Origin: an uncultured Candidatus Saccharibacteria bacterium
GTDB taxonomy: Bacteria > Patescibacteriota > Doudnabacteria > UBA920
Length of the DNA stretch: 64,000 nucleotides
Direction of reading: 5' to 3'
Assembly: GCA_964561365.1 (NCBI GenBank)
Contig: CAZLPF010000001.1
Coordinates: forward strand, 14,581-78,580
Part shown: piece after piece, positions 1-64,000 of the stretch
How the letters are laid out: the number at the start of each line of letters is the position of its first letter
How positions within the stretch are numbered: the first letter of the stretch is position 1
The notes under the pieces: model-generated
What the model saw: only the letters and a program-made list of their open reading frames with translations
The model's database searches: none
Told to the model about the DNA's origin: nothing
Position numbers and translations under genes: made by a program

Positions 1-126
1 GGATGTGTCTCCGGACGCGAGTTTTTAGCCCGCAACATTTCCGAAGAAATATCGAGCTATTGTACAAGAAAAAAAGAAAACCGTCAAGTTTGACGATTAT
101 TAATTTCTGACAAATTTAAGCGCTTT

Positions 127-882
127 TTAGGTCAAAACCCGGCAGCCTCTGTCGGTTACGGCAATTGTGTGCTCAAAATGGGCAGAAAGACCGCGGTCTT
201 TGGTCCTAACGGTCCATCCGTCCTTTTCAAAATTGAGGAAGAAATCGCCGGCGCAGAGCATGGGTTCAATGGCTAGGACCATGCCGGTTTTGAGGACCAG
301 CCCGCTCCCCGCCTTGCCGTAGCACGGCACCGAGGGTTCTTCGTGGACCTCGTATCCCACGCCGTGGCCAACCAGGTCGCGCACCACCGAAAAACCGGCG
401 CGTTCGGCCGTGGACTGGATGGCGTGGGAAATGTCGCCGATGCGGGCGCCGGCCCGCACGCTCTTGATGGCTTCCCTCAGGCAGCGCTCCGTGGTTTCAA
501 TGAGCTTTATGGCCTTTGCGTCTACCGTGCCGACCGGCACCGTGATGGCCGTGTCGGTGTAACGCTTCTTGTACTCCATGCCAATGTCGAGGCCGACAAT
601 GTCGCCGTCTTTCAGTCGGTAGCCGGACGGAATGCCGTGGACGACCACGTCGTTGACCGACGTGCAGAGCCCGGCCGGGAACGGGTTGCCCTTCGGGCCG
701 TAGCCCTTGAAGCTCGGGCGGCCCTTCGCTTTCTTTATTTCCGCTTCGGCGTATGCGTTCAGCTCGGCCGTGGTTACGCCGGGCTTCACGAGCGCGGCGG
801 CTCCACGCAAAATAGCGCCGAGCAGCTTCCCGCCCTCGGCAATGGCTTCTATATCGGCGTCGGTTTTTATGAGCCCGTTCAC
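127..882 (-). CDS. map: methionine aminopeptidase, type I
   Basis: 251-aa ORF with a MetAP pita-bread fold signature (DIGMEYKKRYTDTAITVPVG, HGVGYEVHEEP, AIEPM); ATGA overlap with the upstream kinase gene. Confidence 0.9.
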   Translation of the reverse strand: MNGLIKTDADIEAIAEGGKLLGAILRGAAALVKPGVTTAELNAYAEAEIKKAKGRPSFKGYGPKGNPFPAGLCTSVNDVVVHGIPSGYRLKDGDIVGLDIGMEYKKRYTDTAITVPVGTVDAKAIKLIETTERCLREAIKSVRAGARIGDISHAIQSTAERAGFSVVRDLVGHGVGYEVHEEPSVPCYGKAGSGLVLKTGMVLAIEPMLCAGDFFLNFEKDGWTVRTKDRGLSAHFEHTIAVTDRGCRVLT

Positions 883-1490
883 TCGAATTTCTTTACGAAC
901 TCTTTAATCTTCCACCAGACCTCGGCGCGCGAGCCGAGACCTGAAATGCGCCGGTAGGGGTAGCGCTTCTCGAAGTAGTCCACGACCTGGCTGATGTTCT
1001 TGCGGTAGTACTGAACGCGGTTTTTGAGCGCCGACGCGTTGTCGTCCGCTCGCTTGCTGAACTTGCCGCGGTGATACTCTTTGCGGCCCGTCATGCGCTT
1101 GACCGTTTCCGCCATGGGGATGGACAGGTAGACCATGACCACGCGCTCCCGGCCGGCGGCCTTCATCCACTTGTGCACGAGGCGCGCTTCGCCGATCATT
1201 TTCGGGTTGCCGTCGAACAGGATGCCGAGGTTTCCCGGGGTGCGGGCGATGCGCTCCTGGTGAATGGCGCGGACGAGCTGGGTCGGCGTGAGTTTGCCGG
1301 CGTCGAGCGTCTTGTCGAGCTTGAAGCGCTTCCTGACCGCCGGGCTCTGAATGCTCCGCAGCTCCTTGCCCATGTCGAGGTCGTAGAGCGGCCAGCGCTT
1401 CGTGAGGTGGGCGGCCTGGGTGGCCTTGCCCGCGGCGGGATCGCCGAGGAGGATAACGTTGAGCGGTTGGCGCTTTGCGGCTGGCGACAT
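879..1490 (-). CDS. adenylate kinase-family (NMP kinase) paralog, divergent
   Basis: 203 aa; P-loop GDPAAGKATQA and NMP-kinase core ILFDGNPKMI; clearly related to but distinct from the canonical adk directly upstream. Confidence 0.65.
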   Translation of the reverse strand: MSPAAKRQPLNVILLGDPAAGKATQAAHLTKRWPLYDLDMGKELRSIQSPAVRKRFKLDKTLDAGKLTPTQLVRAIHQERIARTPGNLGILFDGNPKMIGEARLVHKWMKAAGRERVVMVYLSIPMAETVKRMTGRKEYHRGKFSKRADDNASALKNRVQYYRKNISQVVDYFEKRYPYRRISGLGSRAEVWWKIKEFVKKFE

Positions 1491-1501
1491 GGGTCGTGGG
1501 C

Positions 1502-2077
1502 TTAGGCGACGCCGAGGGCGCCGTTGATGCGGGCCGTAACTTCCGGAATGCTGCCGAGGCCCTTGACCGAGACAAAGCTCGTGCAGGTTTTGAGGTAGTC
1601 GAGGACCGGCACCGTGGCTTCCTCGTACTGCTTGAGGCGGAACTCAATTTTCTCCCGCGTGTCGTCGACCCGCCCCTCTTTCGCCGCGCGCTCGGTGAGC
1701 CGCGCGACGGACTCTTCCCGCGGCACGTCGAGGAACAGCGTGGTAAAACTGGCGCGGCCCTGGCCCTTCAGGAACTGCATGAGCCACTCGGCCTGGCCCA
1801 GGCGCCTCGGCACGCCGTCGAAGATGATTCCCTGCTCGGGCCGTATGTCCGCGAGCTTCGTTTCCACCACCTTGAGCAGCACGTCGTCGGGCAGGAGCAC
1901 GCCGTTCTCTATCATGTCCTTCACCTGGCGGCCGAGCGGCGTGCCGAGCGTCGCGGTCTCGCGGCAAATGGCGCCGGTGTCCCAAGAAAAAAAGCCCAAG
2001 CGTGCGGCGAGCAGCTTGCCCTGGGTGCCCTTGCCCGACCCCTGCGGGCCGATAATAAAAATAGTGTTCAGCGACAT
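1502..2077 (-). CDS. adk: adenylate kinase
   Basis: Start at internal ATG (MSLNTIFIIGPQGSGKGTQ) gives 192 aa; P-loop plus DGVPRRLGQAE; the longer ORF-track N-terminus is non-protein-like and was dropped. Confidence 0.85.
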   Translation of the reverse strand: MSLNTIFIIGPQGSGKGTQGKLLAARLGFFSWDTGAICRETATLGTPLGRQVKDMIENGVLLPDDVLLKVVETKLADIRPEQGIIFDGVPRRLGQAEWLMQFLKGQGRASFTTLFLDVPREESVARLTERAAKEGRVDDTREKIEFRLKQYEEATVPVLDYLKTCTSFVSVKGLGSIPEVTARINGALGVA

Positions 2078-2129
2078 TTCTGGGCGTAGTCTAGCCCATA
2101 ATGCCGCTGAACACAAGCGGTTTTCCTCG

Positions 2130-2546
2130 CTATGGTTGCGCCTCGCGTCGTGAAAATTCTGCATCGATGGCGGCGTACAAATCGGCCGCCTTAATCGGTT
2201 TCGGCACGAAGATATCACCGTACCTCTGGCACGGCTGAACCTCGGGGTCTCCGCTGATGCCGACGATAACGATCTCCGGGTGGCGCGCGCGGAGGGCCGC
2301 CGCTATCTCGGCGCCAGCCGCGCAGTCGTGCGCGTTGCCGGAATCTGCCAGGTTGCCGTCGAGCAAGCAAACCGTAATGCCGGCCCGCCCGACATCCCCG
2401 CTTTCGATGAGCCCCAGCGCTTCGTCGCGCCGGGCTGTTTCGAGCGCGACCGTGTGGCCCCGCTTCTCCGCAACCCCGCGTTGGCCCTTCGCCACCACCG
2501 CGTTATCTTCCACCAGAAAGATAACGTACCTACGAACTGCTTCCAT
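2130..2546 (-). CDS. stand-alone response-regulator receiver (REC/CheY-like) domain protein
   Basis: 138 aa; VIFLVEDN acidic pocket; the conserved D and K positions are plausible; no output domain; no histidine kinase in the window. Confidence 0.65.
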   Translation of the reverse strand: MEAVRRYVIFLVEDNAVVAKGQRGVAEKRGHTVALETARRDEALGLIESGDVGRAGITVCLLDGNLADSGNAHDCAAGAEIAAALRARHPEIVIVGISGDPEVQPCQRYGDIFVPKPIKAADLYAAIDAEFSRREAQP

Positions 2547-2588
2547 ACACCCCCCAGTTTTTGATCTTTCAGAACAAACGGACGGTTA

Positions 2589-2628
2589 ACGATAGTAAAA
2601 TTCGAGCACGGTGTCAATGTGCTAGAAT
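2589..2628. promoter_or_regulatory. divergent overlapping sigma70-like promoters (RR gene on minus, antiporter on plus)
   Basis: Plus strand: extended -10 TGcTAGAAT at 2620-2628. Minus strand: perfect TTGACA at 2612-2617, a 17-nt spacer, then TATCGT at 2589-2594. Confidence 0.35.
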
Positions 2629-2661
2629 TTAAGAAAGGGTCAAAGCGTACAGAAACAAAAC

Positions 2662-4383
2662 GTGGACCACCTCCTGTTCTATGAAATAACGGCCGTCCTG
2701 CTCCTCGCCGGCTGCATCGGGCTCCTGACCGGCATACTCAAGCAGCCGAGCATTATCGCCTACATCCTGACCGGCCTCATCGTGGGGCCCCTCGGCTACA
2801 TCCACCTCCGCTCGCCCGAAGTTTTGAACGTGCTCGGCGAGATCGGCATCACCCTGCTCCTGTTCATGGTCGGCTTAGAGCTCGACATTAGCCGGGTGAA
2901 GCAGCTCGGCAAAGTCGCTATTGCCACCGGGCTCGGCCAGATTGTTTTTACCACGAGCATCGGCTTCGTGCTCGTGAAGCTCCTCGGCTACAGCCTCGTG
3001 GAGTCGCTGTACGTGGCCGTGGCGCTGACGTTCTCTTCTACCATCATCGTGGTTAAGCTCCTCTCGGAGAAGCGCGAGCTCCAGAGCCTCTACGGGCGCA
3101 TCGTGGTGGGCTTCCTCATTGTCCAAGACTTCGTGGCGCTCGGGCTGCTCGTTCTGCTCGGCGCTACCGGCGGCGCCGAGGTGCCGTGGATGGCTGGCCT
3201 GCCCATATGGCAGGTGGTCGTCGTAACGTTCGCCAAGGTCTTGGCGCTGCTGCTCATACTCGCGTTCGTGAGCCGGCACGTGCTCCCCCGCCTGTTCCGG
3301 CACCTGGCGCGCTCGGATGAGCTGCTCCTGGCCTTTTCCCTCGCCTGGGCCCTGGGCCTCGCGGCGTTCACGAGCCTGCCGGCGGTGGGGCTGTCTCTCG
3401 AGATCGGCGGCTTTCTGGCCGGCCTCGCGCTCGCCAACTCCCCCGTCCACCTGGAAATTGCCGGAAAGGTGCGGAGCATCCGGGACTTTTTCATCATCAT
3501 CTTCTTCATCGTTTTCGGTACGCAGCTCGTGTTCACCGGCATTACCGTGGTGCTCGTGCCGGCCATCATCCTCTCGCTGTTCGTGCTCATCGGCAACCCG
3601 GCCATCGTCCTTACCATCATGGGCTGGCTCGGGTACAAGCCCCGCACGAGCTTTTTCGCTTCGGTGACCGTGGCCCAGGTTTCCGAGTTCAGCTTCATTC
3701 TCATGGCGCTCGGTTTCCGGCTCGGGCACATCGGCGGACAGGCCGTGGCGCTCGTGACGCTCGTGGGGATTGTGACCATTGCCTCGTCTTCATACCTCAT
3801 CCTCTACTCGAAGCGCATTTACCGCGCGCTGCAGGAGCCCCTCAAGGCGTTCGACTTCAAGCGGGGCAGCGCGGAAGCCTCGCTGACCGGCGCGGTTATG
3901 AAGGGCCACGTCATTTTGGTCGGGGCGCACCGGCTCGGCGCCCAGCTCGTCTCGAGCCTCTCGCACCTCGGCCGGCAGCTCGTGCTCGTGGACTTCGATC
4001 CCCAGGTCGTTGACCGCTACGCGGCTTCCGGCGCGACCGTGTTCTGCGGCGACATTGCCGACAGCTACACCCAAGAGCAGCTGAACCTGCGCGAGGCCGA
4101 GCTCGTTATTTCCACCATCCCCGACCTCGAGTCCAACATGGAGCTGCTCGCCGCCATTGAGCGCGAGTGCGCCGGCCGGGCTCACCGGCCGAAGGTCGTG
4201 GTCGCGGCCCAGGACGAGCACGAGTCGCGCCGGCTCTACGAGCGGAAAGTGGACTACGTGCTCTCGCCGCACTTCGTGGGCGGCCAGCACCTCGCGCGCA
4301 TCCTCGAGGGCGCGGCCGGAACCAAAGAGCTCCACCGCTTCCGCGCCGAGCACGAGAAGCGCCTCGCCGAGCTGCTGTCGTAA
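2662..4383 (+). CDS. CPA2 family cation:proton antiporter (KefB-like) with C-terminal RCK/TrkA-N domain
   Basis: 573 aa; GTG start; ~12 TM segments; C-terminal Rossmann segment HVILVGAHRLGAQLVSSLSHLGRQLVLVDFD. Confidence 0.85.
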   Translation: MDHLLFYEITAVLLLAGCIGLLTGILKQPSIIAYILTGLIVGPLGYIHLRSPEVLNVLGEIGITLLLFMVGLELDISRVKQLGKVAIATGLGQIVFTTSIGFVLVKLLGYSLVESLYVAVALTFSSTIIVVKLLSEKRELQSLYGRIVVGFLIVQDFVALGLLVLLGATGGAEVPWMAGLPIWQVVVVTFAKVLALLLILAFVSRHVLPRLFRHLARSDELLLAFSLAWALGLAAFTSLPAVGLSLEIGGFLAGLALANSPVHLEIAGKVRSIRDFFIIIFFIVFGTQLVFTGITVVLVPAIILSLFVLIGNPAIVLTIMGWLGYKPRTSFFASVTVAQVSEFSFILMALGFRLGHIGGQAVALVTLVGIVTIASSSYLILYSKRIYRALQEPLKAFDFKRGSAEASLTGAVMKGHVILVGAHRLGAQLVSSLSHLGRQLVLVDFDPQVVDRYAASGATVFCGDIADSYTQEQLNLREAELVISTIPDLESNMELLAAIERECAGRAHRPKVVVAAQDEHESRRLYERKVDYVLSPHFVGGQHLARILEGAAGTKELHRFRAEHEKRLAELLS

Positions 4384-4392
4384 ACAAAAAAA

Positions 4393-4430
4393 GCAGCGCG
4401 GACCTCAGGGAAGGTCCGCGCGCTGTTTTG
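4393..4430 (+). terminator. rho-independent terminator after the antiporter gene
   Basis: Near-perfect 13-bp GC hairpin gcagcgcggacct/aggtccgcgcgctg followed by TTTTG. Confidence 0.5.
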
Positions 4431-4439
4431 CGGTGGCGT

Positions 4440-5010
4440 GTTCGTTACCGGTTGCCTTGGGTCCAAACGCTGCGTGCACGCAGCTTCCCTTCAGGCTGAA
4501 ACTACCCCAGCGGTTCGGCATGGAACGAGATCTCGATCCTCCTTACCCTTACGGTCCCTTACGATCCAGTGACCGCTCATCCGCCCTTTTTTTGGGCGGA
4601 CTGGTCTGGGTTGCTGGTTCGGTCGTCCGACTCGCACAACCCTCTCGGCAGAGAAAAGTACACCCGCTAAGGTGAGTACGGTCTGTTGTTGCACCGTTTT
4701 TACCTTTTCTGACTTTCACGAACGGTTTACGGGCCCTGTAGCACCCTTGCCGCGCCAATACGAACCATGGCGCTTATCACCTAGAACTAAGTCGCTTTCT
4801 GACCACCGTCATACCTCGTTTCAAAAGGTAACAGGTGGCACCATTCCACCGACGTACGGTTCGGTGAGTGCTTCTCCTCGCGGACTTATCCGTTGCCCTT
4901 CCCTTTGCAGGCGTATCCGACCTTCACCTTGAAGAGTCAGACGGAACAACGACGACTTCGCTCTGAACGGAATTTACACTAGGCTAAAATAAGCGTCAAG
5001 CGCCTTTTCC
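4440..5010. ncRNA. candidate structured non-coding RNA of unknown class (ORF-free, lower-GC intergenic block)
   Basis: ~570 nt with no protein-like ORF in six frames; GC visibly lower (~50-55%) than flanking CDS; several perfect hairpins (gctgcgtgcacgcagc at ~4468-4483; ccgccc-T7-gggcgg at ~4585-4603); CCTTAC triplet repeat at ~4548-4575. Confidence 0.3.
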
Positions 5011-5013
5011 ACT

Positions 5014-5034
5014 TATTTTTGCTACAATTCGGCC
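5014..5034 (+). promoter_or_regulatory. TACAAT -10 box six nt upstream of the cysS ATG (probable leaderless transcript)
   Basis: ttttgcTACAATtcggccATG; no Shine-Dalgarno; the same geometry is seen at rmuC. Confidence 0.35.
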
Positions 5035-6366
5035 ATGCTGAAACTCTACAATTCGCTGTCCAAGCAGCTCGAGGATTTTACCCCCACCTACCCGGACCAC
5101 GTGAACCTCTACAGCTGCGGGCCCACGGTCTACAACTTCGCGCACATTGGCAACCTCCGCAGCTTCGTGGCCGCGGACGTGCTCTACCGCACCCTGAAGC
5201 TCGCCGGCTACAAGCCCGACTGGGTTATGAACATTACGGACGTAGACGACAAGACCATTCGCGGCACGATTGCCGAGTTCGGTCCCAGCGCCGGGGTTGC
5301 GGAGCTGAAACAGCTCACCGAGCGGTACACCAAGTCTTTTAAAGAAGATTTGCGCGAACTCGGCGTGCTTGTGGACGAAATTCGCTTTTTCAACATTACC
5401 GACTACATACAAGAGATTCAGACTTTTGTCCTCGAGCTCATTGAAAAAGGCTTCGCGTACAAGGCTGACGACAGCAGCACCTACTTCAGCATTGAAAAAT
5501 ACCAGGAGCAATTCCACGACTATGGCGCGCTCGTGGGCGAGAAGTTTTTAGAGGGCAAAAAGATAGGCGCCCGGGTCAACGTGGACGAATACGAGAAGGA
5601 CAACCTCTCTGATTTTGCCCTTTGGAAGGCTCACGACGCGCAGGACGGGAACATTTTTTGGGACCATCCCACTTTGGGCAAGGGTCGTCCGGGCTGGCAC
5701 ATAGAGTGTTCGGTCATAAACAAAGTCGCCTTCAAGGGCGAGACTACGGACATACATACCGGGGGCGTTGACCTGAAGTTCCCCCACCATACGAACGAGA
5801 TAGCCCAGAGCCAGCCCGTCTACAAACCGTTCGTAAGCTATTGGGTCCACAGCGAGCACCTTTTGGTGGACGGCAAAAAAATGTCCAAGTCGCTCGGGAA
5901 CTTTCACACGCTCCACGACCTGAAAGAGCGCTACCAGGGTAAGTCTGAAATCGTCGGTCAAATGCTCCGCTACCTGTTCCTGCAGACCCACTACCGCGCG
6001 CAGGCGAACTTTACGCTCGCGTCGCTTGAGTCAACCGGCGCGGCGATTCAGGGGTTACTGCACCGATCAGCATCCGGTAAACCCGAAAGCACCCCTACCG
6101 ACGCGCTCGGGAATGACCTCAATACCGCAGAGGCTCTTTCCGTTGCGGCTGAAAATCCTTCCGATCTCGGGATAGATGTAGAAAAAATTAGAGCCTTCGA
6201 AACGAGCGAGCTGCCGGGCGACGTTCAGGCACTCACCAATGACAGGGCCGCGGCCCGAACGGCTAAAGATTTTTCTAAGTCCGACGAGCTTCGCAAAAAA
6301 ATCGAATCCCTCGGCTACGAGGTGCTCGACACGGGAACCGGCCAGGAAGTACGTCGAAAACTCTAG
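5035..6366 (+). CDS. cysS: cysteinyl-tRNA synthetase
   Basis: 443 aa; class I HIGH (FAHIGN) and KMSKS motifs; Zn-binding Cys/His positions. Confidence 0.9.
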   Translation: MLKLYNSLSKQLEDFTPTYPDHVNLYSCGPTVYNFAHIGNLRSFVAADVLYRTLKLAGYKPDWVMNITDVDDKTIRGTIAEFGPSAGVAELKQLTERYTKSFKEDLRELGVLVDEIRFFNITDYIQEIQTFVLELIEKGFAYKADDSSTYFSIEKYQEQFHDYGALVGEKFLEGKKIGARVNVDEYEKDNLSDFALWKAHDAQDGNIFWDHPTLGKGRPGWHIECSVINKVAFKGETTDIHTGGVDLKFPHHTNEIAQSQPVYKPFVSYWVHSEHLLVDGKKMSKSLGNFHTLHDLKERYQGKSEIVGQMLRYLFLQTHYRAQANFTLASLESTGAAIQGLLHRSASGKPESTPTDALGNDLNTAEALSVAAENPSDLGIDVEKIRAFETSELPGDVQALTNDRAAARTAKDFSKSDELRKKIESLGYEVLDTGTGQEVRRKL

Positions 6367-6379
6367 GTCCAAATGGAAA

Positions 6380-6415
6380 GGCCGCAGCGGGGAGCGCTGC
6401 GGCCTTTGCGTTTCG
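6380..6415. terminator. bidirectional rho-independent terminator
   Basis: 10-bp perfect stem ggccgcagcg/cgctgcggcc with a T-tract on both strands; lies between convergent cysS and the 6423..6698 gene. Confidence 0.55.
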
Positions 6416-6422
6416 TGTGGGC

Positions 6423-6698
6423 TCACTTGCCCGGGTTTGCTGCTTGCGAGAGGCTCACTTGAACCTTCGCGAAGACGGTGGGGACTGCTCTGTACCATCC
6501 GGTTGCCATCACGATGACGGCGACTGCGATGATTACCAGGAGCAACTTGCTCCCAATTCCCCTGCCTTCTGCAACGTTGTCAGAACCATCGTTGTAGGTG
6601 CTGCCACAGTCGAGCTTGCGGCGCATGGCCGCGGTCTCAGCTTCTAGATTCGCTAGTCGCTCGAGGACGTTTATTTTTTCGTCCGTTGTGAATGCCAT
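6423..6698 (-). CDS. small membrane protein (N-terminal coiled-coil-like segment plus one TM), unknown function
   Basis: 91 aa; strong SD GGGGGGG upstream of the ATG; TM LLLVIIAVAVIVMATGWY. Confidence 0.5.
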   Translation of the reverse strand: MAFTTDEKINVLERLANLEAETAAMRRKLDCGSTYNDGSDNVAEGRGIGSKLLLVIIAVAVIVMATGWYRAVPTVFAKVQVSLSQAANPGK

Positions 6699-6706
6699 TC
6701 GCCCCC

Positions 6707-6883
6707 CTATTTATTGCTAGCTTGCGCCAGCGTGTTGTCCACGGCCCCGATTCTCACGAAGGCCTGGTTGAGTGCTGCTTCGATCGGTGCTTTGATGTTC
6801 TTCTGCATGAACCAGCTCGCGCCGATCCAAAACAGAACCGTCATAAGAACCAACCGCAGGGCCAACGTTAGAGAACTGCTCAT
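6707..6883 (-). CDS. small membrane protein, unknown function
   Basis: 58 aa from the internal ATG, preceded by GGAGG; one TM; sits below an 85-nt very AT-rich promoter-like block at 6890-6975. Confidence 0.4.
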   Translation of the reverse strand: MSSSLTLALRLVLMTVLFWIGASWFMQKNIKAPIEAALNQAFVRIGAVDNTLAQASNK

Positions 6884-6975
6884 CGGAACCTCCCGGACGT
6901 ATTCAAAACCACCTTGGTGATTTTGTAAATATATTTTAACATAAATTAGACAATTAGTCAATATAAAAGACATTC

Positions 6976-7004
6976 GAAAACCGCTTTGTTCAAGCGGTTT
7001 TCTG
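6976..7004 (-). terminator. rho-independent terminator downstream of the 7020..7307 gene
   Basis: 8-bp perfect stem aaccgctt/aagcggtt with a 5-nt loop, flanked by A/T tracts on both strands. Confidence 0.5.
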
Positions 7005-7019
7005 CTCTACGGCGAAAGA

Positions 7020-7307
7020 TCAGTGCGTAGTTGTTTCCACGACCACCTTGCCGTCTATTACCACCGTTACCCGGTTTGGGTCGGTCGGGTGGCGGACATC
7101 GATGCGTTCGCTGCCGGCAGATGTTGCCGTGAGCGCGCCGACCACGCTGATGCGGTAGATGAGCTCGTCGTCGTGCTTAGCGGCGCTTCGCGCGGCATCC
7201 GTTGCCAGCACATGGATGCCAAGTACCACGAGGGCGCAGAGCCCGAAGAACGCGATCCACTCGCAGCACCAGCGGCGCAGTGAAACTTTGCCGTCTGAAA
7301 ATACCAT
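7020..7307 (-). CDS. small membrane-anchored hypothetical protein
   Basis: 96 aa from the ATG preceded by GGAGGG; longer upstream start options would overlap dus by >100 nt; one TM WIAFFGLCALVVLGIHVLA. Confidence 0.45.
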   Translation of the reverse strand: MVFSDGKVSLRRWCCEWIAFFGLCALVVLGIHVLATDAARSAAKHDDELIYRISVVGALTATSAGSERIDVRHPTDPNRVTVVIDGKVVVETTTH

Positions 7308-7371
7308 TCTGCCCTCCATTGAGCGAAGTGTGCCGGGCAGGTAGAATGCCCAAAGCACCCAAGCGTACCCT

Positions 7372-8343
7372 ATGCCATTTTCTTGGTCAACAATCGAAAA
7401 GCCGCTCGTGGCCCTGGCTCCCATGTCGGGCGTTTCCGACATTGCCATGCGTTCGGTGGCTCGGCGCTGGGGCTCTGACGTTACCTTCTCCGAGTTCATT
7501 TCCACCGACGCGCTCTACTATAAACCCGGCAACCCCAAGTCCCTCCAGCTCGCCGAATTCATAGAGGGCGAGCGACCGTTCATAATCCAAGTGTTCGGGC
7601 CGGAGCCCGAGCACTACGCGAGCGCGGTCAAAGAGCTCGCCGAGCGTTTCAAGCCCGACGGCTTCGACGTGAACTTCGGCTGCCCGGCGCGGAGCGTGGT
7701 CAACAACGGCGCCGGCAGCTGCCTGTTCCTGCAGCCGGACGTGGCGCGCCGGATTATTGAGACCGTGAAAGAGGCGTCCGGGAACCTACCGACGAGCATC
7801 AAGCTCCGGGCGAGCTACAAGCACGTGCCGGCCCTGGATTTTTTGAATGCCATAGCGGGCGCGCCGTTCGAGAACGTCACCGTGCACATGCGCAAGTACG
7901 AGCAGGTCCACTTCGGCGAGCCGAACTGGGACGCGGGGAAGGGCGTAAGCGCGTGGTGCCACGCGCGGAATCTGACCTGCATTGTCAACGGCGGGATCAA
8001 CTCCGCCCAGAAAGCCAAGGACGTTTTGGCCTACACCGGCGCCGACGGGGTCATGGTCGCCCAGGCTTCGCTCGGCAACCCGTTCTTGTTTTCAGAAATC
8101 AAGGCGGCGCTGGGCGGCCAGCCGGTTCCGGTTATATCACCAGAAGATCGTTTGGGTACCGTCCTGGCCCACGCGAGGCTCATGCTCGAGCACAAGGGCG
8201 AGTACGGCTTGGTAGAAATGCGTAAGCACCTGGTCTGGTACTTCAAGGGCTTTCCCGGGGCCGCTGCGGTGCGCCAGCAGCTGACCCGGGTCACCACCCT
8301 GCCCGAGCTCGAGGCCATTTTGGGCTCGATTCCAACGGTTTAG
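7372..8343 (+). CDS. tRNA-dihydrouridine synthase
   Basis: 323 aa; LAPMSGVSD (FMN site), VNFGCP catalytic Cys, TIM-barrel Dus family. Confidence 0.85.
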   Translation: MPFSWSTIEKPLVALAPMSGVSDIAMRSVARRWGSDVTFSEFISTDALYYKPGNPKSLQLAEFIEGERPFIIQVFGPEPEHYASAVKELAERFKPDGFDVNFGCPARSVVNNGAGSCLFLQPDVARRIIETVKEASGNLPTSIKLRASYKHVPALDFLNAIAGAPFENVTVHMRKYEQVHFGEPNWDAGKGVSAWCHARNLTCIVNGGINSAQKAKDVLAYTGADGVMVAQASLGNPFLFSEIKAALGGQPVPVISPEDRLGTVLAHARLMLEHKGEYGLVEMRKHLVWYFKGFPGAAAVRQQLTRVTTLPELEAILGSIPTV

Positions 8344-8373
8344 TTATCCCGCCTCTCCCCCGCTTCCACACCG

Positions 8374-8402
8374 TTGCCCGCCCGCCCAGCGGCGGCTAGA
8401 AT
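8374..8402 (+). promoter_or_regulatory. sigma70-like promoter of dnaB
   Basis: TTGCCC, 17-nt spacer, TAGAAT; ATG 14 nt downstream. Confidence 0.35.
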
Positions 8403-8416
8403 ACCTCGGCAAGCCT

Positions 8417-9814
8417 ATGCCGCCGGAATTTACGAACTCAACCGTTGCCCGCGTCCCGCCCCAGAACTCCGAGGCGGAAATGTCGGTTTTGGGCTGCCTG
8501 CTGCTGGACCGCGACGCCATTGTCAAAGTCGGCGACAAGCTCAAGCCTGACGATTTTTACGACCACCGGCACAAGCTCGTCTACGAGCGCATCCAGAGCC
8601 TGTTCACCCGGAACGTCTCGGTCGACATCCTGACCCTGACGAACGACCTGACCGAGCAGAAGCAGCTCGAGCAGGTCGGCGGCGCGAGCTACCTGACCCA
8701 GCTCGTCAACGCCGTGCCGTCGGCGGCCAACGTCGTCCACTACGCGACCATCGTGCGGCGCAAGGGTGCGCTGCGGCGCCTCATCTCCACGGCCGGCGAA
8801 ATACAGACCCTGGCCTACGACGAGCGCGGCGAGGTTGAAGACATTTTGGACCAGGCCGAGCAGCGCCTGTTCGCCGTTTCGCAGGCCAACATCCGGCAGA
8901 ACTTCACCTCCATAAACACGCTGCTCCAGCAGACCTTCGAGCGCATTGACGAGCTCCACAAAGAGAAGGGCAAGCTCCGGGGCCTGGCGACCGGCTACAT
9001 GGATTTGGACCGCCTGCTCGGCGGGCTGCAGAAGTCAGACCTCGTCATCCTCGCGGCGCGGCCGTCTATGGGTAAGACCTCGCTCGCGCTCGACATCATG
9101 CGGCACGTCGGCGTGGACCTGAAGGTGCCCGTCGGCATCTTTTCGCTCGAAATGAGCCGCGACCAGCTCGTCGACCGCCTCATTTCTTCCCAGGGCAACA
9201 TTCCGCTCTGGCGCATCCGCACCGGCAACCTCCAGGAAGAGGACTTCGACCAGCTCCAGCAGGCCATGGGCGAGCTCGCCGAGGCGCCCATATACATAGA
9301 CGACACCGCGGGCAGCAACATTATGGAGGTGCGCACGAAAGCGCGGCGCCTGCAGGCCGAGCACGGGCTCGGGCTCGTGGTCGTGGACTACCTCCAGCTC
9401 ATGGAGGGCCGCAACCAGGAGAACCGCGTCCAGGAGGTCAGCGAAATTTCGCGGGCCCTGAAGCTCCTCGCCCGCGAACTCGGCGTGCCGGTGCTCGCCC
9501 TGTCCCAGCTCTCCCGCGGCGTAGAGAACCGCCCGGACAAAGTCCCGCAGCTCGCCGACCTACGCGAGTCGGGATCCATTGAGCAGGACGCGGACGTCGT
9601 TATGTTCATCTACCGCGAGGACATGTACAAAGGCAAAGAGAGTCGCCGGCCGAACATTGCCGAGATCCACATCCGCAAGCACCGCAACGGGCCCACCGGC
9701 CAGGTCGACCTGTTTTTCGACGCCGAGAAGACGAGCTTCAAGAACCTCGACCGGACCTACGACCTGTCCCCCGCCGCCGTGGCCCAAGCCGCCCAGCCAG
9801 CCGACGAAGTCTAA
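8417..9814 (+). CDS. dnaB: replicative DNA helicase DnaB
   Basis: 465 aa; N-terminal DnaB domain; Walker A GARPSMGKTSLALD; RecA-like C-domain; no intein. Confidence 0.9.
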   Translation: MPPEFTNSTVARVPPQNSEAEMSVLGCLLLDRDAIVKVGDKLKPDDFYDHRHKLVYERIQSLFTRNVSVDILTLTNDLTEQKQLEQVGGASYLTQLVNAVPSAANVVHYATIVRRKGALRRLISTAGEIQTLAYDERGEVEDILDQAEQRLFAVSQANIRQNFTSINTLLQQTFERIDELHKEKGKLRGLATGYMDLDRLLGGLQKSDLVILAARPSMGKTSLALDIMRHVGVDLKVPVGIFSLEMSRDQLVDRLISSQGNIPLWRIRTGNLQEEDFDQLQQAMGELAEAPIYIDDTAGSNIMEVRTKARRLQAEHGLGLVVVDYLQLMEGRNQENRVQEVSEISRALKLLARELGVPVLALSQLSRGVENRPDKVPQLADLRESGSIEQDADVVMFIYREDMYKGKESRRPNIAEIHIRKHRNGPTGQVDLFFDAEKTSFKNLDRTYDLSPAAVAQAAQPADEV

Positions 9815-9822
9815 CCGTCCCA

Positions 9823-10428
9823 ATGCTCGAACTGCCCAAGAGCCTCTCGCGGCTCATAAACGAACTGGCGCGCCTGCCCGGTGTGGGCCCGAAGACCGCC
9901 CAACGGCTCGGCTTCTTCCTGCTCAAGCGCGAGCAGGTTGATTTGGAAGGTTTCTCGGAGGCCGTGCGCCAGGTCCGCCAGGGCGTGACCTACTGCTCAC
10001 GGTGCCACGCCATGGCCGAGTCAGACCCCTGCGCTACCTGCACGGACCCGAAGCGGGACCAGCAGCTCGTCTGCGTGGTCGAAGAGCCCCTCGACGCCGT
10101 GGCGCTCGACCGGGCCGGGAGCTTCCCCGGGGTCTTCCACGTGCTCGGCGGGGTACTGAATCCGCTCGAGGGTGTGCGCCCCGAGCACCTGAACATTGAG
10201 AGCCTGCTCGGCCGCATAAAAGATCAGGGCGTGCGCGAGGTAGTGCTCGCCACCAACCCCTCGCTCGAGGGCGAAGCCACGGCCTCGCACATTGCCAAGC
10301 TCATCCGCGAGCGCTACCCGGAGGTCAAGGCCACGCGCATTGCCCGTGGCTTGCCCGTGGGCGGCGACATGGAGTACGCCGACGAGGTCACGCTGCTTCG
10401 GGCCCTCGAGGGCCGGCGCGAGTACTAG
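9823..10428 (+). CDS. recR: recombination protein RecR
   Basis: 201 aa; HhH (LPGVGPKTAQRL), C4 zinc finger (CSRCHAMAESDPCATC), Toprim domain. Confidence 0.9.
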   Translation: MLELPKSLSRLINELARLPGVGPKTAQRLGFFLLKREQVDLEGFSEAVRQVRQGVTYCSRCHAMAESDPCATCTDPKRDQQLVCVVEEPLDAVALDRAGSFPGVFHVLGGVLNPLEGVRPEHLNIESLLGRIKDQGVREVVLATNPSLEGEATASHIAKLIRERYPEVKATRIARGLPVGGDMEYADEVTLLRALEGRREY

Positions 10429-10462
10429 CGGCCTGCCCTGGCCCGTTAACGGAACTAAAACC

Positions 10463-11035
10463 ATGGCCGACGAGTTACGTAAAAACGTTGTGGTCTTTGC
10501 GGGCAGCGAGTGCGCGGGCCCAGGCAAGGAAGGCTACGAGGCCATGGCCTACGAGCTCGGCGGCCTGCTCGGAGCCGCCGGCTGCGCCGTGGTAACCGGC
10601 GCGGGTCCCGGGCTCATGGACGCGTGCTGCCGCGGGGCGCAAAGTACCGGCGGCAAAACCATCGGCATCGGCTTGGACCTCCCCGGCCGCCACCAGTCTC
10701 TGTTCGTTTCCGAGCTCGAGGTTATTTCAAACCTCGGGCCGCGCCAAGAGCACCTCCTCGCCTTGGGCGACGCCTACGTTGCGCTGCCCGGCGGCGTAGG
10801 TACGTTCTACGAGGTGCTGCACGTGCTGGCCTTAAAGCGCGTCGGCGAGCTGCCGGCCGGCAAGCCCCTCGTCTTGATCGGCGAATACTTTAGCCCCCTC
10901 ATAACGCTGCTCGGGCAAAGCATTGCCGAGGGGTTCATGCCCGCGGCTGCAGCCGCGTACTGCCGCGCGGTCGCATCGCCCGCCGAGGCAGCCGGGGCCG
11001 TTGCCGCGGCCTTCGCCGCCAGAGAACATTCATAA
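10463..11035 (+). CDS. LOG family protein (TIGR00730; cytokinin riboside 5'-monophosphate phosphoribohydrolase-like)
   Basis: 190 aa from ATG 10463; GxGxxG-type motif VTGAGPGLMD and PGGVGTFYEV. Confidence 0.7.
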   Translation: MADELRKNVVVFAGSECAGPGKEGYEAMAYELGGLLGAAGCAVVTGAGPGLMDACCRGAQSTGGKTIGIGLDLPGRHQSLFVSELEVISNLGPRQEHLLALGDAYVALPGGVGTFYEVLHVLALKRVGELPAGKPLVLIGEYFSPLITLLGQSIAEGFMPAAAAAYCRAVASPAEAAGAVAAAFAAREHS

Positions 11036-11045
11036 CCCTTTTTGC

Positions 11046-11693
11046 ATGAAGGTCACGAAGTACGGACACTGCTGCTTGCTCGTTGAGACGGGCGGGGTGC
11101 GGCTGCTCACCGACCCAGGCTGCTGGAGCACGCTGCCCGAGCATCTCGGCACAATCGACGCCGTGCTCCTCACCCACGAGCACCAGGACCACCTCCACGT
11201 GCCGAGCCTCTCGCAGGTCCTCGCGAAAAATCCGAAAGCAGTGGTGCTGACTAACAGCGGCGTCGGCGCGCTGCTGCAGAAAGAAGGCATAACCTACAAA
11301 GTTTTAGAGCACGGGCAGTCGAAAGATGTCGGCGGCGTGCTCGTAGAAGCCTTCGGCGTGAAGCACGCCGACATTTACGAAACCGTTCCGGTGGTCCCCA
11401 ACACCGGCTTCTTCATTGACAATCGGCTTTTCTACCCCGGAGACGCGCTTACAGCCCCCGCCCGCCCTCCGGAGATACTGGCGCTGCCGGTCTGCGGGCC
11501 GTGGCTGCTGCTCGCCGACGCCGTCCGCTACGCTCTCGACCTGCAGCCGAAGGTCGTTTTTCCGGTCCACGACGGGATGCTCGCCCACGTCGGAGCTTTT
11601 CACCGCATTCCCGAAGGCGCGCTGACTAGGGACGGCGTCGGTTTTGTGGTGCTCGAACCCGGTAAAACCCACGACTTCGGAGACCGAACGTAG
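11046..11693 (+). CDS. MBL-fold metal-dependent hydrolase
   Basis: 215 aa from ATG 11046; HEHQDH metal-binding motif. Confidence 0.7.
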   Translation: MKVTKYGHCCLLVETGGVRLLTDPGCWSTLPEHLGTIDAVLLTHEHQDHLHVPSLSQVLAKNPKAVVLTNSGVGALLQKEGITYKVLEHGQSKDVGGVLVEAFGVKHADIYETVPVVPNTGFFIDNRLFYPGDALTAPARPPEILALPVCGPWLLLADAVRYALDLQPKVVFPVHDGMLAHVGAFHRIPEGALTRDGVGFVVLEPGKTHDFGDRT

Positions 11694-11706
11694 CATCCCC
11701 TATACC

Positions 11707-11739
11707 GAAAAAACCACCGCCAGCTGGCGGTGGTTTTTA
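11707..11739. terminator. bidirectional rho-independent terminator
   Basis: aaaaaccaccgcc-agct-ggcggtggttttt between convergent MBL and rplU genes. Confidence 0.55.
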
Positions 11740-11748
11740 GAAGGCCTG

Positions 11749-12054
11749 TTAGGCTTTCGTGATTTCGAGTTCGGTGAAGGCTTGTCGGTGGCCCTGGTTG
11801 CGGCGGTACTTGCTCTTCGCCTTGTACTTGAGGACGCGGATCTTGCGGCCGCGGCCCTGGGCGAGGACCTTAGCCTGGACCGCGCCGCCGGCGAGTAGCG
11901 GCGTTCCGAACTGGGCGGTCGTGCCGTCGGTGGTTAGGAGAACCTTGTCGAAGGTCAGCGTGGTGCCGACTTCGGCGTCGAGCTTCTCAACCTGGAGTTT
12001 TTCGCCGACGGAAACGAGGTACTGCTTGCCGCCGGTCGCGAAGATAGAAGGCAT
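11749..12054 (-). CDS. rplU: 50S ribosomal protein L21
   Basis: 101 aa from MPSIFATGGKQYLVSVGEKL; the ORF-track N-terminal extension was dropped. Confidence 0.85.
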   Translation of the reverse strand: MPSIFATGGKQYLVSVGEKLQVEKLDAEVGTTLTFDKVLLTTDGTTAQFGTPLLAGGAVQAKVLAQGRGRKIRVLKYKAKSKYRRNQGHRQAFTELEITKA

Positions 12055-12104
12055 GGGTAGGTGTCTGGTTAGCTGGAGTATGGTACCACGGGCGGCTCTG
12101 CCGG

Positions 12105-13178
12105 TCAAGCCGCGGGCCGGCGGCGCTTGTAGACAATGACGAGGACCATGGCGATTGCCACCATGACGCACAGGAGGGCCACCAGGGCTACGAGCTTGCC
12201 GATTGATTGCAGCACCACGGCGGCGATGCCGAAGGCAGCCGAGATGCCGTAGAGCACGAGGACGGCCTGCCGCTCGGACAGGCCGACGTCTACGAGGCGG
12301 TAGTGCAGGTGGCCGCGGTCGCCGGAAAAGGGGCTCGCGCCGTACCAGAGGCGCCGGACAATGGCCCAGGCGACGTCGAGAATCGGGATGCCCATAACGA
12401 GGAAAGCGGTCGCGACTTTTCCGCCGAGGATGACCGAGAGCGTAGCGAGGGCGAAGCCCGCGAACGTGCTCCCCGACTCGCCGAGGAAAATGCTCGCCGG
12501 TTTCCAGTTGAAGAACAGGAAGCCGGCGAAGCTGCCGGCGAGGATGGCGGCGAGCGCCGCGGTCATGGGCTGGCCGATTTTATCGGTCAGCGAGAGCGCG
12601 GCGAGCGTGAGGGCGGCAATGGCCGAGACCCCGGCGCAGAGGCCGTCGAGCCCGTCTAAAAATTTCGTGGTGTAGGTCATGCCCATGACCCAGAGCCAGG
12701 TAAAGAGCGCCGCGGCCGGAACGCCGAGCACGGCGAACGACAGCGACAGCGGCTCGCCGAAGGGGTTCGAGAGCTGCGTCAGTCCGACGCCGATGCCGGA
12801 GGCCACCACCGCAACGGCGGCGAGGGCGGGCGCGAGAACGGAGAGGTGCGCCGGCAGCTCGTAGCGGTCGTCGAGGTAGCCGCCGAGCACGAGGATCGCG
12901 CCGCCCACGCACAGGCCGAGCAGGAACCGCGGTGGGATGAGCAGCAGGTCGGGGCTCCCGAGCGCGAGGTAGAGGGCGAGGGCGAGCACGAACGCGAGGT
13001 AGACGGCCCAGCCGCCGAGGAGCGGCGTGGGCCGGGCGTGCCGCTTGCGCTCGCCGTGCGGCACGTCTATGGCCCGGAGCCGCGGGGCGAGGCGGCGCAC
13101 CACGGGCGCGAGCAGGAGCGAGAGCAGCGCGGCGGCCGCGCCGAAGGCCACGGGCTCGCGGATGAGGCCGAGCGTCAC
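12105..13178 (-). CDS. glycosyltransferase family 4 (MraY/WecA-type polyprenyl-phosphate hexosamine-1-phosphate transferase)
   Basis: GTG start overlaps the TGA of the upstream GT2 gene (GTGA), preceded in frame by ...PAV; ~357 aa, ~10 TM; motifs FLDGLDGL, GESGSTFAGF, KRHARPTPLLGG. Confidence 0.75.
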   Translation of the reverse strand: MTLGLIREPVAFGAAAALLSLLLAPVVRRLAPRLRAIDVPHGERKRHARPTPLLGGWAVYLAFVLALALYLALGSPDLLLIPPRFLLGLCVGGAILVLGGYLDDRYELPAHLSVLAPALAAVAVVASGIGVGLTQLSNPFGEPLSLSFAVLGVPAAALFTWLWVMGMTYTTKFLDGLDGLCAGVSAIAALTLAALSLTDKIGQPMTAALAAILAGSFAGFLFFNWKPASIFLGESGSTFAGFALATLSVILGGKVATAFLVMGIPILDVAWAIVRRLWYGASPFSGDRGHLHYRLVDVGLSERQAVLVLYGISAAFGIAAVVLQSIGKLVALVALLCVMVAIAMVLVIVYKRRRPAA

Positions 13179-14836
13179 GGCCGGACCCCCGACTGCATTT
13201 CGCGCATGGTCAGGCCCGTGCTCTCGCCCTTCCGGGCTTTCGGCGTAACCCAGAACTCCAGGTAGCGGCCGAGCAGGAGGCGGGTCTGGGCTTCCACGGC
13301 CGGAAGGCTCCCGAAGACGACCGAAGCGATGGGCACGAGGAACCACTGGAGGTACATCATGGCCGAGCGGGTCCAGCGGTACTGCTTCGGCCGCGGCGGC
13401 AGGAGCACGAGGTTGATGTACACCGAAAATATGAGCAAGAGCGTCGCCGTGGTCATGAGGATCTTCGTCGTGTGCGGGAGGTTGAACGCCACGACGCTGC
13501 CCTGGAAGTCGGCGCCGCCGATGAGCAGCGGCATCCAGCCGAGGCACGAGATCATGATGCTCGCGGTGGCCCAATTGAAGTTACCTTCGACGTACTGGAA
13601 GAGCTTGTAGAGCCGGTCGTAGAGCGGCGCGTCGAGCCTGAGCAGCTGCGGCACGAGGTGCGGGTAGTACTCGACGTTGTAGGCCCAGCGGCGCTTCTGC
13701 TTGTACTGGTTCTTCAGGGTCTGCCAGGTCGTTTCGGCGAGGCAGGTGTCGAGGGAGATGGGCACGAACAGCGGAATGACCCGGAAGTCGCCCCCGAACT
13801 TCAGGTAGCACTGCCAGTAGATGAAACCGTCTTCGTTGACGATGTCCTTCTTCCAGAAGCCGACCTCGCGCAGGGTCTTCAGCGGCGTGGAGTGCGACGA
13901 GAAGGTGCGGAGGCGGTCGGGGCGGCTGCTCTCGGTGAACTGCCAGAACGAGTTCGAGACCGAGACGACGCGGATAACGGCCGGCGTGTCCCAGATGTTG
14001 TTGTTGTAGACGGCAATGGGCTGGTAGCTGCAGCGGTACGGTTTTTCTTCGAGCAGGAACTCGTACGAGACGCGGGCGAAGTACTGGGGGTGGACCACGG
14101 TGTCGGAGTCGAAGTTGGAGACAATGACGTCGTCTTCGGCAATGCCGAGGCGTTCGAGCTCGGGCAGCGCCGCCTGGAGCGCGTAGCTCGCGTTGGCGCT
14201 CTTGCCCTTTATTTCTCCCGGCAGGCCGTCGGGGTGCCAGGTTACGAAGAAGCCGCCGAAGCGCGGGGCGTAAGCCTTGCGGACCTGTTCGGCGACGTGC
14301 TTAGCCTGCTCCCCCGCCCGCTCTTCCCCGCCGAGCAGGATGAGCATGCGGTCGTGGGGGTAGCGGGCGCTGTCGAGCGCTTCGAAGGTCGACTCGAGGA
14401 CCTCGAAGCTCTCGTTGCTGAACGGGAGCAGGATGAGGTGGTAGAGGCGGCGGAAGTCTGTGCCGGTTTTGCCGCGGGCGAGCGCTGCGGCCAGCCGTGC
14501 GGACTGCTCGCGGGCGAACCGTTTCGCCACGTAGCCGCGGGCGGCCGCGGCGTCGCCCTCGAAGCGCAACCTGGTGGCGCTGAAGCTGCCGAGCTGCTCG
14601 CAGAGGCCCTGCCAGTCCACCGTGACGTAGTACCGGAAGCGGCGGTAGCTGTAGATGAGGTGGCTCGCGACGTTTACGGCCTTCAGCAGCCAGTAGAGGT
14701 CGAAGCAAATAATGAACAGCGCCGCCCAAACCGGCCGGTAGTACGAGAGCACGACCGAACCGCCGAGGACAATCCAGAGCTGGAGGCCCGGGATGACTTC
14801 CCAGAACCGTTCGGTGAGGCTGCGCTTCCGGAACAT
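13175..14836 (-). CDS. membrane-embedded processive family-2 glycosyltransferase (cellulose/chitin/hyaluronan-synthase-like)
   Basis: 553 aa from MFRKRS (TAATG overlap with the upstream gene); DxD (FDSDT), QxxRW (QKRRW), N- and C-terminal TM bundles. Confidence 0.7.
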   Translation of the reverse strand: MFRKRSLTERFWEVIPGLQLWIVLGGSVVLSYYRPVWAALFIICFDLYWLLKAVNVASHLIYSYRRFRYYVTVDWQGLCEQLGSFSATRLRFEGDAAAARGYVAKRFAREQSARLAAALARGKTGTDFRRLYHLILLPFSNESFEVLESTFEALDSARYPHDRMLILLGGEERAGEQAKHVAEQVRKAYAPRFGGFFVTWHPDGLPGEIKGKSANASYALQAALPELERLGIAEDDVIVSNFDSDTVVHPQYFARVSYEFLLEEKPYRCSYQPIAVYNNNIWDTPAVIRVVSVSNSFWQFTESSRPDRLRTFSSHSTPLKTLREVGFWKKDIVNEDGFIYWQCYLKFGGDFRVIPLFVPISLDTCLAETTWQTLKNQYKQKRRWAYNVEYYPHLVPQLLRLDAPLYDRLYKLFQYVEGNFNWATASIMISCLGWMPLLIGGADFQGSVVAFNLPHTTKILMTTATLLLIFSVYINLVLLPPRPKQYRWTRSAMMYLQWFLVPIASVVFGSLPAVEAQTRLLLGRYLEFWVTPKARKGESTGLTMREMQSGVRP

Positions 14837-15186
14837 TAGTTTACCCGGGCGAGGAAGAGGACGGCGGCCAGGGCGGTTAGCGCCACCCCGACGCTGACCG
14901 TGGCGGTCAGCCAGCCCAAAAAACCGGTCGTGCGGGTCACGCGCACGAACGCGGCGTTGATTGCCACCACGAGCAGCCCGACGGCGGGAATGGTGTAGAG
15001 GCGGTAGCCGCGGCCGTAGAGGTCGACGCCGGCGAGCACGTTGTAGTGGAGCGCGAGCGTCCCGCCGCCGGCCCGAATCTTGTAGCGGATGAGCAGCAGT
15101 GATACAATGTTTACGGTCACCGCGAGCACGTACAGAAACAAAACGCTCCGCAGCAGTTCGGAAATTTTGAGCTTCCAATCGGTCAT
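14836..15186 (-). CDS. small polytopic membrane protein, first gene of the GT2/GT4 operon
   Basis: 116 aa; 3-4 TM segments; 1-nt overlap with the GT2 start. Confidence 0.45.
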   Translation of the reverse strand: MTDWKLKISELLRSVLFLYVLAVTVNIVSLLLIRYKIRAGGGTLALHYNVLAGVDLYGRGYRLYTIPAVGLLVVAINAAFVRVTRTTGFLGWLTATVSVGVALTALAAVLFLARVN

Positions 15187-15257
15187 TTTCCTTTAAATAC
15201 TAGCAAGTTTTGGACTTGCTCGGCAACCGAGAACCAGAAGCCCAGAGCGGCGAGCCC

Positions 15258-16892
15258 ATGAGGCTCCGCTACCTGTTCGCCCTCCTCCTCGTACTCTTGG
15301 TGGGCGCTTTTTTCAGATTCCACCTCCTCCACGAGCTGCCGGGCGGGCTGTTCCCAGACGAGGCCGCCAACGGCCTCGATGTCCTGTCCATGCAGCGCGG
15401 GGACGTGCAGCCGTTCTATGAGCGCGGCAACGGCCGCGAGGCGCTCTTCTTCTACCTCCTCTGGGGCAACGTCGAACTGTTCGGGAAAGGGCCGTGGCAG
15501 CACCACGCGGTTTCGGCCGGCGTCGGGTTGCTCGCCGTTCTCCTCTGCTTCGCGGTTACGCGCAGGCTCCTGGCCACCCCGGACGGGAAGCCGACGAGCC
15601 GCGGAACCTGGGTTGCCCTGCTCGCCGCGTTCCTCATGGCAGTTTCGAGCTGGCACGTTGTTCTCTCGCGGACCGCGTTCCGCGCGAACCTGGTGCCGCT
15701 CCTGGCCGGGCTGGCCATATACCTGTTCCTCCGCGCCCGCCAGGCTGAAACGCCGCGCGCCCGCGCTTGGTTCTCGGTCGCCACGGGCGCGGCGTTCGCC
15801 GGCGGGCTCTACACGTACATTTCGTTCCGCGTCATGTTCCCGCTGCTCGCCCTCGTTTTGTTCCTCGAGCTCCTCGGCGCGTTGCGCAGGAGCGAGCTCG
15901 GCGCAGCGCTGCGGCGCTGGTGGAAACCGTTCCTGTTCGGGTTGCTGTCGTTCGCCATTGTTGTGGCGCCCATTGCGCGCTACTTTTACCAGCACCCCGG
16001 AAGCTTCTCGGGCCGCTCCGGCCAGGTCAGCGTGTTCAGCCCCTCGCTGAACGGCGGCCACCTCGCGGGCACCATCGGCGAAGTCTTCCAGCGCTCAGTG
16101 CTCGCCTACTTCACCGACGGCGACCTGAACTGGCGGCACAACGTTTCCGGCGAACCGTTCCTCCCAAACCTCGCGAGCCCATTCTTCGGCGGCGCGCTGG
16201 TCATCGTCACGCTGCTCGCGGCCTGGTACGTGTTCGCGCCGAACCGGCGCCGCGACTGGGTGCGCTGGGCCCTGCTCGCCGGCTGGTTCTGGTCCATGCT
16301 CCTGCCCGTAGTGGCCACGGCCGAAGGCATCCCGCACGGGCTCCGCTCCATTGGCACCATTCCGGCGGTATTCATGCTCGCCGCGCTCGGGCTCTCTGAA
16401 TCCTACCGGTTCCTCAGCGCATTCATTTCCCGCTCGGGCGCTTCCCGCTTTATTTTACCCGCGGTGGCAGCGGCCTTCCTCTCTGCCGCCGTCTACCAAA
16501 CCTACAATCTGTACTTCGTCGGCGCGGCGAACTCCCCGGAGTACGCCTACGCCTTCCGTTCGGACCTCACGCCGGTGAGCCGGTACCTCACCGCCCGCTG
16601 CCGGAGGGAGGAAACCTACCTCGTGCTCGATAAGTTTTCAGTCCAAACCACCGACTACCTCACCACGGTAGACGCGAGGACAGATCACCCCTGCAACGTC
16701 CCCTACCGCCAGGTCGACCCCGAGAACGTTCAGGACCTGTCGGGCCTCAAGTCCGGGGATGAAATCGTCTTTACCCAGTCGAGCGTCTTCGATATACCCC
16801 GCTTCAAGCAGCGGCACCCCGAAGCCCGCCTCGTGGTTGAAGCCAGAAACCAATTCACGCAGGCGGTTATGGGCGTCTACCGCATTCCCTAG
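15258..16892 (+). CDS. GT-C fold glycosyltransferase, PMT_2/ArnT (GT39/GT83)-like
   Basis: 544 aa from MRLRYLF; N-terminal loop motif FPDEAANGLDV (DE catalytic dyad); >10 TM; C-terminal soluble domain. Confidence 0.7.
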   Translation: MRLRYLFALLLVLLVGAFFRFHLLHELPGGLFPDEAANGLDVLSMQRGDVQPFYERGNGREALFFYLLWGNVELFGKGPWQHHAVSAGVGLLAVLLCFAVTRRLLATPDGKPTSRGTWVALLAAFLMAVSSWHVVLSRTAFRANLVPLLAGLAIYLFLRARQAETPRARAWFSVATGAAFAGGLYTYISFRVMFPLLALVLFLELLGALRRSELGAALRRWWKPFLFGLLSFAIVVAPIARYFYQHPGSFSGRSGQVSVFSPSLNGGHLAGTIGEVFQRSVLAYFTDGDLNWRHNVSGEPFLPNLASPFFGGALVIVTLLAAWYVFAPNRRRDWVRWALLAGWFWSMLLPVVATAEGIPHGLRSIGTIPAVFMLAALGLSESYRFLSAFISRSGASRFILPAVAAAFLSAAVYQTYNLYFVGAANSPEYAYAFRSDLTPVSRYLTARCRREETYLVLDKFSVQTTDYLTTVDARTDHPCNVPYRQVDPENVQDLSGLKSGDEIVFTQSSVFDIPRFKQRHPEARLVVEARNQFTQAVMGVYRIP

Positions 16893-16893
16893 C

Positions 16894-18471
16894 ATGGCTA
16901 CCGTAAAGCGCTACCTCCCGCTGATCGCCGTCCTCGCCGTTGCGGTCTTGCTCCGGTTCTACCACCTGACCGCCATTTCGCTCTGGCACGACGAGGCGTT
17001 TTCGGCGCTGCTCCCCGGCTACGGGTGGTCTGAAATGTTCTACCGCATCGGCCTCGACGTGCACCCGCCGGTTTACTACGTGCTGCTGAAACTCTGGGGC
17101 CAGCTCTTTGACCTGAGCCTGTTTTCGCTCCGCAGCTTTTCGGCCGTGTTCGGGGTAGCCTCGGTCTACATGACGTGGCTGCTCGTGCGCCGCGCGTTTT
17201 CCTCCGAGCGGTTCGCGCTCACCGCGGCGCTGCTCGTGGCCGTGAACCCGTTCCAGGCCCAGTACTCGCCCGAAGCCCGGATGTACACGCTCGGGGGCTT
17301 CATTGCCCTCGCCGCCGCCTACAGCCTCGTGGTCGCCCTCCAGAACCAGCGGGCGCTCTCGGAGACCGGTCGCATCGGCGCCGCTGACGGCATGCTCCGC
17401 GGTTCTCGACGCGCCGCGGCCTTTGGGTACCTCGCGTTCGCGGTCCTGGCCGCCGCCGGTGCGCTGACCCACTACTACCTCCTCTTTACCGACGTCGCGC
17501 TCGCGCTCTACGGGCTCGTCTACGCGTGGCGCCACTTCCGCGGCCTCCGCGCGTACCTGCCGCTCGGCTTGAGCTTTCTGCTCTCTGGCGCCCTGTTCCT
17601 CCCGTGGCTCAAAGTCTTCCTGTTTCAGCTCAAGCAAGTCGGCGGCGGTTACTGGATTCCGCCCATCAACGTCTGGAGCGTGCCCGAAACCGTTTGGCAG
17701 CTGTTCGTAGCCCTGCCGGCCGGCGGCGCCGAGCAGCTCCAGCACCGCGCCTACCTGGCCGGCAGCGTCGCGCTGGTGCTCGTGCTGCTGTGGTTTCTCC
17801 GCCGCACCCAGCGAACCGAAAAGTGGCTGCTCGTGTTCTGCTTCCTCGCGCCGTTTGCCGGCGCGCTCGCATTTGCCCTGCTCGCGCACCTCACCGGCAG
17901 CAAGAGCTCGGTCTTCCTCGTGCGCTACTTCCTTTTTGCCGCGCCGTTCGGCACCGCCATAGTCGCCGGCTGGCTGTCGCAAATGCGCTTCTGGCGCCTC
18001 GCCACCGTGCTCATCGTGGCGTGCGCAGCCCTCGGCACCTACGGCGTGTACCGGTACTGGCACGTGACCGACGTACCGCGCCGGCCCGGCATGGCAGCGG
18101 CGTCGAACTTTCTGGCCCAGAACGTCGAGCCGAACCAGCCCGTCGTGCTCGGGACCTCGTTCATGTTCTTCAACTATAAATTCTACAACCGGACGCCGTC
18201 CGCACCCGTCCTCTACAGCGGCGGGGTGACGAAGGCTTCGGATATTTCACACTTCGCCGGCAGCGCGCTCCTGACCGACCGCGACCTTTTGCCCGACATG
18301 AAAACCGCGGGCAAAAAAGGCGGTACGGTCTGGCTCATTTGGACCTACGCCTTCGGTTCAAACAAGCCCTCTGTTCCGGAAAATTGGAAGCAAGTTTTGG
18401 AAAATGAGTACCCGGACGTTCGACCGTACCTGGGGACGAGCGTTTACGTAACCGAGTATAAAGTCCAGTAA
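16894..18471 (+). CDS. GT-C fold glycosyltransferase, PMT_2/ArnT-like (tandem paralog)
   Basis: 525 aa from MATVKRYL, starting 2 nt after the previous stop; motif LWHDEAFSALL; >10 TM. Confidence 0.7.
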   Translation: MATVKRYLPLIAVLAVAVLLRFYHLTAISLWHDEAFSALLPGYGWSEMFYRIGLDVHPPVYYVLLKLWGQLFDLSLFSLRSFSAVFGVASVYMTWLLVRRAFSSERFALTAALLVAVNPFQAQYSPEARMYTLGGFIALAAAYSLVVALQNQRALSETGRIGAADGMLRGSRRAAAFGYLAFAVLAAAGALTHYYLLFTDVALALYGLVYAWRHFRGLRAYLPLGLSFLLSGALFLPWLKVFLFQLKQVGGGYWIPPINVWSVPETVWQLFVALPAGGAEQLQHRAYLAGSVALVLVLLWFLRRTQRTEKWLLVFCFLAPFAGALAFALLAHLTGSKSSVFLVRYFLFAAPFGTAIVAGWLSQMRFWRLATVLIVACAALGTYGVYRYWHVTDVPRRPGMAAASNFLAQNVEPNQPVVLGTSFMFFNYKFYNRTPSAPVLYSGGVTKASDISHFAGSALLTDRDLLPDMKTAGKKGGTVWLIWTYAFGSNKPSVPENWKQVLENEYPDVRPYLGTSVYVTEYKVQ

Positions 18472-18543
18472 ATAAGCCAAATTTTGAACGAGCAGCCCTT
18501 GACGGGATGCTCGTTTTTTGTTACCTTGAATTCAGGAGGATGC

Positions 18544-18777
18544 ATGATTCCAATCACCCCAATCAGCATCGAGAGCGTGAACCTCGCCATGGCGGCCGTT
18601 GGAGCCGTCGCGATTTCCGTGGGAGGCTTTAACACCGAATTGCGGTTTTGGAAACGGCTCGCCGCCGGTACTGCAGGAGTTGTTCTCCTGTTCGTAGTAC
18701 TGTTCGGCGGTCCCGACCCGCTCGTCTACCGGCTGCTCGAGAGCCGGTGTATCAACGGTCTCTGCCCCGGCATGTGA
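18544..18777 (+). CDS. small two-TM membrane protein, unknown function
   Basis: 77 aa from the ATG preceded by AGGAGGA; hydrophobic segments. Confidence 0.4.
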   Translation: MIPITPISIESVNLAMAAVGAVAISVGGFNTELRFWKRLAAGTAGVVLLFVVLFGGPDPLVYRLLESRCINGLCPGM

Positions 18778-18835
18778 GCCGGGCTGCTGGCCGTTAAACC
18801 AGGAAGCCGGGCCGCACGGCCCGGTGCTCCCCAGC

Positions 18836-19531
18836 TCACGCCACGGTGGTTCCGTGGAATTTTTTATTTCCCGAAAGAATCGTTCGTAGGTTTTTCATAT
18901 CCTTGCCGCCGGCGATGATGACCCGGAGCTTGTGTGCGGCTGCGAACTTGGCGGCCGTGGGGTCGAACGGTACGTTTTTGCCCGGCACCCAGCGGGTTCC
19001 CGTTATTTTCAGGAACGTTTTCCACGAGGCAGACTCGATCTTCTCGGCGTCCTTAAACGTACGGGGATCTTTCGTGTAAACGTAGTCGACGTTGCTTAAA
19101 TTTATGACGGTGTGAATGCCGTAAGTCTTCGCGAGCGCCACGGCGACGTAGTCCGTGCTGCGGCCAGGCTTGTAGCCTCCCGCCAAGAGGACGGGCCGCT
19201 TCCAGCCGGCGACCCGTTTCCCCGGGTCGGTGACGATGCTCGGGTGCGCGAGGGCGCCGAAGCAGAGGCGTACGAACTCAGCGTGGTACCTGGTCGTGTG
19301 AATGCCGAGCCAGTCGAGATCGGCGGACGTGGTCGCCGCTACGTTTTTGAGCGCGGCCTGGAACTGCCGGCAGAGCTTCCCGCCGCCGGTGATGATAATA
19401 AACTGATCGCCGCGGCGTGCGCCGCTGCGAATGAGTCCGATAAATTTTTTCAGGAAGTGGACGTCGGGCTCGCCGGTAGGGTTGATGAGTGAGCCGCCGA
19501 GGGAGATAACGTAGCGCTGGTTCGTGTTCAT
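18836..19531 (-). CDS. pyrH: UMP kinase-like amino-acid-kinase family protein
   Basis: 231 aa from MNTNQRYVISLGG; GGG loop IIITGGGKLCRQ; TDYVAVALA; C-terminal NVDYVYTKDP...IIAGGK; ATGA overlap with FtsQ-like stop; the 402-aa ORF-track version was rejected. Confidence 0.6.
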   Translation of the reverse strand: MNTNQRYVISLGGSLINPTGEPDVHFLKKFIGLIRSGARRGDQFIIITGGGKLCRQFQAALKNVAATTSADLDWLGIHTTRYHAEFVRLCFGALAHPSIVTDPGKRVAGWKRPVLLAGGYKPGRSTDYVAVALAKTYGIHTVINLSNVDYVYTKDPRTFKDAEKIESASWKTFLKITGTRWVPGKNVPFDPTAAKFAAAHKLRVIIAGGKDMKNLRTILSGNKKFHGTTVA

Positions 19532-20487
19532 TTCGGGGGTTCGGTTACTGGCAGAGATGAGCTGGCGGTCGTGGCCGTCTCGGGGGCGGGCGGGATGACC
19601 GGCTCCAGCGGCGAGCGAGCGGCGCACGGGCTGCCGCGGGGGCAGGCGTAGGCCCGGCCGGGTATGCGGAGGTCGAGGTAGGACAGGGTGGCGAAGGTGG
19701 CGGGATCGAGCTGCCGGACGAGCTCCTGGAGGTTTTCGGCGGCGACCGCCAGGTCCACGGTACGGTCGAGCACGACCGCGTACCCGCTCGAGAGCGTGAG
19801 CAGGAAGCTCTCGGAGCTGCTCGAGAGCCGGACGGCGGTAACGCGGCCGGCTGCGGCCGGTTCTACCGCCACGATGGCAGCCTCGGCAGCGCCGAGGGCT
19901 TCGCCCGGCGCCACCGTGTCCCCCACCCGCGCCGGCAGCGCGGCGCCGAGCAGCTCGGGGGCGAGCGCCAGCTGCGGGGTGGCGGTGGCCGGGGTGCCGC
20001 TCGGTATGAGCTCGACGGCGGTCCCGTCGGTGGCTACGAGCCAAACGCCTTCCGTTGATTTCAGCGCGAAGCGCTCCCGGCGCTCGGTGAGGCGGACGTT
20101 CAGGCGGTTCGGCCAGCGGCGCGTGACGTGGACCGAGGCGACGGCGGGCACGTCGCGCTCGATAGCCTTCGCGAGCGCGCCGGTTCTGACGAAGGCCAGG
20201 TTCCGAGCCTGGAGCGCATGGGTGCTCAGGTAGCGCTCGGCGCTGCCGTTCGCCGCGCCGACCGAAGCGGTTTTTCCAGCCGAGACGTCTACCCCGCGCA
20301 CCGTGAGGGGATTTTCAAAAAATGTAAAGTACCCGGCCGCGGCCAGTACGAGCCCGGCCAGGAGGTAGCCGAGCGCCCGCCGGGCCCGGTTCGGCTCAGC
20401 CGGGGCGCGGCGGTAGGAGCGGCTGCGCCCGAGCTGCTGCTGGAAGCGGGGGCTCGAGAATCGAACTTTCGAGCCGGCGGCGCTCAC
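19528..20487 (-). CDS. cell division protein FtsQ/DivIB-like (POTRA)
   Basis: 319 aa; short cytoplasmic N-terminus; TM ALGYLLAGLVLAAAGYF; POTRA-like segment VRGVDVSAG...NRLNVRLTER; Ala/Pro-rich C-terminus. Confidence 0.5.
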   Translation of the reverse strand: MSAAGSKVRFSSPRFQQQLGRSRSYRRAPAEPNRARRALGYLLAGLVLAAAGYFTFFENPLTVRGVDVSAGKTASVGAANGSAERYLSTHALQARNLAFVRTGALAKAIERDVPAVASVHVTRRWPNRLNVRLTERRERFALKSTEGVWLVATDGTAVELIPSGTPATATPQLALAPELLGAALPARVGDTVAPGEALGAAEAAIVAVEPAAAGRVTAVRLSSSSESFLLTLSSGYAVVLDRTVDLAVAAENLQELVRQLDPATFATLSYLDLRIPGRAYACPRGSPCAARSPLEPVIPPAPETATTASSSLPVTEPPK

Positions 20488-21677
20488 GGTTTCGGCCCCC
20501 CGCGGCGGCAGAGGAGCTCGGCTGCGCGCATGGGCTCGGCCATGATTTCACGGACCGCAATTTCGAGCTCGTCTCCCGGACGTCCGGCCATGAGGACGCC
20601 GGCGCCCGGCGGCAGCATATTTTGGAGAACCCGGCCGGCTTCGTCGGCCCGTTCAAAGGTAACGACGCGCTCAGGCTTGAGGCCCGCCGCTACGGCTGCG
20701 TCTGCCGCGTCTCTGCCGCGGCTTCCCACAGCGAGCAGGCGGTCAACCGAAGCTCCGGCCAGGAGCCTGCCGGCCGCGCCCGGATCGCCGGTGTCGCCGA
20801 CAACCGCGATGCGGTACCCTGCGCCCCCCCGCGTGAGCAGCTCGAGCGATTCTCTGAAGCTCTCGGGGTTCGTGTTTGCGGTGTCGTCGATTATGAGTGA
20901 CCGCTTTATGCCGGGCAAAGTGCTCTGGCGCCCGGGCAGCGCCCGGAGCTGGCGGAGGCCTTTTTCGGTCAGGTCGGGCGAAAGCTGCAGTGCTTCGGCT
21001 GCTGCGGCGCCGGCGAGCACGGCGCGGGTAAACGAGGGGGCGGGCGAGCGGAGCGGGAGCGTCATGGTCAGGTTCTCGCCCGTGACCGTGAGGTCGGATC
21101 CCGAGGCCGCGCCGCGCACGGAGTCTTTTTTCCCCGTGCCGTAGGTCGCAATACGCCTGTCTTTTGATTGTTCACCCGGCACGGTTGCCTCGCCATTCGC
21201 AATCAGTACCCCATGTTCCGGCAGGTGTTCGCTGAGCCGCTGGAGTTCGGCGAACGGATCAGAACTTTCTGGGCTCAGCGGCTCTGGGGCGGCTCCGAGC
21301 GCGGTGACCACGAGGCAGCGGATTTCGCAGGTGTCGAGGACCGCTGAAACCGCGGCTGCGCTCGGCGGCACCTCGAAAACGAGAGCCGCGGGGTAGCCGG
21401 AGAGGTTCAGCGCGCGCAGGTAACCGCGGGCTGCGGCGAGTACCCAGCCGAGCGGCGTTTCCGGTACCCGCGCCTCGCCGAGCGCCAGCGCGTAGAAGCC
21501 TTCGCTCCAGGGAGCTTCGCTGTCCTGCGCGCGGGTATGGTGCGAGAGCGAGAGCGCGGCCAAGACGCCCGAGGCGGCCGTTGATTTCCCCGCGCTGCCG
21601 AAGACGGCAACGGCAATGGGCCGCCGCTCCCGGCAGGCGGCGCGCGCGGCGGCGCGGACGAGGCTTCGGGCGAACAC
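20484..21677 (-). CDS. Mur ligase family protein, MurF-like but lacking the N-terminal domain
   Basis: GTG start at 21677 with GGAGG 6 nt upstream, just after the serS stop; P-loop AVFGSAGKSTAA; MurF-type C-terminal motif IIDDTANTNPESF. Confidence 0.6.
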   Translation of the reverse strand: MFARSLVRAAARAACRERRPIAVAVFGSAGKSTAASGVLAALSLSHHTRAQDSEAPWSEGFYALALGEARVPETPLGWVLAAARGYLRALNLSGYPAALVFEVPPSAAAVSAVLDTCEIRCLVVTALGAAPEPLSPESSDPFAELQRLSEHLPEHGVLIANGEATVPGEQSKDRRIATYGTGKKDSVRGAASGSDLTVTGENLTMTLPLRSPAPSFTRAVLAGAAAAEALQLSPDLTEKGLRQLRALPGRQSTLPGIKRSLIIDDTANTNPESFRESLELLTRGGAGYRIAVVGDTGDPGAAGRLLAGASVDRLLAVGSRGRDAADAAVAAGLKPERVVTFERADEAGRVLQNMLPPGAGVLMAGRPGDELEIAVREIMAEPMRAAELLCRRGGPKP

Positions 21678-21688
21678 GGCCGGCCTCC

Positions 21689-23038
21689 CTAGGGCTTTCC
21701 GCCGCGGGGCGTGAGCGTATCTTTGCCGACGTAGGGGCGGAGCACCTCGGGCACCGTGACGCTGCCGTCCGCGTTCTGAAAGTTTTCGAGTATGGGAATG
21801 AGGATGCGGGGGCTGGCCACCGCGGTGTTGTTGAGGGTGTAGACGTGGCGGAGCTTCCCGTCCGCGGCGCGGTAGCGGATGTTCAGGCGCCGCGCCTGCC
21901 AGTCGGTGAGGTTCGAGTCTGAGTGCGTTTCGCCGTAGCTCTTCTTGCTCGGCATCCACGTTTCAATGTCGTACATTTTGTACTTGCCCGCGCCCATGTC
22001 GCCGGTGGCTATGTTGAGCACGCGGTACGGGAGCTGGAGGTCTTCGAGCACCTCCTGGGCAATTTCCCGCAGCCCCTCGAGCCACTGGTCGGACTCGGCC
22101 ACGTCGGCCTTGCAGAGGATGACCTGCTCGACCTTCATGAACTCGTGGACGCGGTAAATACCCTTCGTGTCCTTACCGTAGCTGCCGACCTCCCCGCGGA
22201 AGCACGGCGAAATGCCGCAGAGCTTCAGGGGAAGATCTTTCTCCTCGAGCACCGCGCCCTCGTAGTAGGCCAGGAGGTTCGGTTCGGAGGTCCCGGAAAG
22301 GTAGCGCGGTTCGTGGGCTTCCACGCCGTCGCCGCTGACCACGCGGAACTGGTCGGCGCGCCCGAACGGGAAGTGCCCGCTGCCGAAGAAGGCGAAGGCG
22401 CGGGTGAAGACCGGCGGGGCCATGAGCGTGAAGCCTTTGGCCTGGAGCTTCTTGAGCGCGTGCCACAGCACCCCGTAGTGGAGCAGCACCGCCTCGTTCT
22501 TCAGGTAGTAGCCGCGGAAGCCCGCGGTCTTTACCCCGGCTTCGGTGTCGAGCAGGTCGAGCGCCGTGGCGAGCTCGACGTGGTCTTTCGGCGTGAAGTC
22601 GAATTTCGTGGGAACCTCGGCTACCTTGGCGGCGTCTTTCGGGTCGACGCGGCCGGTTTTGGGCGACCAGTAGCTCCACGGCACGTTCGAGCGTTCGTCC
22701 GGCCCCACCGGCGTTTCCGTGCTCGGAATGTTCGGGACCAGGTACATGAGCTCGCCGTAGCGCTCTTCGACGGGTTTGAGCTGCGCGTGGATTTCGTCGG
22801 CGCGGCGGTCAACCTCCTTCATTTCGAGGAGCTTGGCCTGCTTGTCCTCGCCCCCGAGCCCCGGCAAGATCTTCGAAGCCTGGTTCTTGCTGGCCTGGAG
22901 GCTTTCGATTTCCTGGGTTAGGGTTCGCCGCCGCTGGTCCAAATCTAAAAGTTCGCCGAGGTCGAGGTCGATGCCTTTCTTCTCTACGGCGTCACGGACG
23001 GCAGCTTCATTTTCGCGGATGAATTTGATGTCGAGCAT
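21689..23038 (-). CDS. serS: seryl-tRNA synthetase
   Basis: 449 aa; N-terminal coiled-coil arm; class II motifs 2 and 3. Confidence 0.9.
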   Translation of the reverse strand: MLDIKFIRENEAAVRDAVEKKGIDLDLGELLDLDQRRRTLTQEIESLQASKNQASKILPGLGGEDKQAKLLEMKEVDRRADEIHAQLKPVEERYGELMYLVPNIPSTETPVGPDERSNVPWSYWSPKTGRVDPKDAAKVAEVPTKFDFTPKDHVELATALDLLDTEAGVKTAGFRGYYLKNEAVLLHYGVLWHALKKLQAKGFTLMAPPVFTRAFAFFGSGHFPFGRADQFRVVSGDGVEAHEPRYLSGTSEPNLLAYYEGAVLEEKDLPLKLCGISPCFRGEVGSYGKDTKGIYRVHEFMKVEQVILCKADVAESDQWLEGLREIAQEVLEDLQLPYRVLNIATGDMGAGKYKMYDIETWMPSKKSYGETHSDSNLTDWQARRLNIRYRAADGKLRHVYTLNNTAVASPRILIPILENFQNADGSVTVPEVLRPYVGKDTLTPRGGKP

Positions 23039-23050
23039 ATCGGTACAGCG

Positions 23051-23995
23051 TTAGCTTACTGCTGAGAGGGCGGCTTCGGCAATCTCGCGGTCGCCGGGGA
23101 GAAACTCGTGGCTACTCAAATCAGAGCGGGAGACGAACTTCAGTTCGGAAACCTTCGGGTCGAGGCCGACCTGGGGTTCGCCTGAGGCGACCTCGCAGCG
23201 GTAGCCGAGGAGTATGACGTGCATCTCACCGCCGTCTTTCCGCTTCCAGGTGGTGTGCTCGAGCTTCGGGAGGAGCTGGACCGCCCGCACGGTGACGCCG
23301 GTTTCCTCGAGCGCCTCGCGCTCCGCGGCCCGGGCCGGGTCTTCGCCGTACCCGATTTTCCCGGCCGGTAGCTCCCACCGGCCGTCGGCGTCCGGTATGG
23401 CGGTGTCGCGCCGTTTGGAAATGAGAATTGTTCCGTCCCGCACGACCGCGGCGACTGCCACGGCGACCTGCGTGCGTTCGCCGCCGCGAAAGGCGGCAAT
23501 GCCGGCGCGGACTTCGTCGGCCACCGTTTCAATGCAGTCGTAGCTCGCGATTTCTTCGCCGCTGACCCAGGCCGCGTCGGTGAACGAGCCCGGCTCCGGC
23601 GTCACCTCACCGCCCGCGTAGGCGGCGGCCATCTTCACGCAGACCACCGGCACGCCGTCCGGCCGAACGAAGGCAATGCTCCTGAGGTACCTGAATTCTC
23701 CGGCGAGCTCGACGCCCGCTTCCTCGCGGGCCTCTCGCCGGCAGAGCGCTTCCACCGCGTTATCGAAGTCGAGCACGTCGCCGTTGAAGCGCGTCGGGTT
23801 CTTGAGGTCGAGGCTCGACCACTCCATCTTGCCGCCGGCGAGCCCCCACTTGCCGGGGTGCGTGACTTCGCGCTCGTGGCGCTTCAAGATGAGCGATCGG
23901 CCGTCGTCTTTGCGGACAATGACCACGGTGGCGACGAAGTAGAACAGCTTGTGCTGCTTGGCCTTCTCGAGCGAAATTTCGGTGGCGTGAGGCAT
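23051..23995 (-). CDS. tandem (double) Nudix hydrolase
   Basis: Two Nudix boxes: GGKMEWSS...EALCRREAREEAGV and PAGKIGYGEDPARAAEREALEETGV; ATG at 23995 preferred over the TTG at 24025. Confidence 0.7.
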   Translation of the reverse strand: MPHATEISLEKAKQHKLFYFVATVVIVRKDDGRSLILKRHEREVTHPGKWGLAGGKMEWSSLDLKNPTRFNGDVLDFDNAVEALCRREAREEAGVELAGEFRYLRSIAFVRPDGVPVVCVKMAAAYAGGEVTPEPGSFTDAAWVSGEEIASYDCIETVADEVRAGIAAFRGGERTQVAVAVAAVVRDGTILISKRRDTAIPDADGRWELPAGKIGYGEDPARAAEREALEETGVTVRAVQLLPKLEHTTWKRKDGGEMHVILLGYRCEVASGEPQVGLDPKVSELKFVSRSDLSSHEFLPGDREIAEAALSAVS

Positions 23996-24002
23996 GGGTT
24001 TG

Positions 24003-24596
24003 CTACCAGTTGAGCTGCTTGGCAATGGCGTCGAAGGCGATGCGGCGGTGGTTGTAGCGGTGGTTTTCTTCTTCGGTGAGCTCTTCGTAGTACTTGCCGA
24101 GCTCGGGGAGCGTGAACAGCCGGTCCCACGGGTACCCTTCCGTCGAGTCGCCCCCGTAGCGGTTATCGGTGAGCTGGCCGACGATGATACCCTCGGCGGT
24201 AATGGTCTTGGTGCCGTCGGCGTAGGCGAGAACCGCCCGCAGCTGCGCCTGGCGCTCCCCTTCGGGAATAGCCTTCACCTTTTCGTGGATGAATTGGTCG
24301 TAGTGCGCGTCGTGCTTGCCGCGCCCGTCCCAGCGTTTCGTATGAACGCCGGGCTCCATATGGTAAAAAGGGATCTCAATGCCGCTGTCGTCGGCGAGCG
24401 TCGGCAGTCCGCTTATGCGCTCGTAGTGCTCCGCCTTGTGGCGGGCGTTCTCCTCGAAGGTTGCGTAGGGTTCGTGGACGTCTTCGGTGATGCCGACGTC
24501 GCCGAGGCTCACGAGCTCGAGGCTCGGGTAGCGCATCGCGAACTGGCGGTAGTCGCCGAGCTTGCCCCGGTTGAAGGTGGCGAGGAGGACGCGCAC
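24003..24596 (-). CDS. rdgB: non-canonical purine NTP pyrophosphatase (RdgB/HAM1 family)
   Basis: 197 aa; LLATFNRGKL and ADDSGIEI motifs. Confidence 0.75.
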   Translation of the reverse strand: MRVLLATFNRGKLGDYRQFAMRYPSLELVSLGDVGITEDVHEPYATFEENARHKAEHYERISGLPTLADDSGIEIPFYHMEPGVHTKRWDGRGKHDAHYDQFIHEKVKAIPEGERQAQLRAVLAYADGTKTITAEGIIVGQLTDNRYGGDSTEGYPWDRLFTLPELGKYYEELTEEENHRYNHRRIAFDAIAKQLNW

Positions 24597-24598
24597 GG

Positions 24599-26497
24599 CT
24601 ACTCCCCTGCCCCGTAGAGCGGGAAGCGCGCGGTCAGCCTCCTGACCTTTTCGCGCGGGCCGAACACGAGCACGCCGAAGTGCTCGACCTCTGACAGGTC
24701 TTTCTTGCCGGTTTGCTCTACGACTTTTTTATCGCTCGTTGTTTCGATCATCTCGCGGGTGAACTCGGCCACCTCGAGGCCCGCGGCCTTGGCCTCGGCG
24801 GCGAGCTGCTGGATGTCTGCGCTCGAGTCCGCCTGCTTGATCATGATGGCGTGCTGGATGTTCAGCTTGATGCGCTTTTTGTCTTTCGTTTCTATTTCGT
24901 CCTTCATGAGCAGGCGGCGGCCGCTCCGCGCGCCGAAGGCGGCGTTCAGGTGCGCCACCGTGTTCAGCTCCTGCCAGGGCTCGAGCTTTGCGCCGCGGTT
25001 TATGAGCGCTACGGCCTCGCTGCCGCCGGTCTTTTTGCCGTCGCCCGCGCCGCGCATGTGGGGGAAGGTCACGGTTTCGCGGATGGACTTGTTCATGAGG
25101 AAGGCGAAAAACCGTTCTGACATGCCGAAGCCGAAGGCCGGCGGCATGCCGTACTCGAGCGCGGTGACGAAGTCTTCGTCGAGCATCTGGGCCTCGGCGT
25201 CGCCCTGGGCCCTCAGGCGCATCTGCTCTTCAAAGCGGGCGCGCTGGTCGTCGGCATCGTTGAGCTCGGCGAATGCGTTGCAGAGCTCTGACCCCCCGGC
25301 CACGACCTGGAAGCGCAAGACTTTGCGCGGGTTGCCCGGGTCGCGCTTCGAGAGCGGCGAAATATCCACGGGGTGGCCGGTCAGGAAGCACGGCTGCACG
25401 AGCTTGGGCCGTACCGTGCGCTTGTAAATGGCGTCAATGAGCCGGCCGGAGCCCAAAGAACCGGTATCCGGCACGCCGAGGGTGGCAGCTTTCGCGCGGA
25501 GCTCCTGCAGCCCAGCGGTATTGAGGTCAACTCCCGCGTGTTCCCGGAGCAGGTCGAAGTAGTCCAAGCGCGGGAACGGTTTCGACCAGTCTATTTCGCT
25601 GCCTTCGTACTTCGTGACAGCAGCTCCGCAGACCTTGGCGACGATTCCTTTGAAGAGCTCCTCGGTCAGGCGCATGCCGTCCTCGTGGTCGGCGAAGGCC
25701 CAGTAGAACTCCACGTCGTCGTACTCTTGGAGGTGGTCGCGGTCCATGCCCTCGTTGCGGAACAGACGGCCGATCTCGAAGATCTTGTCGTAGCCGGCCA
25801 CGAGCAGGCGCTTTAGGGCCAGCTCGAGGGAAATGCGGAGGTAAAAATCTTCGCCGAGGGCGTTGTAGTGGGTAATGAAGGGCTCGGCGTCGGCGCCCCC
25901 GGGAATGTGCTCGAGCACCGGCGTCTGGACCTCGAGGAAGCCGCGCGAGACGAGGAAGTTCCGCACGGTCTGCCAGAAGACGTTCTTTTTTACGAAGAGG
26001 TCTTTGACGTCGGGGTTCATGAGGATGTCGAGGTAGCGCTGCCGAAGGCGCGTTTCTTCGTCGGCTAAACCGAAGTATTCGGCCGGCAGTGGCCGGAGGG
26101 CTTTGCCGAGCACAATCACGGTCTTGGCTTCGAGCGAGCGCTCCCCCGTTTTCGTCAGCGTGGTTTGGCCGGCGGCTTCCACGAAGTCCCCTGCGTCGAG
26201 CGTCTCGACGAGGAGCTTAAAGGCTTCAGTCCCGACGTTCTCTTCTCGAACGAGCAGCTGCAGTTTGCCGGTACCGTCGTCAATGTGGGCGAAAGCGAGC
26301 TTTCCCATAACCCGGATGCTTCGCACCCGGCCGGCGAGGGTAAGATTTTTGCCCGCGAGCGCATCAAATTTTTCAAGCACCTCGCGAATTTCGTGGTCGC
26401 GGTTCGTGTGCGCCGGGTACAGCGGCACGCCGGCTTCCCCAAGCTTTTTCAGCTTGCCGCGCCGCACGTTCATGATGTCGTCGAGCCGTTCAGACAT
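24599..26497 (-). CDS. lysS: lysyl-tRNA synthetase (class II) with ~130-aa C-terminal extension domain
   Basis: 632 aa; N-terminal OB anticodon-binding fold; class II motifs 1-3; extra C-terminal domain ...LEPWQELNTVAHLNAAFGARSG...FGVLVFGPREKV absent from canonical ~500-aa LysRS. Confidence 0.85.
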   Translation of the reverse strand: MSERLDDIMNVRRGKLKKLGEAGVPLYPAHTNRDHEIREVLEKFDALAGKNLTLAGRVRSIRVMGKLAFAHIDDGTGKLQLLVREENVGTEAFKLLVETLDAGDFVEAAGQTTLTKTGERSLEAKTVIVLGKALRPLPAEYFGLADEETRLRQRYLDILMNPDVKDLFVKKNVFWQTVRNFLVSRGFLEVQTPVLEHIPGGADAEPFITHYNALGEDFYLRISLELALKRLLVAGYDKIFEIGRLFRNEGMDRDHLQEYDDVEFYWAFADHEDGMRLTEELFKGIVAKVCGAAVTKYEGSEIDWSKPFPRLDYFDLLREHAGVDLNTAGLQELRAKAATLGVPDTGSLGSGRLIDAIYKRTVRPKLVQPCFLTGHPVDISPLSKRDPGNPRKVLRFQVVAGGSELCNAFAELNDADDQRARFEEQMRLRAQGDAEAQMLDEDFVTALEYGMPPAFGFGMSERFFAFLMNKSIRETVTFPHMRGAGDGKKTGGSEAVALINRGAKLEPWQELNTVAHLNAAFGARSGRRLLMKDEIETKDKKRIKLNIQHAIMIKQADSSADIQQLAAEAKAAGLEVAEFTREMIETTSDKKVVEQTGKKDLSEVEHFGVLVFGPREKVRRLTARFPLYGAGE

Positions 26498-26663
26498 GGC
26501 CGCATTGTACCAAAAAAATCGGCCTTACCGAAGCCTAATTTTGCACAGGTGACCAATCTATGGTCTGATAAAAACCTGGCACGCGAAAGCCTAAAAAGCT
26601 AGAATGACACGATAGTCCAAAAGGCTATCACCGCAAATTCCAAATTCGCAGGGGGATAGTCTT

Positions 26664-29600
26664 ATGGAACTCTTGAGATTTTACCGTCGAACCGCGTTCG
26701 ATTCATCGTACGCAAAACAGATACTCGCCGCAGCGTCGTCTCGGCTCGGTCGCAATCTCGGCAGGCGCCTCGAAACCGAAACCTGCTTCTACGTTGGGCT
26801 GAAAGGCCCGATCACCGGCGGCAGGATCGCAAACCTCCACTGGCTCCTAAGGCAAACTTTCGATCGTGACGGTTTTGGGGAACGTTCGTTCCTCGGACGC
26901 GGCACGTTCAATCTCGAAGTTGGGCCACGCCTCAACTTCGTCTCGGCGTTCTCTTCGAACGCCACGAGCATTTGCCGCCGGTGCGATCTGCATGAGGTCT
27001 ACCGCCTTGAACGGTCGATCCGTTTCGGTCTCGAAGTAGAACTGTCTGAAACGGAATCCGACGCGTTCCTGGGACCTCTCCACGACCGCATGACCCAGCA
27101 GCGTTACCTCGCCCCCCTCACTACCTTTGAGCAGGCCTTTACCGTTGAACCGACCTACTACGTCCAGCTCATCGAACAAGGAATGCCGGCCCTCGAGGCT
27201 CTGAACCAGAGGCTCGGTTTGGCCTTCGACGACCAGGACTTGGAACTTTGGTACGGTCTGTTCGTAAACGTACTGAAACGAAACCCGACGAACGTCGAAC
27301 TGTTCCAAATCGCCCAGGCGAACTCGGAGCATTGCAGGCACTGGTTCTGGAAAGGCCTGCATGTCATAGATGGCGTGGCCATGACGGAATCGCTCATGGA
27401 CATTGTCCGTTCGACCATGAGGCCCGGCCGCGAGAGTTCGCTCGTGTCGTTCCACGACAACAGCGCTACGTCTCGCGGCTACAAAACGTGCATTTGGACA
27501 CCCACGAACGTGGTCGGACCCGGTCCGTACCAATTCGTCGAGTTACTCCTCCACCACATCGTTTCCGCTGAAAGCCACAACCACCCCTCAATGATTGAAC
27601 CCTTCGAGGGGGCGGCCACGGGCGTCGGCGGCGAGCTCCGCGACCGCATGGGAGCTGGCCGCGGCAGCGTTCCGATTCTCTCGTTCGCCGGATACTGCAC
27701 GGGCAACCTGCAAATCCCCGGCTCCCAAATGCCGTGGGAAGTGGGCAGCCTGCCGCACCCGGCCACGGCCGCTTCGCCCCTCGAGATTGCCATACGCGCG
27801 AGCGACGGCGCTTCTAACTACGGCAACTGCTACGGCGAGCCGGTCACCTTGGGGTTCTTTCGGACCTTCGGGGAAACCGTCTCGGGCGAGCACCGCGCCT
27901 GGTTCAAGCCCGTGGTCTACGTCGGGGGCATCGGCACCATTCAGGCAGAGCACGTCGAAAAAGGCGCGCCCGAACCGGGCATGGCCATCGTGCTCCTCGG
28001 CGGGCCCGGCTACCGCATTGGCGTCGGCGGGGGCGCGGCGAGTTCGATGCACGCGGGACAGAACACCGCGGCGCTCGACTTCGCCTCGGTCCAGCGCGGC
28101 GACCCGGAAATGGGAAGCCGTACCCGCGGCGTCATCCGGGCCTGTGTAAACCTCGGCAGCAGAAACCCCATTGTCGCGGTTCATGATTTAGGGGCCGGCG
28201 GGACCTGCAACGCCATTCCTGAAATTGCCGAACCGCTCGGCGCGCTCGTCGATCTCGCGAAAATCCCGATCGGCGACCCGAGCCTTACTGACCTCGAAGC
28301 CTGGGGCAACGAAGCCCAGGAACGCATGGTCGTTTGCGTCACCGAAGGTGGCCTGCAAATCCTCATCGCAATCTGTGAGCGTGAAGGCTGTCCGTTCGCG
28401 GTAGTGGGAACCATTACCGCCGGCGGTCAGTTTGTGCTTGAAGGTGAGGACGGTACGCCCATCGTAGATCTGCCGCTCGAACGGATTCTTGGGAATCTCC
28501 CGGCGAAACGCTTCGAACACACCACCATTCTCCAGGGCCACGAGCCGTTCGTGCTGCCAGCCGGTACCACGGTGCGGCAGGCGCTCGATCTCGTGCTCCG
28601 CCTACCGTCCGTAGCTTCGAAGCAGTGGCTGGCCAAAAAGGTCGACCGCAGCGTCGGGGGCCTCGCTGCCCAGCAGTCGTGCGTCGGTCCCTTCCACCTG
28701 CCGCTTTCCGGCTACACGGTTCGGGCCAACGGCTTCTTAGGCAAAACCGGGCAGGCGGCAAGCATCGGCGAGCAGCCCATTGTGGGCCTCGTCAATGCTG
28801 AAGCTATGGCCCGCCTTGCCCTCGCCGAAGCCTTGCTGAATATGGCAGGCGTGTATGTCGAGGACGGGTCTACGGAAGCAATCAACTGCTCGGCGAACTG
28901 GATGTGGCCAGCTAAAAAGCCAGGCGAAGGTGCCCGGCTGTACTTGGCTGCCCGCGCCCTCCGGGACGCAATGCTCGGGTGCGGCGTTGCCATCTCTCGC
29001 GGCAAGGACAGTTTGACCATGGCGGCAACGACCGAAGGCCCGTCCGGGCCTACGGTAGTGAAAGCCCCGGGCCAGCTCGTCTTAACGGCAGAGGCGGCCG
29101 TACCCGACGTCTCGCGAAAGGTGACCCCGGACCTGAAGTCCGCCGGTAACCTGCTCTACCTCGTCGAGCTCCCCGGCGGCCAACAGCGCCTCGGAGGTTC
29201 GGCCCTCGCTCAAGTTTTCGGCCAGGTCGGCAACGAGACGCCGGACGTTGAAAGTCCGGCCGATCTTCGGACCTTGTTCGAAACGCTGCAGCGGCTCGTG
29301 GGTTGCGGCTTTGTCGCCTCGCTCCAAGACCGGAGCGACGGTGGCACCATTGTCGCGCTCCTCGAAATGGCCTTTACCGGCGGTTTCGGGCTGGACCTTT
29401 CGTTCAGCGGAGCGGAGGGCAACCCCTTCCCCGCCCTGTTCAACCAAGAGCCCGGAGTCATTATTGAGGTCGAGCCAGGCTGCCTTTCGGCCGCTGAAGC
29501 CCTGCTCAAGACAGCCGGCCTACCGTATACGTTCCTCGGGACGGTCGCAGATCGGGGCGAAAACGTTACGGTCTGCTACAACGGCGGTACGCTCATCGAC

Positions 29601-30578
29601 GAGCCTATGGTTAGTCTCCGGGCAGTGTGGAGCGAGACGAGCTACCAGCTCGAGCGGCTGCAGCAAAATCCTGCCGCGGCAGAAGAAGAGCGGAACGTAA
29701 CGCGAAACCTCGTAGTGCCTCCGTTCGTGAACCTCGCGTTCGACCCCTCCTCCCCTGTCCGGACGTTCTGCGGCCAGCTACCGAAAGTGGCGGTCATCCG
29801 CGAAGAAGGCACGAACGGCGAACTCGAAATGGCCGCGGCGCTCGGTGCCGCAGGCTTCGAGGTTTGGGACGTCGCCATGCGAGACCTTGAAGCCGGGTTG
29901 GTCACCCTCGACCAGTTCCGCGGCATCGTGTTCGCCGGCGGCTTCAGTTTTGCCGACGCGCTCGACTCCGCCAAGGGCTGGGCCGGCGTAATTCTGTTCA
30001 ACGGCCGGCTCGCCGAGCAGTTCGACCGGTTCTTCAAGAACCAGAGCAAGTTCTCGCTCGGGGTCTGTAACGGCTGCCAGCTCATGGCTCTGCTCGGGGT
30101 CGTACCCGGGCTCAACCTGACTGAAGAACGGCAGCCCCGCTTCATTCACAACCGCTCCGGGCGGTTTGAATCTCGCTTCACCTACGTCCGCATCCTAACG
30201 AGCCCGAGCCTCATGCTCCGTGGCATGGAGGGTTCGGTACTCGGCACCTGGGTGGCTCACGGCGAAGGCCGCCTCCACCTTCCGGATGACGATGGCTCGC
30301 TTATGCAGCGTATCGGCATGCAGGAGCTCGCTCCCCTGCGCTACGTTGATCCGAGCGGCAGCCAGACCGAGGCCTACCCCTTCAACCCGAACGGGAGCCC
30401 CGGGGGCGTTGCCGCACTCTGTTCGCCCTGCGGCCGGCACCTGGCCATGATGCCGCACCCTGAGCGCAGCTACCAGCTGCGCCAGCTCCCCTACGTGCCG
30501 GACGGCTGGTCACCGGACATGACCGGACCGTGGCTCAGGATGTTCCAAAACGCCTACCACTGGTGCCTCGCGCACTAG
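26664..30578 (+). CDS. purL: phosphoribosylformylglycinamidine synthase, single-chain large form
   Basis: 1304 aa; N-terminal PurS-like, FGAM synthetase and C-terminal class I glutamine amidotransferase (GVCNGCQLMALLG) domains. Confidence 0.9.
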   Translation: MELLRFYRRTAFDSSYAKQILAAASSRLGRNLGRRLETETCFYVGLKGPITGGRIANLHWLLRQTFDRDGFGERSFLGRGTFNLEVGPRLNFVSAFSSNATSICRRCDLHEVYRLERSIRFGLEVELSETESDAFLGPLHDRMTQQRYLAPLTTFEQAFTVEPTYYVQLIEQGMPALEALNQRLGLAFDDQDLELWYGLFVNVLKRNPTNVELFQIAQANSEHCRHWFWKGLHVIDGVAMTESLMDIVRSTMRPGRESSLVSFHDNSATSRGYKTCIWTPTNVVGPGPYQFVELLLHHIVSAESHNHPSMIEPFEGAATGVGGELRDRMGAGRGSVPILSFAGYCTGNLQIPGSQMPWEVGSLPHPATAASPLEIAIRASDGASNYGNCYGEPVTLGFFRTFGETVSGEHRAWFKPVVYVGGIGTIQAEHVEKGAPEPGMAIVLLGGPGYRIGVGGGAASSMHAGQNTAALDFASVQRGDPEMGSRTRGVIRACVNLGSRNPIVAVHDLGAGGTCNAIPEIAEPLGALVDLAKIPIGDPSLTDLEAWGNEAQERMVVCVTEGGLQILIAICEREGCPFAVVGTITAGGQFVLEGEDGTPIVDLPLERILGNLPAKRFEHTTILQGHEPFVLPAGTTVRQALDLVLRLPSVASKQWLAKKVDRSVGGLAAQQSCVGPFHLPLSGYTVRANGFLGKTGQAASIGEQPIVGLVNAEAMARLALAEALLNMAGVYVEDGSTEAINCSANWMWPAKKPGEGARLYLAARALRDAMLGCGVAISRGKDSLTMAATTEGPSGPTVVKAPGQLVLTAEAAVPDVSRKVTPDLKSAGNLLYLVELPGGQQRLGGSALAQVFGQVGNETPDVESPADLRTLFETLQRLVGCGFVASLQDRSDGGTIVALLEMAFTGGFGLDLSFSGAEGNPFPALFNQEPGVIIEVEPGCLSAAEALLKTAGLPYTFLGTVADRGENVTVCYNGGTLIDEPMVSLRAVWSETSYQLERLQQNPAAAEEERNVTRNLVVPPFVNLAFDPSSPVRTFCGQLPKVAVIREEGTNGELEMAAALGAAGFEVWDVAMRDLEAGLVTLDQFRGIVFAGGFSFADALDSAKGWAGVILFNGRLAEQFDRFFKNQSKFSLGVCNGCQLMALLGVVPGLNLTEERQPRFIHNRSGRFESRFTYVRILTSPSLMLRGMEGSVLGTWVAHGEGRLHLPDDDGSLMQRIGMQELAPLRYVDPSGSQTEAYPFNPNGSPGGVAALCSPCGRHLAMMPHPERSYQLRQLPYVPDGWSPDMTGPWLRMFQNAYHWCLAH

Positions 30579-30594
30579 CTGTACGGCGAACTAC

Positions 30595-30630
30595 CAACAA
30601 CGAAAAGCGCCCCCCGCAATGTGCGGAGGG
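30595..30630. terminator. bidirectional rho-independent terminator between purL and greA
   Basis: agcgccccccgca-atgt-gcggagggcgct followed by T-rich tracts on both strands. Confidence 0.5.
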
Positions 30631-30645
30631 CGCTTTCTGATATTG

Positions 30646-31107
30646 CTAATCGATCGATAAAATTTCGTAAGCCACTTCGCCGGACGGCGCCTGAACGGAA
30701 AACTTTTCGCCGTTCTTTCGGCCGATCAAAGTTTTGCCCACGAGGCTCTCGTTCGAAATGCGCCCTTCCTTGGGGTTCGCCTCGTTGCTGCCGACGATGG
30801 TGTAGGTCTTGTCTACCCCGCCGACCTTCACGTGGACGGTGGAGCCGACCGTGACGGTGGAGCGGTGGGTGGCGGCGGTGATAATCTCCGCGTTCTTGAC
30901 CATCTCCTCAATTTCTTGGATTCGGCCCTCGATGAAGCTCTGCTCTTCGCGGGCCTGGGCGTAGTCGGCGTTCTCGGAAAGGTCCCCGTGCGCCGCCGCC
31001 TCACGGATGCGTTCGATGATTTCCGGTCTGCGGACGTTGACGAGCTGCTTGAGCTCCTCGGAGAGCTTCTCGAGGCCCTCTTGGGTGAGCAGGTACTTCT
31101 TGGACAT
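30646..31107 (-). CDS. greA: transcription elongation factor GreA
   Basis: 153 aa; coiled-coil N-domain with acidic tip (DLSENADY); FKBP-like C-domain. Confidence 0.9.
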   Translation of the reverse strand: MSKKYLLTQEGLEKLSEELKQLVNVRRPEIIERIREAAAHGDLSENADYAQAREEQSFIEGRIQEIEEMVKNAEIITAATHRSTVTVGSTVHVKVGGVDKTYTIVGSNEANPKEGRISNESLVGKTLIGRKNGEKFSVQAPSGEVAYEILSID

Positions 31108-31151
31108 ATCAAATTTATGTACTGGTAGGAGGGCCGCCGGTGTTGCTGCCT

Positions 31152-31180
31152 ATTCTAATGAAACCCCCGGGGTCGGTCAA
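31152..31180 (-). promoter_or_regulatory. sigma70-like promoter of greA
   Basis: On the minus strand: TTGACC, 17-nt spacer, TAGAAT, ~50 nt upstream of the greA ATG, immediately after the gyrB stop. Confidence 0.4.
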
Positions 31181-31182
31181 GC

Positions 31183-33255
<2,073 letters not shown>

Positions 33256-33324
33256 TCAAGGAAAAATCGGGAGGATATACCTACCGAATTTTACCTTACC
33301 TAAGAGGAAAATTTGCTCTCAATC

Positions 33325-35715
33325 TTACCTGATTTCTGCCCCTAATTCCTGCTGTAATTGTAGCACGATTGCGCTGTAAATTCCAGCGACTTCGGCGTCG
33401 GTTAGGGTGCGGTTTTTAGCCCGAAAAACCACGCGGACGCCGAGGTTTTTTTGACCGCGCTCGGCCAGGTTTCTGTGGAATGTTTCGGTGCTCGCGGCGT
33501 GGGCAAAGTACGGCGCGTCGAAGACATCGACGGACTCAATGAGGCCGCTCACCGGCTTAACGGTTTCGGCAATGCGCTCCCACGGCAGCCCAGACGGTAC
33601 GATGATCGAAGCATCCCGGGCGATGCTCGGGTACTCGGGGTAGCTTTGGAACGTGGCATCCCGGGTGAGCTCGCCGAGGGCCTCGAGGAACAGCTCGCCG
33701 CTCGCGACGCTGCCGGTAATGTCGAACCGTTCACCGATGTCGGGCGAAACCACCTTGCAGGTGCCAATGGCAGTGTTCCCGGCCACCACGTCAGCGTAGC
33801 CTTCGCGCGGCTCGAAGCGGAGGCCGCGGATGCCGAGGTGTCCGAGCAGGCCGACGACGTCGCCCTTCAGCTGCGAAAGCAGCAGCTCTGGGGCGTCGGC
33901 CCTGCCGAAGCGGACGAGCGCGGCGACGCGGCGTTCCTGCTCGAAGCCCTCGAACTCGCGGGCGAGCTCGAACAGGGACAGGCGCGGCGCGTGCCGCTGG
34001 TTCAGGTTCACGTTGTTGAGGAGCGGGGCGAGCGCGTGCCGTTTTAAGAGCTCATGCTCGCGGCTCAGGGGGTTGTCGATGCGTACGTAGGCGGCCGGGT
34101 CCGCGCCGAGCTTCAGGACGTCGGCCTCGGAAACGAAACTGTAGTTGTGGACTTCGCGGTAGCCGAACGACACGAGCCGGTCCTGTACGCGCTCGTTCAA
34201 TTCGCCGATCGGGTCCGCCTCCGGCGCCCGGAGCATGGGCAAGGGGCGGGGCGAGAGCTTGTTGTAGCCGCGGAGCTTCATGACCTCTTCGGCAATGTCG
34301 CTCGCGTCCTTCACGTCGCGGCGCCACCACGGCGGGGCAACGCTAACGGCCGCCGCGGCCCCGCGACCAGTGACCTTGTGCGGGAGCATGAGTTTTTTGA
34401 GGCTGCCGGAAACTTCCGCCGGAGCCACGGAAACGCCGAGGAGGTTCGAAAGCGTGGCGATGCTCGCCGAAACCCGCGGCTGCGGCTGGGGCTTTTGGCC
34501 CGCGCTGCCGAAGGCTACCGGGACCGCGCCGGCGTGGGCTACGAGCAGCTCGAGGGCCGCCGCGAGACCGACGTCGGGCAGCTCCTGGGGCAGCCCGACC
34601 TCGTGGTTGGCCGCGCCGGCTTCGGTGCGCACCCCGAGCGCCCTCGTGGTGCGGCGAATTCCCGTCGGCTCGAAGTTCGAGGCGACGAGCACGATTTCGG
34701 TGGTGGCCGGTTCGACCCCGGTGTGGAGGCCGCCCATGATGCCCGCGACGTCGAGCGCCCGGCGCTCGTCGGCAATAACAACGGTTTCTGAATCCAGCTC
34801 GTAGCGTTTTTTGTTGAGCAGCTCAATGGGCTCACCGGGCCTGGCGTAGCGCACGACCATTTTCTCGCCGAGCTTGCTGCGGTCGAAGGCGTGGAGCGGC
34901 TGGCCCCAGAGCTGGGTGACGTAGTTGGTAACGTCGACGACGTTGCTGATCGGCTTGATGCCGAGCCGCACGAGCGCCTCGCGGATGAACGGCGGGCTGT
35001 CGCCGACTTTGACGCTCGAGAGCACCACGGCGCGGTGCTGGCGGCAGGCTTTCTTGGACTCAATGGTCACCGGGTACCTCGGGAGCTTCGCGAGGTTTTT
35101 CGGGAGCGCCGGTTCCGCGGCTTTCAGCGTTCCGCCGGAAATGGCCGCGAGCGCACGGGCGAAACCGACGTGCGAGCGCAGGTCGGGGCGGTTGGCCGGG
35201 AGGCTGACGTCGACGACCCAGTCGCCCGGCGGGTAGATTTCGGACAGCGGTTTTCCGAGCGGCGTCTTTTCCGGCAGAACGTGGATGGCGTGGTCGGTAT
35301 CCGTTTCGGCCAAGCAGAGCTCGAACGCCGCGCAGATCATGCCCTGGCTCTCGACCCCCCGGATGGCGGCGCGCTCGAGCACGGAGGGCCCGGCGGCCGG
35401 GTCCCGCACGCTCCGCGGAACCGTGCTGCCGGGGCGGGCGAGCGCCACGACCTGGCCTACTTTGAGGTTCGTACCCCCGCAAACCACCGGGTAGACAGTT
35501 TCGCCACCGAGGTCGAGCGACGCGACCTTCAGGCGGTCGGCGTTCGGGTGCGGCTCGAGCTTCGTTACCCGCGCGCTGAAAATGCCCGAGAGGTCGGCGC
35601 CGGCGGGTGTTACCGACTCAACCTCGGTCAGGTGCGCGGTTACGGTTTCGGCGAGCTCGTTCGGGGCTACGCGGAAGCTCGCGAGGGATTTGAGGATATG
35701 GTAGGAAAATTTCAT
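33325..35715 (-). CDS. pheT: phenylalanyl-tRNA synthetase beta subunit
   Basis: 796 aa; tRNA-binding OB, B3/B4, B5, catalytic-like and FDX-ACB domains. Confidence 0.9.
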   Translation of the reverse strand: MKFSYHILKSLASFRVAPNELAETVTAHLTEVESVTPAGADLSGIFSARVTKLEPHPNADRLKVASLDLGGETVYPVVCGGTNLKVGQVVALARPGSTVPRSVRDPAAGPSVLERAAIRGVESQGMICAAFELCLAETDTDHAIHVLPEKTPLGKPLSEIYPPGDWVVDVSLPANRPDLRSHVGFARALAAISGGTLKAAEPALPKNLAKLPRYPVTIESKKACRQHRAVVLSSVKVGDSPPFIREALVRLGIKPISNVVDVTNYVTQLWGQPLHAFDRSKLGEKMVVRYARPGEPIELLNKKRYELDSETVVIADERRALDVAGIMGGLHTGVEPATTEIVLVASNFEPTGIRRTTRALGVRTEAGAANHEVGLPQELPDVGLAAALELLVAHAGAVPVAFGSAGQKPQPQPRVSASIATLSNLLGVSVAPAEVSGSLKKLMLPHKVTGRGAAAAVSVAPPWWRRDVKDASDIAEEVMKLRGYNKLSPRPLPMLRAPEADPIGELNERVQDRLVSFGYREVHNYSFVSEADVLKLGADPAAYVRIDNPLSREHELLKRHALAPLLNNVNLNQRHAPRLSLFELAREFEGFEQERRVAALVRFGRADAPELLLSQLKGDVVGLLGHLGIRGLRFEPREGYADVVAGNTAIGTCKVVSPDIGERFDITGSVASGELFLEALGELTRDATFQSYPEYPSIARDASIIVPSGLPWERIAETVKPVSGLIESVDVFDAPYFAHAASTETFHRNLAERGQKNLGVRVVFRAKNRTLTDAEVAGIYSAIVLQLQQELGAEIR

Positions 35716-35756
35716 ATCGGTACCGTGTCGGTCCGGCGCGGGCCGAACGGGGAAGG

Positions 35757-37256
35757 TCAGTAGTTCTGGCAGCCGTCCTCTGAGCAGCGCACGCCCGTGG
35801 TTCCGGCCGACGGGTTCTGGAGTTCGGCGGTGAGCGTGAAGCTGTCGAGCTTGGTGCTCACCGTGTAGGCGTAGTCCTTTCCGCTCGTGGGGTCTTTCGG
35901 CAGGGAGGAAATGAACTTCGGTACGAGGTCAGACTTGTAACGGTCGGCACTCGGAAACATGAACGGCACCTCGGCGTCGGGGTCGGTCGTGCTCGCGGCC
36001 TTCGTCTGGCTGTAGAGGAGGAGGGCGCCGCGGAGGGTGTCGAGGTCGGCGCGGCGTCGCTCGTCGGCGAGGTCTGCCTCCTGGGTATCGAGGTACTTCT
36101 GGGCCTGCGCGGCTTTAATTTTAATGAGCTGGCCTTGGGTTTCGCTCTGGAAGGTGACCTGGAAGTCCTTGCCCCCCGAGAGGACCTGGTAGCCGTAGAC
36201 GTACGGGTCTTTGTTCACCGGGTCCTGGGCGTTGACCGCGACTTTCAGGAACGGCTTGACCTTGGCGTACGCGTCTGTGAAGGTTTTTACGTTCGGGTAG
36301 CTGCCGTGGTTCTGCTTGTAGCGGACGATGCCGACCGCCACGGTTGTTACCGCGTTGCTCCGGCGCGTGTCGCGGTCCTGCTTGGCTTCGGCAGACTGGT
36401 CGAAGCCCTTGAGCGCGTCCGGCGTGGCGGTAGCCTCAGTCGAGGTCGCCGGGGTGGACGTGGCGGGCGTCGAAGTAGCGGCCGTGGGCGTTGACGTCGG
36501 CTGGACGTAAATGGTCAGCAGGCCCGCGTGGATGGTGGCCACGGTCGGCTCGTGGAGCCCGAGGCTTCCGATCTTCATGACAATGTCCGCCACGCTCGCC
36601 GTTGAGAGCTTTGTGCTCGTCGGCCGCATGACGTCGTAGCCGCCATTGATGTACTGGCCGTCGTTGTACTCCGGGTCACTGGCGGTCCGGGGGTTAAGCG
36701 GATCGGTCAAAAAGACGTGGAGCTCGTCGCCGTCGGAAAGGCCGTCGGAGTCGGAGTCGGGGTTGTTCGGGTCGGTGCCGACGGTCTGCTCATCTACGTT
36801 CAGGAGCCCGTCGCGGTCCGGGTCGGCCTGCTCGCCGCAGAGCGTCAGCGGATCGCAGCCGGCCGCCCAGTAGCGGGCCGCCCAGGCCGGGTCGAGCTTC
36901 GGTTCGGCTACCTGGCCGGGCGTTTCGATCCCCGGCGCGGGCATGAGTTTTTTGAAAAGGTCCGGGTAGAAGTTCTGGTACGCGTACCAGCCGCCCCCGG
37001 CCAGCAGAGCCACGGCCAGGAACATGATAATCCTCGAGAGCGCGTGGCTGCCGCCGCTTGACGGCTGGAGGTGCTCGTCGGACATCATGATGGGGCTCTC
37101 GGGCGCCGCAGGCGCTTGCGCCGCGACCGGCGCGGCCGGAAGGCTGCCGGGCTGCACGACCTCTCCCCCGCCGCCGCGCGGCATAACGTCGTAGAAGAGC
37201 TCTTCGCCGGAACCTTGCGGTTCGCTCGGTAGGTTCGGTTTGCCTTGTGTGACCAT
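35757..37256 (-). CDS. membrane-anchored extracytoplasmic protein with Asp-rich Ca-binding (thrombospondin type-3-like) repeats, Thr/Pro-rich linker and C-terminal pilin-like domain
   Basis: 499 aa; TM RIIMFLAVALLAGGGWYAY; DPDRDGLLNVDEQTVGTDPNNPDSDSDGLSDGDE repeats; TSTPATSTPATST linker; pseudopilin-like VGIVRYKQNHGSYPN; terminal Cys pair CSEDGC; the N-terminal start is uncertain. Confidence 0.6.
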   Translation of the reverse strand: MVTQGKPNLPSEPQGSGEELFYDVMPRGGGGEVVQPGSLPAAPVAAQAPAAPESPIMMSDEHLQPSSGGSHALSRIIMFLAVALLAGGGWYAYQNFYPDLFKKLMPAPGIETPGQVAEPKLDPAWAARYWAAGCDPLTLCGEQADPDRDGLLNVDEQTVGTDPNNPDSDSDGLSDGDELHVFLTDPLNPRTASDPEYNDGQYINGGYDVMRPTSTKLSTASVADIVMKIGSLGLHEPTVATIHAGLLTIYVQPTSTPTAATSTPATSTPATSTEATATPDALKGFDQSAEAKQDRDTRRSNAVTTVAVGIVRYKQNHGSYPNVKTFTDAYAKVKPFLKVAVNAQDPVNKDPYVYGYQVLSGGKDFQVTFQSETQGQLIKIKAAQAQKYLDTQEADLADERRRADLDTLRGALLLYSQTKAASTTDPDAEVPFMFPSADRYKSDLVPKFISSLPKDPTSGKDYAYTVSTKLDSFTLTAELQNPSAGTTGVRCSEDGCQNY

Positions 37257-37269
37257 TTTTATTTTACGT

Positions 37270-38238
37270 TTAAAACTGCTTGAGGAAGCGTACGTCGTTC
37301 TCCATGAGGAGGCGGATGTCCGGAATGCCGTACTTCATGAGCGCGAAGCGCGACAGGCCGAGGCCAAAGGCGAAACCCTGGTAGCGGCCGCGCCGGTAGC
37401 CGGCGGCCTCGAAGACGTTCTGGTGCACGGCGCCGCAGCCGAGGATTTCCACCCACCTGCCGTCCCGGAAGCGCGGGCTCGACATGGCGACTTCGGCGCC
37501 GGGTTCGACGAACGGGAAGTAGGCGGGCTGGAGCCGCGTGGTAACGTCAGACCCGAAAAAGCGCTTCAAGACGTAGTCGAGCGTCCAGGCCATGGTAGAG
37601 AAGCTCACGTCGGGGCCCACGGCCAGACCCTCCATTTGGTAGAAGGTGTGCTCGTGGGTCGCGTCGGTGGCTTCGTTGCGGAAGACCTTGCCCGCGCTGA
37701 TGACGGAGAACGGCGGCTCGTGGGTCTGCATGTAGCGGATTTGCACCGGCGAGGTCTGGGTGCGCATGACGAGCGGCTGCCCGGCCGACTGGACGTAGAA
37801 GGTGTCCTGGGCGTCGCGCGCCGGGTGCAGCGGCGGCATGTTGAGCGCGGTGAAGTTGTACCAGTCGCTCTCGAGCTCGAAGCCGTGCGCCGTGGAAAAC
37901 CCCAAGCCGCGGAAAATGTTCGTCAGCTCGCGCTCGATTACGGTCATGGGGTGGAGCGAGCCGGCGTTCGGGAGCGCGGGCGGGACGGTCAGGTCGACCT
38001 CCCGCTCGGCCAGGCGCACGTTCGAGGCCGCCTCCACGCGTGTGCGGAGCTCGTTCAGGTGCCGCCCGACCTCCCGGCGCCCCTCGCCGGGGAGTTTCAT
38101 GAGGCGCTCGAAAGCCGCCGTGAGCAGGCCGTGCTTGCGGCTGAGGTACTTCTGGCGGAGCTCCTCGCCGACCACGCCGCTGGCGAGGTCCCTGGCGAGC
38201 TGCTCGGCAATGTCTTCCGGCGGCAGCGCTTCGTTCAC
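37270..38238 (-). CDS. pheS: phenylalanyl-tRNA synthetase alpha subunit
   Basis: 322 aa; class II motifs; FRNE...GLGLSRFAL C-terminal core. Confidence 0.9.
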   Translation of the reverse strand: MNEALPPEDIAEQLARDLASGVVGEELRQKYLSRKHGLLTAAFERLMKLPGEGRREVGRHLNELRTRVEAASNVRLAEREVDLTVPPALPNAGSLHPMTVIERELTNIFRGLGFSTAHGFELESDWYNFTALNMPPLHPARDAQDTFYVQSAGQPLVMRTQTSPVQIRYMQTHEPPFSVISAGKVFRNEATDATHEHTFYQMEGLAVGPDVSFSTMAWTLDYVLKRFFGSDVTTRLQPAYFPFVEPGAEVAMSSPRFRDGRWVEILGCGAVHQNVFEAAGYRRGRYQGFAFGLGLSRFALMKYGIPDIRLLMENDVRFLKQF

Positions 38239-38609
38239 AGGTTCAAAAAAATTTCAATGGCGACAGCAACGAGGACGAGGCTCCCGAACACCCACCAGAC
38301 CAGGAGCCCGTCGGCCGAGAGCGCGAGGCTCGCAACCGAGAGCGAGCCGAGTAGCGCCCCTTGCCGCACGCTCGCGGTCAGGGTGTCGAGGTAGGCGCCG
38401 CCCATGCGGCTGCGGACCGCGAGCCCGAGCAGGGAGCAGATACCGGTCGAAAAAATCCAAACGCTCACGTAGAGGAACGCGAACGTGAGCCAGCTCGCCC
38501 GGGCGGGGTCTGAGTACACGGCGGTGGCGGCGACCGAGGCTCCCGACAGCAGGGTGCTGACCAGGAGGTGGCCGACGTACCGTTTTTCTTTAAACCAACT
38601 CGTCACCAT
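38235..38609 (-). CDS. polytopic small membrane protein, unknown function
   Basis: 124 aa; 4 predicted TM segments; ATGA overlap with the pheS start. Confidence 0.45.
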   Translation of the reverse strand: MVTSWFKEKRYVGHLLVSTLLSGASVAATAVYSDPARASWLTFAFLYVSVWIFSTGICSLLGLAVRSRMGGAYLDTLTASVRQGALLGSLSVASLALSADGLLVWWVFGSLVLVAVAIEIFLNL

Positions 38610-38642
38610 AGTACCATATTTCCTTTGGGTTTGCGGGGCGCT

Positions 38643-41621
38643 TCAGGCTAGGTGCCGGTAGGCGCAGCGGTGGTCGCGGACCTTCTCGTGCTCTTCTGAA
38701 AAGAGGTCGAACTCGGTCACGTGGACGATCCGCTCAATGGTTTTCAGGAAGCCGTCCTTGAGCTCCCCGAGGCGCTCGGGGGTCGCGAGCTCTTCTTCCA
38801 CGAGCTGGTCGGGGCAGAGGTACCAGTAGGTCATGCCGGCGACGGGTTCGCTCAGGAACTCCTCGGCCGCCCACTGGTAAATGTAGAGCTGGTCGAGGTC
38901 CGGCTTGTCGGACTTCTCGGGGACCTTTTCCCCGGTTTTGTAGTCAAAAATGTAGAGCCCGCCGTGGGTTTCGTCCATGCGGTCGATGCGGCCGGTGAAC
39001 TGGTACGGCCCGAGCGGCAGCTTGAAGGGCTGCTCTAAGTATTTCGGCGTGGGCGTGCGCGCTTCGGAGCGCCGGTAGAAGTGCTCGAGGACGCTCTGCC
39101 CGCGCGCGCGGTACTCGGCTTTCTGAATTTTCGTTTTGTACCACTCGTCGATCCAGCACTCGTCGTAGAGCTCGGCGAGCCGCTCCTTTGGCGGCAGGAC
39201 CGGCGCCGCCGGGGCGGCGGCGAATAGGTCGGCCTGCGCGCCGGCCCCCGCTCCCCTGAACTCTTTCAGGTAGCGCTCGAGCACCCGGTGGATGGTTTGG
39301 CCGAAGCTCAGGGCGGCCGAGCCCGGGCTCGGCATCTTTAGGTAGTACTGGTACTTGTACTGCAGCGGGCAGGTTTCGAAGGCCCGGAGCGCCGAGTAGG
39401 AAAACTTCGTCGGCAGGTCTTTGTACACGGCTTTCTTGGCCGTGGGCGCGGTCTGCCCGAACACCACGCGGCCGGTGGCCTTCGTCCCCTCTTTCGGCGC
39501 CGGCAAAAGGCCCGACTCTACGAGGAACGGCGACGGTTTTTTGAGCGTCTTTCCGCCGTAGTCCTTGGCCCACGAAAGGTAGAGGTGGCGCTTGGCCCGC
39601 GTGACGGCGACGTAGAACAGCCGGCGCTCTTCTTCGAGGTGGAAGTCGCCGCTCGGCAGCTGGTCTTTAATGAGCGCGGCCGGCAGCTCGAGGCTCTCGC
39701 CGCGCGCGCGGGTCGGGAATCGCTGCTCGACCATGCCGACGACGAAGACGTAGGTGAACTCCAGGCCCTTGGCCGAGTGCACGGTCATGACCTTCGCGCT
39801 CTCGGGGCCCAGGTTCGGGTCCTGCTGAATCTGGCCTTCGTCACCAGCTTCGAGCCGAAGGTCGAGCTCGTGCAGGAAACCGTGCACGCCCCGGTCTGCG
39901 CTCCGCTGCACGAACTCCTCAACCTGGCGGTAGAACTGCTCGAGCAGCTCGCGGTTCTCCACGTTCTCCGGCGTCTCTTCTTTCAGCAGGTCTTCGACGT
40001 GGAGGTCGGACACCGCCTCGACGAAGACCTCGTTCGCCCCGCGCGTTTGGGCGGCCGCCGCGTGCTTCTGCACGAGCTCGACGAGCGCCGCCGCCCGCCG
40101 CGCGGCCTCGGGGGAGAGCCCGTCGACTTCCCGGGCCCGCGCGGCGACCTCGAACAGCGAGCGCGTGCGCTTGACCGACTCCTGGAGCAGGAGCGCGAGC
40201 TCCTGGGGTTCGAGCTTCCAGTGCGGAAGCTGCAGGGCCCGGTACATGGCGGCCGGGTCGTGGACGTTCACGAGCAGCCGCAGGTAGCTAATGAGGTCCG
40301 AGATGAGCGTTTTCCGGTAGAGGCCGGTGCTGGCCACGAAGGTGTGCGGCACGCCGTAGGCGGCCAGGACCGGCAGCAGCTCTTCGGCCCCGGCGTTGCT
40401 GCGCACGAGCACGCCGAAGTCGTTCCAGGAAGCCTGGTCCCCCGCCCCGTCTTTCAGCGCGATCATTTTTTTAACCACGAGGTGCAGCTCTTCGGTCTGG
40501 TCCGTGCCCTCGATGACCGCCACGACGCCTGCTTCCTTCGCGGAGGCCTTGAGGCGCTTGTCTATGCCGAGGGCTACCTCGAGCCGGTCGGGGTTGTTGT
40601 GCTGTATGAAGTTGTAAGCCAGGTCCAAAATGTTCTGGCTCGAGCGGTAGTTCTCCACGAGCGTCACCTGGGCGGCGCTCGGGTAGTCTTTGCGGAACGC
40701 CAGGATGTTCGAAACCGAGGCGCCGCGGAACTTGTAAATGGACTGGTCGTCATCGCCGACCACGGTCAGGTTCTGGTGCTTCTGGGCTATGAGCTTCACG
40801 AGCTCGTACTGGGCGTAGTTCGTGTCCTGGAACTCGTCGACGAGCACGAGCTTGAACTTGTCCTGGTAGCGCGCGAGGACCGCCGGCCGCTCGCGGAAGA
40901 GCTTGAGCGCGTAGGAAATGAGGTCGCCGAAGTCCAGGGCGCCGGCGCCCAGCAGCAGGCGCTGGTAGGTGTGGTAGGCATTCGCGAGCTCCGTGGCCCG
41001 TGCCGCTTCCCCGCTGGCCGGACCTTCGGTGGCAACATCGGCGTTGGCCTTGAGCCCTCCGGCGTACTTCAGGTAGTCGTCGGGGGTTATGAGCTCGTCC
41101 TTGCAGCGCGAGAAGTGCTTGAGCATAGCCGAAATGAACTTCGATGGGTTCCCGAGGGGCCGGTAGTAGTCGAGCTCAAACTGGTGGAGGTTGTCGTGGA
41201 CGAGGACCCACTGCTCGGCTTCGGTCAGGAGCCGGAAGTTGTCCGGCAGGCCGACCTCGAGCCCCCGCTCTTCCAGCACGCGCTGGCAGAAGCTGTGGAA
41301 GGTCGAGATCCAGGTGTCGGCGTAGCCTAGGGGGAGTATCAAGTCCACGCGCTCGCGCATTTCGGTCGCGGCCTTTTCGGTGAACGTCAGGGCGAGGATT
41401 TCTTCGGGTTTGGCGAGATTGCCGGAAACCGCGCGGGCGATGCGCCGCGTTATGACGGTGGTCTTGCCCGTGCCGGCGCCGGCGACAATGAGCAGCGGCC
41501 CGGCCCCGCGGGTCACGGCCTCGGCCTGCCGTTCGTTTAAGCCTTCGAGCAAGCCGTCTCCGCCGGCCGGCGGAGACGGCTTCTCGACCTTCGCCGGTTT
41601 CTTTTTGCGCTCAGCTGCCAT
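38643..41621 (-). CDS. ATP-dependent DNA helicase (UvrD/PcrA/AddA-type SF1) fused to C-terminal PD-(D/E)xK RecB-family nuclease
   Basis: ~992 aa from MAAERKKK (41621; the earlier ATG would overlap the PIN gene); Walker A AGAGTGKTTV; SF1 motifs; C-terminal nuclease motifs GRIDRMDE, FDYKTG, QLYIYQ. Confidence 0.8.
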   Translation of the reverse strand: MAAERKKKPAKVEKPSPPAGGDGLLEGLNERQAEAVTRGAGPLLIVAGAGTGKTTVITRRIARAVSGNLAKPEEILALTFTEKAATEMRERVDLILPLGYADTWISTFHSFCQRVLEERGLEVGLPDNFRLLTEAEQWVLVHDNLHQFELDYYRPLGNPSKFISAMLKHFSRCKDELITPDDYLKYAGGLKANADVATEGPASGEAARATELANAYHTYQRLLLGAGALDFGDLISYALKLFRERPAVLARYQDKFKLVLVDEFQDTNYAQYELVKLIAQKHQNLTVVGDDDQSIYKFRGASVSNILAFRKDYPSAAQVTLVENYRSSQNILDLAYNFIQHNNPDRLEVALGIDKRLKASAKEAGVVAVIEGTDQTEELHLVVKKMIALKDGAGDQASWNDFGVLVRSNAGAEELLPVLAAYGVPHTFVASTGLYRKTLISDLISYLRLLVNVHDPAAMYRALQLPHWKLEPQELALLLQESVKRTRSLFEVAARAREVDGLSPEAARRAAALVELVQKHAAAAQTRGANEVFVEAVSDLHVEDLLKEETPENVENRELLEQFYRQVEEFVQRSADRGVHGFLHELDLRLEAGDEGQIQQDPNLGPESAKVMTVHSAKGLEFTYVFVVGMVEQRFPTRARGESLELPAALIKDQLPSGDFHLEEERRLFYVAVTRAKRHLYLSWAKDYGGKTLKKPSPFLVESGLLPAPKEGTKATGRVVFGQTAPTAKKAVYKDLPTKFSYSALRAFETCPLQYKYQYYLKMPSPGSAALSFGQTIHRVLERYLKEFRGAGAGAQADLFAAAPAAPVLPPKERLAELYDECWIDEWYKTKIQKAEYRARGQSVLEHFYRRSEARTPTPKYLEQPFKLPLGPYQFTGRIDRMDETHGGLYIFDYKTGEKVPEKSDKPDLDQLYIYQWAAEEFLSEPVAGMTYWYLCPDQLVEEELATPERLGELKDGFLKTIERIVHVTEFDLFSEEHEKVRDHRCAYRHLA

Positions 41622-41632
41622 GAAAAAAATTG

Positions 41633-42085
41633 TTAGGTCCGGCGCTGGCCGGAAATGAAGCTCGCCCACTTGTTCCAGAGGTCCTGGCCCTCGTCTTTGT
41701 AGTTGGCCCAGAACTGCTGCGGCCGGACTATGCGCACGCCCCGGTAGCGCTCTATGGAGAGCAGGTCGTTGTCCGAGGTCACGAGGTAGTCGGCCCGGGC
41801 CTCGACCGCGCTCTCGAGGATTTTATTGTCCTCGCGGTCGCGCACGATCCGCACCTGGCGGTAGTTCGGCACGTCCGAGACCTGCGCGAAGAACTCGTTC
41901 AGCTCCCGCTTGTAGTCGTCGTTGTCCACCACCTGCCTGAGGAGCAGCTTGTTCTCGCGGAGCGTCTGCTTGTTCGCGAAGGCCTCAATCTCCCCGCGCG
42001 CCACCGCGTCGATGATCTTCTTCTCGTAGCTGTACTCGTCGCGGAAGCCGTCGATGAGCACGTTCGTATCTAAAACGATTTTCAC
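41633..42085 (-). CDS. PIN-domain protein (VapC-like nuclease fold), no cognate antitoxin evident
   Basis: GTG start overlaps the TGA of the NYN gene (GTGA); ~150 aa; KIVLDTNVLID and LVTSDNDLL acidic motifs. Confidence 0.65.
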   Translation of the reverse strand: MKIVLDTNVLIDGFRDEYSYEKKIIDAVARGEIEAFANKQTLRENKLLLRQVVDNDDYKRELNEFFAQVSDVPNYRQVRIVRDREDNKILESAVEARADYLVTSDNDLLSIERYRGVRIVRPQQFWANYKDEGQDLWNKWASFISGQRRT

Positions 42086-42639
42086 TGCTCGTGCGGCTTG
42101 GCGAAGTCGTCGCGGGTCTTCATGGGCACCTTCGGCTGCCGCAGGAACTTGCCCTGGTCCTCGTCCATGTCCACGAAGCGCTCGGCGGCCTCGCGCAGCT
42201 TGCCCGAGCACGAGCGCCCGAAGGTCACGACCTCGAAGCCCACCCCGAGCTCCTTGAGGTACTCGGCGAGGGGCAGGTAGTCGCCGTCGCCGCTGCACAG
42301 GACAATGGTGTCCACCGCCGGAATGGTCCGGATAATGTCTACGGTCAGCCCCACGTCCCAGTCTCCTTTCTGCTGCCCGCCGGCGAACGTCTGGAGCTCT
42401 TTGACCTTGAGCTGCCAGCCGCCCTTCTGGAGGGCGTCGAAGAAGGTGTGCTCGAGCGGCTCCTTGGCCTGCACGACGTAGGCCATGGCCCGCGCCAGGT
42501 GCCGGCCGTTTACGGCCGCGGCTAGGACCGCGTTGAAGTCGACCCGCTTGCTGTAGAGGTAGCGGGCGCTGTAGTAGAGGTTCTGGACGTCGGCGAACAC
42601 GCCGACGCGCTGGTAGCGGACGTCAGGGGAAATGTTCAT
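42082..42639 (-). CDS. NYN-domain (LabA/Rae1-like) predicted ribonuclease
   Basis: 185 aa; VGVFADVQNLYYSAR; IVLCSGDGDYLPLAEYLKELG; ATGA overlap with the rmuC stop. Confidence 0.7.
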   Translation of the reverse strand: MNISPDVRYQRVGVFADVQNLYYSARYLYSKRVDFNAVLAAAVNGRHLARAMAYVVQAKEPLEHTFFDALQKGGWQLKVKELQTFAGGQQKGDWDVGLTVDIIRTIPAVDTIVLCSGDGDYLPLAEYLKELGVGFEVVTFGRSCSGKLREAAERFVDMDEDQGKFLRQPKVPMKTRDDFAKPHEQ

Positions 42640-43676
42640 GTGCGGTCGGTCAGGAGCGGGTCGGGTTCGGGCTTGGCCTCGACCTGGAGGTTGGCCGCGT
42701 TCTCAATGCTGCCGCGGAGCTTCATGAAATCCGTGCTGACCGTGCCCATCATGTTGCCGGCGTTCTTTATGTGCACCGAGAGCTTGTCTAGGTTGTCGCC
42801 GAACTTGTCGCTCTCTTTCTTCATGCCGGAAATCATGTTCAGGAGCTGGCCGGCGGCTTTGTTCATCTGCTGGCCGCGGAGCGAAATTAAGATGCTCTTG
42901 AGCAGCAGGTGGAGGCTGTTGGGGCCGGCCATGAAGATCTGTTTGCTCCGCGCGTACTCCGAGGCTTCGGACGACTGGGAGATTTCCTGGAACACGCCCT
43001 CGCCGGGGACGAACATGACCGCGTACTCGAGCGTGCCCTCCTGCGGCAGAATGTACTTTTTGTGGATTTCGTCGATGCGCTTCTTCACGTCTTTCAGGAA
43101 GGCTTTGCGCAGGGTGTCCTGGCTGTCGGGGGTGCCGGCTTCCTGGAGCAGCCGGAAGTTCTCGAGCGAGAATTTGCTGTCGACCGAGAGCATGCGCCGC
43201 TCTTCGCCGACCCATACCACGGCGTCTACCACCTCGCCGCTCTTGAAGCGGTACTGGGCCTCGAAGCCGCCCTGCGGCAGCACCTGCTGGAGCAGGTTCT
43301 CGAGCAGCTCTTCGCCGAAGTTGCCGCGCATTTTGCTGTTGGCGAGCGTTTCGGTCAGCCGCTTTATGTCCGGGCCAATGTTCTGCTGGACCTGCGAGAG
43401 TTGGCCGAGCTCGCGCTGCAGCAGCGAAATGACCTTGGCGGCGTTGTCGAGCCGCTCGTTTATGGCTTTGTTCGTTTCGTTCAGGCTCTGCTGGGTGCCC
43501 TCGCGGATGCTGTCCGTGCCCTGCTTTATCTCTTTCATCCACTCCATCATGACCCCGAGGGCCTGGTTGTCCTGGGGTTGGTTGAGCCTAGCTTTCAGCT
43601 GCCAGACCACGTAGAGCAGGACCCCGATTGCAAGTAAAACTATGGCCCCGAGCGCAAATAAAACTTGGGTATTCAT
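42636..43676 (-). CDS. rmuC: DNA recombination protein RmuC
   Basis: 346 aa; N-terminal TM; long coiled coil; RmuC C-terminal domain (YAVMFVPGEGVF...); TACAAT six nt upstream of the ATG (leaderless-type). Confidence 0.8.
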   Translation of the reverse strand: MNTQVLFALGAIVLLAIGVLLYVVWQLKARLNQPQDNQALGVMMEWMKEIKQGTDSIREGTQQSLNETNKAINERLDNAAKVISLLQRELGQLSQVQQNIGPDIKRLTETLANSKMRGNFGEELLENLLQQVLPQGGFEAQYRFKSGEVVDAVVWVGEERRMLSVDSKFSLENFRLLQEAGTPDSQDTLRKAFLKDVKKRIDEIHKKYILPQEGTLEYAVMFVPGEGVFQEISQSSEASEYARSKQIFMAGPNSLHLLLKSILISLRGQQMNKAAGQLLNMISGMKKESDKFGDNLDKLSVHIKNAGNMMGTVSTDFMKLRGSIENAANLQVEAKPEPDPLLTDRT

Positions 43677-43737
43677 GGCTTAATTGTAACATAAACGCCA
43701 CCTTTTTCATTACCCATTTCAGCCCAATCACCCGTGC

Positions 43738-43770
43738 TAAATCGAAACCGGCACCCACGGGAGTGCCGGT
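43738..43770 (-). terminator. rho-independent terminator after the 43794..44081 gene
   Basis: ccggcac-N9-gtgccgg stem followed by TTTCGATTT on the minus strand. Confidence 0.4.
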
Positions 43771-43793
43771 AGTCGGTAATGTCTGCCGCCCGG

Positions 43794-44081
43794 TTACTGG
43801 GCGGGCTTTTGCGCTTCGGGCTTTGCGGCAAGCGCCTCAAGCCTCTCGCATGGGACGTACGTGATTTGCACGGTGTTGTTGTAGAAAGAAACAACAGTCG
43901 CCGTGGCGTACATCGAGTAGCACACGCCAGGACGCTTGGGGTCCTTTACGTACACCATCTTGGAAACCACTTCGTTGGCCTTGTCTGGGCCAATGGCGGT
44001 GATTGCTGGGCCGAAGCCCCGAAGCAACATCATCCCAAGCACAATCGCGACACCGATCGCGAACATCTTACCAAGTGACAT
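43794..44081 (-). CDS. small secreted/membrane-anchored protein with two Cys, unknown function
   Basis: 95 aa; AAGGAGG SD; N-terminal hydrophobic signal/TM; divergent from hsp20 and shares its CIRCE-containing intergenic region. Confidence 0.45.
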   Translation of the reverse strand: MSLGKMFAIGVAIVLGMMLLRGFGPAITAIGPDKANEVVSKMVYVKDPKRPGVCYSMYATATVVSFYNNTVQITYVPCERLEALAAKPEAQKPAQ

Positions 44082-44135
44082 GATATATCCTCCTTATATA
44101 TTTTACTATATTTAGAAGATTTTGTCAATTTATCC

Positions 44136-44170
44136 TTGACGAATTAGCAGTCTCGGTATTAGACTGCTAA
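44136..44170 (+). promoter_or_regulatory. CIRCE-like HrcA-type operator overlapping the hsp20 promoter
   Basis: TTGACG -35 at 44136-44141, then the perfect dyad TTAGCAGTC-N9-GACTGCTAA (44144-44170). Consensus CIRCE is TTAGCACTC-N9-GAGTGCTAA; the two differences are symmetry-preserving. Confidence 0.55.
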
Positions 44171-44224
44171 TAGGATTAACTAGGTTCCAACAAGGAGGGG
44201 CGGAACCTAAAAGAAAGGAAACCA

Positions 44225-44644
44225 ATGGTCAACTTAATCCCCCGCTCCGCATTCGGGCTGTCCCGCTTGCCGAGCATTTGGGACGACGCCGACGACCTCT
44301 GGCCGCTCTCCGGCACCGCCGGTTCTTCCGGCCTTTCGGTCTCGGAAGACGACCGGCACGTCTACGTGGAGGCCCAGGTTCCGGGCGTAGATGCCGACAA
44401 GGTCGACGTGACCTTTGACCAGGGCATGCTCTGGATAAAGGCCGCGCAGGACCGTGAAGAGAAGAACGAACAGCGGAAGTTCTACCGCCGCTCGGCGTCC
44501 AGCTTCTCCTACCGCGTGGCCATTCCCGGAGACGTGGACGAGACGAAAGAACCCGAGGCGACCTGTAAGAACGGCATCATGAAAGTGACGTTCACCAAGC
44601 GCCCCGAGGTCCAGCCAAAAAAGATTTCGGTCCGGAAAGAGTAA
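44225..44644 (+). CDS. Hsp20/alpha-crystallin family small heat-shock protein
   Basis: 139 aa; alpha-crystallin domain (VYVEAQVPGVDADKVDVTFDQGMLWIKA...; C-terminal IMKVTFTK). Confidence 0.85.
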   Translation: MVNLIPRSAFGLSRLPSIWDDADDLWPLSGTAGSSGLSVSEDDRHVYVEAQVPGVDADKVDVTFDQGMLWIKAAQDREEKNEQRKFYRRSASSFSYRVAIPGDVDETKEPEATCKNGIMKVTFTKRPEVQPKKISVRKE

Positions 44645-44650
44645 TATAAA

Positions 44651-44686
44651 AAAACCGGTCAACCTTTTGGCCGGTTTTTTTATTTA
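44651..44686. terminator. bidirectional rho-independent terminator
   Basis: accggtcaa-cctt-ttggccggt (9-bp stem with one G-U pair) followed by T7 on the plus strand and a T-tract on the minus strand; between hsp20 and the AT-rich gene. Confidence 0.6.
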
Positions 44687-45313
44687 TTATTGATAGCTTA
44701 TTATCTCCGAGCTATCATCGAGCTCCTTAAATAACTGAGTTGTCGAATAATTTGTATTATAGGCATCATAATAATTTATTTGGATTTTTAATCCAGGCAA
44801 TCCTGCGGACTTGGCAGCTTTTAAGAATTCCATCAAAACTAATCCTGTAACCGGTTTACCTAAATTATCTAAAACGATTGTACCTGCTTTGTCAGGCACA
44901 ACGACTGTCTTGTTTAAAAAAGTTAATATTTTATTTGAATCTAGTGGGCTTATTATTGGAGCCATTTTAACATTGCGAGCAAGACCATTCCCAACATTTT
45001 TCAAGTAAAAAAACGATTCTTGTTTATCAAAATTTGAAATTATAAAAGGGGCTCGCTGAAAATTGTATTGCTTAATATTTACTTCCTTAAGATCATGCGT
45101 CTCTTTTGTATAAATCAAAACAACAATTCCAGTAAAGGAGATAACGTAAATATTTACTTTATCTTTTAGCTCTTCATTTCCAAGAATTTGCTGAAAAACA
45201 CAAACTAGTAGGATTGAAAGTAAAAAAATTGCCCAGCTGCAAAAATCAAGAGTTGTCTTTCTTTTTAAGAAGGAATTAACTTCCCCTATTTTTTTATCTA
45301 GAAATATAAACAT
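44687..45313 (-). CDS. hypothetical membrane protein encoded by a very AT-rich (foreign-looking) gene
   Basis: ~208 aa from ATG 45313 (ORF-track TTG at 45322); N-terminal TM helices FCSWAIFLLSILLVCVF and VNIYVISFTGIVVLIY plus ~120-aa soluble C-domain with no recognisable motif; GC ~30% by eye vs ~65% in flanks; starts 9 nt after the stop of the Rcl-Nudix gene. Confidence 0.55.
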   Translation of the reverse strand: MFIFLDKKIGEVNSFLKRKTTLDFCSWAIFLLSILLVCVFQQILGNEELKDKVNIYVISFTGIVVLIYTKETHDLKEVNIKQYNFQRAPFIISNFDKQESFFYLKNVGNGLARNVKMAPIISPLDSNKILTFLNKTVVVPDKAGTIVLDNLGKPVTGLVLMEFLKAAKSAGLPGLKIQINYYDAYNTNYSTTQLFKELDDSSEIISYQ

Positions 45314-45322
45314 GTTTAACAA

Positions 45323-46357
45323 TTATTTAAAAAGCAAATTTATTAAGATTTGCTGTTCATCAAAAACAAATTTATTTGCCTTAGCTTTTATTAGTGGAAG
45401 CCAGTAGGCGCGGTCGAGGTCCCATTCGGATCGGCGGATGGGATCTTGTATTACCCCGGTGCGGTAGGTAGCTTTTCGGACGAGGGCGATGATACGGTTG
45501 TTGCCGCCGTTTCGGTTGTAGCTCCAAGTGTAGGTGCCTAAAGTGGCATCGCTCGGCGAAACTTCCACACCTGTTTCTTCCTTTACCCGTTGGGTCAACG
45601 CCTGGTCAGGGTCTACGCCAGTGGCGAGCATTTTGCCGCCGGGGAGCGCGTACTTGCCGCGGACTTTTTTTGAAACGTTCTTTCGGTCCGCGTACTTTAT
45701 GACCAGCATGCCGCGGTCTTTGTCGGTCACCACGACCTTTTGGGCAATGTAGGACCGGCTGTTTGAAGAATTTTGCATCAAATGGCTGTCGAGGTACGGG
45801 TAGCTGGTGCGGTAGTAGCCCACGGCGTCGTCTATGACGCTCAGGCTCTTAAAGATGCTCTCGCTCCCCCACCGCAGCTTCAGGTAGCTGATCAGTTCGT
45901 TAAAGTCGTGCAGGACTACGTCGCACGGGACGCTCACGAACGGGTGTACCCAGTTCCGGTGCGTGGTGCCGTTTAGGGTGAAGCTGTCTTTTACGAATTT
46001 GCTGCCGCGCGCGGCCAAACCTACCAGGGGCTTTCCGTAGTACTTGGCTATGAGCATTTCCTGCGATCCGCCGACGGAAATGTCGTCGCTCAGGTACACG
46101 AGCACCAGGTCGGCTTTGGAAATGAGGAAGCAGTCGCGGCCGAAAATGGCTTTCGGGTCGGTTTCCGGCAGGCTGCGGCCGTCCCGGGTGCGGGCGGGGT
46201 CGAGGTGCGTTACGTTCATGCTGGTAGCTGCTGAAAGGCGGCTGCACAGCTCGTCGCGCCAGCGTTCGGTGCCGAACGAAGAGTTCCCGGAGACTTTTCC
46301 GGCTACGTAGAGCGTCAGGTTTTTGGTGTCTTTCGGCATAGCTTCCGTTGACGGCAT
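45323..46357 (-). CDS. fusion protein: N-terminal nucleoside 2-deoxyribosyltransferase/Rcl(DNPH1)-like domain plus C-terminal Nudix hydrolase domain
   Basis: 344 aa; SD GGGGGTGA upstream of ATG 46357; N-domain LYVAGKVSG...ADLVLVYLSDDISVGGSQEMLIAKYYGKPLVGL (family signature with catalytic Glu); C-domain Nudix box GGKMLATGVDPDQALTQRVKEETGVEV; GC intermediate (~57% by eye); the 3' end runs into the AT-rich tract. Confidence 0.65.
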   Translation of the reverse strand: MPSTEAMPKDTKNLTLYVAGKVSGNSSFGTERWRDELCSRLSAATSMNVTHLDPARTRDGRSLPETDPKAIFGRDCFLISKADLVLVYLSDDISVGGSQEMLIAKYYGKPLVGLAARGSKFVKDSFTLNGTTHRNWVHPFVSVPCDVVLHDFNELISYLKLRWGSESIFKSLSVIDDAVGYYRTSYPYLDSHLMQNSSNSRSYIAQKVVVTDKDRGMLVIKYADRKNVSKKVRGKYALPGGKMLATGVDPDQALTQRVKEETGVEVSPSDATLGTYTWSYNRNGGNNRIIALVRKATYRTGVIQDPIRRSEWDLDRAYWLPLIKAKANKFVFDEQQILINLLFK

Positions 46358-46384
46358 TATTCACCCCCGGCTCTGTGCGGTCAA

Positions 46385-46428
46385 TTGCAAAGAAAAACCC
46401 TTCCCCGCCTGCTGGCGGGAAAGGGTTT
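46385..46428 (-). terminator. rho-independent terminator after the 46440..46991 gene
   Basis: 15-bp near-perfect stem aaacccttccccgcc/ggcgggaaagggttt with a TTTTTCTTT tract on the minus strand. Confidence 0.55.
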
Positions 46429-46439
46429 GCTCGGTTTCT

Positions 46440-46991
46440 TTAGCGGGCGTAATCGTAGCCCGGATCGTAGTCTGCGCCGCTGTCGCTCGGGTAGGTCTGC
46501 TGGTACTGCTGCATGACGCGCTCTAGGTCCCGGTCGCCGTAGTAGCCGGAGCGCGGGCCGTTGCCGCCCTTGACCATGGCAAAAATGAACAGCGCGAAGA
46601 GGATGAGCCCGGGAATGAGGACCCACATGAGGCCCTTCTTGGCTTCGGCTGCGTCGTCGGTCTGGAACGCGAACGGCGGGTACTTGTCGGTGAGGCCGAA
46701 GAAGTAGGTGTTCACGCGCGCCTGCCAGTTGAACACGCCCTTCACGAGCGCGAACATGGGGCGGGGGTAGCGGCCGGTGAACAGCACCGCAATCTGGCCC
46801 ACGACGGCGCCAATGAAGGCGCAGAAAGCCAGGATGTAAATGACAACGAGGTGCGGAATGAGCATCAGGGGCTTCACGAACCCGAGGAGCGTGGCGAGCG
46901 CGAGCCAGCGCGACGAGCTTTCCGGGTACGGGACCGCGAGCTGCACCGGGTGCTTCATTTCCGGCTGCGGGGGCATGGGTACGGTTTCCAT
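46440..46991 (-). CDS. polytopic membrane protein (DUF4389-like), unknown function
   Basis: 183 aa; 3-4 TM; Tyr/Asp-rich C-terminus; domain assignment from memory only. Confidence 0.5.
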   Translation of the reverse strand: METVPMPPQPEMKHPVQLAVPYPESSSRWLALATLLGFVKPLMLIPHLVVIYILAFCAFIGAVVGQIAVLFTGRYPRPMFALVKGVFNWQARVNTYFFGLTDKYPPFAFQTDDAAEAKKGLMWVLIPGLILFALFIFAMVKGGNGPRSGYYGDRDLERVMQQYQQTYPSDSGADYDPGYDYAR

Positions 46992-47064
46992 AGGTTTCGT
47001 TATCGGTTACCTGTTTTCTTTATTGTAGTACAGCCGCGGGGAATGTACAGCCGGAGTTGCGGGG

Positions 47065-47721
47065 TCAGCGAGCGGCGAGCGTTCGGAGGTCCGCGTTCGT
47101 CAGCAGACGTTTCTGCGCGCCGCCGAGGGCGACCGCAATGAGCGCCCGGGCGAGGCTGACGGAGGTAATAACGAGCGACGGCACCACGAGGCGCAAAATT
47201 GGGAAGAGCGCGGCCACGAACGGTTCGTACCACGGCCCGCGGTCGCTCGGGTGGACGGGGTAAATAATGTTCGGGCGCGCGATGAACAGGCGGCGCAGCC
47301 CGAGCCTTTGCAGCGCGGTTTCGGCCTCCCCCTTCACCCGCCCGAACAGGGTCCAGGCCTTTCCGCTCTGGTCTGCGCCGGCGCCGCTGACGAACACGAA
47401 GGTCAGGTTCGGGTTTACCTTTGCAATGGTTTCCGCTGCGGCGAGGGTGTAGCCGAACGTTATTTCCCGGTACCGCTGCTCGTTTACCTGGGACTGGGCA
47501 ATGCCGAGCGCCCAGATGCAGGCGTCGCTCTCTTTAAAGAGCTGCTCGAGGGGCGCGTAATCTAGAAAATTTTCGTGGCGGACTTCGGTGAGCTTGGCGT
47601 CGCGCAGGCCGAGCGGGCGGCGGACGATCGCCGTAACGGCATGAATTCTGGGGTCCGAGAGCGCCTGCCGAACCACCTCGGAGCCCACCATGCCGGTCGC
47701 GCCGGTAACAATGAGATTCAT
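47065..47721 (-). CDS. NAD(P)-binding atypical SDR family protein (NmrA/HTATIP2-like)
   Basis: 218 aa from MNLIVTGATGMVGSEV (glycine-rich Rossmann motif); the ORF-track N-terminal extension would run across a tRNA gene and was rejected. Confidence 0.7.
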   Translation of the reverse strand: MNLIVTGATGMVGSEVVRQALSDPRIHAVTAIVRRPLGLRDAKLTEVRHENFLDYAPLEQLFKESDACIWALGIAQSQVNEQRYREITFGYTLAAAETIAKVNPNLTFVFVSGAGADQSGKAWTLFGRVKGEAETALQRLGLRRLFIARPNIIYPVHPSDRGPWYEPFVAALFPILRLVVPSLVITSVSLARALIAVALGGAQKRLLTNADLRTLAAR

Positions 47722-47756
47722 AGCGTTCAGTATAGCGCGTCGGCCGAGCCTCAACC

Positions 47757-47785
47757 TTGCTTTTTTAAGCCAGTTTAGGTAAAAT
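47757..47785 (+). promoter_or_regulatory. strong sigma70-like promoter of the tRNA cluster
   Basis: TTGCTT (47757-47762), 17-nt spacer, TAAAAT (47780-47785), ~20 nt before tRNA-fMet. Confidence 0.5.
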
Positions 47786-47804
47786 GCTCGAGGTTCCCTG
47801 GTAT

Positions 47805-47880
47805 CGCGGGATAGAGCAATTGGCAGCTCGCCAGGCTCATAACCTGGAGGTTGGGGGTTCGAGTCCCTCTCCCGCAACCA
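47805..47880 (+). tRNA. initiator tRNA-fMet (anticodon CAT)
   Basis: 76 nt; C1:A72 mismatch; anticodon loop CTCATAA; T-loop GGTTCGAGTCC; encoded 3' CCA; close to E. coli tRNA-fMet. Confidence 0.85.
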
Positions 47881-47941
47881 AGCGAGCGCTCAAATGAATT
47901 GAGCGTTGGCTTGGTTTTAAGGCTCGACCACGATTACGTAT

Positions 47942-48018
47942 GCCGACGTAGCTCAGCTGGTTAGAGCGAGGGACTCATAAGCCCTAGGTCGGAGGTTCAA
48001 GTCCTCCCGTCGGCACCA
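47942..48018 (+). tRNA. tRNA with CAT anticodon (elongator Met or Ile2/lysidine type)
   Basis: 77 nt; GCCGACG acceptor; ACGTAGCTCAG D-arm; loop CTCATAA; encoded CCA. Met vs Ile2 cannot be decided by eye. Confidence 0.8.
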
Positions 48019-48154
48019 CGGGTCATTAAACCTTGCGGGCTCCGCGCGCTGGAATATCCAGCTCGCTGCGCCCTCCAGGTTTGTGCCCCTCCTCCCCAAA
48101 ATCTCCGAACGGAGTTTTTGGGGACCCCAAAGAGCCCAGAGTAGTTTTATGTGT

Positions 48155-48231
48155 GGGGGCGTAGCTCAGTTGGTTAGAGCGTCCGCCTGTCACGCGGAAG
48201 GTCACGGGTTCGAGTCCCGCCGTCCCCGCCA
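48155..48231 (+). tRNA. tRNA-Asp (anticodon GTC)
   Basis: 77 nt; GGGGGCG/CGTCCCC acceptor; loop CTGTCAC; encoded CCA. Confidence 0.85.
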
Positions 48232-48235
48232 GTAC

Positions 48236-48262
48236 AAAACCGCCCCGAACGGGCGGTTTTGT
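48236..48262. terminator. bidirectional rho-independent terminator after the tRNA cluster
   Basis: ccgccc-cgaac-gggcgg followed by TTTTGTGT; also downstream of the convergent SemiSWEET-like gene. Confidence 0.55.
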
Positions 48263-48278
48263 GTACGCACAAACGCTG

Positions 48279-48611
48279 CTAGTAGATGACCGCTCCCAGA
48301 GCGACGAGCCCGTTCATAATTATCCAGAGGGAGTAGGTAAAAATAATTGCCCGCTCCTTGTGCACAATGCCGTACGTGACCCAGACGAACGAAAACAGGA
48401 AGTAGATGGACCACGAGAGCGCCGAGACGCCCGCGGCGTTCCGGTGGGCGAAGATGGTGTAGACCTGCGGCACGGTTGAAATGGGTCCGAGCGCGCCAAT
48501 GACGAAGATGAGCCGGTCGAGGAACCGTTTCCCCGCGTTCGGGTGCGGGAACGGCTCCAGGTTTCTATAGAACCGGCGCCGCGCGTGCTGGTGCTGCAGG
48601 ACGTTACCCAT
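48279..48611 (-). CDS. PQ-loop/SemiSWEET-like small membrane transporter
   Basis: 110 aa from MGNVLQ; PQ motif TVPQVYTIF; three TM segments. Confidence 0.55.
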   Translation of the reverse strand: MGNVLQHQHARRRFYRNLEPFPHPNAGKRFLDRLIFVIGALGPISTVPQVYTIFAHRNAAGVSALSWSIYFLFSFVWVTYGIVHKERAIIFTYSLWIIMNGLVALGAVIY

Positions 48612-48745
48612 GCGCAAAATATACCACGCGCTCCCCTGCCGCGCGACCCCGGGCTTCGGGGTACGGCCGGCCACTATAGAAACCAAAACCGCCCTATTTT
48701 CGGGCGGTCTGGTGAAACCTTCAGGAGAGGTTCCGCGGGGAGCGC

Positions 48746-48826
48746 TTAGAGGCGCTTCTTCGCGGTCTTCTTCTTACCGGTCTTCTTCTTGGCCGCCTTT
48801 TTGGTGGCCTTTTTCTTCTTAGCCAT
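48746..48826 (-). CDS. putative 26-aa lysine-rich micro-protein (MAKKKKATKKAAKKKTGKKKTAKKRL)
   Basis: Not in the ORF track (<60 aa); ATG with GGGAG ~11 nt upstream; extreme Lys content from an AAG/AAA-rich tract in an otherwise GC-rich genome. Confidence 0.25.
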   Translation of the reverse strand: MAKKKKATKKAAKKKTGKKKTAKKRL

Positions 48827-48979
48827 GCTGGCTAGTCTCCCGGAGCGGTCGACTTATTTTTGGTATACCGCTCCTTAATTTCTACCGCCGGGTGTAAACC
48901 CGATTCGATAGCGAACAAATTTTTTTCCCCGCGTCCGTGTTTCTTTCGTTTCAGCGTGAGAACTACGTACGCGTCAATC

Positions 48980-49708
48980 CTACCGAGATGTGAAACTCTT
49001 GTCAAGGATTTTTTTGCCCGAGAGCGCGTCAAAAATTTTTTTCGCGTCAGATTTTGTTTCCGCGCGCGCGAGTTCGGCGCGAAAGCGCGGGCGCGCGAGC
49101 GTCCGCTGGTCGAGCGGTAAGATTTTTTTCAGCGCGACGAGCGTTTTCGGTTCGATCGTAAACTTCAGCGCGCGCGCGAAGCGGAGGGCGCGGAGGGCGC
49201 GGAGCGAATCTTCGGAAAATTTTTGCGCGGGTTCGCCGACGGCGCGGATTTTTTTTGCGCGGAGGTCGGCGAGGCCGCCCGCGTAGTCGTAGACCGCGCC
49301 AGTTTTGGCGCTCAAATATAAGGAATTGACGGTGAAGTCGCGCCGCTGCGCGTCTAGGGCCGGGCTCTTTACGAACCGCACGCGCGGGTAGCGCGACGCG
49401 CCGTAGGTCTCGCGGCGAAAGGTCGTAACCTCGGCCGCCTGGCTGCCCCGCGAGGCTCTCACCGAGCCGAAGGAGGCCGCAGACAGGTCGCAGGAAAACC
49501 CGGCGCGCGAGAGCGCGCGGGCGACCTGGCGGGGCGTCGCCTCGGTAGCGAGGTCAACGTCGGTCGGCTGCCGGCCGAGCAGGAGGTCCCGGACGAAGCC
49601 GCCCACGAAAAAAGTCCGGGGAAAGTTGTCCACAAGCGCTGCGGAAACGTCCAGCCCGAACTTTTCGAGCGAAGTATTCGGCGTGAAGGTGTACCGGAGG
49701 CGCTCCAC
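48980..49708 (-). CDS. tRNA nucleotidyltransferase / poly(A) polymerase head-domain protein (minimal CCA-adding-type enzyme)
   Basis: 242 aa; GTG start; GGFVRDLLLG and DVDLAT catalytic motifs; RRDFTVNSLY; far shorter than typical ~400-aa CCA enzymes. Confidence 0.75.
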   Translation of the reverse strand: MERLRYTFTPNTSLEKFGLDVSAALVDNFPRTFFVGGFVRDLLLGRQPTDVDLATEATPRQVARALSRAGFSCDLSAASFGSVRASRGSQAAEVTTFRRETYGASRYPRVRFVKSPALDAQRRDFTVNSLYLSAKTGAVYDYAGGLADLRAKKIRAVGEPAQKFSEDSLRALRALRFARALKFTIEPKTLVALKKILPLDQRTLARPRFRAELARAETKSDAKKIFDALSGKKILDKSFTSR

Positions 49709-50172
49709 TACTCGTTCAGGACGCCCTCGGAGGTAATCGGTCCGCCGGCGCGGTGCCGGCGGCGCTTGATGGTGTTCAGGCGCGAGAGGCTCCGCTCGAG
49801 CGAGGCGGCCACCGTGGCGTACTCTTCTTCGCTCATGCGCTGCTCGGCCAAGAGCTTTTCGGCGCGCTCCTTGGCGGCGAGCGCGCGGGCTTCGTCGAGC
49901 TCCTCGTGGTGCTCGGCGGCGTCGGCGAGTATGGTTACCGACCCGCCCGGGCGGATCTGGAGGAAGCCGCCGGCGACGTGGACGAAGCGCGGCTGCCCCG
50001 TTTCCGGAACGACGTGAACCTCGCCGGGCACGAGCGTGGCCACGAGCGGCGCGTGGTGCGGCAGCACCGTGACCTGCCCGAGCTCGGTTACGCAGGTGAT
50101 CTTGCGCACGCGCTCGGAAACGAGCCGGCGCTCGGGGGTAACGAGGTGAAATTCAAACGCGAGGTCAGACAC
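49708..50172 (-). CDS. atpC: F1Fo ATP synthase epsilon subunit
   Basis: 154 aa; beta-sandwich FEFHLVTPERRLVSERV; C-terminal helices. Confidence 0.85.
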   Translation of the reverse strand: MSDLAFEFHLVTPERRLVSERVRKITCVTELGQVTVLPHHAPLVATLVPGEVHVVPETGQPRFVHVAGGFLQIRPGGSVTILADAAEHHEELDEARALAAKERAEKLLAEQRMSEEEYATVAASLERSLSRLNTIKRRRHRAGGPITSEGVLNE

Positions 50173-50183
50173 GGGTTGGAAAT

Positions 50184-52480
<2,297 letters not shown>

Positions 52481-52619
52481 GGGTTACGCGCGGAAAGGAA
52501 CACCCACACGGTTTTCCCTTCCGCGGGCCTTCCCTTTCTGAAAGCGGTCACCCTCGGCCTGGCGAAGCCAGATCCTCGGATGGGCTTTTTCTATGGTAAT
52601 CATTTCAGCAAAACCTGTC

Positions 52620-54119
52620 TTACAGCGTTTTTACGAACTCCGCGAGCGCGGCTTTCAGCTGCGCCTCGGCTTTTTCAGAGAGGTCTCTCGTCGAGCGGAT
52701 TTCTTCGAGCACGCCGCCGGCGTTGGCCTTCAGGTAGGTCTGGAGCTTCTGTTCGGCTTCGCGGATGCGCTCGACGGGAACGTGGTCCAAGAAGCCGTTG
52801 CCCACCGCGTAGAGCGCGGTGACCTGGGCCTCGAGGGCCGCCGGTTCGTACTGCGGCTGCTTTAGGATCTCGGTCTGCCGCCGCCCGAGCTCGAGCTGCT
52901 TCTTGGTCTGCTCGTCTAAGTCCGAGCCGAACTGCGAGAAGGCCTCGAGCTCGCGGAACTGCGCGAGCGAGAGCTTCAGCTTTCCCGCCACCTTCTTCAT
53001 GGCTTTCGTCTGGGCGGCCGAGCCGACGCGGGAAACCGAAATGCCGACGTTGAGCGCCGGGCGCACGCCCTTGTAGAAGAGGTCGGACTCGAGGAATATC
53101 TGCCCGTCGGTAATGGAAATGACGTTCGTCGGAATGTAGGCCGACACGTCGCCGGCCTGCGTCTCGATGATCGGGAGCGCCGTTATCGAGCCGCCGCCGA
53201 ACTCCGCGGAGAGCTTCGCCGCGCGCTCGAGGAGGCGGGAGTGGAGGTAGAAGACGTCCCCGGGGAAGGCTTCGCGGCCCGGCGGGCGGCGGAGCAGGAG
53301 CGAAATTTCACGGTAGGCCACCGCGTGCTTCGATAAATCGTCGTAGACGATGAGCACGTCCTTGCCCTGGTCCATGAAGTACTCGCCCACCGCGCAGCCG
53401 GCGTACGGGGCTATGTACGAGAGCGCCGCGGACTCACCGCTGCCGGCCGAAACGACCACGGTGTAGTCCATGGCGCCGCGGGCTTTGAGCTCTTCGACGA
53501 TTTTGACGACCTTGCTCTCCTTCTGCCCGACGGCGACGTAGATGCAGGTAACGTCTTGGCCCTTCTGGTTCAGAATGGTGTCGATGGCCACCGCGGTTTT
53601 GCCGGTCTGGCGGTCGCCGATGATGAGCTCGCGCTGCCCGCGCCCAATGGGGATGAGCGCGTCAATGGCTTTGATGCCGGTCTGGAGCGGCTGCTTGACC
53701 GACTGCCGCGTAATGACGCCCGGGGCGATTTTCTCGACCGGGTAAAAGGTTTTGCCCGACAGTTCGCCGAGGCCGTCTTTCGGCTCCCCGAGCGCACCGA
53801 TGACGCGGCCGATGAGCTCGTCGCCCACGGGTACGGAGAGGATGCGGCCGGTGGCCTTCACGGTGTCGCCGACCTTGATCTGGCTGAAGTCGCCGAGGAT
53901 AATGGCGCCGACCGAGCGCTCTTCGAGGTTCAGGGCTACGCCCATGGTCCCCTTCCCGAAGTCGAGCATTTCCATGCTCGCGGCTTCGGTCAGGCCGGAA
54001 ATGCGCGCCACGCCGTCGGCGACCTCGAGGACGCTGCCGACGCGCTCGAGCTTCGTTTTCGGTTCGAAGGCCGCGACTTTGCGCTTGAGCTCTTGGATGA
54101 TGTGTTCTGCGTTTGCCAT
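52620..54119 (-). CDS. atpA: F1Fo ATP synthase alpha subunit
   Basis: 499 aa; GDRQTGKT P-loop. Confidence 0.95.
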
Positions 54120-54128
54120 AAGTGGTGG

Positions 54129-54512
54129 TTAGCGGGCCATTTGGTTCTTTAAGTCTTCAATCTGCCGTTTGAGGCTCGCGTCGAGCAGCAGGTCTCCGGT
54201 CCTGAGCACTATGCCCCCGAGCGCGTTGGGGTCCCGCCGAACCTCGGGGCTGAGCTGCGCGTTCGCGATCCGGTTTAACCCGTCCATGACCTCACCGCTC
54301 ACCTCGCCCCCGCCGGAAACCGTGACCGTGGCCGCCTGTTTTCCGGAGAGCAGGAGCGCGAGTTCGCGCTCTATGTCCGGGTAGGCGCCGAGGTCGCCGG
54401 CCTCGGCGAGCGCGGCCGCGAACCGGCCGAGCACCGCGTCGTGCTGGCTCTCGGAGACCTCGAGCAGGGCCCGGTGGAGCGCCTCGGCGTACTGCTGTGG
54501 GCTGAGCCTCAT
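54129..54512 (-). CDS. atpH: F1Fo ATP synthase delta (OSCP) subunit, short form
   Basis: 127 aa; OSCP-like C-terminus GGIVLRTGDLLLDASLKRQIEDL; ~50 aa shorter than typical. Confidence 0.7.
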   Translation of the reverse strand: MRLSPQQYAEALHRALLEVSESQHDAVLGRFAAALAEAGDLGAYPDIERELALLLSGKQAATVTVSGGGEVSGEVMDGLNRIANAQLSPEVRRDPNALGGIVLRTGDLLLDASLKRQIEDLKNQMAR

Positions 54513-54516
54513 GGGT

Positions 54517-55080
54517 CTAGGCCTTCGCGGCCACTGACTTCAGGGCCCGCTCAATGAGCTCTCGATCTTTCTCGGGGCTGATTTTCTCGCCGAGAACCTT
54601 GCTCGCGGCTTCGGCTACGAGCTCGGCCGCGTGCTCGCGGACCGTGCGCTCACCGGCCACCCGCTCGGCTTCTATCTGGTTTTTGGCCTGCACCAGGAGC
54701 CTGGCCTGTTCGGTTTTCGTTTTCTCGAGCTCTTCGCCCTGCAGCCGAACCGCCGCCGCCCTCGCGCTCTCTAAAATATCCGAAGCCTCGCGCCGGGCCT
54801 TGGTCTGCTCGGCGGCTTTCCACGTCTCGAACTCGGCTTTGTCTTTGGCCACCTGCTCGGCGGCCCGAAGCGAGGCGTCTATTTTGGCGCGCCGCTCTTC
54901 GAGGTGCTTTGAGACCGGGGTAAAGACCCAGCGCCAGAGGACGTAGAGGACCACGCCGAAGTTTACGAGCTGGGCTACGAAGAGCTTCGCCGAGAGGCCG
55001 AGGCTGCCGGCGACGCCGGTGCTGCCCGCTTCCGCGGCCGCTTCGGCCGCGTGCGCGACGGGAATGAGGAGATCGATCAT
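54517..55080 (-). CDS. atpF: F1Fo ATP synthase subunit b
   Basis: 187 aa; single N-terminal TM then long charged coiled coil. Confidence 0.8.
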   Translation of the reverse strand: MIDLLIPVAHAAEAAAEAGSTGVAGSLGLSAKLFVAQLVNFGVVLYVLWRWVFTPVSKHLEERRAKIDASLRAAEQVAKDKAEFETWKAAEQTKARREASDILESARAAAVRLQGEELEKTKTEQARLLVQAKNQIEAERVAGERTVREHAAELVAEAASKVLGEKISPEKDRELIERALKSVAAKA

Positions 55081-55163
55081 CGGGATCCTGGAGTCAATGC
55101 TTGTTTTAGGTAAGGTGCACCGTGGCCGGGCCGTTTTGCAGAACCGCCCGGACTCGCTGGACC

Positions 55164-55457
<294 letters not shown>

Positions 55458-55512
55458 TTACCTGGTGAAGAGCAGGGCGCGAGCGGTCCGCGCGCTGCAG
55501 GCACGAGGCGAG

Positions 55513-56358
55513 CTAGTGTGCCGGGGCGTGCTCTTCGTGCGACCCGCCGTGGCTCTCGGTAGCCATGGTCAGGTAGACGCAGGCGAGCGTGCTGAAGACG
55601 ACGGCCTGGACGAGCCCGACTATGATTTCGAGGAACATGAACGGCAGGGGCACGAAGAACGGCAGGAGCCCGGCGAGCACGGTCAGGAGCACCTCGCCGG
55701 CGAAAATGTTACCGAACAGCCGCAGCGAGAGCGAAACCATTTTTGCGATTTCGGAAAAAATCTCGATGATGCCGACGAAGAATTCGATGACCGCGGTGAG
55801 GATCGCGACCGGGCTGAGCGCCAGCAGCGCCTTCCAGACTTTCTGAACCTGCAGGAACTTGCCGGCGTGCTCGAGGAAGCCCAGGGCCACGATGCCGGTC
55901 AGGTGCGAAGCCACCACGGCGAGCACGGCCATGGCCAGCGTCATGTTCAGGTCGGTATTCGCGGGGCGGAACAGCGGCAACGCCTCGAGGGCTCCGTTGT
56001 GTTCGGCCACGACGGTAATGGTCCCGGTCCCCGGGATGAGGCCGGCCCAGTTCGAGAGCAGGATGAACAGGAACAGGCTGCCGACGAGCGGCAGGAAACG
56101 GACCGCGCGCGCCCGGTCCCTCGTGACCTGGCTAAAGAAGTCGGTCAGGCCCTCGACGATGGCTTCAACGGCGCCGACGAACCCCCCCGGCGCGCCGGCG
56201 CCCGGGGCGTAGGCCGCACGGAACTTTGATTTCAGGTAGAGCGCGCCCAATACCAGCGCGAGGACGAGGAGCGTGCTGTTGATGTAGGCGTTGGTGACCG
56301 GGAAGCTTCCGAGGTGGAAGATCGGTTCAGCGGAGAGCGGAGGAATGACGATGTTCAT
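55513..56358 (-). CDS. atpB: F1Fo ATP synthase subunit a
   Basis: 281 aa; LSLRLFGNIFAGE Arg motif. Confidence 0.9.
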   Translation of the reverse strand: MNIVIPPLSAEPIFHLGSFPVTNAYINSTLLVLALVLGALYLKSKFRAAYAPGAGAPGGFVGAVEAIVEGLTDFFSQVTRDRARAVRFLPLVGSLFLFILLSNWAGLIPGTGTITVVAEHNGALEALPLFRPANTDLNMTLAMAVLAVVASHLTGIVALGFLEHAGKFLQVQKVWKALLALSPVAILTAVIEFFVGIIEIFSEIAKMVSLSLRLFGNIFAGEVLLTVLAGLLPFFVPLPFMFLEIIVGLVQAVVFSTLACVYLTMATESHGGSHEEHAPAH

Positions 56359-56364
56359 GGGAAT

Positions 56365-56742
56365 TTATAGCTTCTCTGCGGGCGGCACCGGCCGCTGGCG
56401 GCTCTTCTTGAGTAGCTGGCTGAGGTTCCGGTAGATGAGCAGGCACGAAACGGCCAAGGCTACGAGAATGCCGACCACGGTACCGAGCTTCGTGTCCCAG
56501 CGCCGGTCGACTTTGCCGCCGAGCCAGACAAACAGCAGGAGCGGAACGGCCACGTCTACGGCTACCTGAAGACCCCACTCGCCGAGCAGCCAGGGGTTCA
56601 TGCCGGAGGTTTTCGTCGGGGACGGCTGCTGCTCGGTCCCCTGCTGACCACTCTCAAACGGCGCGCTCGACTTTGGGGGCGTGTCGCTCATAAGAACGCG
56701 TACATTCTCATTAAAAACGCCTCCCGTGTCAAGACCTGGCAA
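56365..56742 (-). CDS. AtpI/AtpZ-like small membrane protein preceding atpB
   Basis: Two TM segments (WLLGEWGLQVAVDVAVPLLLFVWLGG; LGTVVGILVALAVSCLLIY); position-based call; start uncertain. Confidence 0.4.
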   Translation of the reverse strand: MPGLDTGGVFNENVRVLMSDTPPKSSAPFESGQQGTEQQPSPTKTSGMNPWLLGEWGLQVAVDVAVPLLLFVWLGGKVDRRWDTKLGTVVGILVALAVSCLLIYRNLSQLLKKSRQRPVPPAEKL

Positions 56743-56766
56743 AAACGGTCCGCCTTGACAGAAAGG

Positions 56767-57375
56767 TTACCAGTTGGTAGTGGGACCGATCGGCGGCAGG
56801 CGTTTGACCGTTTTGCCGAAGAAGGCGTTTTTGAGGTAGCGGTAGTTCTCGGGGTGGATGCGCGCGAGCAGCAGGTCTATCATGAGCGGCCCGAAGAAAG
56901 CTTTCGGGTGGTCCGAGAGCTTCAAAAACTGGTCGAAGCCGACGGTGCTCACCGTAATCCGCTCGCCGCTGTCGAGCTGCTGGCCTCGCGCTTTCCGGCA
57001 GTCTGTCGCGATGTAAAAGTAAACGTTCTGAACGACTTTACCGCTCGGGCTGTAGGTGCGCCAGAGCTTCAGGCTCCTCGCAGCGAGCCCGGTTTCTTCG
57101 AGCAGCTCGCGGGCCGCAGCGGCCCGAGGTTGCTCCCCCGCCTTGTCCATTCGACCCGAGGGCAGGTCGTAGTACCAGGTGCTGCCCGGCTGCTGCTGCT
57201 TGAGCACGACGAGTTTTTTGCCGATGCTCGCGATGACCACGACCGTATTTTGCCGGCGGACCTTCTCGAAGGTCTTCGTTGTGCCGTCAAACATTTTCTG
57301 GGGCCACTGGTAGACGTCGAAAATGACCCCCTTGAAAACCCGTTTCGCCTGCCGTGGGATCGCGCTCCGCTTCAT
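56767..57375 (-). CDS. Nudix hydrolase (ADP-ribose pyrophosphatase-like)
   Basis: 202 aa; Nudix box PSGRMDKAGEQPRAAAARELLEETGL. Confidence 0.75.
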   Translation of the reverse strand: MKRSAIPRQAKRVFKGVIFDVYQWPQKMFDGTTKTFEKVRRQNTVVVIASIGKKLVVLKQQQPGSTWYYDLPSGRMDKAGEQPRAAAARELLEETGLAARSLKLWRTYSPSGKVVQNVYFYIATDCRKARGQQLDSGERITVSTVGFDQFLKLSDHPKAFFGPLMIDLLLARIHPENYRYLKNAFFGKTVKRLPPIGPTTNW

Positions 57376-57399
57376 TTGAAAAATAGGCCGTCTCGGCCG
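57376..57399 (-). terminator. terminator hairpin after tRNA-Thr
   Basis: ggccg-aga-cggcc followed by TATTTTTC on the minus strand, immediately upstream of the Nudix ATG. Confidence 0.4.
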
Positions 57400-57414
57400 T
57401 GGTAATAAGTTTCG

Positions 57415-57490
57415 TGGAGCCAGCTGTGGGAGTCGAACCCACGACCTACGCGTTACGAGTGCGTCGCTCTACCAACTGAGCTAAGCTGGC
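57415..57490 (-). tRNA. tRNA-Thr (anticodon CGT)
   Basis: 76 nt on the minus strand: GCCAGCTTAGCTCAGTTGGTAGAGCGACGCACTCGTAACGCGTAGGTCGTGGGTTCGACTCCCACAGCTGGCTCCA; encoded CCA. Confidence 0.85.
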
Positions 57491-57540
57491 ACAATTACGG
57501 GGGAGACGGGGTTTTCCCCGTAGACCCCCTTCATGGGGAA

Positions 57541-57571
57541 CCATTTGCTCTGGAGAAAATCCAGAGCAAAT
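57541..57571. repeat. 13-bp perfect inverted repeat (hairpin) between alr and tRNA-Thr
   Basis: catttgctctgga-gaaaa-tccagagcaaatg; a second hairpin acgggg-tttt-ccccgt at 57513-57528. Confidence 0.4.
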
Positions 57572-57607
57572 GAACTACACTTTAAGACCAACAAAAGAAA
57601 ACGGGAG

Positions 57608-58753
57608 CTAGACGAAAAACTTTTTTATGAGCGGGTTCGTCCGGGTGACAATCTCGTACGCCGTGCTTCCGGCGACCTTGGCCAGTTCAGCGGCGGTGAC
57701 GCTCGCCTTCCCCTGCCGGCCAATGAGCACGACTTCGTCGCCGACCCGTGCGCCGATTGCGTCTGTGGCGTCGACGGTGAGGATGTCCATGGACACGAGG
57801 CCCACGACCTTGCACCGGTGTCCGCGTATGAGCACGTGGCCCCTGCCTGAAAGCGCCCGGCCGTAGCCGTGCCAGTAGCCCACGGGAACGAGCGCGAGGC
57901 GGCTCCGCCGAGCCAAACGCTCTGTGAAATTGTAGCCTACGCGCTCCCCTTTTTCAACCCACTTGAGTTCGGCCACGACCGACTTCCAGCTCATGGCCGG
58001 GGTGAGCGGTACCGCTTTCTTGAAGCGCGCCTCGGTTTCGGGCGAAGGCCAGAGCCCGTAGAGGCCGATGCCGATGCGGACCATGCCGTAGTGGGCTTTC
58101 GGGTACCAGAGCGTCCCGCCGGTGGCCGCCGCGTGGCAAATGGGCGAGAAGCCCGCCGCGCGCGCCAGGTGCACGGCCGTTTTGAATCTCCCGAGCTGGG
58201 CTTCGGACTGCTTGCGAAACCGGGGCTCTTTGGCGGCCGCCAGGTGCGTGTAGAGCCCCTCGAGCGAGGCGCGGGGCGCACCCTGCAAAGTTTTAAGAAC
58301 CTGCGGCAGCTCGGGGAGCTGGAAGCCGTGTCGGTGCATGCCGGTATCTATCTTGAGGTGCACGGCCAGATTTTTTTTGAGCTTCGGCAGCAGGGCCAGA
58401 CACTCCCAGCTCGAAACGGTAACGCTGAGGTTAGCCGCCGCGGCGCGGCCGAGGTTTTCGGGCAAGGTGTAGCCCTGCACGAGGATTGGCAGGCGTACAC
58501 CGGCGCGCCGGAGCGCGAGGCCTTCGGTGATTGAGTCTACGCCGAGCCAGTCGGCTCCTGAAGCCTCGGCAAGCTTCGAAAAGCCCACGAGCTCGTGGCC
58601 GTAGGCGTTCGACTTCACGACGGCGAGGAGGCGCGTTTCTCTGCCGAGGCGCCCCTTCATGAGCCGGAGATTCCGGCGCGCGGCCGCACGCGAAACCTCG
58701 ATCCAGGTACGGAGACCGCCCCGACGCTCAGTCATTCGCCCGGATGAATACAC
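57608..58753 (-). CDS. alr: alanine racemase
   Basis: 381 aa; PLP-lysine motif AVVKSNAYGHE; C-terminal beta domain; start may be at a downstream ATG (58735) to reduce overlap with the PPIase gene. Confidence 0.85.
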   Translation of the reverse strand: MYSSGRMTERRGGLRTWIEVSRAAARRNLRLMKGRLGRETRLLAVVKSNAYGHELVGFSKLAEASGADWLGVDSITEGLALRRAGVRLPILVQGYTLPENLGRAAAANLSVTVSSWECLALLPKLKKNLAVHLKIDTGMHRHGFQLPELPQVLKTLQGAPRASLEGLYTHLAAAKEPRFRKQSEAQLGRFKTAVHLARAAGFSPICHAAATGGTLWYPKAHYGMVRIGIGLYGLWPSPETEARFKKAVPLTPAMSWKSVVAELKWVEKGERVGYNFTERLARRSRLALVPVGYWHGYGRALSGRGHVLIRGHRCKVVGLVSMDILTVDATDAIGARVGDEVVLIGRQGKASVTAAELAKVAGSTAYEIVTRTNPLIKKFFV

Positions 58754-59501
58754 GAACCGGCGCTGCCTGGACCTGCGCGGCGAGCCAGGCGGGGAAACCT
58801 TCGCCGCCGAGGAAAATTTGATCGATGTTCGAAGCGCTGCCGTTCGCCCCGCTGACCCGGATGACGTGGACTCCGTAGCGGGTGCCGACGACCTTCACGT
58901 CGCCGGGTTTGCTCCCGCTGATCTGGGCGGCGAGTTCCGGCAGCAGCTCGCCGTCACGGAAACTGCCGGCCGAGCCCCCGAACTGCTTCGAGGCCTCGTC
59001 TTGGCTGTAGGTTTGGGCGAGCGCGTCCAGCCGCTCCCCCTTCTTGAGCCGCTCGACGATGGTGTCAGCCCGGCGGTACGTTTGTCCGTTTAGGTCCCGC
59101 TGCTGGTAGTACCAGCTAAGGAGCTGCTCGGTCAGGAGCGCCTGGCGGGCGGCCGCTTCCGGTACGCCGGCTGCGGCCGCGTTTTTCAACTCGGCGCGAC
59201 TGACCGTGAGGCCGTGCTCTGCCCCGAGGCGGTCAATGACCGCGCCGCGCACCGCCGCTTTGAGCGCCGCGGCCGACGTGCTCGGCCGCCCGCTCTCTTC
59301 AGCAGCCCTGGCCCGCGCCTGGACATCCGAGAGCCAGAGCGGCCGTCCGTAGACGGTAGCCGCCGGAATCGGCAGGATCTTTGCGAGCCGTTCGGCCGCG
59401 GGCGACGTGGGCTTCTGGCGCACGGCGAAAGCCGCCGCCGCGGTCACAACCACGAGCGCGAGCACGAACCATGCGACGGCTTTCAGGAGCGTTTTGATCA
59501 T
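58728..59501 (-). CDS. membrane-anchored parvulin-type peptidyl-prolyl isomerase (SurA/PrsA-like)
   Basis: 257 aa; N-terminal TM; PpiC domain FGGSAGSFRDGELLPELAAQ...GVHVIRV. Confidence 0.65.
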   Translation of the reverse strand: MIKTLLKAVAWFVLALVVVTAAAAFAVRQKPTSPAAERLAKILPIPAATVYGRPLWLSDVQARARAAEESGRPSTSAAALKAAVRGAVIDRLGAEHGLTVSRAELKNAAAAGVPEAAARQALLTEQLLSWYYQQRDLNGQTYRRADTIVERLKKGERLDALAQTYSQDEASKQFGGSAGSFRDGELLPELAAQISGSKPGDVKVVGTRYGVHVIRVSGANGSASNIDQIFLGGEGFPAWLAAQVQAAPVRVFIRAND

Positions 59502-59513
59502 CGGGTATCGGAG

Positions 59514-59882
59514 TTACGGCTGGCCAAAAAAGTAGCGAACCCATTTTTCTACGTTTCCCGGACCTGCCGTTTTTGCGCGGCTCGCGCTCGGGGCGTCGGT
59601 TTTCGGGAAGCTGAAGACAATTTCACCCGGCCGCTTCATGTTGAGCTGCTGGCGGGCGAGCTTCTCGCGGAACTCTGGGGAGCTGAAGTACGAGAGCGAC
59701 TGCTCGAGCTGCGCGTTCTGGTGCCCGAGGTCGTCGACCTGCTGCTTGAGGCGGCCCGCCTCGGCGTCGACGGCCGCCTGCCGGTTGTGCTGCTGCAGGC
59801 GCGCCCAGCCGAGCGCCCCGAGCCCCGCTACGACGGCTACCGCGGCCGCGTACGTGAGCGGCGATGGCCTACCCGTCCGCAC
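59514..59882 (-). CDS. FtsB/DivIC-like septum formation initiator
   Basis: 122 aa; TM then coiled coil (QQVDDLGHQNAQLEQSL) then LNMKRPGEIVF motif. Confidence 0.5.
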   Translation of the reverse strand: MRTGRPSPLTYAAAVAVVAGLGALGWARLQQHNRQAAVDAEAGRLKQQVDDLGHQNAQLEQSLSYFSSPEFREKLARQQLNMKRPGEIVFSFPKTDAPSASRAKTAGPGNVEKWVRYFFGQP

Positions 59883-60339
59883 GGCTGCTCCCCTGCGCGC
59901 GGCGCTTCATTTGCCAAATGGTTTCCGCGGCTTCGGCGGGTTTCGCAACCACGCCGGCGTCGACGTTGCCTGAAGCGGTGTGGAGGAGGAGCCGTCCGCG
60001 GCGGCCGAAGTTCGCCTCAACCGTGCAGCGGTCCACGGCGGCGTGGGGAACGTCTTGCGTCACCGAGGCGGCGAGCGAGGAGCGGACGAGCACCGACCGC
60101 TCGCTCGTGACGAGCAGGCCAGAGCCGAGCCACGATCGGTACCGCAGCCACAGCCAGAGGAGGCAGAGCAGCGACCAGACGAAAGCCAGAAGGGCGTGCC
60201 CGCCGCCGGAACGGGCGTTCAGGGTCCAGGCAACAGCCGCCGCGGTGGCGGCAATAGCCGCCGGGACAATGAGCGCCGTCTCGGGCTGCCGGAACATGCC
60301 GGCGGGCTGCTCGAGGGGGTGGAGGCTTACCGACAGCAT
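59869..60339 (-). CDS. membrane protein with bacterial PH-like (YdbT/DUF304-type) region, unknown function
   Basis: 156 aa; two TM; weak call. Confidence 0.4.
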   Translation of the reverse strand: MLSVSLHPLEQPAGMFRQPETALIVPAAIAATAAAVAWTLNARSGGGHALLAFVWSLLCLLWLWLRYRSWLGSGLLVTSERSVLVRSSLAASVTQDVPHAAVDRCTVEANFGRRGRLLLHTASGNVDAGVVAKPAEAAETIWQMKRRAQGSSRADG

Positions 60340-60440
60340 GGTTCTACTGGAAAGCGGCGAAGCCGACCGTTAAGGCGACCATCGCGGCAATGACGAGCCA
60401 GGCCATGACGTACGAAATGCGGCCGACGAGTTTTCGGTTC

Positions 60441-61049
60441 CTAAACATTCGGGTGCTTCTGCTTGCCGCCGTTGACCCACCACGGGTCGTCCAGGTCTTG
60501 GAAGCACCAGCCGTCAGACCTCGTCTCCCAAATTTTTTTTGCAATCTCGCGGCCGGCGTCTGTTTTCAGCCGGGCGACGAGCGACGGAACCCACCGTTCG
60601 GCTCTCGGGTTCCCCGCGTCGAACTGCTCTTTCAGGAAGCAGAGCAGCTCGAGCTGGTCGGCGTCCCGCGCGAGCTGGGCTTCGGGCGTTGTGCCTTCAT
60701 TCCACTCGCCGATGAGCCCTTTCATGTCATGGCCGAACGGAACGGCCGCGGCTATTTCCGTTAGAACTTTTTCCTCGTCGTCGGTAACGTACTTCTGGTT
60801 GACGTAGTTAAGGTCGGAGGTTCTCGCCTCGGCAACGTCGTGGAAGAGGCACATGCGCATAACCTTGCCCTCGTCTGCCCCGCTCGTGCCGTGCGCGAGC
60901 GCGTAGCCAATGTAGCTGGCCCGGCAGAGGTGCTCGGCGACGCTCTGGCGCCCGGAGCCGAGCAATCCGGTAAAGCTGCGCGGCGTGCGCGCGAGCTGCC
61001 CGACCTCAAAGAAAAAATCGGCGACCGGTTTTAAATCAGCGTTCGCCAT
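60441..61049 (-). CDS. HD-domain phosphohydrolase (YfbR-like 5'-deoxynucleotidase family)
   Basis: 202 aa; H...HD motif (VAEHLCRASYIGYALA, MCLFHDVAEARTSD) and downstream D. Confidence 0.7.
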   Translation of the reverse strand: MANADLKPVADFFFEVGQLARTPRSFTGLLGSGRQSVAEHLCRASYIGYALAHGTSGADEGKVMRMCLFHDVAEARTSDLNYVNQKYVTDDEEKVLTEIAAAVPFGHDMKGLIGEWNEGTTPEAQLARDADQLELLCFLKEQFDAGNPRAERWVPSLVARLKTDAGREIAKKIWETRSDGWCFQDLDDPWWVNGGKQKHPNV

Positions 61050-61053
61050 AGGG

Positions 61054-62847
61054 CTACTTCTTTAGTACCGCGAGGAAGGCTTCCTGCGGGATTTCTACTT
61101 TGCCGATGAGCTTCATGCGCTTCTTGCCTTTTTTCTGCTTGTTCAAGAGCTTCATCTTGCGGGTCACGTCGCCGCCGTAGAGGTAGCCGGTGACGTCTTT
61201 GCGGAGGGCCGAGATGGTTTCCCGCGCTACTATTTTACCACCGATGGCGGCCTGCAGGGCAACCTCGAACTGGTGGCGCGGAATGAGCTCCTTGAGTTTG
61301 GCAATGAGCTCGCGGCCGTCCTGGGCCGCCGTGGAGCGGTGAACGATGGCCGCAAGCGCGTCAACGGGCTCCCCGGCTACCACGATGTCGATCTTTACGA
61401 GCTCCCCGGGACGCTCTTCCAAGAAGTCGTAGTTCAGGCTCGCGTAGCCGCTCGTGGCCCCCTTCAGCTTGTCGTAGAAGTCCAGAATAATGTTGCCGAG
61501 CGGCATTTCGAGCTGGACGTCCACGCGGTTCTTGCCGAGGTAGCGGATGTCGCGCGAGATAGCCCGGCGCTGGGTGGCGAGCTCCATGGTCGCGCCGATG
61601 TGCTCGGGCGGGCAGATGACGTCGACGAGCATCCACGGTTCACGGACCTCGCGGATGCGCGAGGGGTCGGGGAAGCTCGCCGGGTTGTGGACCACGGTCT
61701 CCGAGCCGTCAGAGAGAATAATGCGGTAGGCCACCGACGGCGCGGTGAGGACGAGGTCGAGCCCATACTCCCGCGAGAGGCGCTCCTGGACGATGTCCAT
61801 GTGCAGCAGCCCGAGGAAGCCCGTGCGGAAGCCGAAGCCGATGCTCGGGACGTGCTCGGGTTCGAATTCCAGCGAGGCGTCGGAGAGCTTGAGCTTGTCC
61901 ATGGCGTCGCGGAGCTGCGGGTACTGGTCGCCGGAAGACGGAAAAATGGTCGCGTAGACCATGGGCTTGACCTGCCGGTAGCCGGGCAGGGCCGTAACCC
62001 GGCTGGCGTCTTTCGTGAGCGCCATGGTGTCGCCGACGCGGGCGCGGGCAACTTCGCGGAGGCCCGTCACCACGTAGCCGACGTCGCCGGCGACGAGCCC
62101 GGCGCTGTGCTCAAACTTCGGGCGGAAGTAGCCGACCTCCTGGCTTTCGGCTTCGGCTTTGCTCCCGAGCATGGTGATGCTCTGTCGTGGCGCGAGGGAG
62201 CCGTCGACGATGCGGATGAAGCTGATGACCCCGCGGTGCTGGTCGTAGACCGAGTCGAAAATGAGAGCCCGGAACGGAGCAGACTCGTTCCCGGTCGGCG
62301 GCGGCACCCGTTTGACGATTTCCTCAAGCAGGGCCGGCACCCCTTCTCCGGTTTTGCCCGATGCGAACAGAATTTCTTCGTCCGTGAAGCCGAAGGCATC
62401 CTTCAGTTCGCGGGCGGTGCCCTCGCGGTCGGCGTTCGGCATGTCGATCTTGTTGACGACCGGAACGATGGTCAGGTTGTGCTCGAGGGCCAGGTTGACG
62501 TTCGCGAGCGTCTGGGCCTCAATCCCTTGCGTCGCGTCGACGACGAGGACCGCACCCTCGCAGCACGCGAGCGAGCGCGAGACCTCGTAGCTGAAGTCGA
62601 CGTGGCCCGGCGTGTCGATGAGGTTCAGCGTGTAGCGCTCGCCGCCGAGTGCGTAGTCCATGCGTACCGGCTGGAGCTTGATGGTAATGCCGCGCTCGCG
62701 CTCGAGGTCCATTTGGTCGAGCAGCTGGTCGCGCATGTCGCGGTGCGAGACCGTGCCGGTTACCTCGAGGAGCCGGTCGGCGAGCGTGCTCTTCCCGTGA
62801 TCGATGTGGGCGATGATGCAGAAGTTTCGGGTGCGCGCTTGGGCCAT
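61054..62847 (-). CDS. lepA: elongation factor 4 (LepA)
   Basis: 597 aa from MAQARTRNFCIIAHIDHGKSTLADRL; the ORF-track Arg-rich N-terminal extension was rejected; LepA C-terminal domain present. Confidence 0.9.
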   Translation of the reverse strand: MAQARTRNFCIIAHIDHGKSTLADRLLEVTGTVSHRDMRDQLLDQMDLERERGITIKLQPVRMDYALGGERYTLNLIDTPGHVDFSYEVSRSLACCEGAVLVVDATQGIEAQTLANVNLALEHNLTIVPVVNKIDMPNADREGTARELKDAFGFTDEEILFASGKTGEGVPALLEEIVKRVPPPTGNESAPFRALIFDSVYDQHRGVISFIRIVDGSLAPRQSITMLGSKAEAESQEVGYFRPKFEHSAGLVAGDVGYVVTGLREVARARVGDTMALTKDASRVTALPGYRQVKPMVYATIFPSSGDQYPQLRDAMDKLKLSDASLEFEPEHVPSIGFGFRTGFLGLLHMDIVQERLSREYGLDLVLTAPSVAYRIILSDGSETVVHNPASFPDPSRIREVREPWMLVDVICPPEHIGATMELATQRRAISRDIRYLGKNRVDVQLEMPLGNIILDFYDKLKGATSGYASLNYDFLEERPGELVKIDIVVAGEPVDALAAIVHRSTAAQDGRELIAKLKELIPRHQFEVALQAAIGGKIVARETISALRKDVTGYLYGGDVTRKMKLLNKQKKGKKRMKLIGKVEIPQEAFLAVLKK

Positions 62848-62861
62848 GGGCTGGGCGGAAT

Positions 62862-64000
62862 TTACGTTCGGAAAGCCGTGGTACGGTACCAGATTTTCTT
62901 GATCAGGTCGAGGGCCGCGCGCGCCTCTTGGGTGCCGAGCTGCGCGGCCGTAGCAAAGAACGCGATCACGCCGGCGAGGGCGGCGGAGCCGGTTTGAATG
63001 GCGAGACCGAGGACGGTGTCGGTCCCGACGAGCGGGGCCGAGGCGTAGAGCACGCCGTAGGCCGCCGCGCAACCGATGGCCGCCGCTCCGGTCGTAGCTA
63101 CCAGGGTCCGCCAGGCGCTCCGCTCAATGGCGCGGGCCCCTTCTCCGAGTTTGGGCCGGAGCATGAGCCAGAGCAGGACGACGTTCAGCCAGCTCGCGAT
63201 GACGAACGCCCAGGCGATGCCGCCGATGCCCGCGCGGTGCCCGAGCGCGAGCGCCACGACGAGGTTGACCGAAATGCTCGCGAGGTTCGCCACCACCGGT
63301 GAGACCGTGTTGTGGAGCGAGAAGAAGGCGCGCGAGAGGAGCGGCGCCACGGCCTGCGGTACGACCGCGAGGGCCAGTACGCCGAGGGCACCGAGCGTCG
63401 TTACGGTATCGTCCCAGGTGAACCGTCCGTAGCCGAGGAGCAGGCGCACGGCCTGCGCGCGGAAGATGATGGTGAACGCGGCCGTCGGCACGGCGAAGAA
63501 CAGAACCTGCTGGAGCGTGCGCGTGAGGAGGTGGGTAAAGCCGGCGCGGTCGCGGCGCGCGTGGGCCTCGGCGAGCGCGGGGAAGGCGGCCAGGGCGAGC
63601 GGGTACGCGAGCAGGCCCAAAGGGACGGACTCGAGGTTCGAGGCGAAGCTGTACGAGCTCACCGTGCCGCTCGGGAGCCGCGAGCCGACCCAGGTCGCGA
63701 CAATCAAGCTGACGCTGCTCAAGTCGAAGCTCAGTATCCTCGGTAAAAATAGGCGAATAACGCGGCGGAGGTCGCCGGTCAACGCGCCGAGCGCCGGCCA
63801 GGGCCGCACGCCGAGCGAAATGACCTCCGGCAGCTGGATTGCCGCGTGCATGAGCGCGCCAATAATGACCCCCCAGCCTACCCCGACCATGCCGGCGCGC
63901 GGGTAGCCGAAGATAATTCCGCCGATGATGCCGACGTTGTAGAGGAGCGGCGCCACGCTCACGGTCAGGAACCGTTTCCGGGAGTGGAGCACGGCCGTCA
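62862..64000 (-). CDS. murJ: lipid II flippase MurJ/MviN (3' portion; gene continues beyond the window end)
   Basis: In-frame polytopic membrane protein open to the window edge; MurJ-like C-terminal TMs and tail; 5' end not in the window. Confidence 0.7.
   Translation of the reverse strand, partial: TAVLHSRKRFLTVSVAPLLYNVGIIGGIIFGYPRAGMVGVGWGVIIGALMHAAIQLPEVISLGVRPWPALGALTGDLRRVIRLFLPRILSFDLSSVSLIVATWVGSRLPSGTVSSYSFASNLESVPLGLLAYPLALAAFPALAEAHARRDRAGFTHLLTRTLQQVLFFAVPTAAFTIIFRAQAVRLLLGYGRFTWDDTVTTLGALGVLALAVVPQAVAPLLSRAFFSLHNTVSPVVANLASISVNLVVALALGHRAGIGGIAWAFVIASWLNVVLLWLMLRPKLGEGARAIERSAWRTLVATTGAAAIGCAAAYGVLYASAPLVGTDTVLGLAIQTGSAALAGVIAFFATAAQLGTQEARAALDLIKKIWYRTTAFRT

Follow-up and report, generated by a model that had tools for sequence, protein, structure and literature searches.

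A 651-nt gene-free gap ahead of cysS in a patescibacterial genome: ordinary signals at both ends of a probable lineage-specific core

The gene-free gap between a Na+/H+ antiporter gene and cysS in the 64-kb stretch of DNA analysed here (hereafter the window) is most likely a composite, in which ordinary signals at both ends enclose a lineage-specific core of ~540 nt. For the core itself, the reading that we favour, with a probability of about 0.5, is that of DNA specific to this lineage, inserted or left over at a junction prone to indels and possibly transcribed on the minus strand. Under this reading, the left end of the gap would be the intrinsic terminator of the antiporter gene (4396–4421), the right end would be the promoter of a leaderless cysS mRNA (an extended −10 element at 5020–5028), and the core would have been inserted, or would be the remnant of a lost lineage-specific gene, at a position where relatives repeatedly gain or lose unrelated small genes. 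Minus-strand transcription would start near 4964 at a sigma-70-like promoter and end near 4387 at the T7 side of the hairpin shared with the antiporter gene, giving a transcript of ~578 nt. We found no evidence for a conserved RNA function of the core, which may well lack a function altogether.

Limits, composition and relatives of the gap

The antiporter stop codon ends at 4383 and the cysS start codon lies at 5035, leaving a gene-free gap of 651 nt (4384–5034). It is flanked on the left by the exchanger gene with its Na_H_Exchanger and TrkA_N domains (2662–4383, plus strand) and on the right by cysS (5035–6366, plus strand). A first-pass annotation of this DNA had reported an ORF-free block at 4440–5034; the gap holds, and its left limit has to be moved to 4384, as a start at 4440 omits the terminator hairpin. 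The drop in GC content that had been described was also found, with 0.54 in the gap (locally 0.50–0.59) against 0.62–0.69 in the flanking genes, a value intermediate between coding DNA (~0.63–0.67) and short promoter-bearing intergenic regions (0.35–0.45). In a sliding best-frame scan of the window, positions 4336–5085 formed the longest otherwise unexplained run without native coding signal, the only comparable long runs being a low-GC foreign gene at 44.5–45.5 kb and a tRNA cluster at 47.6–48.4 kb.

The sequence elements pointed out in the first-pass annotation could be located. They comprise a perfect 16-nt palindrome, GCTGCGTGCACGCAGC, at 4469–4484, which occurs once in the window; a CCTTAC triplet repeat on the plus strand at 4541–4562, reported by TRF with a period of 10 and 2.2 copies; the hairpin ccgccc-T7-gggcgg, which the perfect-hairpin scan extended to TCCGCCC-T7-GGGCGGA at 4580–4600; and a tag-like reading frame closing in NNDDFALNGIYTRLK and a stop codon. 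The hairpin at 4580–4600 is no terminator, because its T-run sits in the loop. Read on the minus strand, the CCTTAC repeat becomes three GTAAGG units (z 5.3) that terminate in AAGGAGG. The orphan core spans 4430–4965 (~540 nt, described here on the minus strand) and has no ORF signal, repeats or homologue. Its minus strand is 56% purine and is enriched in AAGG (13 occurrences against 5.0 expected, z 3.6) and in AAGGG (7 against 1.4, z 5.0).

The window belongs to a patescibacterial (CPR) genome near the Doudnabacteria. As comparison set for the gap, we used 164 loci that surround CysS relatives in GTDB genomes, JGI metagenomes and Logan/ENA contigs. The CysS protein of the window was a singleton among 5.8 billion proteins, its next relative being 66% identical; the best matches in GTDB genomes were 53–60% identical and came from Patescibacteria or Doudnabacteria MAGs, and the best match in JGI metagenomes reached 46%. 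The antiporter-cysS synteny is kept in five of the loci (L161, L002, L003, L012 and L024) and is partly visible in three others (L001, L162 and L164). In three of these relatives, just 104–174 nt separate the antiporter terminator from the cysS ATG: 104 nt in L161, the closest syntenic relative (66% identity for CysS and 67% for the antiporter), 117 nt in L003 and 174 nt in L002. The junctions of the other loci are occupied differently, with about 210 nt and a 30-aa ORF in L164, 485 nt and a 76-aa ORF in L001, a 206-aa orphan gene on the minus strand in L162 and L163, and one additional plus-strand gene in L024. The junction appears to be a recurrent landing site for lineage-specific genes.

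The ~540-nt core was absent from all syntenic relatives examined. Searches by blastn, nhmmer and tblastx against the 164 loci returned no relative of the core, the junction material of the relatives being dissimilar to it, and none was found among INPHARED phages and PLSDB plasmids. Since the collections searched hold no homologue and the closest CysS is only 66% identical, covariation is not computable, and with the core carried by one genome only, selection or its absence is not measurable.

These comparisons are consistent with inserted or leftover DNA, against which two general considerations can be raised. Streamlined CPR genomes are expected to purge useless DNA, which makes a neutral stretch of 540 nt somewhat surprising, and a clean bracket of promoter and terminator without an ORF is what classically marks an sRNA or ncRNA gene. 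For an origin of the core by gene decay in particular, codon periodicity or database homology should persist, whereas just a marginal periodicity in GC was seen.

A candidate minus-strand unit and its terminator

At the left end of the gap, a hairpin of 10–11 bp with 8 G-C pairs lies at 4396–4421, 13 nt 3' of the antiporter stop, and forms a two-sided intrinsic terminator. Among the terminator-like sites of the first 20 kb it ranked first, and it has the make-up of a Rho-independent terminator, a G+C-rich hairpin followed by a T-run just 3' of the antiporter gene. The plus-strand tail reads GCTGTTTTGC (T4). On the minus side, the tail is TGCTTTTTTT (4386–4395, with T7 from 4392 to 4386), the predicted 3' end of a minus-strand transcript. 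Matching hairpins in the relatives are also placed 13 nt past the antiporter stop, their plus-strand tail being T6. The other strong terminators in the window all lie 2–40 nt past the end of a gene, on the strand that bears the T-tail, and the sole other two-sided terminator (44646–44683) lies between convergent genes. With its G+C-rich stem of 10–11 bp and its flanking A-tract and T-tract, the hairpin resembles the bidirectional intrinsic terminators found between convergent units; unlike in those cases, the antiporter gene is the only visible gene of the two converging units here.

On the minus strand, a sigma-70-like promoter match, TTGACG-17-TAAATT (9 of 12 positions), was found at 4971–4999, back-to-back with the cysS promoter and with a predicted start near 4964. 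A stretch of 20 kb held eight such matches where 2.4 were expected, and apart from this one, most were correctly placed upstream of genes. The promoter match and the orientation rule of the window's terminators together suggest minus-strand transcription, and a possible unit of ~578 nt would run from ~4964 at the promoter match to ~4387 at the T7 side of the hairpin. This possible unit is the only positive clue that the gap offers, on a strand that did not enter the reasoning of the first-pass annotation. An AT-rich inverted repeat, GCTAAAATAAG-N18-CTTATTTTTGC (4983–5022, 11-nt arms, 91% complementary), covers the interval separating the two divergent promoter elements.

Such a unit could be a functional lineage-restricted ncRNA of ~578 nt, read on the minus strand from ~4964 to 4387 under its own promoter and perhaps acting in trans via AAGG/AAGGAGG-like motifs. 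We regard this as possible but unlikely. It would account for the promoter match, for the T7 on the minus side of the strongest terminator of the first 20 kb together with the orientation rule, for the missing coding signal in every frame and for the enrichment of AAGG and AAGGG, and folding is slightly better for the minus strand than for the plus. On the other hand, the promoter has no TGnTAnAAT signature of the kind typical of this genome, the closest syntenic relative has no such sequence, no Rfam family was matched even at E ≤ 10, and the collections searched provide no homologue from which conservation or covariation could be cited. The ORF-free spacer, with a sigma-70-like promoter and a strong Rho-independent terminator both on the minus strand, resembles the orphan intergenic sRNA and ncRNA units sought by the logic of sRNAPredict and SIPHT, as does the divergence of its promoter from that of the neighbour and its convergence on the terminator of the upstream gene. 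It differs from typical sRNAs (50–300 nt) in its length of ~578 nt, and this predicted unit has neither conservation nor above-background structure. Rather doubtful, and a little more so, is the specific proposal of an unseen ncRNA of ~578 nt in a single deep-branching Doudnabacteria-like CPR lineage, which would diverge from the leaderless cysS promoter, end at the shared two-sided terminator and use its purine-rich AAGG/AAGGAGG-like motifs as possible interaction sites.

Folding likewise bears on this proposal. The full 651 nt gave folding z-scores of −4.6 on the minus strand and −2.4 on the plus strand, values that come from 20 shuffles only and include the 10–11-bp terminator hairpin. When this hairpin was left out (4430–4964), the plus strand gave z = −1.84 and the minus strand z = −2.26, and both values are within the background of 30 same-sized windows across the 64 kb (−1.12 ± 1.95); the tRNA cluster reaches −6. 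Among 150-nt windows in the spacer, z ranged from +0.3 to −3.2, and the two best (−3.2 and −2.5) were on the minus strand at 4501–4725, where four adjacent hairpins form a cluster that would suit a functional ncRNA. Local values of about −3 were also seen inside cysS, and thus in coding DNA, and at other gene ends. The spacer body holds three perfect hairpins with a stem of at least 6, for which the shuffle mean is 1.1 (P = 0.11), and 46% of equal-sized windows in this genome hold at least three. The structure of the spacer is not above genome background, and the 'hairpin-rich' character that had been ascribed to the block was not borne out as more than chance. Elsewhere in the window, a region with z = −6 at 44.0–44.5 kb turned out to be a strong two-sided terminator of the ordinary kind, between an Hsp20 gene and a low-GC foreign gene.

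Coding signal, cysS promoter and known RNA families

The gap has no protein-like ORF, as had been stated from inspection of the sequence, and both codon-phase GC and a six-frame codon model were negative. The codon-phase GC spread was 0.42–0.55 in both flanking genes against 0.02–0.23 over 4411–4950, and the codon model, trained on 19 confident genes from the window, gave each of the six spacer frames −0.45 to −0.60 per codon, where real genes reach +0.30. Each of the six frames contains 3–12 stops, and open stretches reach at most 74 codons on the minus strand and 119 on the plus strand, about what is expected for random sequence of the same composition, as estimated from base frequencies. 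A weak GC excess was found at coordinates congruent to 2 (mod 3) in all sub-segments (p 0.02–0.05 for GC alone and 0.15–0.2 for all four bases), and it matches no open frame.

Six-frame stop-masked translations yielded no match in Pfam, NCBIfam or PHROGs at E ≤ 10. Concatenated six-frame translations had no match among 5.8 billion proteins at E ≤ 1, not even a self-match, so the source record also has no gene call here. The most protein-like open stretch, one of 73 aa on the minus strand (4494–4712), was chosen for a HMMER search against 1.84 billion representatives and gave a single match, P0121, with an E-value of 1.9e-4. This protein was rejected as a spurious ORF that covers 90-nt tandem repeats of a satellite-like contig with 45% GC, the same ~45 query residues fitting each of three repeats with 28–34 bits apiece. 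Searches of the longest open stretches against IMG/VR gave nothing genuine; the one candidate (L166) was discarded as it was seeded by an 8-mer only, within an out-of-frame stretch of 34 codons.

SD-like motifs of any kind precede 5 of the 37 genes in the window, and the genome is essentially SD-less. SD-based calling of small ORFs is therefore uninformative, and for the same reason the AAGGAGG at the end of the GTAAGG repeat is not an obvious ribosome-binding site. A search of the spacer for leaderless small ORFs found none, cysS itself being the sole fit to the pattern.

One or more protein-coding genes, whether heavily decayed, of foreign orphan origin or hidden as small-protein genes in the spacer, are an improbable explanation given these results. 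The same junction does hold lineage-specific orphan genes in relatives, including the 206-aa minus-strand gene of L162, low-GC foreign genes do occur in this genome, and the promoter and terminator signals on the minus strand as well as the marginal GC excess in one phase would be in keeping with a gene; in an SD-less genome, a missing ribosome-binding site is no argument against small ORFs. All six frames are nevertheless equally poor in the codon model and interrupted by stops, the protein collections are empty, the P0121 and IMG/VR matches are spurious, no leaderless small ORF is present and the spacer is unlike the L162 gene. The suggestion in the first-pass annotation that the block might be a decayed gene thus gained no positive evidence from the six-frame searches, the codon model or the rejected P0121.

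At the right end of the gap, an extended −10 element, TGCTACAAT, lies on the plus strand at 5020–5028 and ends 6 nt before the cysS ATG at 5035. The window holds 9 copies of the pattern TGnTAnAAT, where 1.0 would be expected, and the pattern also lies 6 nt ahead of the ATG at the genes starting at 26497 and 43676, both on the minus strand. Upstream of cysS, the layout of −10 element, 6 nt and ATG is shared by L001, L161, L162, L012, L021 and others. From this spacing of 6 nt and its conservation in relatives, cysS appears to be expressed from a leaderless mRNA with its predicted start at the ATG. This arrangement is like the leaderless promoters of Actinobacteria, Deinococcus and archaea, in which an extended −10 element lies directly ahead of the start codon; the likeness accounts for just the last ~40 nt of the gap, and only these ~40 nt belong to cysS. 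The first-pass annotation had offered, as an alternative, a long leaderless-promoter or UTR region of cysS, of which the promoter is supported by the conserved extended −10 element and the long UTR is contradicted by the 6 nt to the ATG.

A leaderless cysS mRNA would remove the T-box, riboswitch and UTR readings, and a long cysS 5' leader, acting as a T-box, a riboswitch or a Cys-codon leader-peptide attenuator, is very improbable and largely refuted. Firmicutes are known to control cysS by T-boxes, and three consecutive Cys codons do occur on the cysS strand at 4684–4692, where an 86-aa ORF starts with MSTVCCC (estimated chance about 0.03). However, TGCTACAAT is kept at 6 nt from the ATG in relatives with gaps of just 100–170 nt, no T-box or cis-regulatory Rfam family matched at E ≤ 10, and no plus-strand attenuator terminator was present within 4700–5034. 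Leader-peptide attenuation through MSTVCCC was ruled out by the leaderless cysS together with the missing plus-strand attenuator.

Since the size of the block had suggested RNase P RNA, tmRNA or another large structured RNA, known families were searched in two ways. At the gathering score, cmscan of the whole window against Rfam 15 returned four tRNAs only, and ARAGORN likewise found 4 tRNAs and no tmRNA. For 4350–5100, cmscan against all 4227 Rfam families at E ≤ 10 on both strands gave zero matches, 6S, OLE, raiA, HEARO, GOLLD and ROOL included, where a control region under the same setting gave 20 chance-level matches. The bacterial (type A and B) and archaeal RNase P RNA models had no match at either threshold, and the tmRNA idea was negative with both ARAGORN and Rfam. 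A large structured RNA is left unsupported by the empty Rfam and ARAGORN results, the folding within background and the absence of the core from syntenic relatives; two of the three outcomes named in the first-pass annotation as speaking against it, an empty Rfam search and no homologue to carry covariation, were obtained.

TIGR arrays are often found in CPR bacteria (Faure et al. 2025, PMC12045711). They consist of two alternating 8–12-nt repeats with ~9-nt spacers, or of regular stem-loops with box C/D, in units of ~36 nt repeated 5–15 times, and adjoin a Nop-domain Tas gene (PMC12045711). The spacer shares with them the CPR host, a non-coding block closed by a Rho-independent terminator and several palindromes, but it has no alternating 8–12-nt repeats, no periodicity of ~36 nt and no adjoining Nop-domain Tas gene. 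TRF found nothing in the spacer but a 10-nt micro-repeat of 2.2 copies, its autocorrelation had no peak at 18–40 nt, no 8-mer family was in register, and its best self-alignment scores were under the shuffle mean. The neighbouring genes encode a Peptidase_M24 protein, a Response_reg protein, the Na_H_Exchanger/TrkA_N antiporter, CysS and Dus, and five further neighbouring ORFs (two upstream and three small ones downstream) had no Pfam match; no Nop domain was found among them. Terminal inverted repeats are likewise missing from the spacer, and the window holds no further copy of it. A TIGR array, a CRISPR-like array and a MITE were ruled out by the missing periodicity, repeat family, terminal inverted repeats and second copy, and a replication origin or terminus by the absence of DnaA boxes and of a GC-skew switch at the spacer.

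The known large RNA families with models are effectively refuted, and a highly diverged member of one (RNase P RNA, tmRNA, 6S, OLE, ROOL, GOLLD, HEARO, raiA or a TIGR array), for which only the size of about 600 nt and the absence of ORFs speak, is hardly credible given the empty Rfam and ARAGORN searches, the lack of array periodicity or a repeat family and the absence of Nop/Tas, IscB, TnpB and reverse-transcriptase genes among the neighbours. The spacer shares its size class and lack of ORFs with OLE, ROOL, GOLLD, raiA, HEARO, RNase P RNA and tmRNA, and differs from them in having no covariance-model match, no conserved motifs, no conservation in relatives and no above-background folding. 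Artefacts such as misassembly take up the remainder of the probability.

Significance for the lineage

As it stands, the spacer is a single-genome orphan with ordinary end signals and matters little. If the minus-strand transcript were real and functional, it would be among the very few large ncRNAs known from the otherwise tightly packed genomes of CPR/Patescibacteria; even then, without any relative, it would open no general question. As a by-product of this analysis, TGnTAnAAT promoters in this lineage appear to drive cysS and other genes as leaderless mRNAs that lack Shine-Dalgarno motifs, and this mode of expression, together with the hot-spot junction between the antiporter gene and cysS, tells more about the lineage than the spacer itself.

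Variable junction upstream of cysS

In the loci of relatives compared with the window (L161, L002, L003, L164, L001, L162/L163 and L024), the junction between the antiporter gene and cysS was as short as 104 nt and as long as several hundred nt. Its contents were lineage-specific and mutually unrelated, and included a 30-aa ORF, a 76-aa ORF, an orphan gene of 206 aa on the minus strand and an additional gene on the plus strand. Comparison of these sequences marks this junction as a hot spot for indels. The lone HMMER match to the 73-aa minus-strand open stretch of the spacer, P0121 (E = 1.9e-4), was a 183-aa ‘protein’ encoded on L165, the ENA contig NODE_24766 (3096 nt, 45% GC), which is composed of 90-nt and 222-nt tandem repeats. 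P0121 was rejected as a spurious ORF over the 90-nt repeats and its E value was a false positive caused by repeat summation, a caution for similar searches.

In the spacer, an AT-rich inverted repeat, GCTAAAATAAG-N18-CTTATTTTTGC (4983-5022), bridges the interval from the extended -10 element of cysS to the -35-like hexamer (TTGACG) of the predicted divergent minus-strand promoter. No counterpart of this putative operator, which could be bound by a dimeric regulator, was seen in L161.

Regions of atypical composition and tRNA genes

A low-GC island (GC 0.35) was found at 44551-45480. Its 211-aa ORF (44687-45322, minus strand) is probably foreign given its GC3 of 0.26, compared with 0.7-0.9 in native genes. 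This ORF and an Hsp20-like gene (44225-44644) are convergent and separated by a very strong two-sided terminator (44646-44683), which accounts for the fold-energy z-score of -6 against shuffles in this region. Two further ORFs in the crude gene map, 904-1647 (minus strand) and 10510-10893 (plus strand), had a GC3 of ~0.47-0.48, well under that of native genes, which could reflect either a foreign origin or frames that were called in error; the former had no Pfam match and is overlapped by another ORF (1614-2153, plus strand). Three tRNA genes, two for tRNA-Met (CAT) and one for tRNA-Asp (GTC), were clustered inside 430 nt (47805-48231), and a tRNA-Thr (CGT) gene was located outside this cluster (57415-57490, minus strand).

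Leaderless promoters and translation initiation

Among the 37 confident gene starts in the window, a Shine-Dalgarno-like motif, even a weak one, was found within 20 nt upstream in only five, and CC preceded many start codons. Judging from these start regions, translation initiation in this genome appears essentially independent of Shine-Dalgarno motifs. The extended -10 motif TGnTAnAAT occurred nine times in the window against 1.0 expected (~9-fold enrichment), and exactly 6 nt separated its end from the ATG of cysS (5020-5035, plus strand, from motif to start codon). The spacing was identical at a minimum of two further genes (26497-26512 and 43676-43691, both minus strand). The same arrangement was conserved upstream of cysS in the relatives' loci L001, L161, L162, L012 and L021. 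Because of this enrichment, spacing and conservation, leaderless mRNAs seem to be common in the lineage.

Follow-up and report, generated by a model that had tools for sequence, protein, structure and literature searches.

What could hold together an RmuC protein, an NYN-domain protein, a PIN-domain protein and a large helicase-nuclease in one chain of genes in a Doudnabacteria-like member of the CPR, a group of very small bacteria? The window, i.e., the whole 64,000-nucleotide stretch of DNA that was analysed, encodes this quartet together with its flanking signals (Table 1), and our preferred reading, to which we assign a probability of about 0.5, is that the four genes form a single leaderless transcription unit of the core genome, most likely serving DNA repair and recombination. 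Searches of the literature for the four-gene combination returned no description of it; the combination is new, and its component families are all known. The four ORFs, their strand, their junctions and the domain families named in a preliminary description of this DNA were all recovered by a check of the sequence and by Pfam and NCBIfam profiles. The quartet has the native GC content of 0.65 and adjoins a cassette with a GC content of 0.3. The site beside the quartet varies among relatives.

Table 1. Positions of the quartet genes and of the signals that flank them in the window.
Feature	Position	Strand	Description
Terminator-like hairpin	43747-43770	minus	After upstream 95-aa gene; 10-bp stem, 7 GC pairs, T-rich tail (scan)
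rmuC promoter (predicted)	43683-43710	minus	Weak -35-like ATGAAA (43705-43710) and extended -10 TGtTACAAT (43683-43691)
rmuC	42636-43676	minus	346 aa; N-terminal hydrophobic helix (residues ~5-25) and PD-(D/E)XK nuclease domain
NYN (LabA-like) nuclease-fold gene	42082-42639	minus	185 aa; overlaps rmuC, ATGA at 42636-42639 being the rmuC stop and NYN start
Long-form PIN_3 nuclease gene	41633-42085	minus	150 aa; GTG start overlaps the NYN stop in GTGA (42082-42085)
UvrD/PcrA-type SF1A helicase with C-terminal RecB-family PD-(D/E)XK nuclease	38643-41621	minus	992 aa; ATG at 41619-41621, 11 nt after the PIN stop TAA (41633-41635)
Extended -10-like TGgTACTAT	38608-38616	minus	In 33-nt spacer after the helicase gene; inferred promoter of the next unit
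TM124	38235-38609		First gene of the next unit, followed by pheS and downstream genes

RmuC matches PF02646 (E = 4.8e-53; 180.6 bits against a Pfam cut-off of 26), and its D...D-S-K (DSK) catalytic motif is invariant in 72 sequences. The NYN protein matches PF01936 (E = 1.5e-30; 107.1 bits against a Pfam cut-off of 24.2), with the motifs DVQN, GDWDV and SGDGD invariant in 75 sequences; the closest solved structure, PDB 2QIP, whose function is unassigned, matches over the full length (E = 1.5e-24). For the PIN gene, the GTG start is supported by alignment of the N-terminus MKIVLDTN, residue for residue, with ATG-started orthologues. The encoded protein matches PF13470 (E = 1.2e-18; 68.5 bits) and TIGR00305 (53.5 bits; cut-off, 29.15), and 50 diverse sequences all have D6, T7, N8, E44, D86, K88, D105 and W137, among them the four acidic active-site residues (D6, E44, D86 and D105). 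Intactness of the PIN and NYN catalytic residues, a check called for in the preliminary description, was confirmed, the acidic residues being invariant in both. The PIN protein of the window ends in a Trp-containing helix (residues ~122-146), which is not present in PIN_3 proteins of the toxin type. A PDB sequence search with PIN gave no significant match; its AF2 model (pLDDT 84.8) has a VapC/HARP-like fold, and the best matches in a fold search, VapC toxins and HARP, are weak (E about 1e-3, 13-18% identity), so that the substrate cannot be assigned from the fold.

The helicase-nuclease combines the domains UvrD-helicase (PF00580, 1e-81), UvrD_C (PF13361, 4e-51) and PDDEXK_1 (PF12705, 6.5e-31), with invariant helicase motifs I-VI and equally invariant GxIDRxD, DYKT and QLxxY in the nuclease. 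Of its earlier characterization as AddA/PcrA-RecB-like, the PcrA likeness and the C-terminal RecB-type nuclease stand, whereas the core proved to be much closer to UvrD/PcrA (318 bits) than to AdnB (170), AddA (103) or RecB (61); the nearest solved structures of the core are those of UvrD and PcrA. All NCBIfam equivalog cut-offs were missed (pcrA, 479 vs 911 bits; uvrD, 384 vs 1144; addA, 192 vs 708; recB, 151 vs 696).

The arrangement of the quartet exceeds chance: the order and strand of the genes are identical in 73 of the 73 related genomes with enough flanking sequence, a result that answers positively the question of conservation posed at the outset; 80 related loci were available in all, and the 7 cut by contig ends were left out of this count. 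Every relative has the cluster at one and the same place in the core genome, with no patchiness in its distribution. There is strong purifying selection: PIN has a median identity of 64%, as compared with 77% in GyrB and 37% in the adjacent TM124 and pilin-like genes. In 7 Doudnabacteria, xseAB follows the helicase gene. An apparent PIN-helicase fusion in two loci (L074, L075) was rejected, the DNA showing a TAA stop followed after 3 nt by an ATG.

The limits of the transcription unit are suggested by conserved motifs. In the window, TACAAT (43683-43688), with an upstream TG, is separated by 6 nt from the rmuC ATG, which has no Shine-Dalgarno sequence before it. The leaderless-type promoter proposed in the preliminary description gains support from conservation: TGnTAnnnT lies upstream of rmuC in 67 of 72 relatives, against a background rate of 8.6%, a TAnnnT box ends 4-10 nt (mostly exactly 6) before the rmuC ATG in 54 of 63, and the geometry of -10 box, 6 nt, ATG and no Shine-Dalgarno sequence is kept in most relatives. 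Before the NYN, PIN and helicase genes, the motif is at background (3/75, 5/80 and 7/77, respectively), and a scan of the window found no promoter-like or minus-strand terminator-like match inside the unit. The hairpin downstream of the 95-aa gene marks the predicted 5' boundary, and TGgTACTAT probably sets the 3' boundary. The operon had been thought to run on into pheS/pheT, which now seems improbable given the second conserved extended -10 directly before TM124 in the window and in 56 of 59 relatives; the full pheS/pheT is absent from the position after the quartet in most relatives. Judged from motifs only, the quartet has one promoter, no internal promoter or terminator and co-oriented genes, and we infer one leaderless-type transcription unit, with pheS/pheT in the next. 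An Rfam scan of the window yielded tRNAs only; a LexA gene was looked for without success in the window and in the Doudnabacteria loci, which also lack a LexA-box-like motif, and the rmuC promoters have no shared palindrome near them. The conserved TGnTAnAAT-N6-ATG can serve as a model of promoters and leaderless starts in the annotation of these uncultured genomes.

We propose that the quartet processes broken or branched DNA. Equipped with its own RecB-type nuclease, the UvrD/PcrA-like motor would unwind and resect DNA ends or gaps, in the manner of AddA or AdnB but with one chain only; the membrane-anchored RmuC PD-(D/E)XK nuclease would cut branched or inverted-repeat DNA; and NYN and a domesticated PIN_3 with the extra C-terminal helix, both PIN-fold Mg2+ nucleases, would trim flaps, single strands or RNA-DNA hybrids. 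The start/stop overlaps could provide for co-translation in this compact high-GC genome, with relatives keeping co-transcription alone. A role in DNA repair is most likely, as suggested by the recurrence of the long-form PIN beside DNA-repair genes in other CPR lineages, where the PIN gene is followed by the helicase-nuclease either directly (L169, L170) or after an SLT-like gene (L092, L099; helicase 36-44% identical), where RmuC and LexA, the latter on the opposite strand, precede a PIN fusion (L163-165), and where PIN, XseA, XseB, DoxX and UvrA stand in series (L172-174). Against this reading, linkage of NYN to RmuC, PIN and the helicase-nuclease was seen only in Doudnabacteria, the Doudnabacteria loci yielded neither LexA nor a LexA-box-like motif, and the long-form PIN stands alone in some other CPR lineages (see below). 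A more far-reaching scenario, which we consider unlikely, is that a toxin-type PIN_3 was domesticated early in CPR as a stand-alone repair nuclease and works in physical association with the single-chain UvrD-RecB helicase-nuclease and membrane-anchored RmuC, joined by NYN in Doudnabacteria, as a CPR-specific substitute for RecBCD/AddAB.

Alternatively, NYN and PIN may act on RNA because the fold neighbours of PIN are VapC and HARP, and most known members of the NYN superfamily are RNases; both VapC toxins and protein-only RNase P (HARP) cleave RNA. The operon would then be a mixed one: DNA would be the substrate of RmuC and the helicase-nuclease, NYN and PIN would be housekeeping RNases of maturation or decay, and the four would share a transcript only because genes with no common function are packed into long co-directional stretches of these tiny genomes. 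The juxtaposition, in four loci, of the long-form PIN with ychF, the gene for a ribosome-associated ATPase, is in line with this possibility, as is the NYN gene that adjoins a DEAD-box RNA helicase gene on one P. aeruginosa plasmid. However, the ORF beside the Vibrio NYN is unrelated to that helicase, and NYN neighbourhoods on proteobacterial chromids and plasmids show no constant partner. Given, in addition, the low scores of the PIN fold matches and the independent lineages in which the long-form PIN neighbours DNA-repair genes, we regard a mixed operon as doubtful.

Somewhat less probable still is that the four genes have no functional link, their synteny being inherited within one class and their overlaps reflecting genome compaction. 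The quartet is part of a longer syntenic block, which in nearly all relatives extends through TM124 and a pilin-like gene as far as gyrB, so that the conservation of order in the class could be due to inheritance alone, which also weighs against repair as its explanation. Moreover, the translational coupling emphasized in the preliminary description holds for the compact genome of the window and for a minority of relatives and is not a trait of the cluster itself: no more than about a quarter to 40% of relatives retain tight junctions, and in most relatives small, unrelated genes have been freely inserted there. The long-form PIN is also solitary in at least 4 other CPR lineages, among unrelated genes such as ychF and those for an ABC transporter, a sortase and mscL. 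Against independence of the four genes, promoter motifs bound exactly these four in about 93-95% of relatives, every recurrent family of inserted genes lies on the operon strand, and PIN with the helicase-nuclease, as well as PIN with RmuC, recur rearranged where the rest of the block is absent.

PADLOC models run on the neighbourhood detected no system, only generic GajB/UvrD, weak DRT-RmuC and weak NYN matches. An anti-phage function, suggested by the combination of a helicase with several nucleases as in Gabija, Shield and RmuC-associated DRT systems, is highly improbable. In its favour are the GajB matches of the helicase (E = 2.4e-104), a weak match of RmuC (1.6e-12) to the model of the DRT-associated RmuC, the defence role that RmuC domains can have, Shield being an example (PMC10270631), and the variability of the quartet junctions and the neighbouring site. 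Against it, the GajB matches are generic for any UvrD helicase and come without GajA, ShdB-E of Shield are unrelated proteins described from Pseudomonas alone, the cluster is fixed at its core position with high sequence conservation and native GC, and no long-form PIN relatives were found in the phage, viral-contig and plasmid collections searched. The resemblance to anti-phage systems noted earlier is thus generic only, consisting of family-level matches without partners in a core genome of native GC, with no phage matches.

If the domestication of PIN_3 in a RecBCD/AddAB substitute is true, the long-unexplained RmuC and LabA-like NYN families, which are widespread and mechanistically obscure, would gain a concrete biochemical context, in bacteria whose DNA-end processing is poorly characterised. 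The fixed operon ties RmuC and NYN to a self-contained helicase-nuclease and an antitoxin-less PIN, and defines a set of four proteins for joint expression and testing; it would also illustrate clearly how a nuclease of a toxin family can be recruited to a core function.

How does the quartet compare with known systems? With the PIN_3 toxins of VapBC loci (TIGR00305), the window PIN shares the fold and the complete set of four acidic residues, and its identity to plasmid toxins of the family is 30-34%; it differs in the extra C-terminal helix of ~25 residues with the invariant Trp and in its class-wide fixed locus with DNA-repair genes as neighbours. In type II toxin-antitoxin systems, a small antitoxin gene is adjacent to the toxin gene, usually upstream and overlapping, and mobile loci of this kind are typically patchy and variable in distribution. 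The PIN was already described as lacking an antitoxin, and indeed the upstream overlapping gene is that for the 185-aa NYN protein; with the same locus in all 80 relatives (56-71% identity), a VapBC-like toxin-antitoxin module was rejected. Plasmid relatives of PIN are only short-form toxins with AbrB/MazE partners, IMG/VR viral contigs hold only short-form PIN_3 (26-34% identity), and phage records gave no PIN match. The window NYN has the conserved Asp motifs of LabA-like 2QIP (VPA0982); unlike the proteobacterial homologues, which lack a constant neighbour, it is fixed between rmuC and PIN.

GajA is an OLD-family ATPase-TOPRIM protein. The likeness to Gabija, a UvrD-like helicase accompanied by nuclease activity, is at the level of the UvrD superfamily, solved GajB chains (~495 residues) matching only residues ~30-94 of the window helicase, and membership in Gabija is ruled out by the lack of GajA, with GajB-type matches only (PADLOC). 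The window RmuC resembles E. coli RmuC (YigN) and ShdA in belonging to the PF02646 family, with the conserved PD-(D/E)XK motif, and ShdA in its N-terminal membrane helix; unlike ShdA, it is encoded by a core gene rather than an island gene and has no defence-system match. In Pseudomonas Shield, the ShdA-type RmuC protein acts with ShdB-E, of which ShdB is M15-peptidase-like, and these partners are unrelated to NYN, PIN and the helicase-nuclease, which rules out membership in Shield (PMC10270631). AddAB, AdnAB and RecBCD are helicase-nuclease machines that resect DNA ends. Profile scans of the quartet and of the ten largest remaining ORFs in the window found no AddB, AdnA, RecC or RecD gene, and the four-Cys Fe-S set of AddB/Cas4 is absent, only 2 Cys being invariant in the helicase-nuclease. 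The common ground is an SF1A UvrD-like motor with a C-terminal RecB-family nuclease on one chain and the motifs GxIDRxD, DYK and QxxxY; what distinguishes the window enzyme is that it is a single chain of 992 residues.

The four consecutive minus-strand ORFs encoding RmuC, an NYN-domain protein, a PIN-domain protein and a helicase-nuclease are best read, at a probability of roughly one half, as a housekeeping operon for DNA repair or recombination. The layout of the locus agrees in every detail with the preliminary description: the four ORFs lie on the same strand, rmuC ends and NYN starts within a shared ATGA, the NYN stop overlaps the GTG start of PIN within a GTGA, 11 nt separate the TAA of PIN from the ATG of the helicase, and a TACAAT hexamer preceded by TG ends 6 nt 5′ of the rmuC ATG. 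No Shine-Dalgarno sequence precedes this ATG in the window.

Features of the window and of loci in other genomes (L handles); TGnTAnnnT was counted within -70 to +15 of the projected start, against a background of 8.6%
Feature	Position	Strand	Median identity to window	TGnTAnnnT in relatives
Four-gene cluster	38643-43676	minus
rmuC	42636-43676	minus	56%	67/72
NYN	42082-42639	minus	58%	3/75
PIN	41633-42085	minus	64%	5/80
Helicase-nuclease	38643-41621	minus	54%	7/77
Nuclease domain of the latter	38643-39470	minus
TM124 (next gene)	38235-38609	minus	37%	56/59
Pilin-like gene (499 aa)			37%
GyrB			77%
ATGA, rmuC/NYN	42636-42639	minus
GTGA, NYN/PIN	42082-42085	minus
PIN stop TAA	41633-41635	minus
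Helicase ATG	41619-41621	minus
TACAAT (extended -10)	43683-43688	minus
Terminator-like hairpin (sequence scan), just 5′ of the rmuC promoter region	43747-43770
TGgTACTAT in the 33-nt spacer before TM124	38608-38616	minus
pheS, pilin-like gene, pheT	33325-38238
Starts of three other long ORFs with TGnTAnAnT-N6-ATG	5035; 26497; 48611	plus; minus; minus
Aminoacyl-tRNA synthetase	24599-26497	minus
Low-GC patch	44645-45398
ORF in low-GC patch	44687-45322
Separate SLT_2-like gene between PIN and helicase-nuclease	L099:8499-9782
PIN fused to coiled coil and SLT_2-like domain, next to RmuC and LexA (opposite strand)	L163:8001-9665; L164:1585-3303; L165:4334-6064

By Pfam and NCBIfam, the four products belong to RmuC, NYN, PIN_3/TIGR00305 and UvrD-helicase + UvrD_C + PDDEXK_1, respectively. 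The catalytic residues of PIN and NYN, the integrity of which had been proposed as a test, are not degenerate: D6, E44, D86 and D105 of PIN, together with T7, N8, K88 and W137, are invariant even in relatives with 27-70% identity, as are, across the aligned relatives, the DVQN, GDWDV and SGDGD motifs of NYN (which matches PDB 2QIP with an E value of 1.5e-24), the D...DSK motif of RmuC, and helicase motifs I-VI and nuclease motifs GxIDRxD, DYKT and QLxxY of the helicase-nuclease. An AF2 model of PIN (pLDDT 84.8) displays a PIN fold resembling VapC/HARP, with a C-terminal helix that is long and modelled at low confidence; the structural matches of the model are weak and do not support a substrate assignment. 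An RNA role of NYN and PIN, against which the repair-gene neighbours of PIN in other lineages speak, appears unlikely.

PIN homologues with 65-72% identity come from Patescibacteria, mainly Candidatus Doudnabacteria MAGs. When a single genome of each species was scanned with the PIN orthologue as the anchor, 80 loci were obtained. Gene order, the other test proposed at the outset, is kept on a single strand in all 73 loci with sufficient flanking DNA, the remaining 7 being truncated by contig ends and excluded from this count. The syntenic block runs beyond the quartet, through TM124 and the pilin-like gene up to gyrB, so that order conservation alone does not single out the four genes. In about 15 relatives, the rmuC slot, with the same leaderless-type promoter, holds a second RmuC type that is ~30% identical to that of the window and still matches PF02646 (L012, L013, L020, L028, L030, L033, L039, L050, L052, L056, L059, L062, L064, L077 and L079), which looks like replacement in situ. 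The window organism is an unusually GC-rich member of the group (0.65 vs 0.33-0.50 in the 80 related loci, L002-L081), and its operon is at the most compact end, measuring 5.0 kb between the start of rmuC and the end of the helicase gene (minimum of 4.9 kb and median of 5.9 kb across relatives).

The TGnTAnnnT motif is frequent before rmuC and TM124, whereas before NYN, PIN and the helicase-nuclease it is rare. At rmuC, the end of a TAnnnT box is separated from the ATG by 4-10 nt in 54 of 63 relatives, the spacing being exactly 6 nt in most of them, and all relatives except one lack a Shine-Dalgarno sequence there. Together with the TGgTACTAT preceding TM124 in the window, these patterns suggest that the quartet would constitute one leaderless transcription unit spanning exactly four genes, and that a separate unit probably begins at TM124, including pheS and pheT in the window genome. 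Thus, the proposed continuation of the operon into pheS/pheT was not borne out, given the conserved extended -10 before TM124. Moreover, full pheS and pheT are missing from that position in most relatives, which have there just a ~110-aa tRNA-binding-domain ORF and a PheS-like ORF of ~30% identity; among L002-L081, only L016, L061 and L069 share with the window an arrangement in which the pilin-like gene is preceded by a full pheS and followed by a full pheT. Synteny without functional linkage, for which the extent of the block speaks and against which the boundaries of the predicted unit stand, seems improbable. The same TGnTAcAAT-N6-ATG geometry, of leaderless type, is present at three further long ORFs of the window, so that it seems to be a genome-wide rule for promoters and starts. 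One gene of the window encodes a class II aminoacyl-tRNA synthetase (tRNA-synt_2 and OB anticodon domain) with a C-terminal DUF2000 fusion.

The start/stop coupling emphasized in the preliminary description is present in the window but conserved only in a minority of relatives: overlaps or gaps of 20 nt or less were found in 21/76 for rmuC to NYN, 23/79 for NYN to PIN and 30/78 for PIN to helicase. Where the gap is wider (0.3-2 kb), it is occupied by small genes of diverse kinds, invariably on the operon strand, including, at the junctions of L002-L081, PDDEXK_3 (GxxExxY), DUF559, 23S_rRNA_IVP, MazG-like and pilin-like genes, with PDDEXK_3/GxxExxY inserts seen in all three junctions. PIN and the helicase seemed to be fused in L074 and L075, but this was rejected as a script artefact.

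A full HMMER scan revealed a wider family of long-form PINs, in which PIN_3 is combined with a C-terminal helix bearing an invariant Trp. In other CPR lineages, PIN precedes the helicase-nuclease directly (L169, L170) or after a separate SLT_2-like gene (L092, L099; helicase-nuclease 36-44% identical to that of the window), or is fused, downstream of RmuC and LexA, to a coiled coil and an SLT_2-like (lytic transglycosylase) domain, the latter a weak match (L163-L165). In L172-L174, PIN is followed by a 47-aa ORF, XseA, XseB, DoxX and UvrA; xseA-xseB, encoding exonuclease VII, also lie 3′ of the helicase-nuclease in 7 Doudnabacteria (L032, L063, L066, L073, L074, L075 and L081). Elsewhere, PIN is followed by mscL (L082) or is solitary, flanked by DUF5679 and a sortase gene (L166-L168) or located with ychF on one side and an ABC transporter or folD gene on the other (L083, L087, L089 and L095; neighbour Pfam annotation from L083 and L087). 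DNA-repair genes directly adjoin PIN in about 5 of 12 distinct contexts, by a rough estimate well above the expectation for random genes, although the lineages are partly dependent. NYN belongs to the cluster in Doudnabacteria only.

An anti-phage function, suggested earlier by the likeness of the architecture to defence systems, is very improbable: PADLOC models match at the family level only, no matches were found in phage records, and the only PIN_3 proteins on viral contigs and plasmids are toxins of the short form (26-34% identity), with AbrB/MazE antitoxins frequently next to those on plasmids. Shield was considered and rejected, its partner genes being unrelated to those of the quartet. 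The quartet, with native GC and a core-genome location, contrasts with a low-GC cassette ~1 kb upstream of rmuC. This patch (~0.75 kb; GC of 0.26-0.34 in a 0.65-GC genome) contains a 211-aa ORF assigned to no family, as well as the 3′-terminal part of a NUDIX-fusion gene, and is considered strain-variable because a 95-97%-identical contig (L001) has in its place an unrelated low-GC stretch of 478 nt.

Under the repair or recombination reading, a self-contained UvrD-RecB helicase-nuclease would be expressed together with RmuC and with two nucleases of the PIN fold, one of which may be a domesticated toxin-family PIN. The literature searched yielded no description of the quartet combination; the novelty lies in this combination, all components coming from known families, with the function being what we infer. 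The helicase core is nearest to UvrD and PcrA (~318 bits), with AdnB (170), AddA (103) and RecB (61) far behind, and the protein reaches none of the NCBIfam equivalog cut-offs. In its nuclease domain, just two Cys (C751 and C986), plus H984, are invariant, so that a four-Cys Fe-S cluster like that of AddB/Cas4 is absent; these three residues might instead hold the ends of the domain together, as the cluster does in AddB/Cas4.

Follow-up and report, generated by a model that had tools for sequence, protein, structure and literature searches.

Type I restriction-modification (R-M) loci can embed accessory genes, an example being that of the anticodon nuclease PrrC. A link between defence and nucleotide chemistry is found in retron Ec86, whose effector contains a domain like the nucleoside 2-deoxyribosyltransferases (NDTs), acts on nucleotides, and depletes NAD+ in abortive infection (PMC13276650). 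As for small membrane proteins, Cap15 and OptE, the S-2TMbeta proteins of CBASS and Panoptes, have two N-terminal helices followed by a soluble beta-rich domain, which begins at residue 73 in OptE (PMC12657218).

The locus described here, part of a 64-kb window (the whole stretch of DNA that was analysed), recalls each of these systems without reproducing any of them. It consists of a gene fusing an NDT/Rcl-superfamily domain (N-domain) to a Nudix domain, and of a second gene, ORF B, located downstream on the same (minus) strand after a spacer of 9 nt (Table 1). The N-domain has its fold in common with NDT, DNPH1 (Rcl) and MilB-BlsM, but it is below the sequence threshold of that family, has motifs of its own and carries a helical extension. 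It shares the NDT superfamily with the Ec86 effector; unlike the retron, the fusion gene comes with neither a reverse transcriptase nor an ncRNA partner, its N-domain has no match in PADLOC, and its neighbourhoods are metabolic. ORF B is small, like Cap15 and OptE, and has the same order of two N-terminal helices and a soluble beta-rich domain. Relatives of ORF B are embedded in type I R-M loci (L026, L003 and L021) as PrrC-type genes are; unlike the PrrC-type proteins, to which it has no homology, ORF B is a membrane protein and has no recognisable enzymatic domain. On balance, the locus probably combines two unrelated things: a horizontally acquired cargo gene, ORF B, and beside it a housekeeping fusion enzyme inherited vertically.

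Table 1. Features of the locus, in window coordinates.
Feature	Coordinates	Strand	Details
Terminator-like hairpin	46395..46428	-	ends the upstream DUF4389 gene; 15-bp stem with 9 GC pairs, then a T-run
Promoter-like site TTGACC-17-AATAAT	46356..46384	-	upstream of the fusion gene; 10/12 consensus matches
Fusion gene	45323..46357	-	344 aa + stop; NDT/Rcl-superfamily N-domain joined to Nudix domain
N-domain (aa 1-195)	45773..46357	-	belongs to an unnamed family within the nucleoside 2-deoxyribosyltransferase/SLOG clan
Glu100 codon	46058..46060	-	candidate catalytic nucleophile, in the invariant DDISVGGSQEM motif
Nudix domain (aa 196-344)	45326..45772	-	PF00293
Degenerate Nudix box GGKMLATGVDPDQALTQRVKEETGV (aa 240-264)	45566..45640	-	from an alignment of 15 orthologues
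Replacement tail LPLIKAKANKFVFDEQQILINLLFK (aa 320-344 + stop)	45323..45399	-	GC3 0.154 (body of the gene, 0.755)
ORF B	44687..45313	-	208 aa + stop from ATG; an upstream TTG would give 211 aa
Foreign AT-rich islet	44648..45399	.	752 bp; fusion 3' end, 9-nt spacer, ORF B, own terminator
Bidirectional terminator-like hairpin	44646..44683	.	separates ORF B from the convergent hsp20; part of the islet; 17-bp stem, A/T runs on both sides

Regarding the layout, ORF calling reproduced both reading frames with the coordinates, co-orientation and spacing given by an earlier reading made from the sequence alone, and the flanking terminators, the promoter region and the tRNA cluster (at 47805-48231) that it had described are all present. 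No terminator-like site was predicted between the two genes, and the promoter-like site probably drives both of them, with co-transcription as the expected outcome; ORF B would then simply be expressed off the promoter of the fusion gene.

The compositional anomaly that had drawn attention to the locus was borne out by windowed GC: over the 64-kb window the mean is 0.632 (sd 0.061), the islet ranges from 0.26 to 0.36, and its minimum of 0.263 is the strongest outlier. ORF B has a GC of 0.308 and a GC3 of 0.258, to be compared with 0.582 and 0.755 for the body of the fusion gene and with 0.60-0.66 and 0.81-0.94 for the flanking genes; at the level of the genome, the figures are 31% for ORF B and 63% overall. 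The sequence-only reading had argued from its length that the AT-rich frame is genuinely coding, and this was upheld: an open frame of 208 codons has a probability of ~2e-8 at the composition of ORF B, and the longest stop-free run in 2000 shuffles of the islet was 130 codons, against the 211 observed. It had also called the membrane gene foreign-looking, which agrees with the sharp breakpoints and with GC3 values of 0.26 (ORF B) and 0.15 (replacement tail) against 0.75-0.94 for the host. ORF B is thus a foreign gene, probably acquired horizontally.

The limits of the islet became clear from sister contigs (L001 and L002, 95% nucleotide identity), which have the fusion gene and lack ORF B. In L001, homology to the window ends at position 45399 and picks up again at 44647; 325 unrelated bases stand where the window has the 752-bp islet, and a different hairpin takes the place of that between ORF B and hsp20. 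In the sister strain a 250-bp intergenic segment stands in for the islet, and scanning it against Rfam returned nothing. The AT-rich DNA had been taken to start downstream of the fusion gene; instead, it starts at ~45399, inside the gene, whose last 25 codons are islet-derived. The protein sequence marks the same breakpoint: identity to the related protein P0001 is 190/195 and 118/124 before it and 10/25 in the tail, a fall from 95-97% to 40%, while the tail keeps the F..DEQ..L pattern of the family and leaves the protein length unchanged. The right junction coincides exactly with the stop codon of hsp20. A search for target-site duplications at the edges of the islet gave only an AT-rich direct repeat matching at 12 of 15 positions, probably by chance.

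A segment of 752 bp with 31% GC appears to have taken the place of the fusion gene's final 25 codons and of the intergenic DNA as far as the hsp20 stop; its incoming tail would be a divergent copy of the gene's own end, and the crossover may have taken place at the conserved AYWLP codons. Because the islet brings a homologous replacement tail, the donor probably carried a fusion orthologue with ORF B downstream; a lineage having both was not found. The junction offers a clean example of gene transfer, in which recombination within a conserved gene swapped its 3' end for the divergent homologous tail of a low-GC donor.

As for the fusion protein, the N-domain had been assigned to the Rcl/NDT group from its signature. 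The predicted structure has the flavodoxin-like NDT fold, so this part of the assignment stands; membership of PF05014 does not follow at the sequence level, with scores of 16.2-17.7 bits under a Pfam cut-off of 28.8. Since 29 of 31 family members match PF05014 only weakly (best 4.1e-5), the relation is placed at the level of the clan, and a profile search of the family against PDB sequences found no relative. The family has invariant motifs of its own (WR, DDISVGGSQEM, GKF, HPFV and CD) and a helical extension of ~50 aa; among the hits seen it occurs only in Patescibacteria, either alone, tandemly duplicated, or fused to a Nudix or a CobA-like domain. Glu100 is invariant in 63/63 sequences and, in the AF2 model, is found at the start of helix 98-106, right after strand 84-89. 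D92 and D83 are invariant too and Y17 nearly so, and these putative catalytic residues fall where the secondary structure of the family would place them; the motif around Glu100 is presumably equivalent to S/D-x-G-x-x-x-E-[LM]-x-x-A of NDT/Rcl. Most likely, the N-domain is a putative enzyme that acts on phosphorylated (deoxy)nucleotides, cleaving off or exchanging their base.

The C-terminal half has the Nudix fold and matches PF00293 over residues 208-336 with 31.9 bits (cut-off 21.1), as had been proposed, although the Nudix box is not the canonical one that had been reported. Compared to MutT-type Nudix hydrolases, QR replaces RE (...TQRVKEETGV, hence QRVKEE and not REUxEE), the Glu of GX5E is lost and one residue is inserted, while EE, G and the hydrophobic positions are retained. 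The QR replacement and the missing Glu are shared by P0001, and the canonical GX5EX7REUXEEXGU occurs in the more distant orthologues P0011, P0013 and P0050. Given this degenerate box, the Nudix domain may be non-catalytic in the window protein. A two-step action on nucleotides is a plausible candidate activity for the fusion enzyme, in which the Nudix domain might supply or process a diphosphate-linked precursor for the N-domain.

The fusion gene is a conserved, lineage-typical gene of Uhrbacteria (Patescibacteria). Another seven distinct contexts hold orthologues that share 38-47% identity with it, among genes for a HAD hydrolase, ABC-F proteins, an aminoacyl-tRNA synthetase, shikimate-pathway enzymes, Inositol_P phosphatases, other Nudix proteins and a dCMP deaminase; stand-alone N-domains have a conserved cluster of their own, Epimerase/RmlD - N-domain - His_Phos_1 (- HAD). 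The recurrence of phosphatases, Nudix proteins and dCMP deaminase points to nucleotide or sugar-phosphate metabolism. In other lineages, neighbouring genes of the His-phosphatase, HAD and inositol-monophosphatase families seem to replace the Nudix domain, and the fusion would serve nucleotide or sugar-phosphate salvage in organisms unable to make nucleotides, rather than being a toxin. Among the hits seen, members of this NDT-clan family are always found with phosphohydrolases, and the family may thus serve nucleotide salvage or breakdown in nucleotide-auxotrophic Patescibacteria.

Concerning ORF B, its N-terminal amphipathic helix is followed by a transmembrane (TM) helix (24-44), a long helix (49-87) in which the motif YTKET..LK of the family is found, and finally a beta-rich domain (88-208); the AF2 model has a pLDDT of 93.7 and places the beta domain at 91-207. 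Two N-terminal TM helices had been proposed: by hydropathy the first is a clear TM segment, whereas the second hydrophobic stretch is shorter and its hydrophobicity marginal. ORF B is intact and keeps all residues conserved in its family, which has 246 cluster representatives at E<=1e-3. Nothing usable came from comparing ORF B and 52 relatives with Pfam, NCBIfam, PHROGs and PADLOC, and searches of viral contigs, annotated phages and plasmids gave no match to ORF B. The family is one of unnamed small membrane-anchored proteins that combine a hairpin of helices with a soluble beta-rich domain.

The neighbourhoods of this family differ from those of the fusion gene. Among 16 ORF B-family loci, 12 had enough context and eight of these contained R-M genes, the sole control being the fusion and N-domain loci, around which no R-M domain occurred in the genes listed; the four informative loci without R-M genes were L010, L012, L022 and L025. 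The neighbours include N6_Mtase (five times), Methylase_S, HSDR_N and ResIII (three each), Eco57I, N6_N4_Mtase and HNH_2 (two each), a C5 methylase, an LlaMI endonuclease and a D12 methylase. In the type I loci, the ORF B relative of L026 is flanked by hsdM and hsdS, that of L003 precedes hsdS-hsdR and that of L021 comes right after hsdR; a relative also adjoins a GajA-like OLD nuclease fragment. Mobile-element genes, such as one of AEP primase type, occur at some loci, and local GC is 4-12 points under that of the locus at 7/16. All-against-all BLAST of the neighbours gave no conserved partner of ORF B, and in the window no R-M gene is near it. ORF B-family genes appear to travel singly, usually with a lower GC than the DNA around them, and most are in or beside R-M operons. 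Because the relatives cluster with restriction-modification genes, a defence flavour is ascribed to ORF B alone, possibly in an accessory role in conflict or defence that it fulfils by itself; it may oligomerise via a polar face conserved on the second helix, perturbing the membrane. With about 250 cluster representatives, the family is a reasonable candidate for an accessory defence gene in a phylum whose defence is poorly known.

The sequence-only reading had proposed a toxin, defence or nucleotide-depletion module, that is, an abortive-infection system in which the fusion destroys nucleotides (Nudix first, then N-glycosidase) and ORF B is a membrane sensor, antitoxin or co-effector. The co-orientation, the short spacer and the lack of a predicted terminator agree with it, as do the homologous tail in the islet, which makes this adjacency probable in the donor too, the placement of ORF B relatives in defence neighbourhoods, and the precedent of an NDT-like effector that depletes NAD+ in retron Ec86 (PMC13276650). 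Co-occurrence, however, is zero: tblastn and HMM searches found the ORF B family in 0/16 fusion/N-domain loci (119 kb) and the N-domain family in 0/16 ORF B loci (160 kb), and no ORF B relative appeared in eight fusion-orthologue and four stand-alone N-domain contexts. That reading counted a relative keeping the fusion without the AT-rich ORF as evidence against a pair, and the closest relative, the 95%-nt-identical sister strain, is of this kind; both the fusion and the N-domain are, moreover, conserved amid metabolic genes. The PADLOC comparison it had advised yielded only PDC-S07 (E 5.6e-4), a weak match at the Nudix level, with none for the N-domain or ORF B, and P0064 had no match in PADLOC-DB v2. 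Since no other sampled genome has both genes together, ORF B and the fusion are probably not a toxin/defence pair; the module is very unlikely, and the nucleotide-depletion proposal is withdrawn, foreign cargo beside a housekeeping enzyme explaining the locus better. An even lower probability is assigned to a composite view, in which the ORF B family is a new class of membrane-anchored effector, with a hairpin of helices and a cytoplasmic beta domain bearing the conserved YTKET..LK face, that works in defence together with R-M in Patescibacteria, and the donor had it functionally coupled to the NDT-Nudix enzyme as a nucleotide-controlled abortive-infection pair like Cap15/OptE. Lower again is the chance that ORF B is itself a membrane effector of the Cap15/OptE type that senses nucleotides, with a ligand made or destroyed by the fusion enzyme: the architecture is the same, with a soluble beta-rich domain of ~120 aa that starts at ~88 in ORF B and at 73 in OptE (PMC12657218), but neither a sequence-profile match nor a structural match to these proteins was found, and the 25 most frequent families, with 73 neighbours of ORF B relatives scanned, included no cyclase, CD-NTase or mCpol, R-M genes being the dominant ones.

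If ORF B is accepted as foreign, it could also be cargo of a non-defence kind, namely a membrane accessory of R-M, a maintenance gene of a mobile element or a neutral hitch-hiker. This is rather unlikely, although it deserves more weight than the three views just given: ORF B matches no known defence model, phage or plasmid, a third of the informative loci (4/12) are without R-M genes and some have mobile-element genes, while its relatives inside type I R-M operons (L003, L026) and beside the GajA-like OLD nuclease fragment speak against it. Such placements are typical for accessory defence genes in defence islands. An artefact is hardly credible. A metagenome assembly chimera would produce an extreme GC shift with sharp edges, the source is a MAG, and the only record that ORF B matches exactly is that of the window itself; yet the flanks are contiguous in the independent sister assembly, so two precise joins would be required. 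The frame of the fusion continues across the left junction and gives a protein of unchanged length whose tail is conserved in the family; on the right, the join is precisely at the stop codon of hsp20, with a terminator of its own, and ORF B is intact. The preferred reading thus remains that of acquired cargo next to an unrelated housekeeping enzyme.

Some apparent links between the two families, or between the window and other N-domain loci, were set aside. A P0042 match in L022 is irrelevant, as it concerns the CobA-like half and lies 7 kb from ORF B; the Nudix gene that the ORF B relative of L025 overlaps and directly follows is canonical, shows no relation to the fusion and is missing from the sister locus L024. 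Likewise, the 194-aa gene that lies upstream of the L007 fusion was rejected as an N-domain paralogue, and the SDR gene of the window as the Epimerase/RmlD partner of stand-alone N-domains. As a counterpoint, adjacency of ORF B and a fusion orthologue is implied in at least one other lineage, that of the donor.

The stretch under study encodes, on the reverse strand and 9 nt apart as the sequence-only reading had it, a 344-aa fusion protein of a nucleoside 2-deoxyribosyltransferase (NDT)/Rcl-like N-domain (aa 1-195) and a Nudix domain, and the AT-rich membrane-protein gene ORF B. The low-GC islet was borne out: windowed GC is 0.26-0.36 at ~44600-45400, against 0.55-0.70 on both sides, and its minimum of 0.263 is the deepest trough of the 64-kb window (mean 0.632, sd 0.061). 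ORF B has a GC of 0.308 and a GC3 of 0.258; GC3 is 0.755 in the body of the fusion gene and 0.81-0.94 in the adjoining genes. ORF B is real coding, as had been argued, with P ~2e-8 for an open frame this long at the islet composition; the longest stop-free run in 2000 islet shuffles was 130 codons, versus 211 observed. The expected flanking signals (hairpins, promoter-like site and tRNA cluster) are present; no terminator is predicted upstream of ORF B, and its expression is therefore probably driven by the promoter of the fusion gene. At the edges of the islet, two 15-nt stretches, TTTATTATTGATAGC and TTTATTAGTGGAAGC, match at 12/15 positions as an imperfect direct repeat, which is probably a chance occurrence in AT-rich DNA.

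Features of the locus and of loci with homologues (window coordinates unless a locus is named)
Feature	Locus	Position	Detail
Fusion gene	window	45323-46357 (-)	344 aa
ORF B	window	44687-45313 (-)	208 codons, from ATG
Hairpin	window	46395-46428	
Hairpin	window	44646-44683	
Promoter-like site	window	46356-46384	
tRNA cluster	window	47805-48231	two tRNA-Met, one tRNA-Asp
Direct repeat at islet edges	window	44683-44697 and 45387-45401	
Genes around ORF B	window		PheS, AddA-like helicase-nuclease, PIN, NYN, RmuC, hsp20, DUF4389, SDR, tRNAs, CCA/poly(A) polymerase
Nucleic-acid-processing gene run	window	38643-43676	
Inverted repeat	window	44144-44170	hsp20 start at 44225
ORF B homologue	L026		between hsdM and hsdS
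ORF B homologue	L003		upstream of hsdS-hsdR, after GajA-like OLD-nuclease fragment
ORF B homologue	L021		directly after hsdR
Insertion in type I operon	L026	7950-11394	
239-aa protein gene	L024	1081-1800	
239-aa protein gene	L025	5251-5970	
566-aa protein gene	L019/L020	6278-7978 (-)	
Break within hsp20	L001	1752-2071	
Stand-alone N-domain gene	L027-L030	5001-5570 or 1066-1635	

Two JGI contigs of a sister strain (L001 and L002) are 95% identical to the window in DNA and 94% in the fusion protein. Homology with them runs from 46627 down to 45399, halts, and restarts at 44647, exactly the hsp20 stop codon; between these breakpoints, 752 AT-rich bases in the window stand against 325 unrelated bases, without ORF B, in the sister strain. 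The left breakpoint is 25 codons ahead of the fusion gene stop; compared with the sister protein, the N-domain is identical at 190/195 positions and the Nudix body at 118/124, but the tail at only 10/25. The window tail, LPLIKAKANKFVFDEQQILINLLFK, has a GC3 of 0.154 and keeps both the F..DEQ..L pattern of the family and the same end length. On the simplest reading, the donor was of low GC and had a fusion orthologue with ORF B after it, and recombination would have crossed over at the conserved AYWLP codons; low-GC orthologues exist, as in locus L006 (gene GC 0.36, tail 0.27). That the islet is an assembly chimera is unlikely, because it would require two precise joins, both frame-preserving. 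In L001, homology within hsp20 also ends, at the equivalent of window 44499 and leftwards, into AT-rich DNA, and the resulting 91-aa ORF is chimeric, with a hydrophobic N-terminus and the Hsp20 C-terminus; either the locus is a recurrent target of low-GC DNA or this short contig is chimeric.

As for the two-gene toxin/defence or nucleotide-depletion module proposed earlier, it is not supported: the 95%-identical sister strain keeps the fusion gene without ORF B, and in reciprocal searches neither did 119 kb of fusion/N-domain loci yield an ORF B relative nor 160 kb of ORF B loci an N-domain relative. A weaker form, with the two genes functionally linked in the donor lineage, retains a slim chance because the donor evidently had the same adjacency. 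Nudix genes adjoin an ORF B homologue in one locus only, L025; they are canonical and unrelated to the fusion, and L024, its sister locus, lacks them. ORF B was acquired horizontally, as cargo, and its family travels with restriction-modification (R-M) systems; acting alone, it may be, with modest confidence, an accessory conflict or defence membrane protein, and of all that was found here, this R-M-linked family of membrane proteins most deserves following up.

ORF B has no family in Pfam, NCBIfam, PHROGs or PADLOC, and a word-based search returned one homologue; exhaustive HMMER searching with a two-sequence profile gave 246 cluster representatives when the cut-off was E<=1e-3 and 42 when it was E<=1e-10, most of them 190-250 aa long. 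With 52 of these as input, AF2 gave a model of very high confidence (pLDDT 93.7), with helices at 2-20 (N-terminal), 24-44 (hydrophobic) and 49-87 (long), then a beta-rich domain with one helix (91-207). Of the two N-terminal TM helices read from the sequence, only the first is clearly membrane-spanning, the second being a marginal case; Lys/Arg on the N-terminal and C-terminal sides of the hairpin suggest that both ends are cytoplasmic. The best-conserved family residues are T61, Y68, T69, E71, T72, L75 and K76, where the second helix ends, and after them P89 and KN.G.G.A.N; the conserved polar face of the long helix suggests oligomerisation. The overall architecture recalls that of Cap15/OptE effectors (PMC12657218); however, every test of ORF B for homology to these effectors was negative.

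The 16 non-redundant loci collected with ORF B relatives come from Veblenbacteria, Doudnabacteria, Saccharibacteria, unclassified Patescibacteria, one Bacteroidota MAG, and metagenomes. BLAST found no neighbour family common across them; the neighbours are rich in R-M genes (N6_Mtase x5, Methylase_S x3, HSDR_N x3, ResIII x3, Eco57I x2, N6_N4_Mtase x2, HNH_2 x2, and a C5 methylase, a LlaMI endonuclease and a D12 methylase), which lie within a few genes of the ORF B relative in 8 of the 12 loci with more than ~3 kb of context. The homologues tend to be more AT-rich than the surrounding DNA, and searches of viral contigs, annotated phages and plasmids did not recover any. In L026, the homologue and four small ORFs (195, 156, 280 and 283 aa) are inserted in a type I R-M operon, between hsdM and hsdS-hsdR. 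The only repeated downstream partner seen is a 239-aa protein in the related loci L024 and L025, with an N-terminal Cys/His motif (MNCRLC...NRCEAH), whose gene overlaps the stop of the ORF B homologue. Loci L019/L020 have an unusual R-M arrangement, possibly SOS-controlled, where a LlaMI-type restriction endonuclease gene adjoins that of a 566-aa protein combining a LexA DNA-binding domain, an S24 peptidase domain and a C5 cytosine DNA methyltransferase.

Regarding the fusion protein, the NDT/Rcl-Nudix fusion is real, but its N-domain is a clan-level relative of PF05014 and not a member: PF05014 and PF15891 matches are all sub-threshold, and the Nudix half is above threshold (Pfam E 1.5e-7). 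The N-domain family profile found no relative by sequence among solved structures. D83, D92, S94, G96, G97, E100, K105, K120 and F121 are invariant in 63 sequences, and Y17, A19, G20, K21, W33 and R34 nearly so; judged from its alignment, the family is under strong constraint. E100 lies within DDISVGGSQEM, where the helix that follows the central strand of the predicted structure begins; NDT/Rcl enzymes have their nucleophilic glutamate at this place, and E100 is the candidate nucleophile. The Nudix box, described as canonical, deviates in the window protein, which reads GGKMLATGVDPDQALTQRVKEETGV, with QR replacing RE and the GX5E glutamate missing; in orthologues further away (P0011, P0013, P0050), the box is the textbook one. 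Neither the N-domain family nor the ORF B family is described in the libraries searched, and no description of an NDT-Nudix fusion in Patescibacteria was found in the literature; nothing here is categorically new, the two being an NDT-clan enzyme family and a small membrane-protein family of defence islands.

Fusion homologues occur in Candidatus Uhrbacteria and other Patescibacteria, so the window belongs to a CPR bacterium. The N-domain has four forms: alone (~190 aa), tandemly duplicated (~385 aa), fused to Nudix (~340 aa), and, once (P0042), fused to a CobA/CobO/BtuR-like domain. In eight distinct contexts, the neighbours of full-length orthologues include a HAD hydrolase, ABC-F ATPases, an aminoacyl-tRNA synthetase, shikimate-pathway genes, a cupin, an MFS transporter, a GNAT acetyltransferase, Inositol_P-family phosphatases (twice), other Nudix genes (three times) and a dCMP deaminase. 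The stand-alone form belongs to a conserved cluster, Epimerase/RmlD - N-domain - His_Phos_1 (- HAD), and the tandem form adjoins PPDK_N and PEP-utilizer genes (L031/L032); together with the P0042 fusion, they may be signs of a nucleotide or sugar-phosphate pathway that is so far undescribed in Patescibacteria. Among the genes listed around these loci, none has an R-M domain or a domain of another recognised defence system; the conflict-type genes closest by are a HicAB pair ~5 kb off in L006. A phosphohydrolase partner is the recurrent theme, which fits the earlier idea of a pyrophosphatase/phosphatase step coupled to N-glycosidic cleavage or exchange; gene neighbourhood places this coupling in ordinary nucleotide or sugar-phosphate metabolism, and the most likely role of the fusion is that of a nucleotide-processing enzyme conserved in a salvage-dependent lineage.

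Finally, ORF B is set among housekeeping genes in the window, with no R-M genes nearby. Just upstream of hsp20 lies a run of nucleic-acid-processing genes, which encodes an AddA-like UvrD helicase with a PD-(D/E)XK nuclease (1008 aa), PIN_3, NYN and RmuC. A perfect inverted repeat, TTAGCAGTC-N9-GACTGCTAA, is located ~55 nt upstream of the hsp20 start and is the only match in the window (0 expected by chance). The hsp20 repeat is similar to the CIRCE/HrcA operator, TTAGCACTC-N9-GAGTGCTAA, except that its inner bases are swapped.
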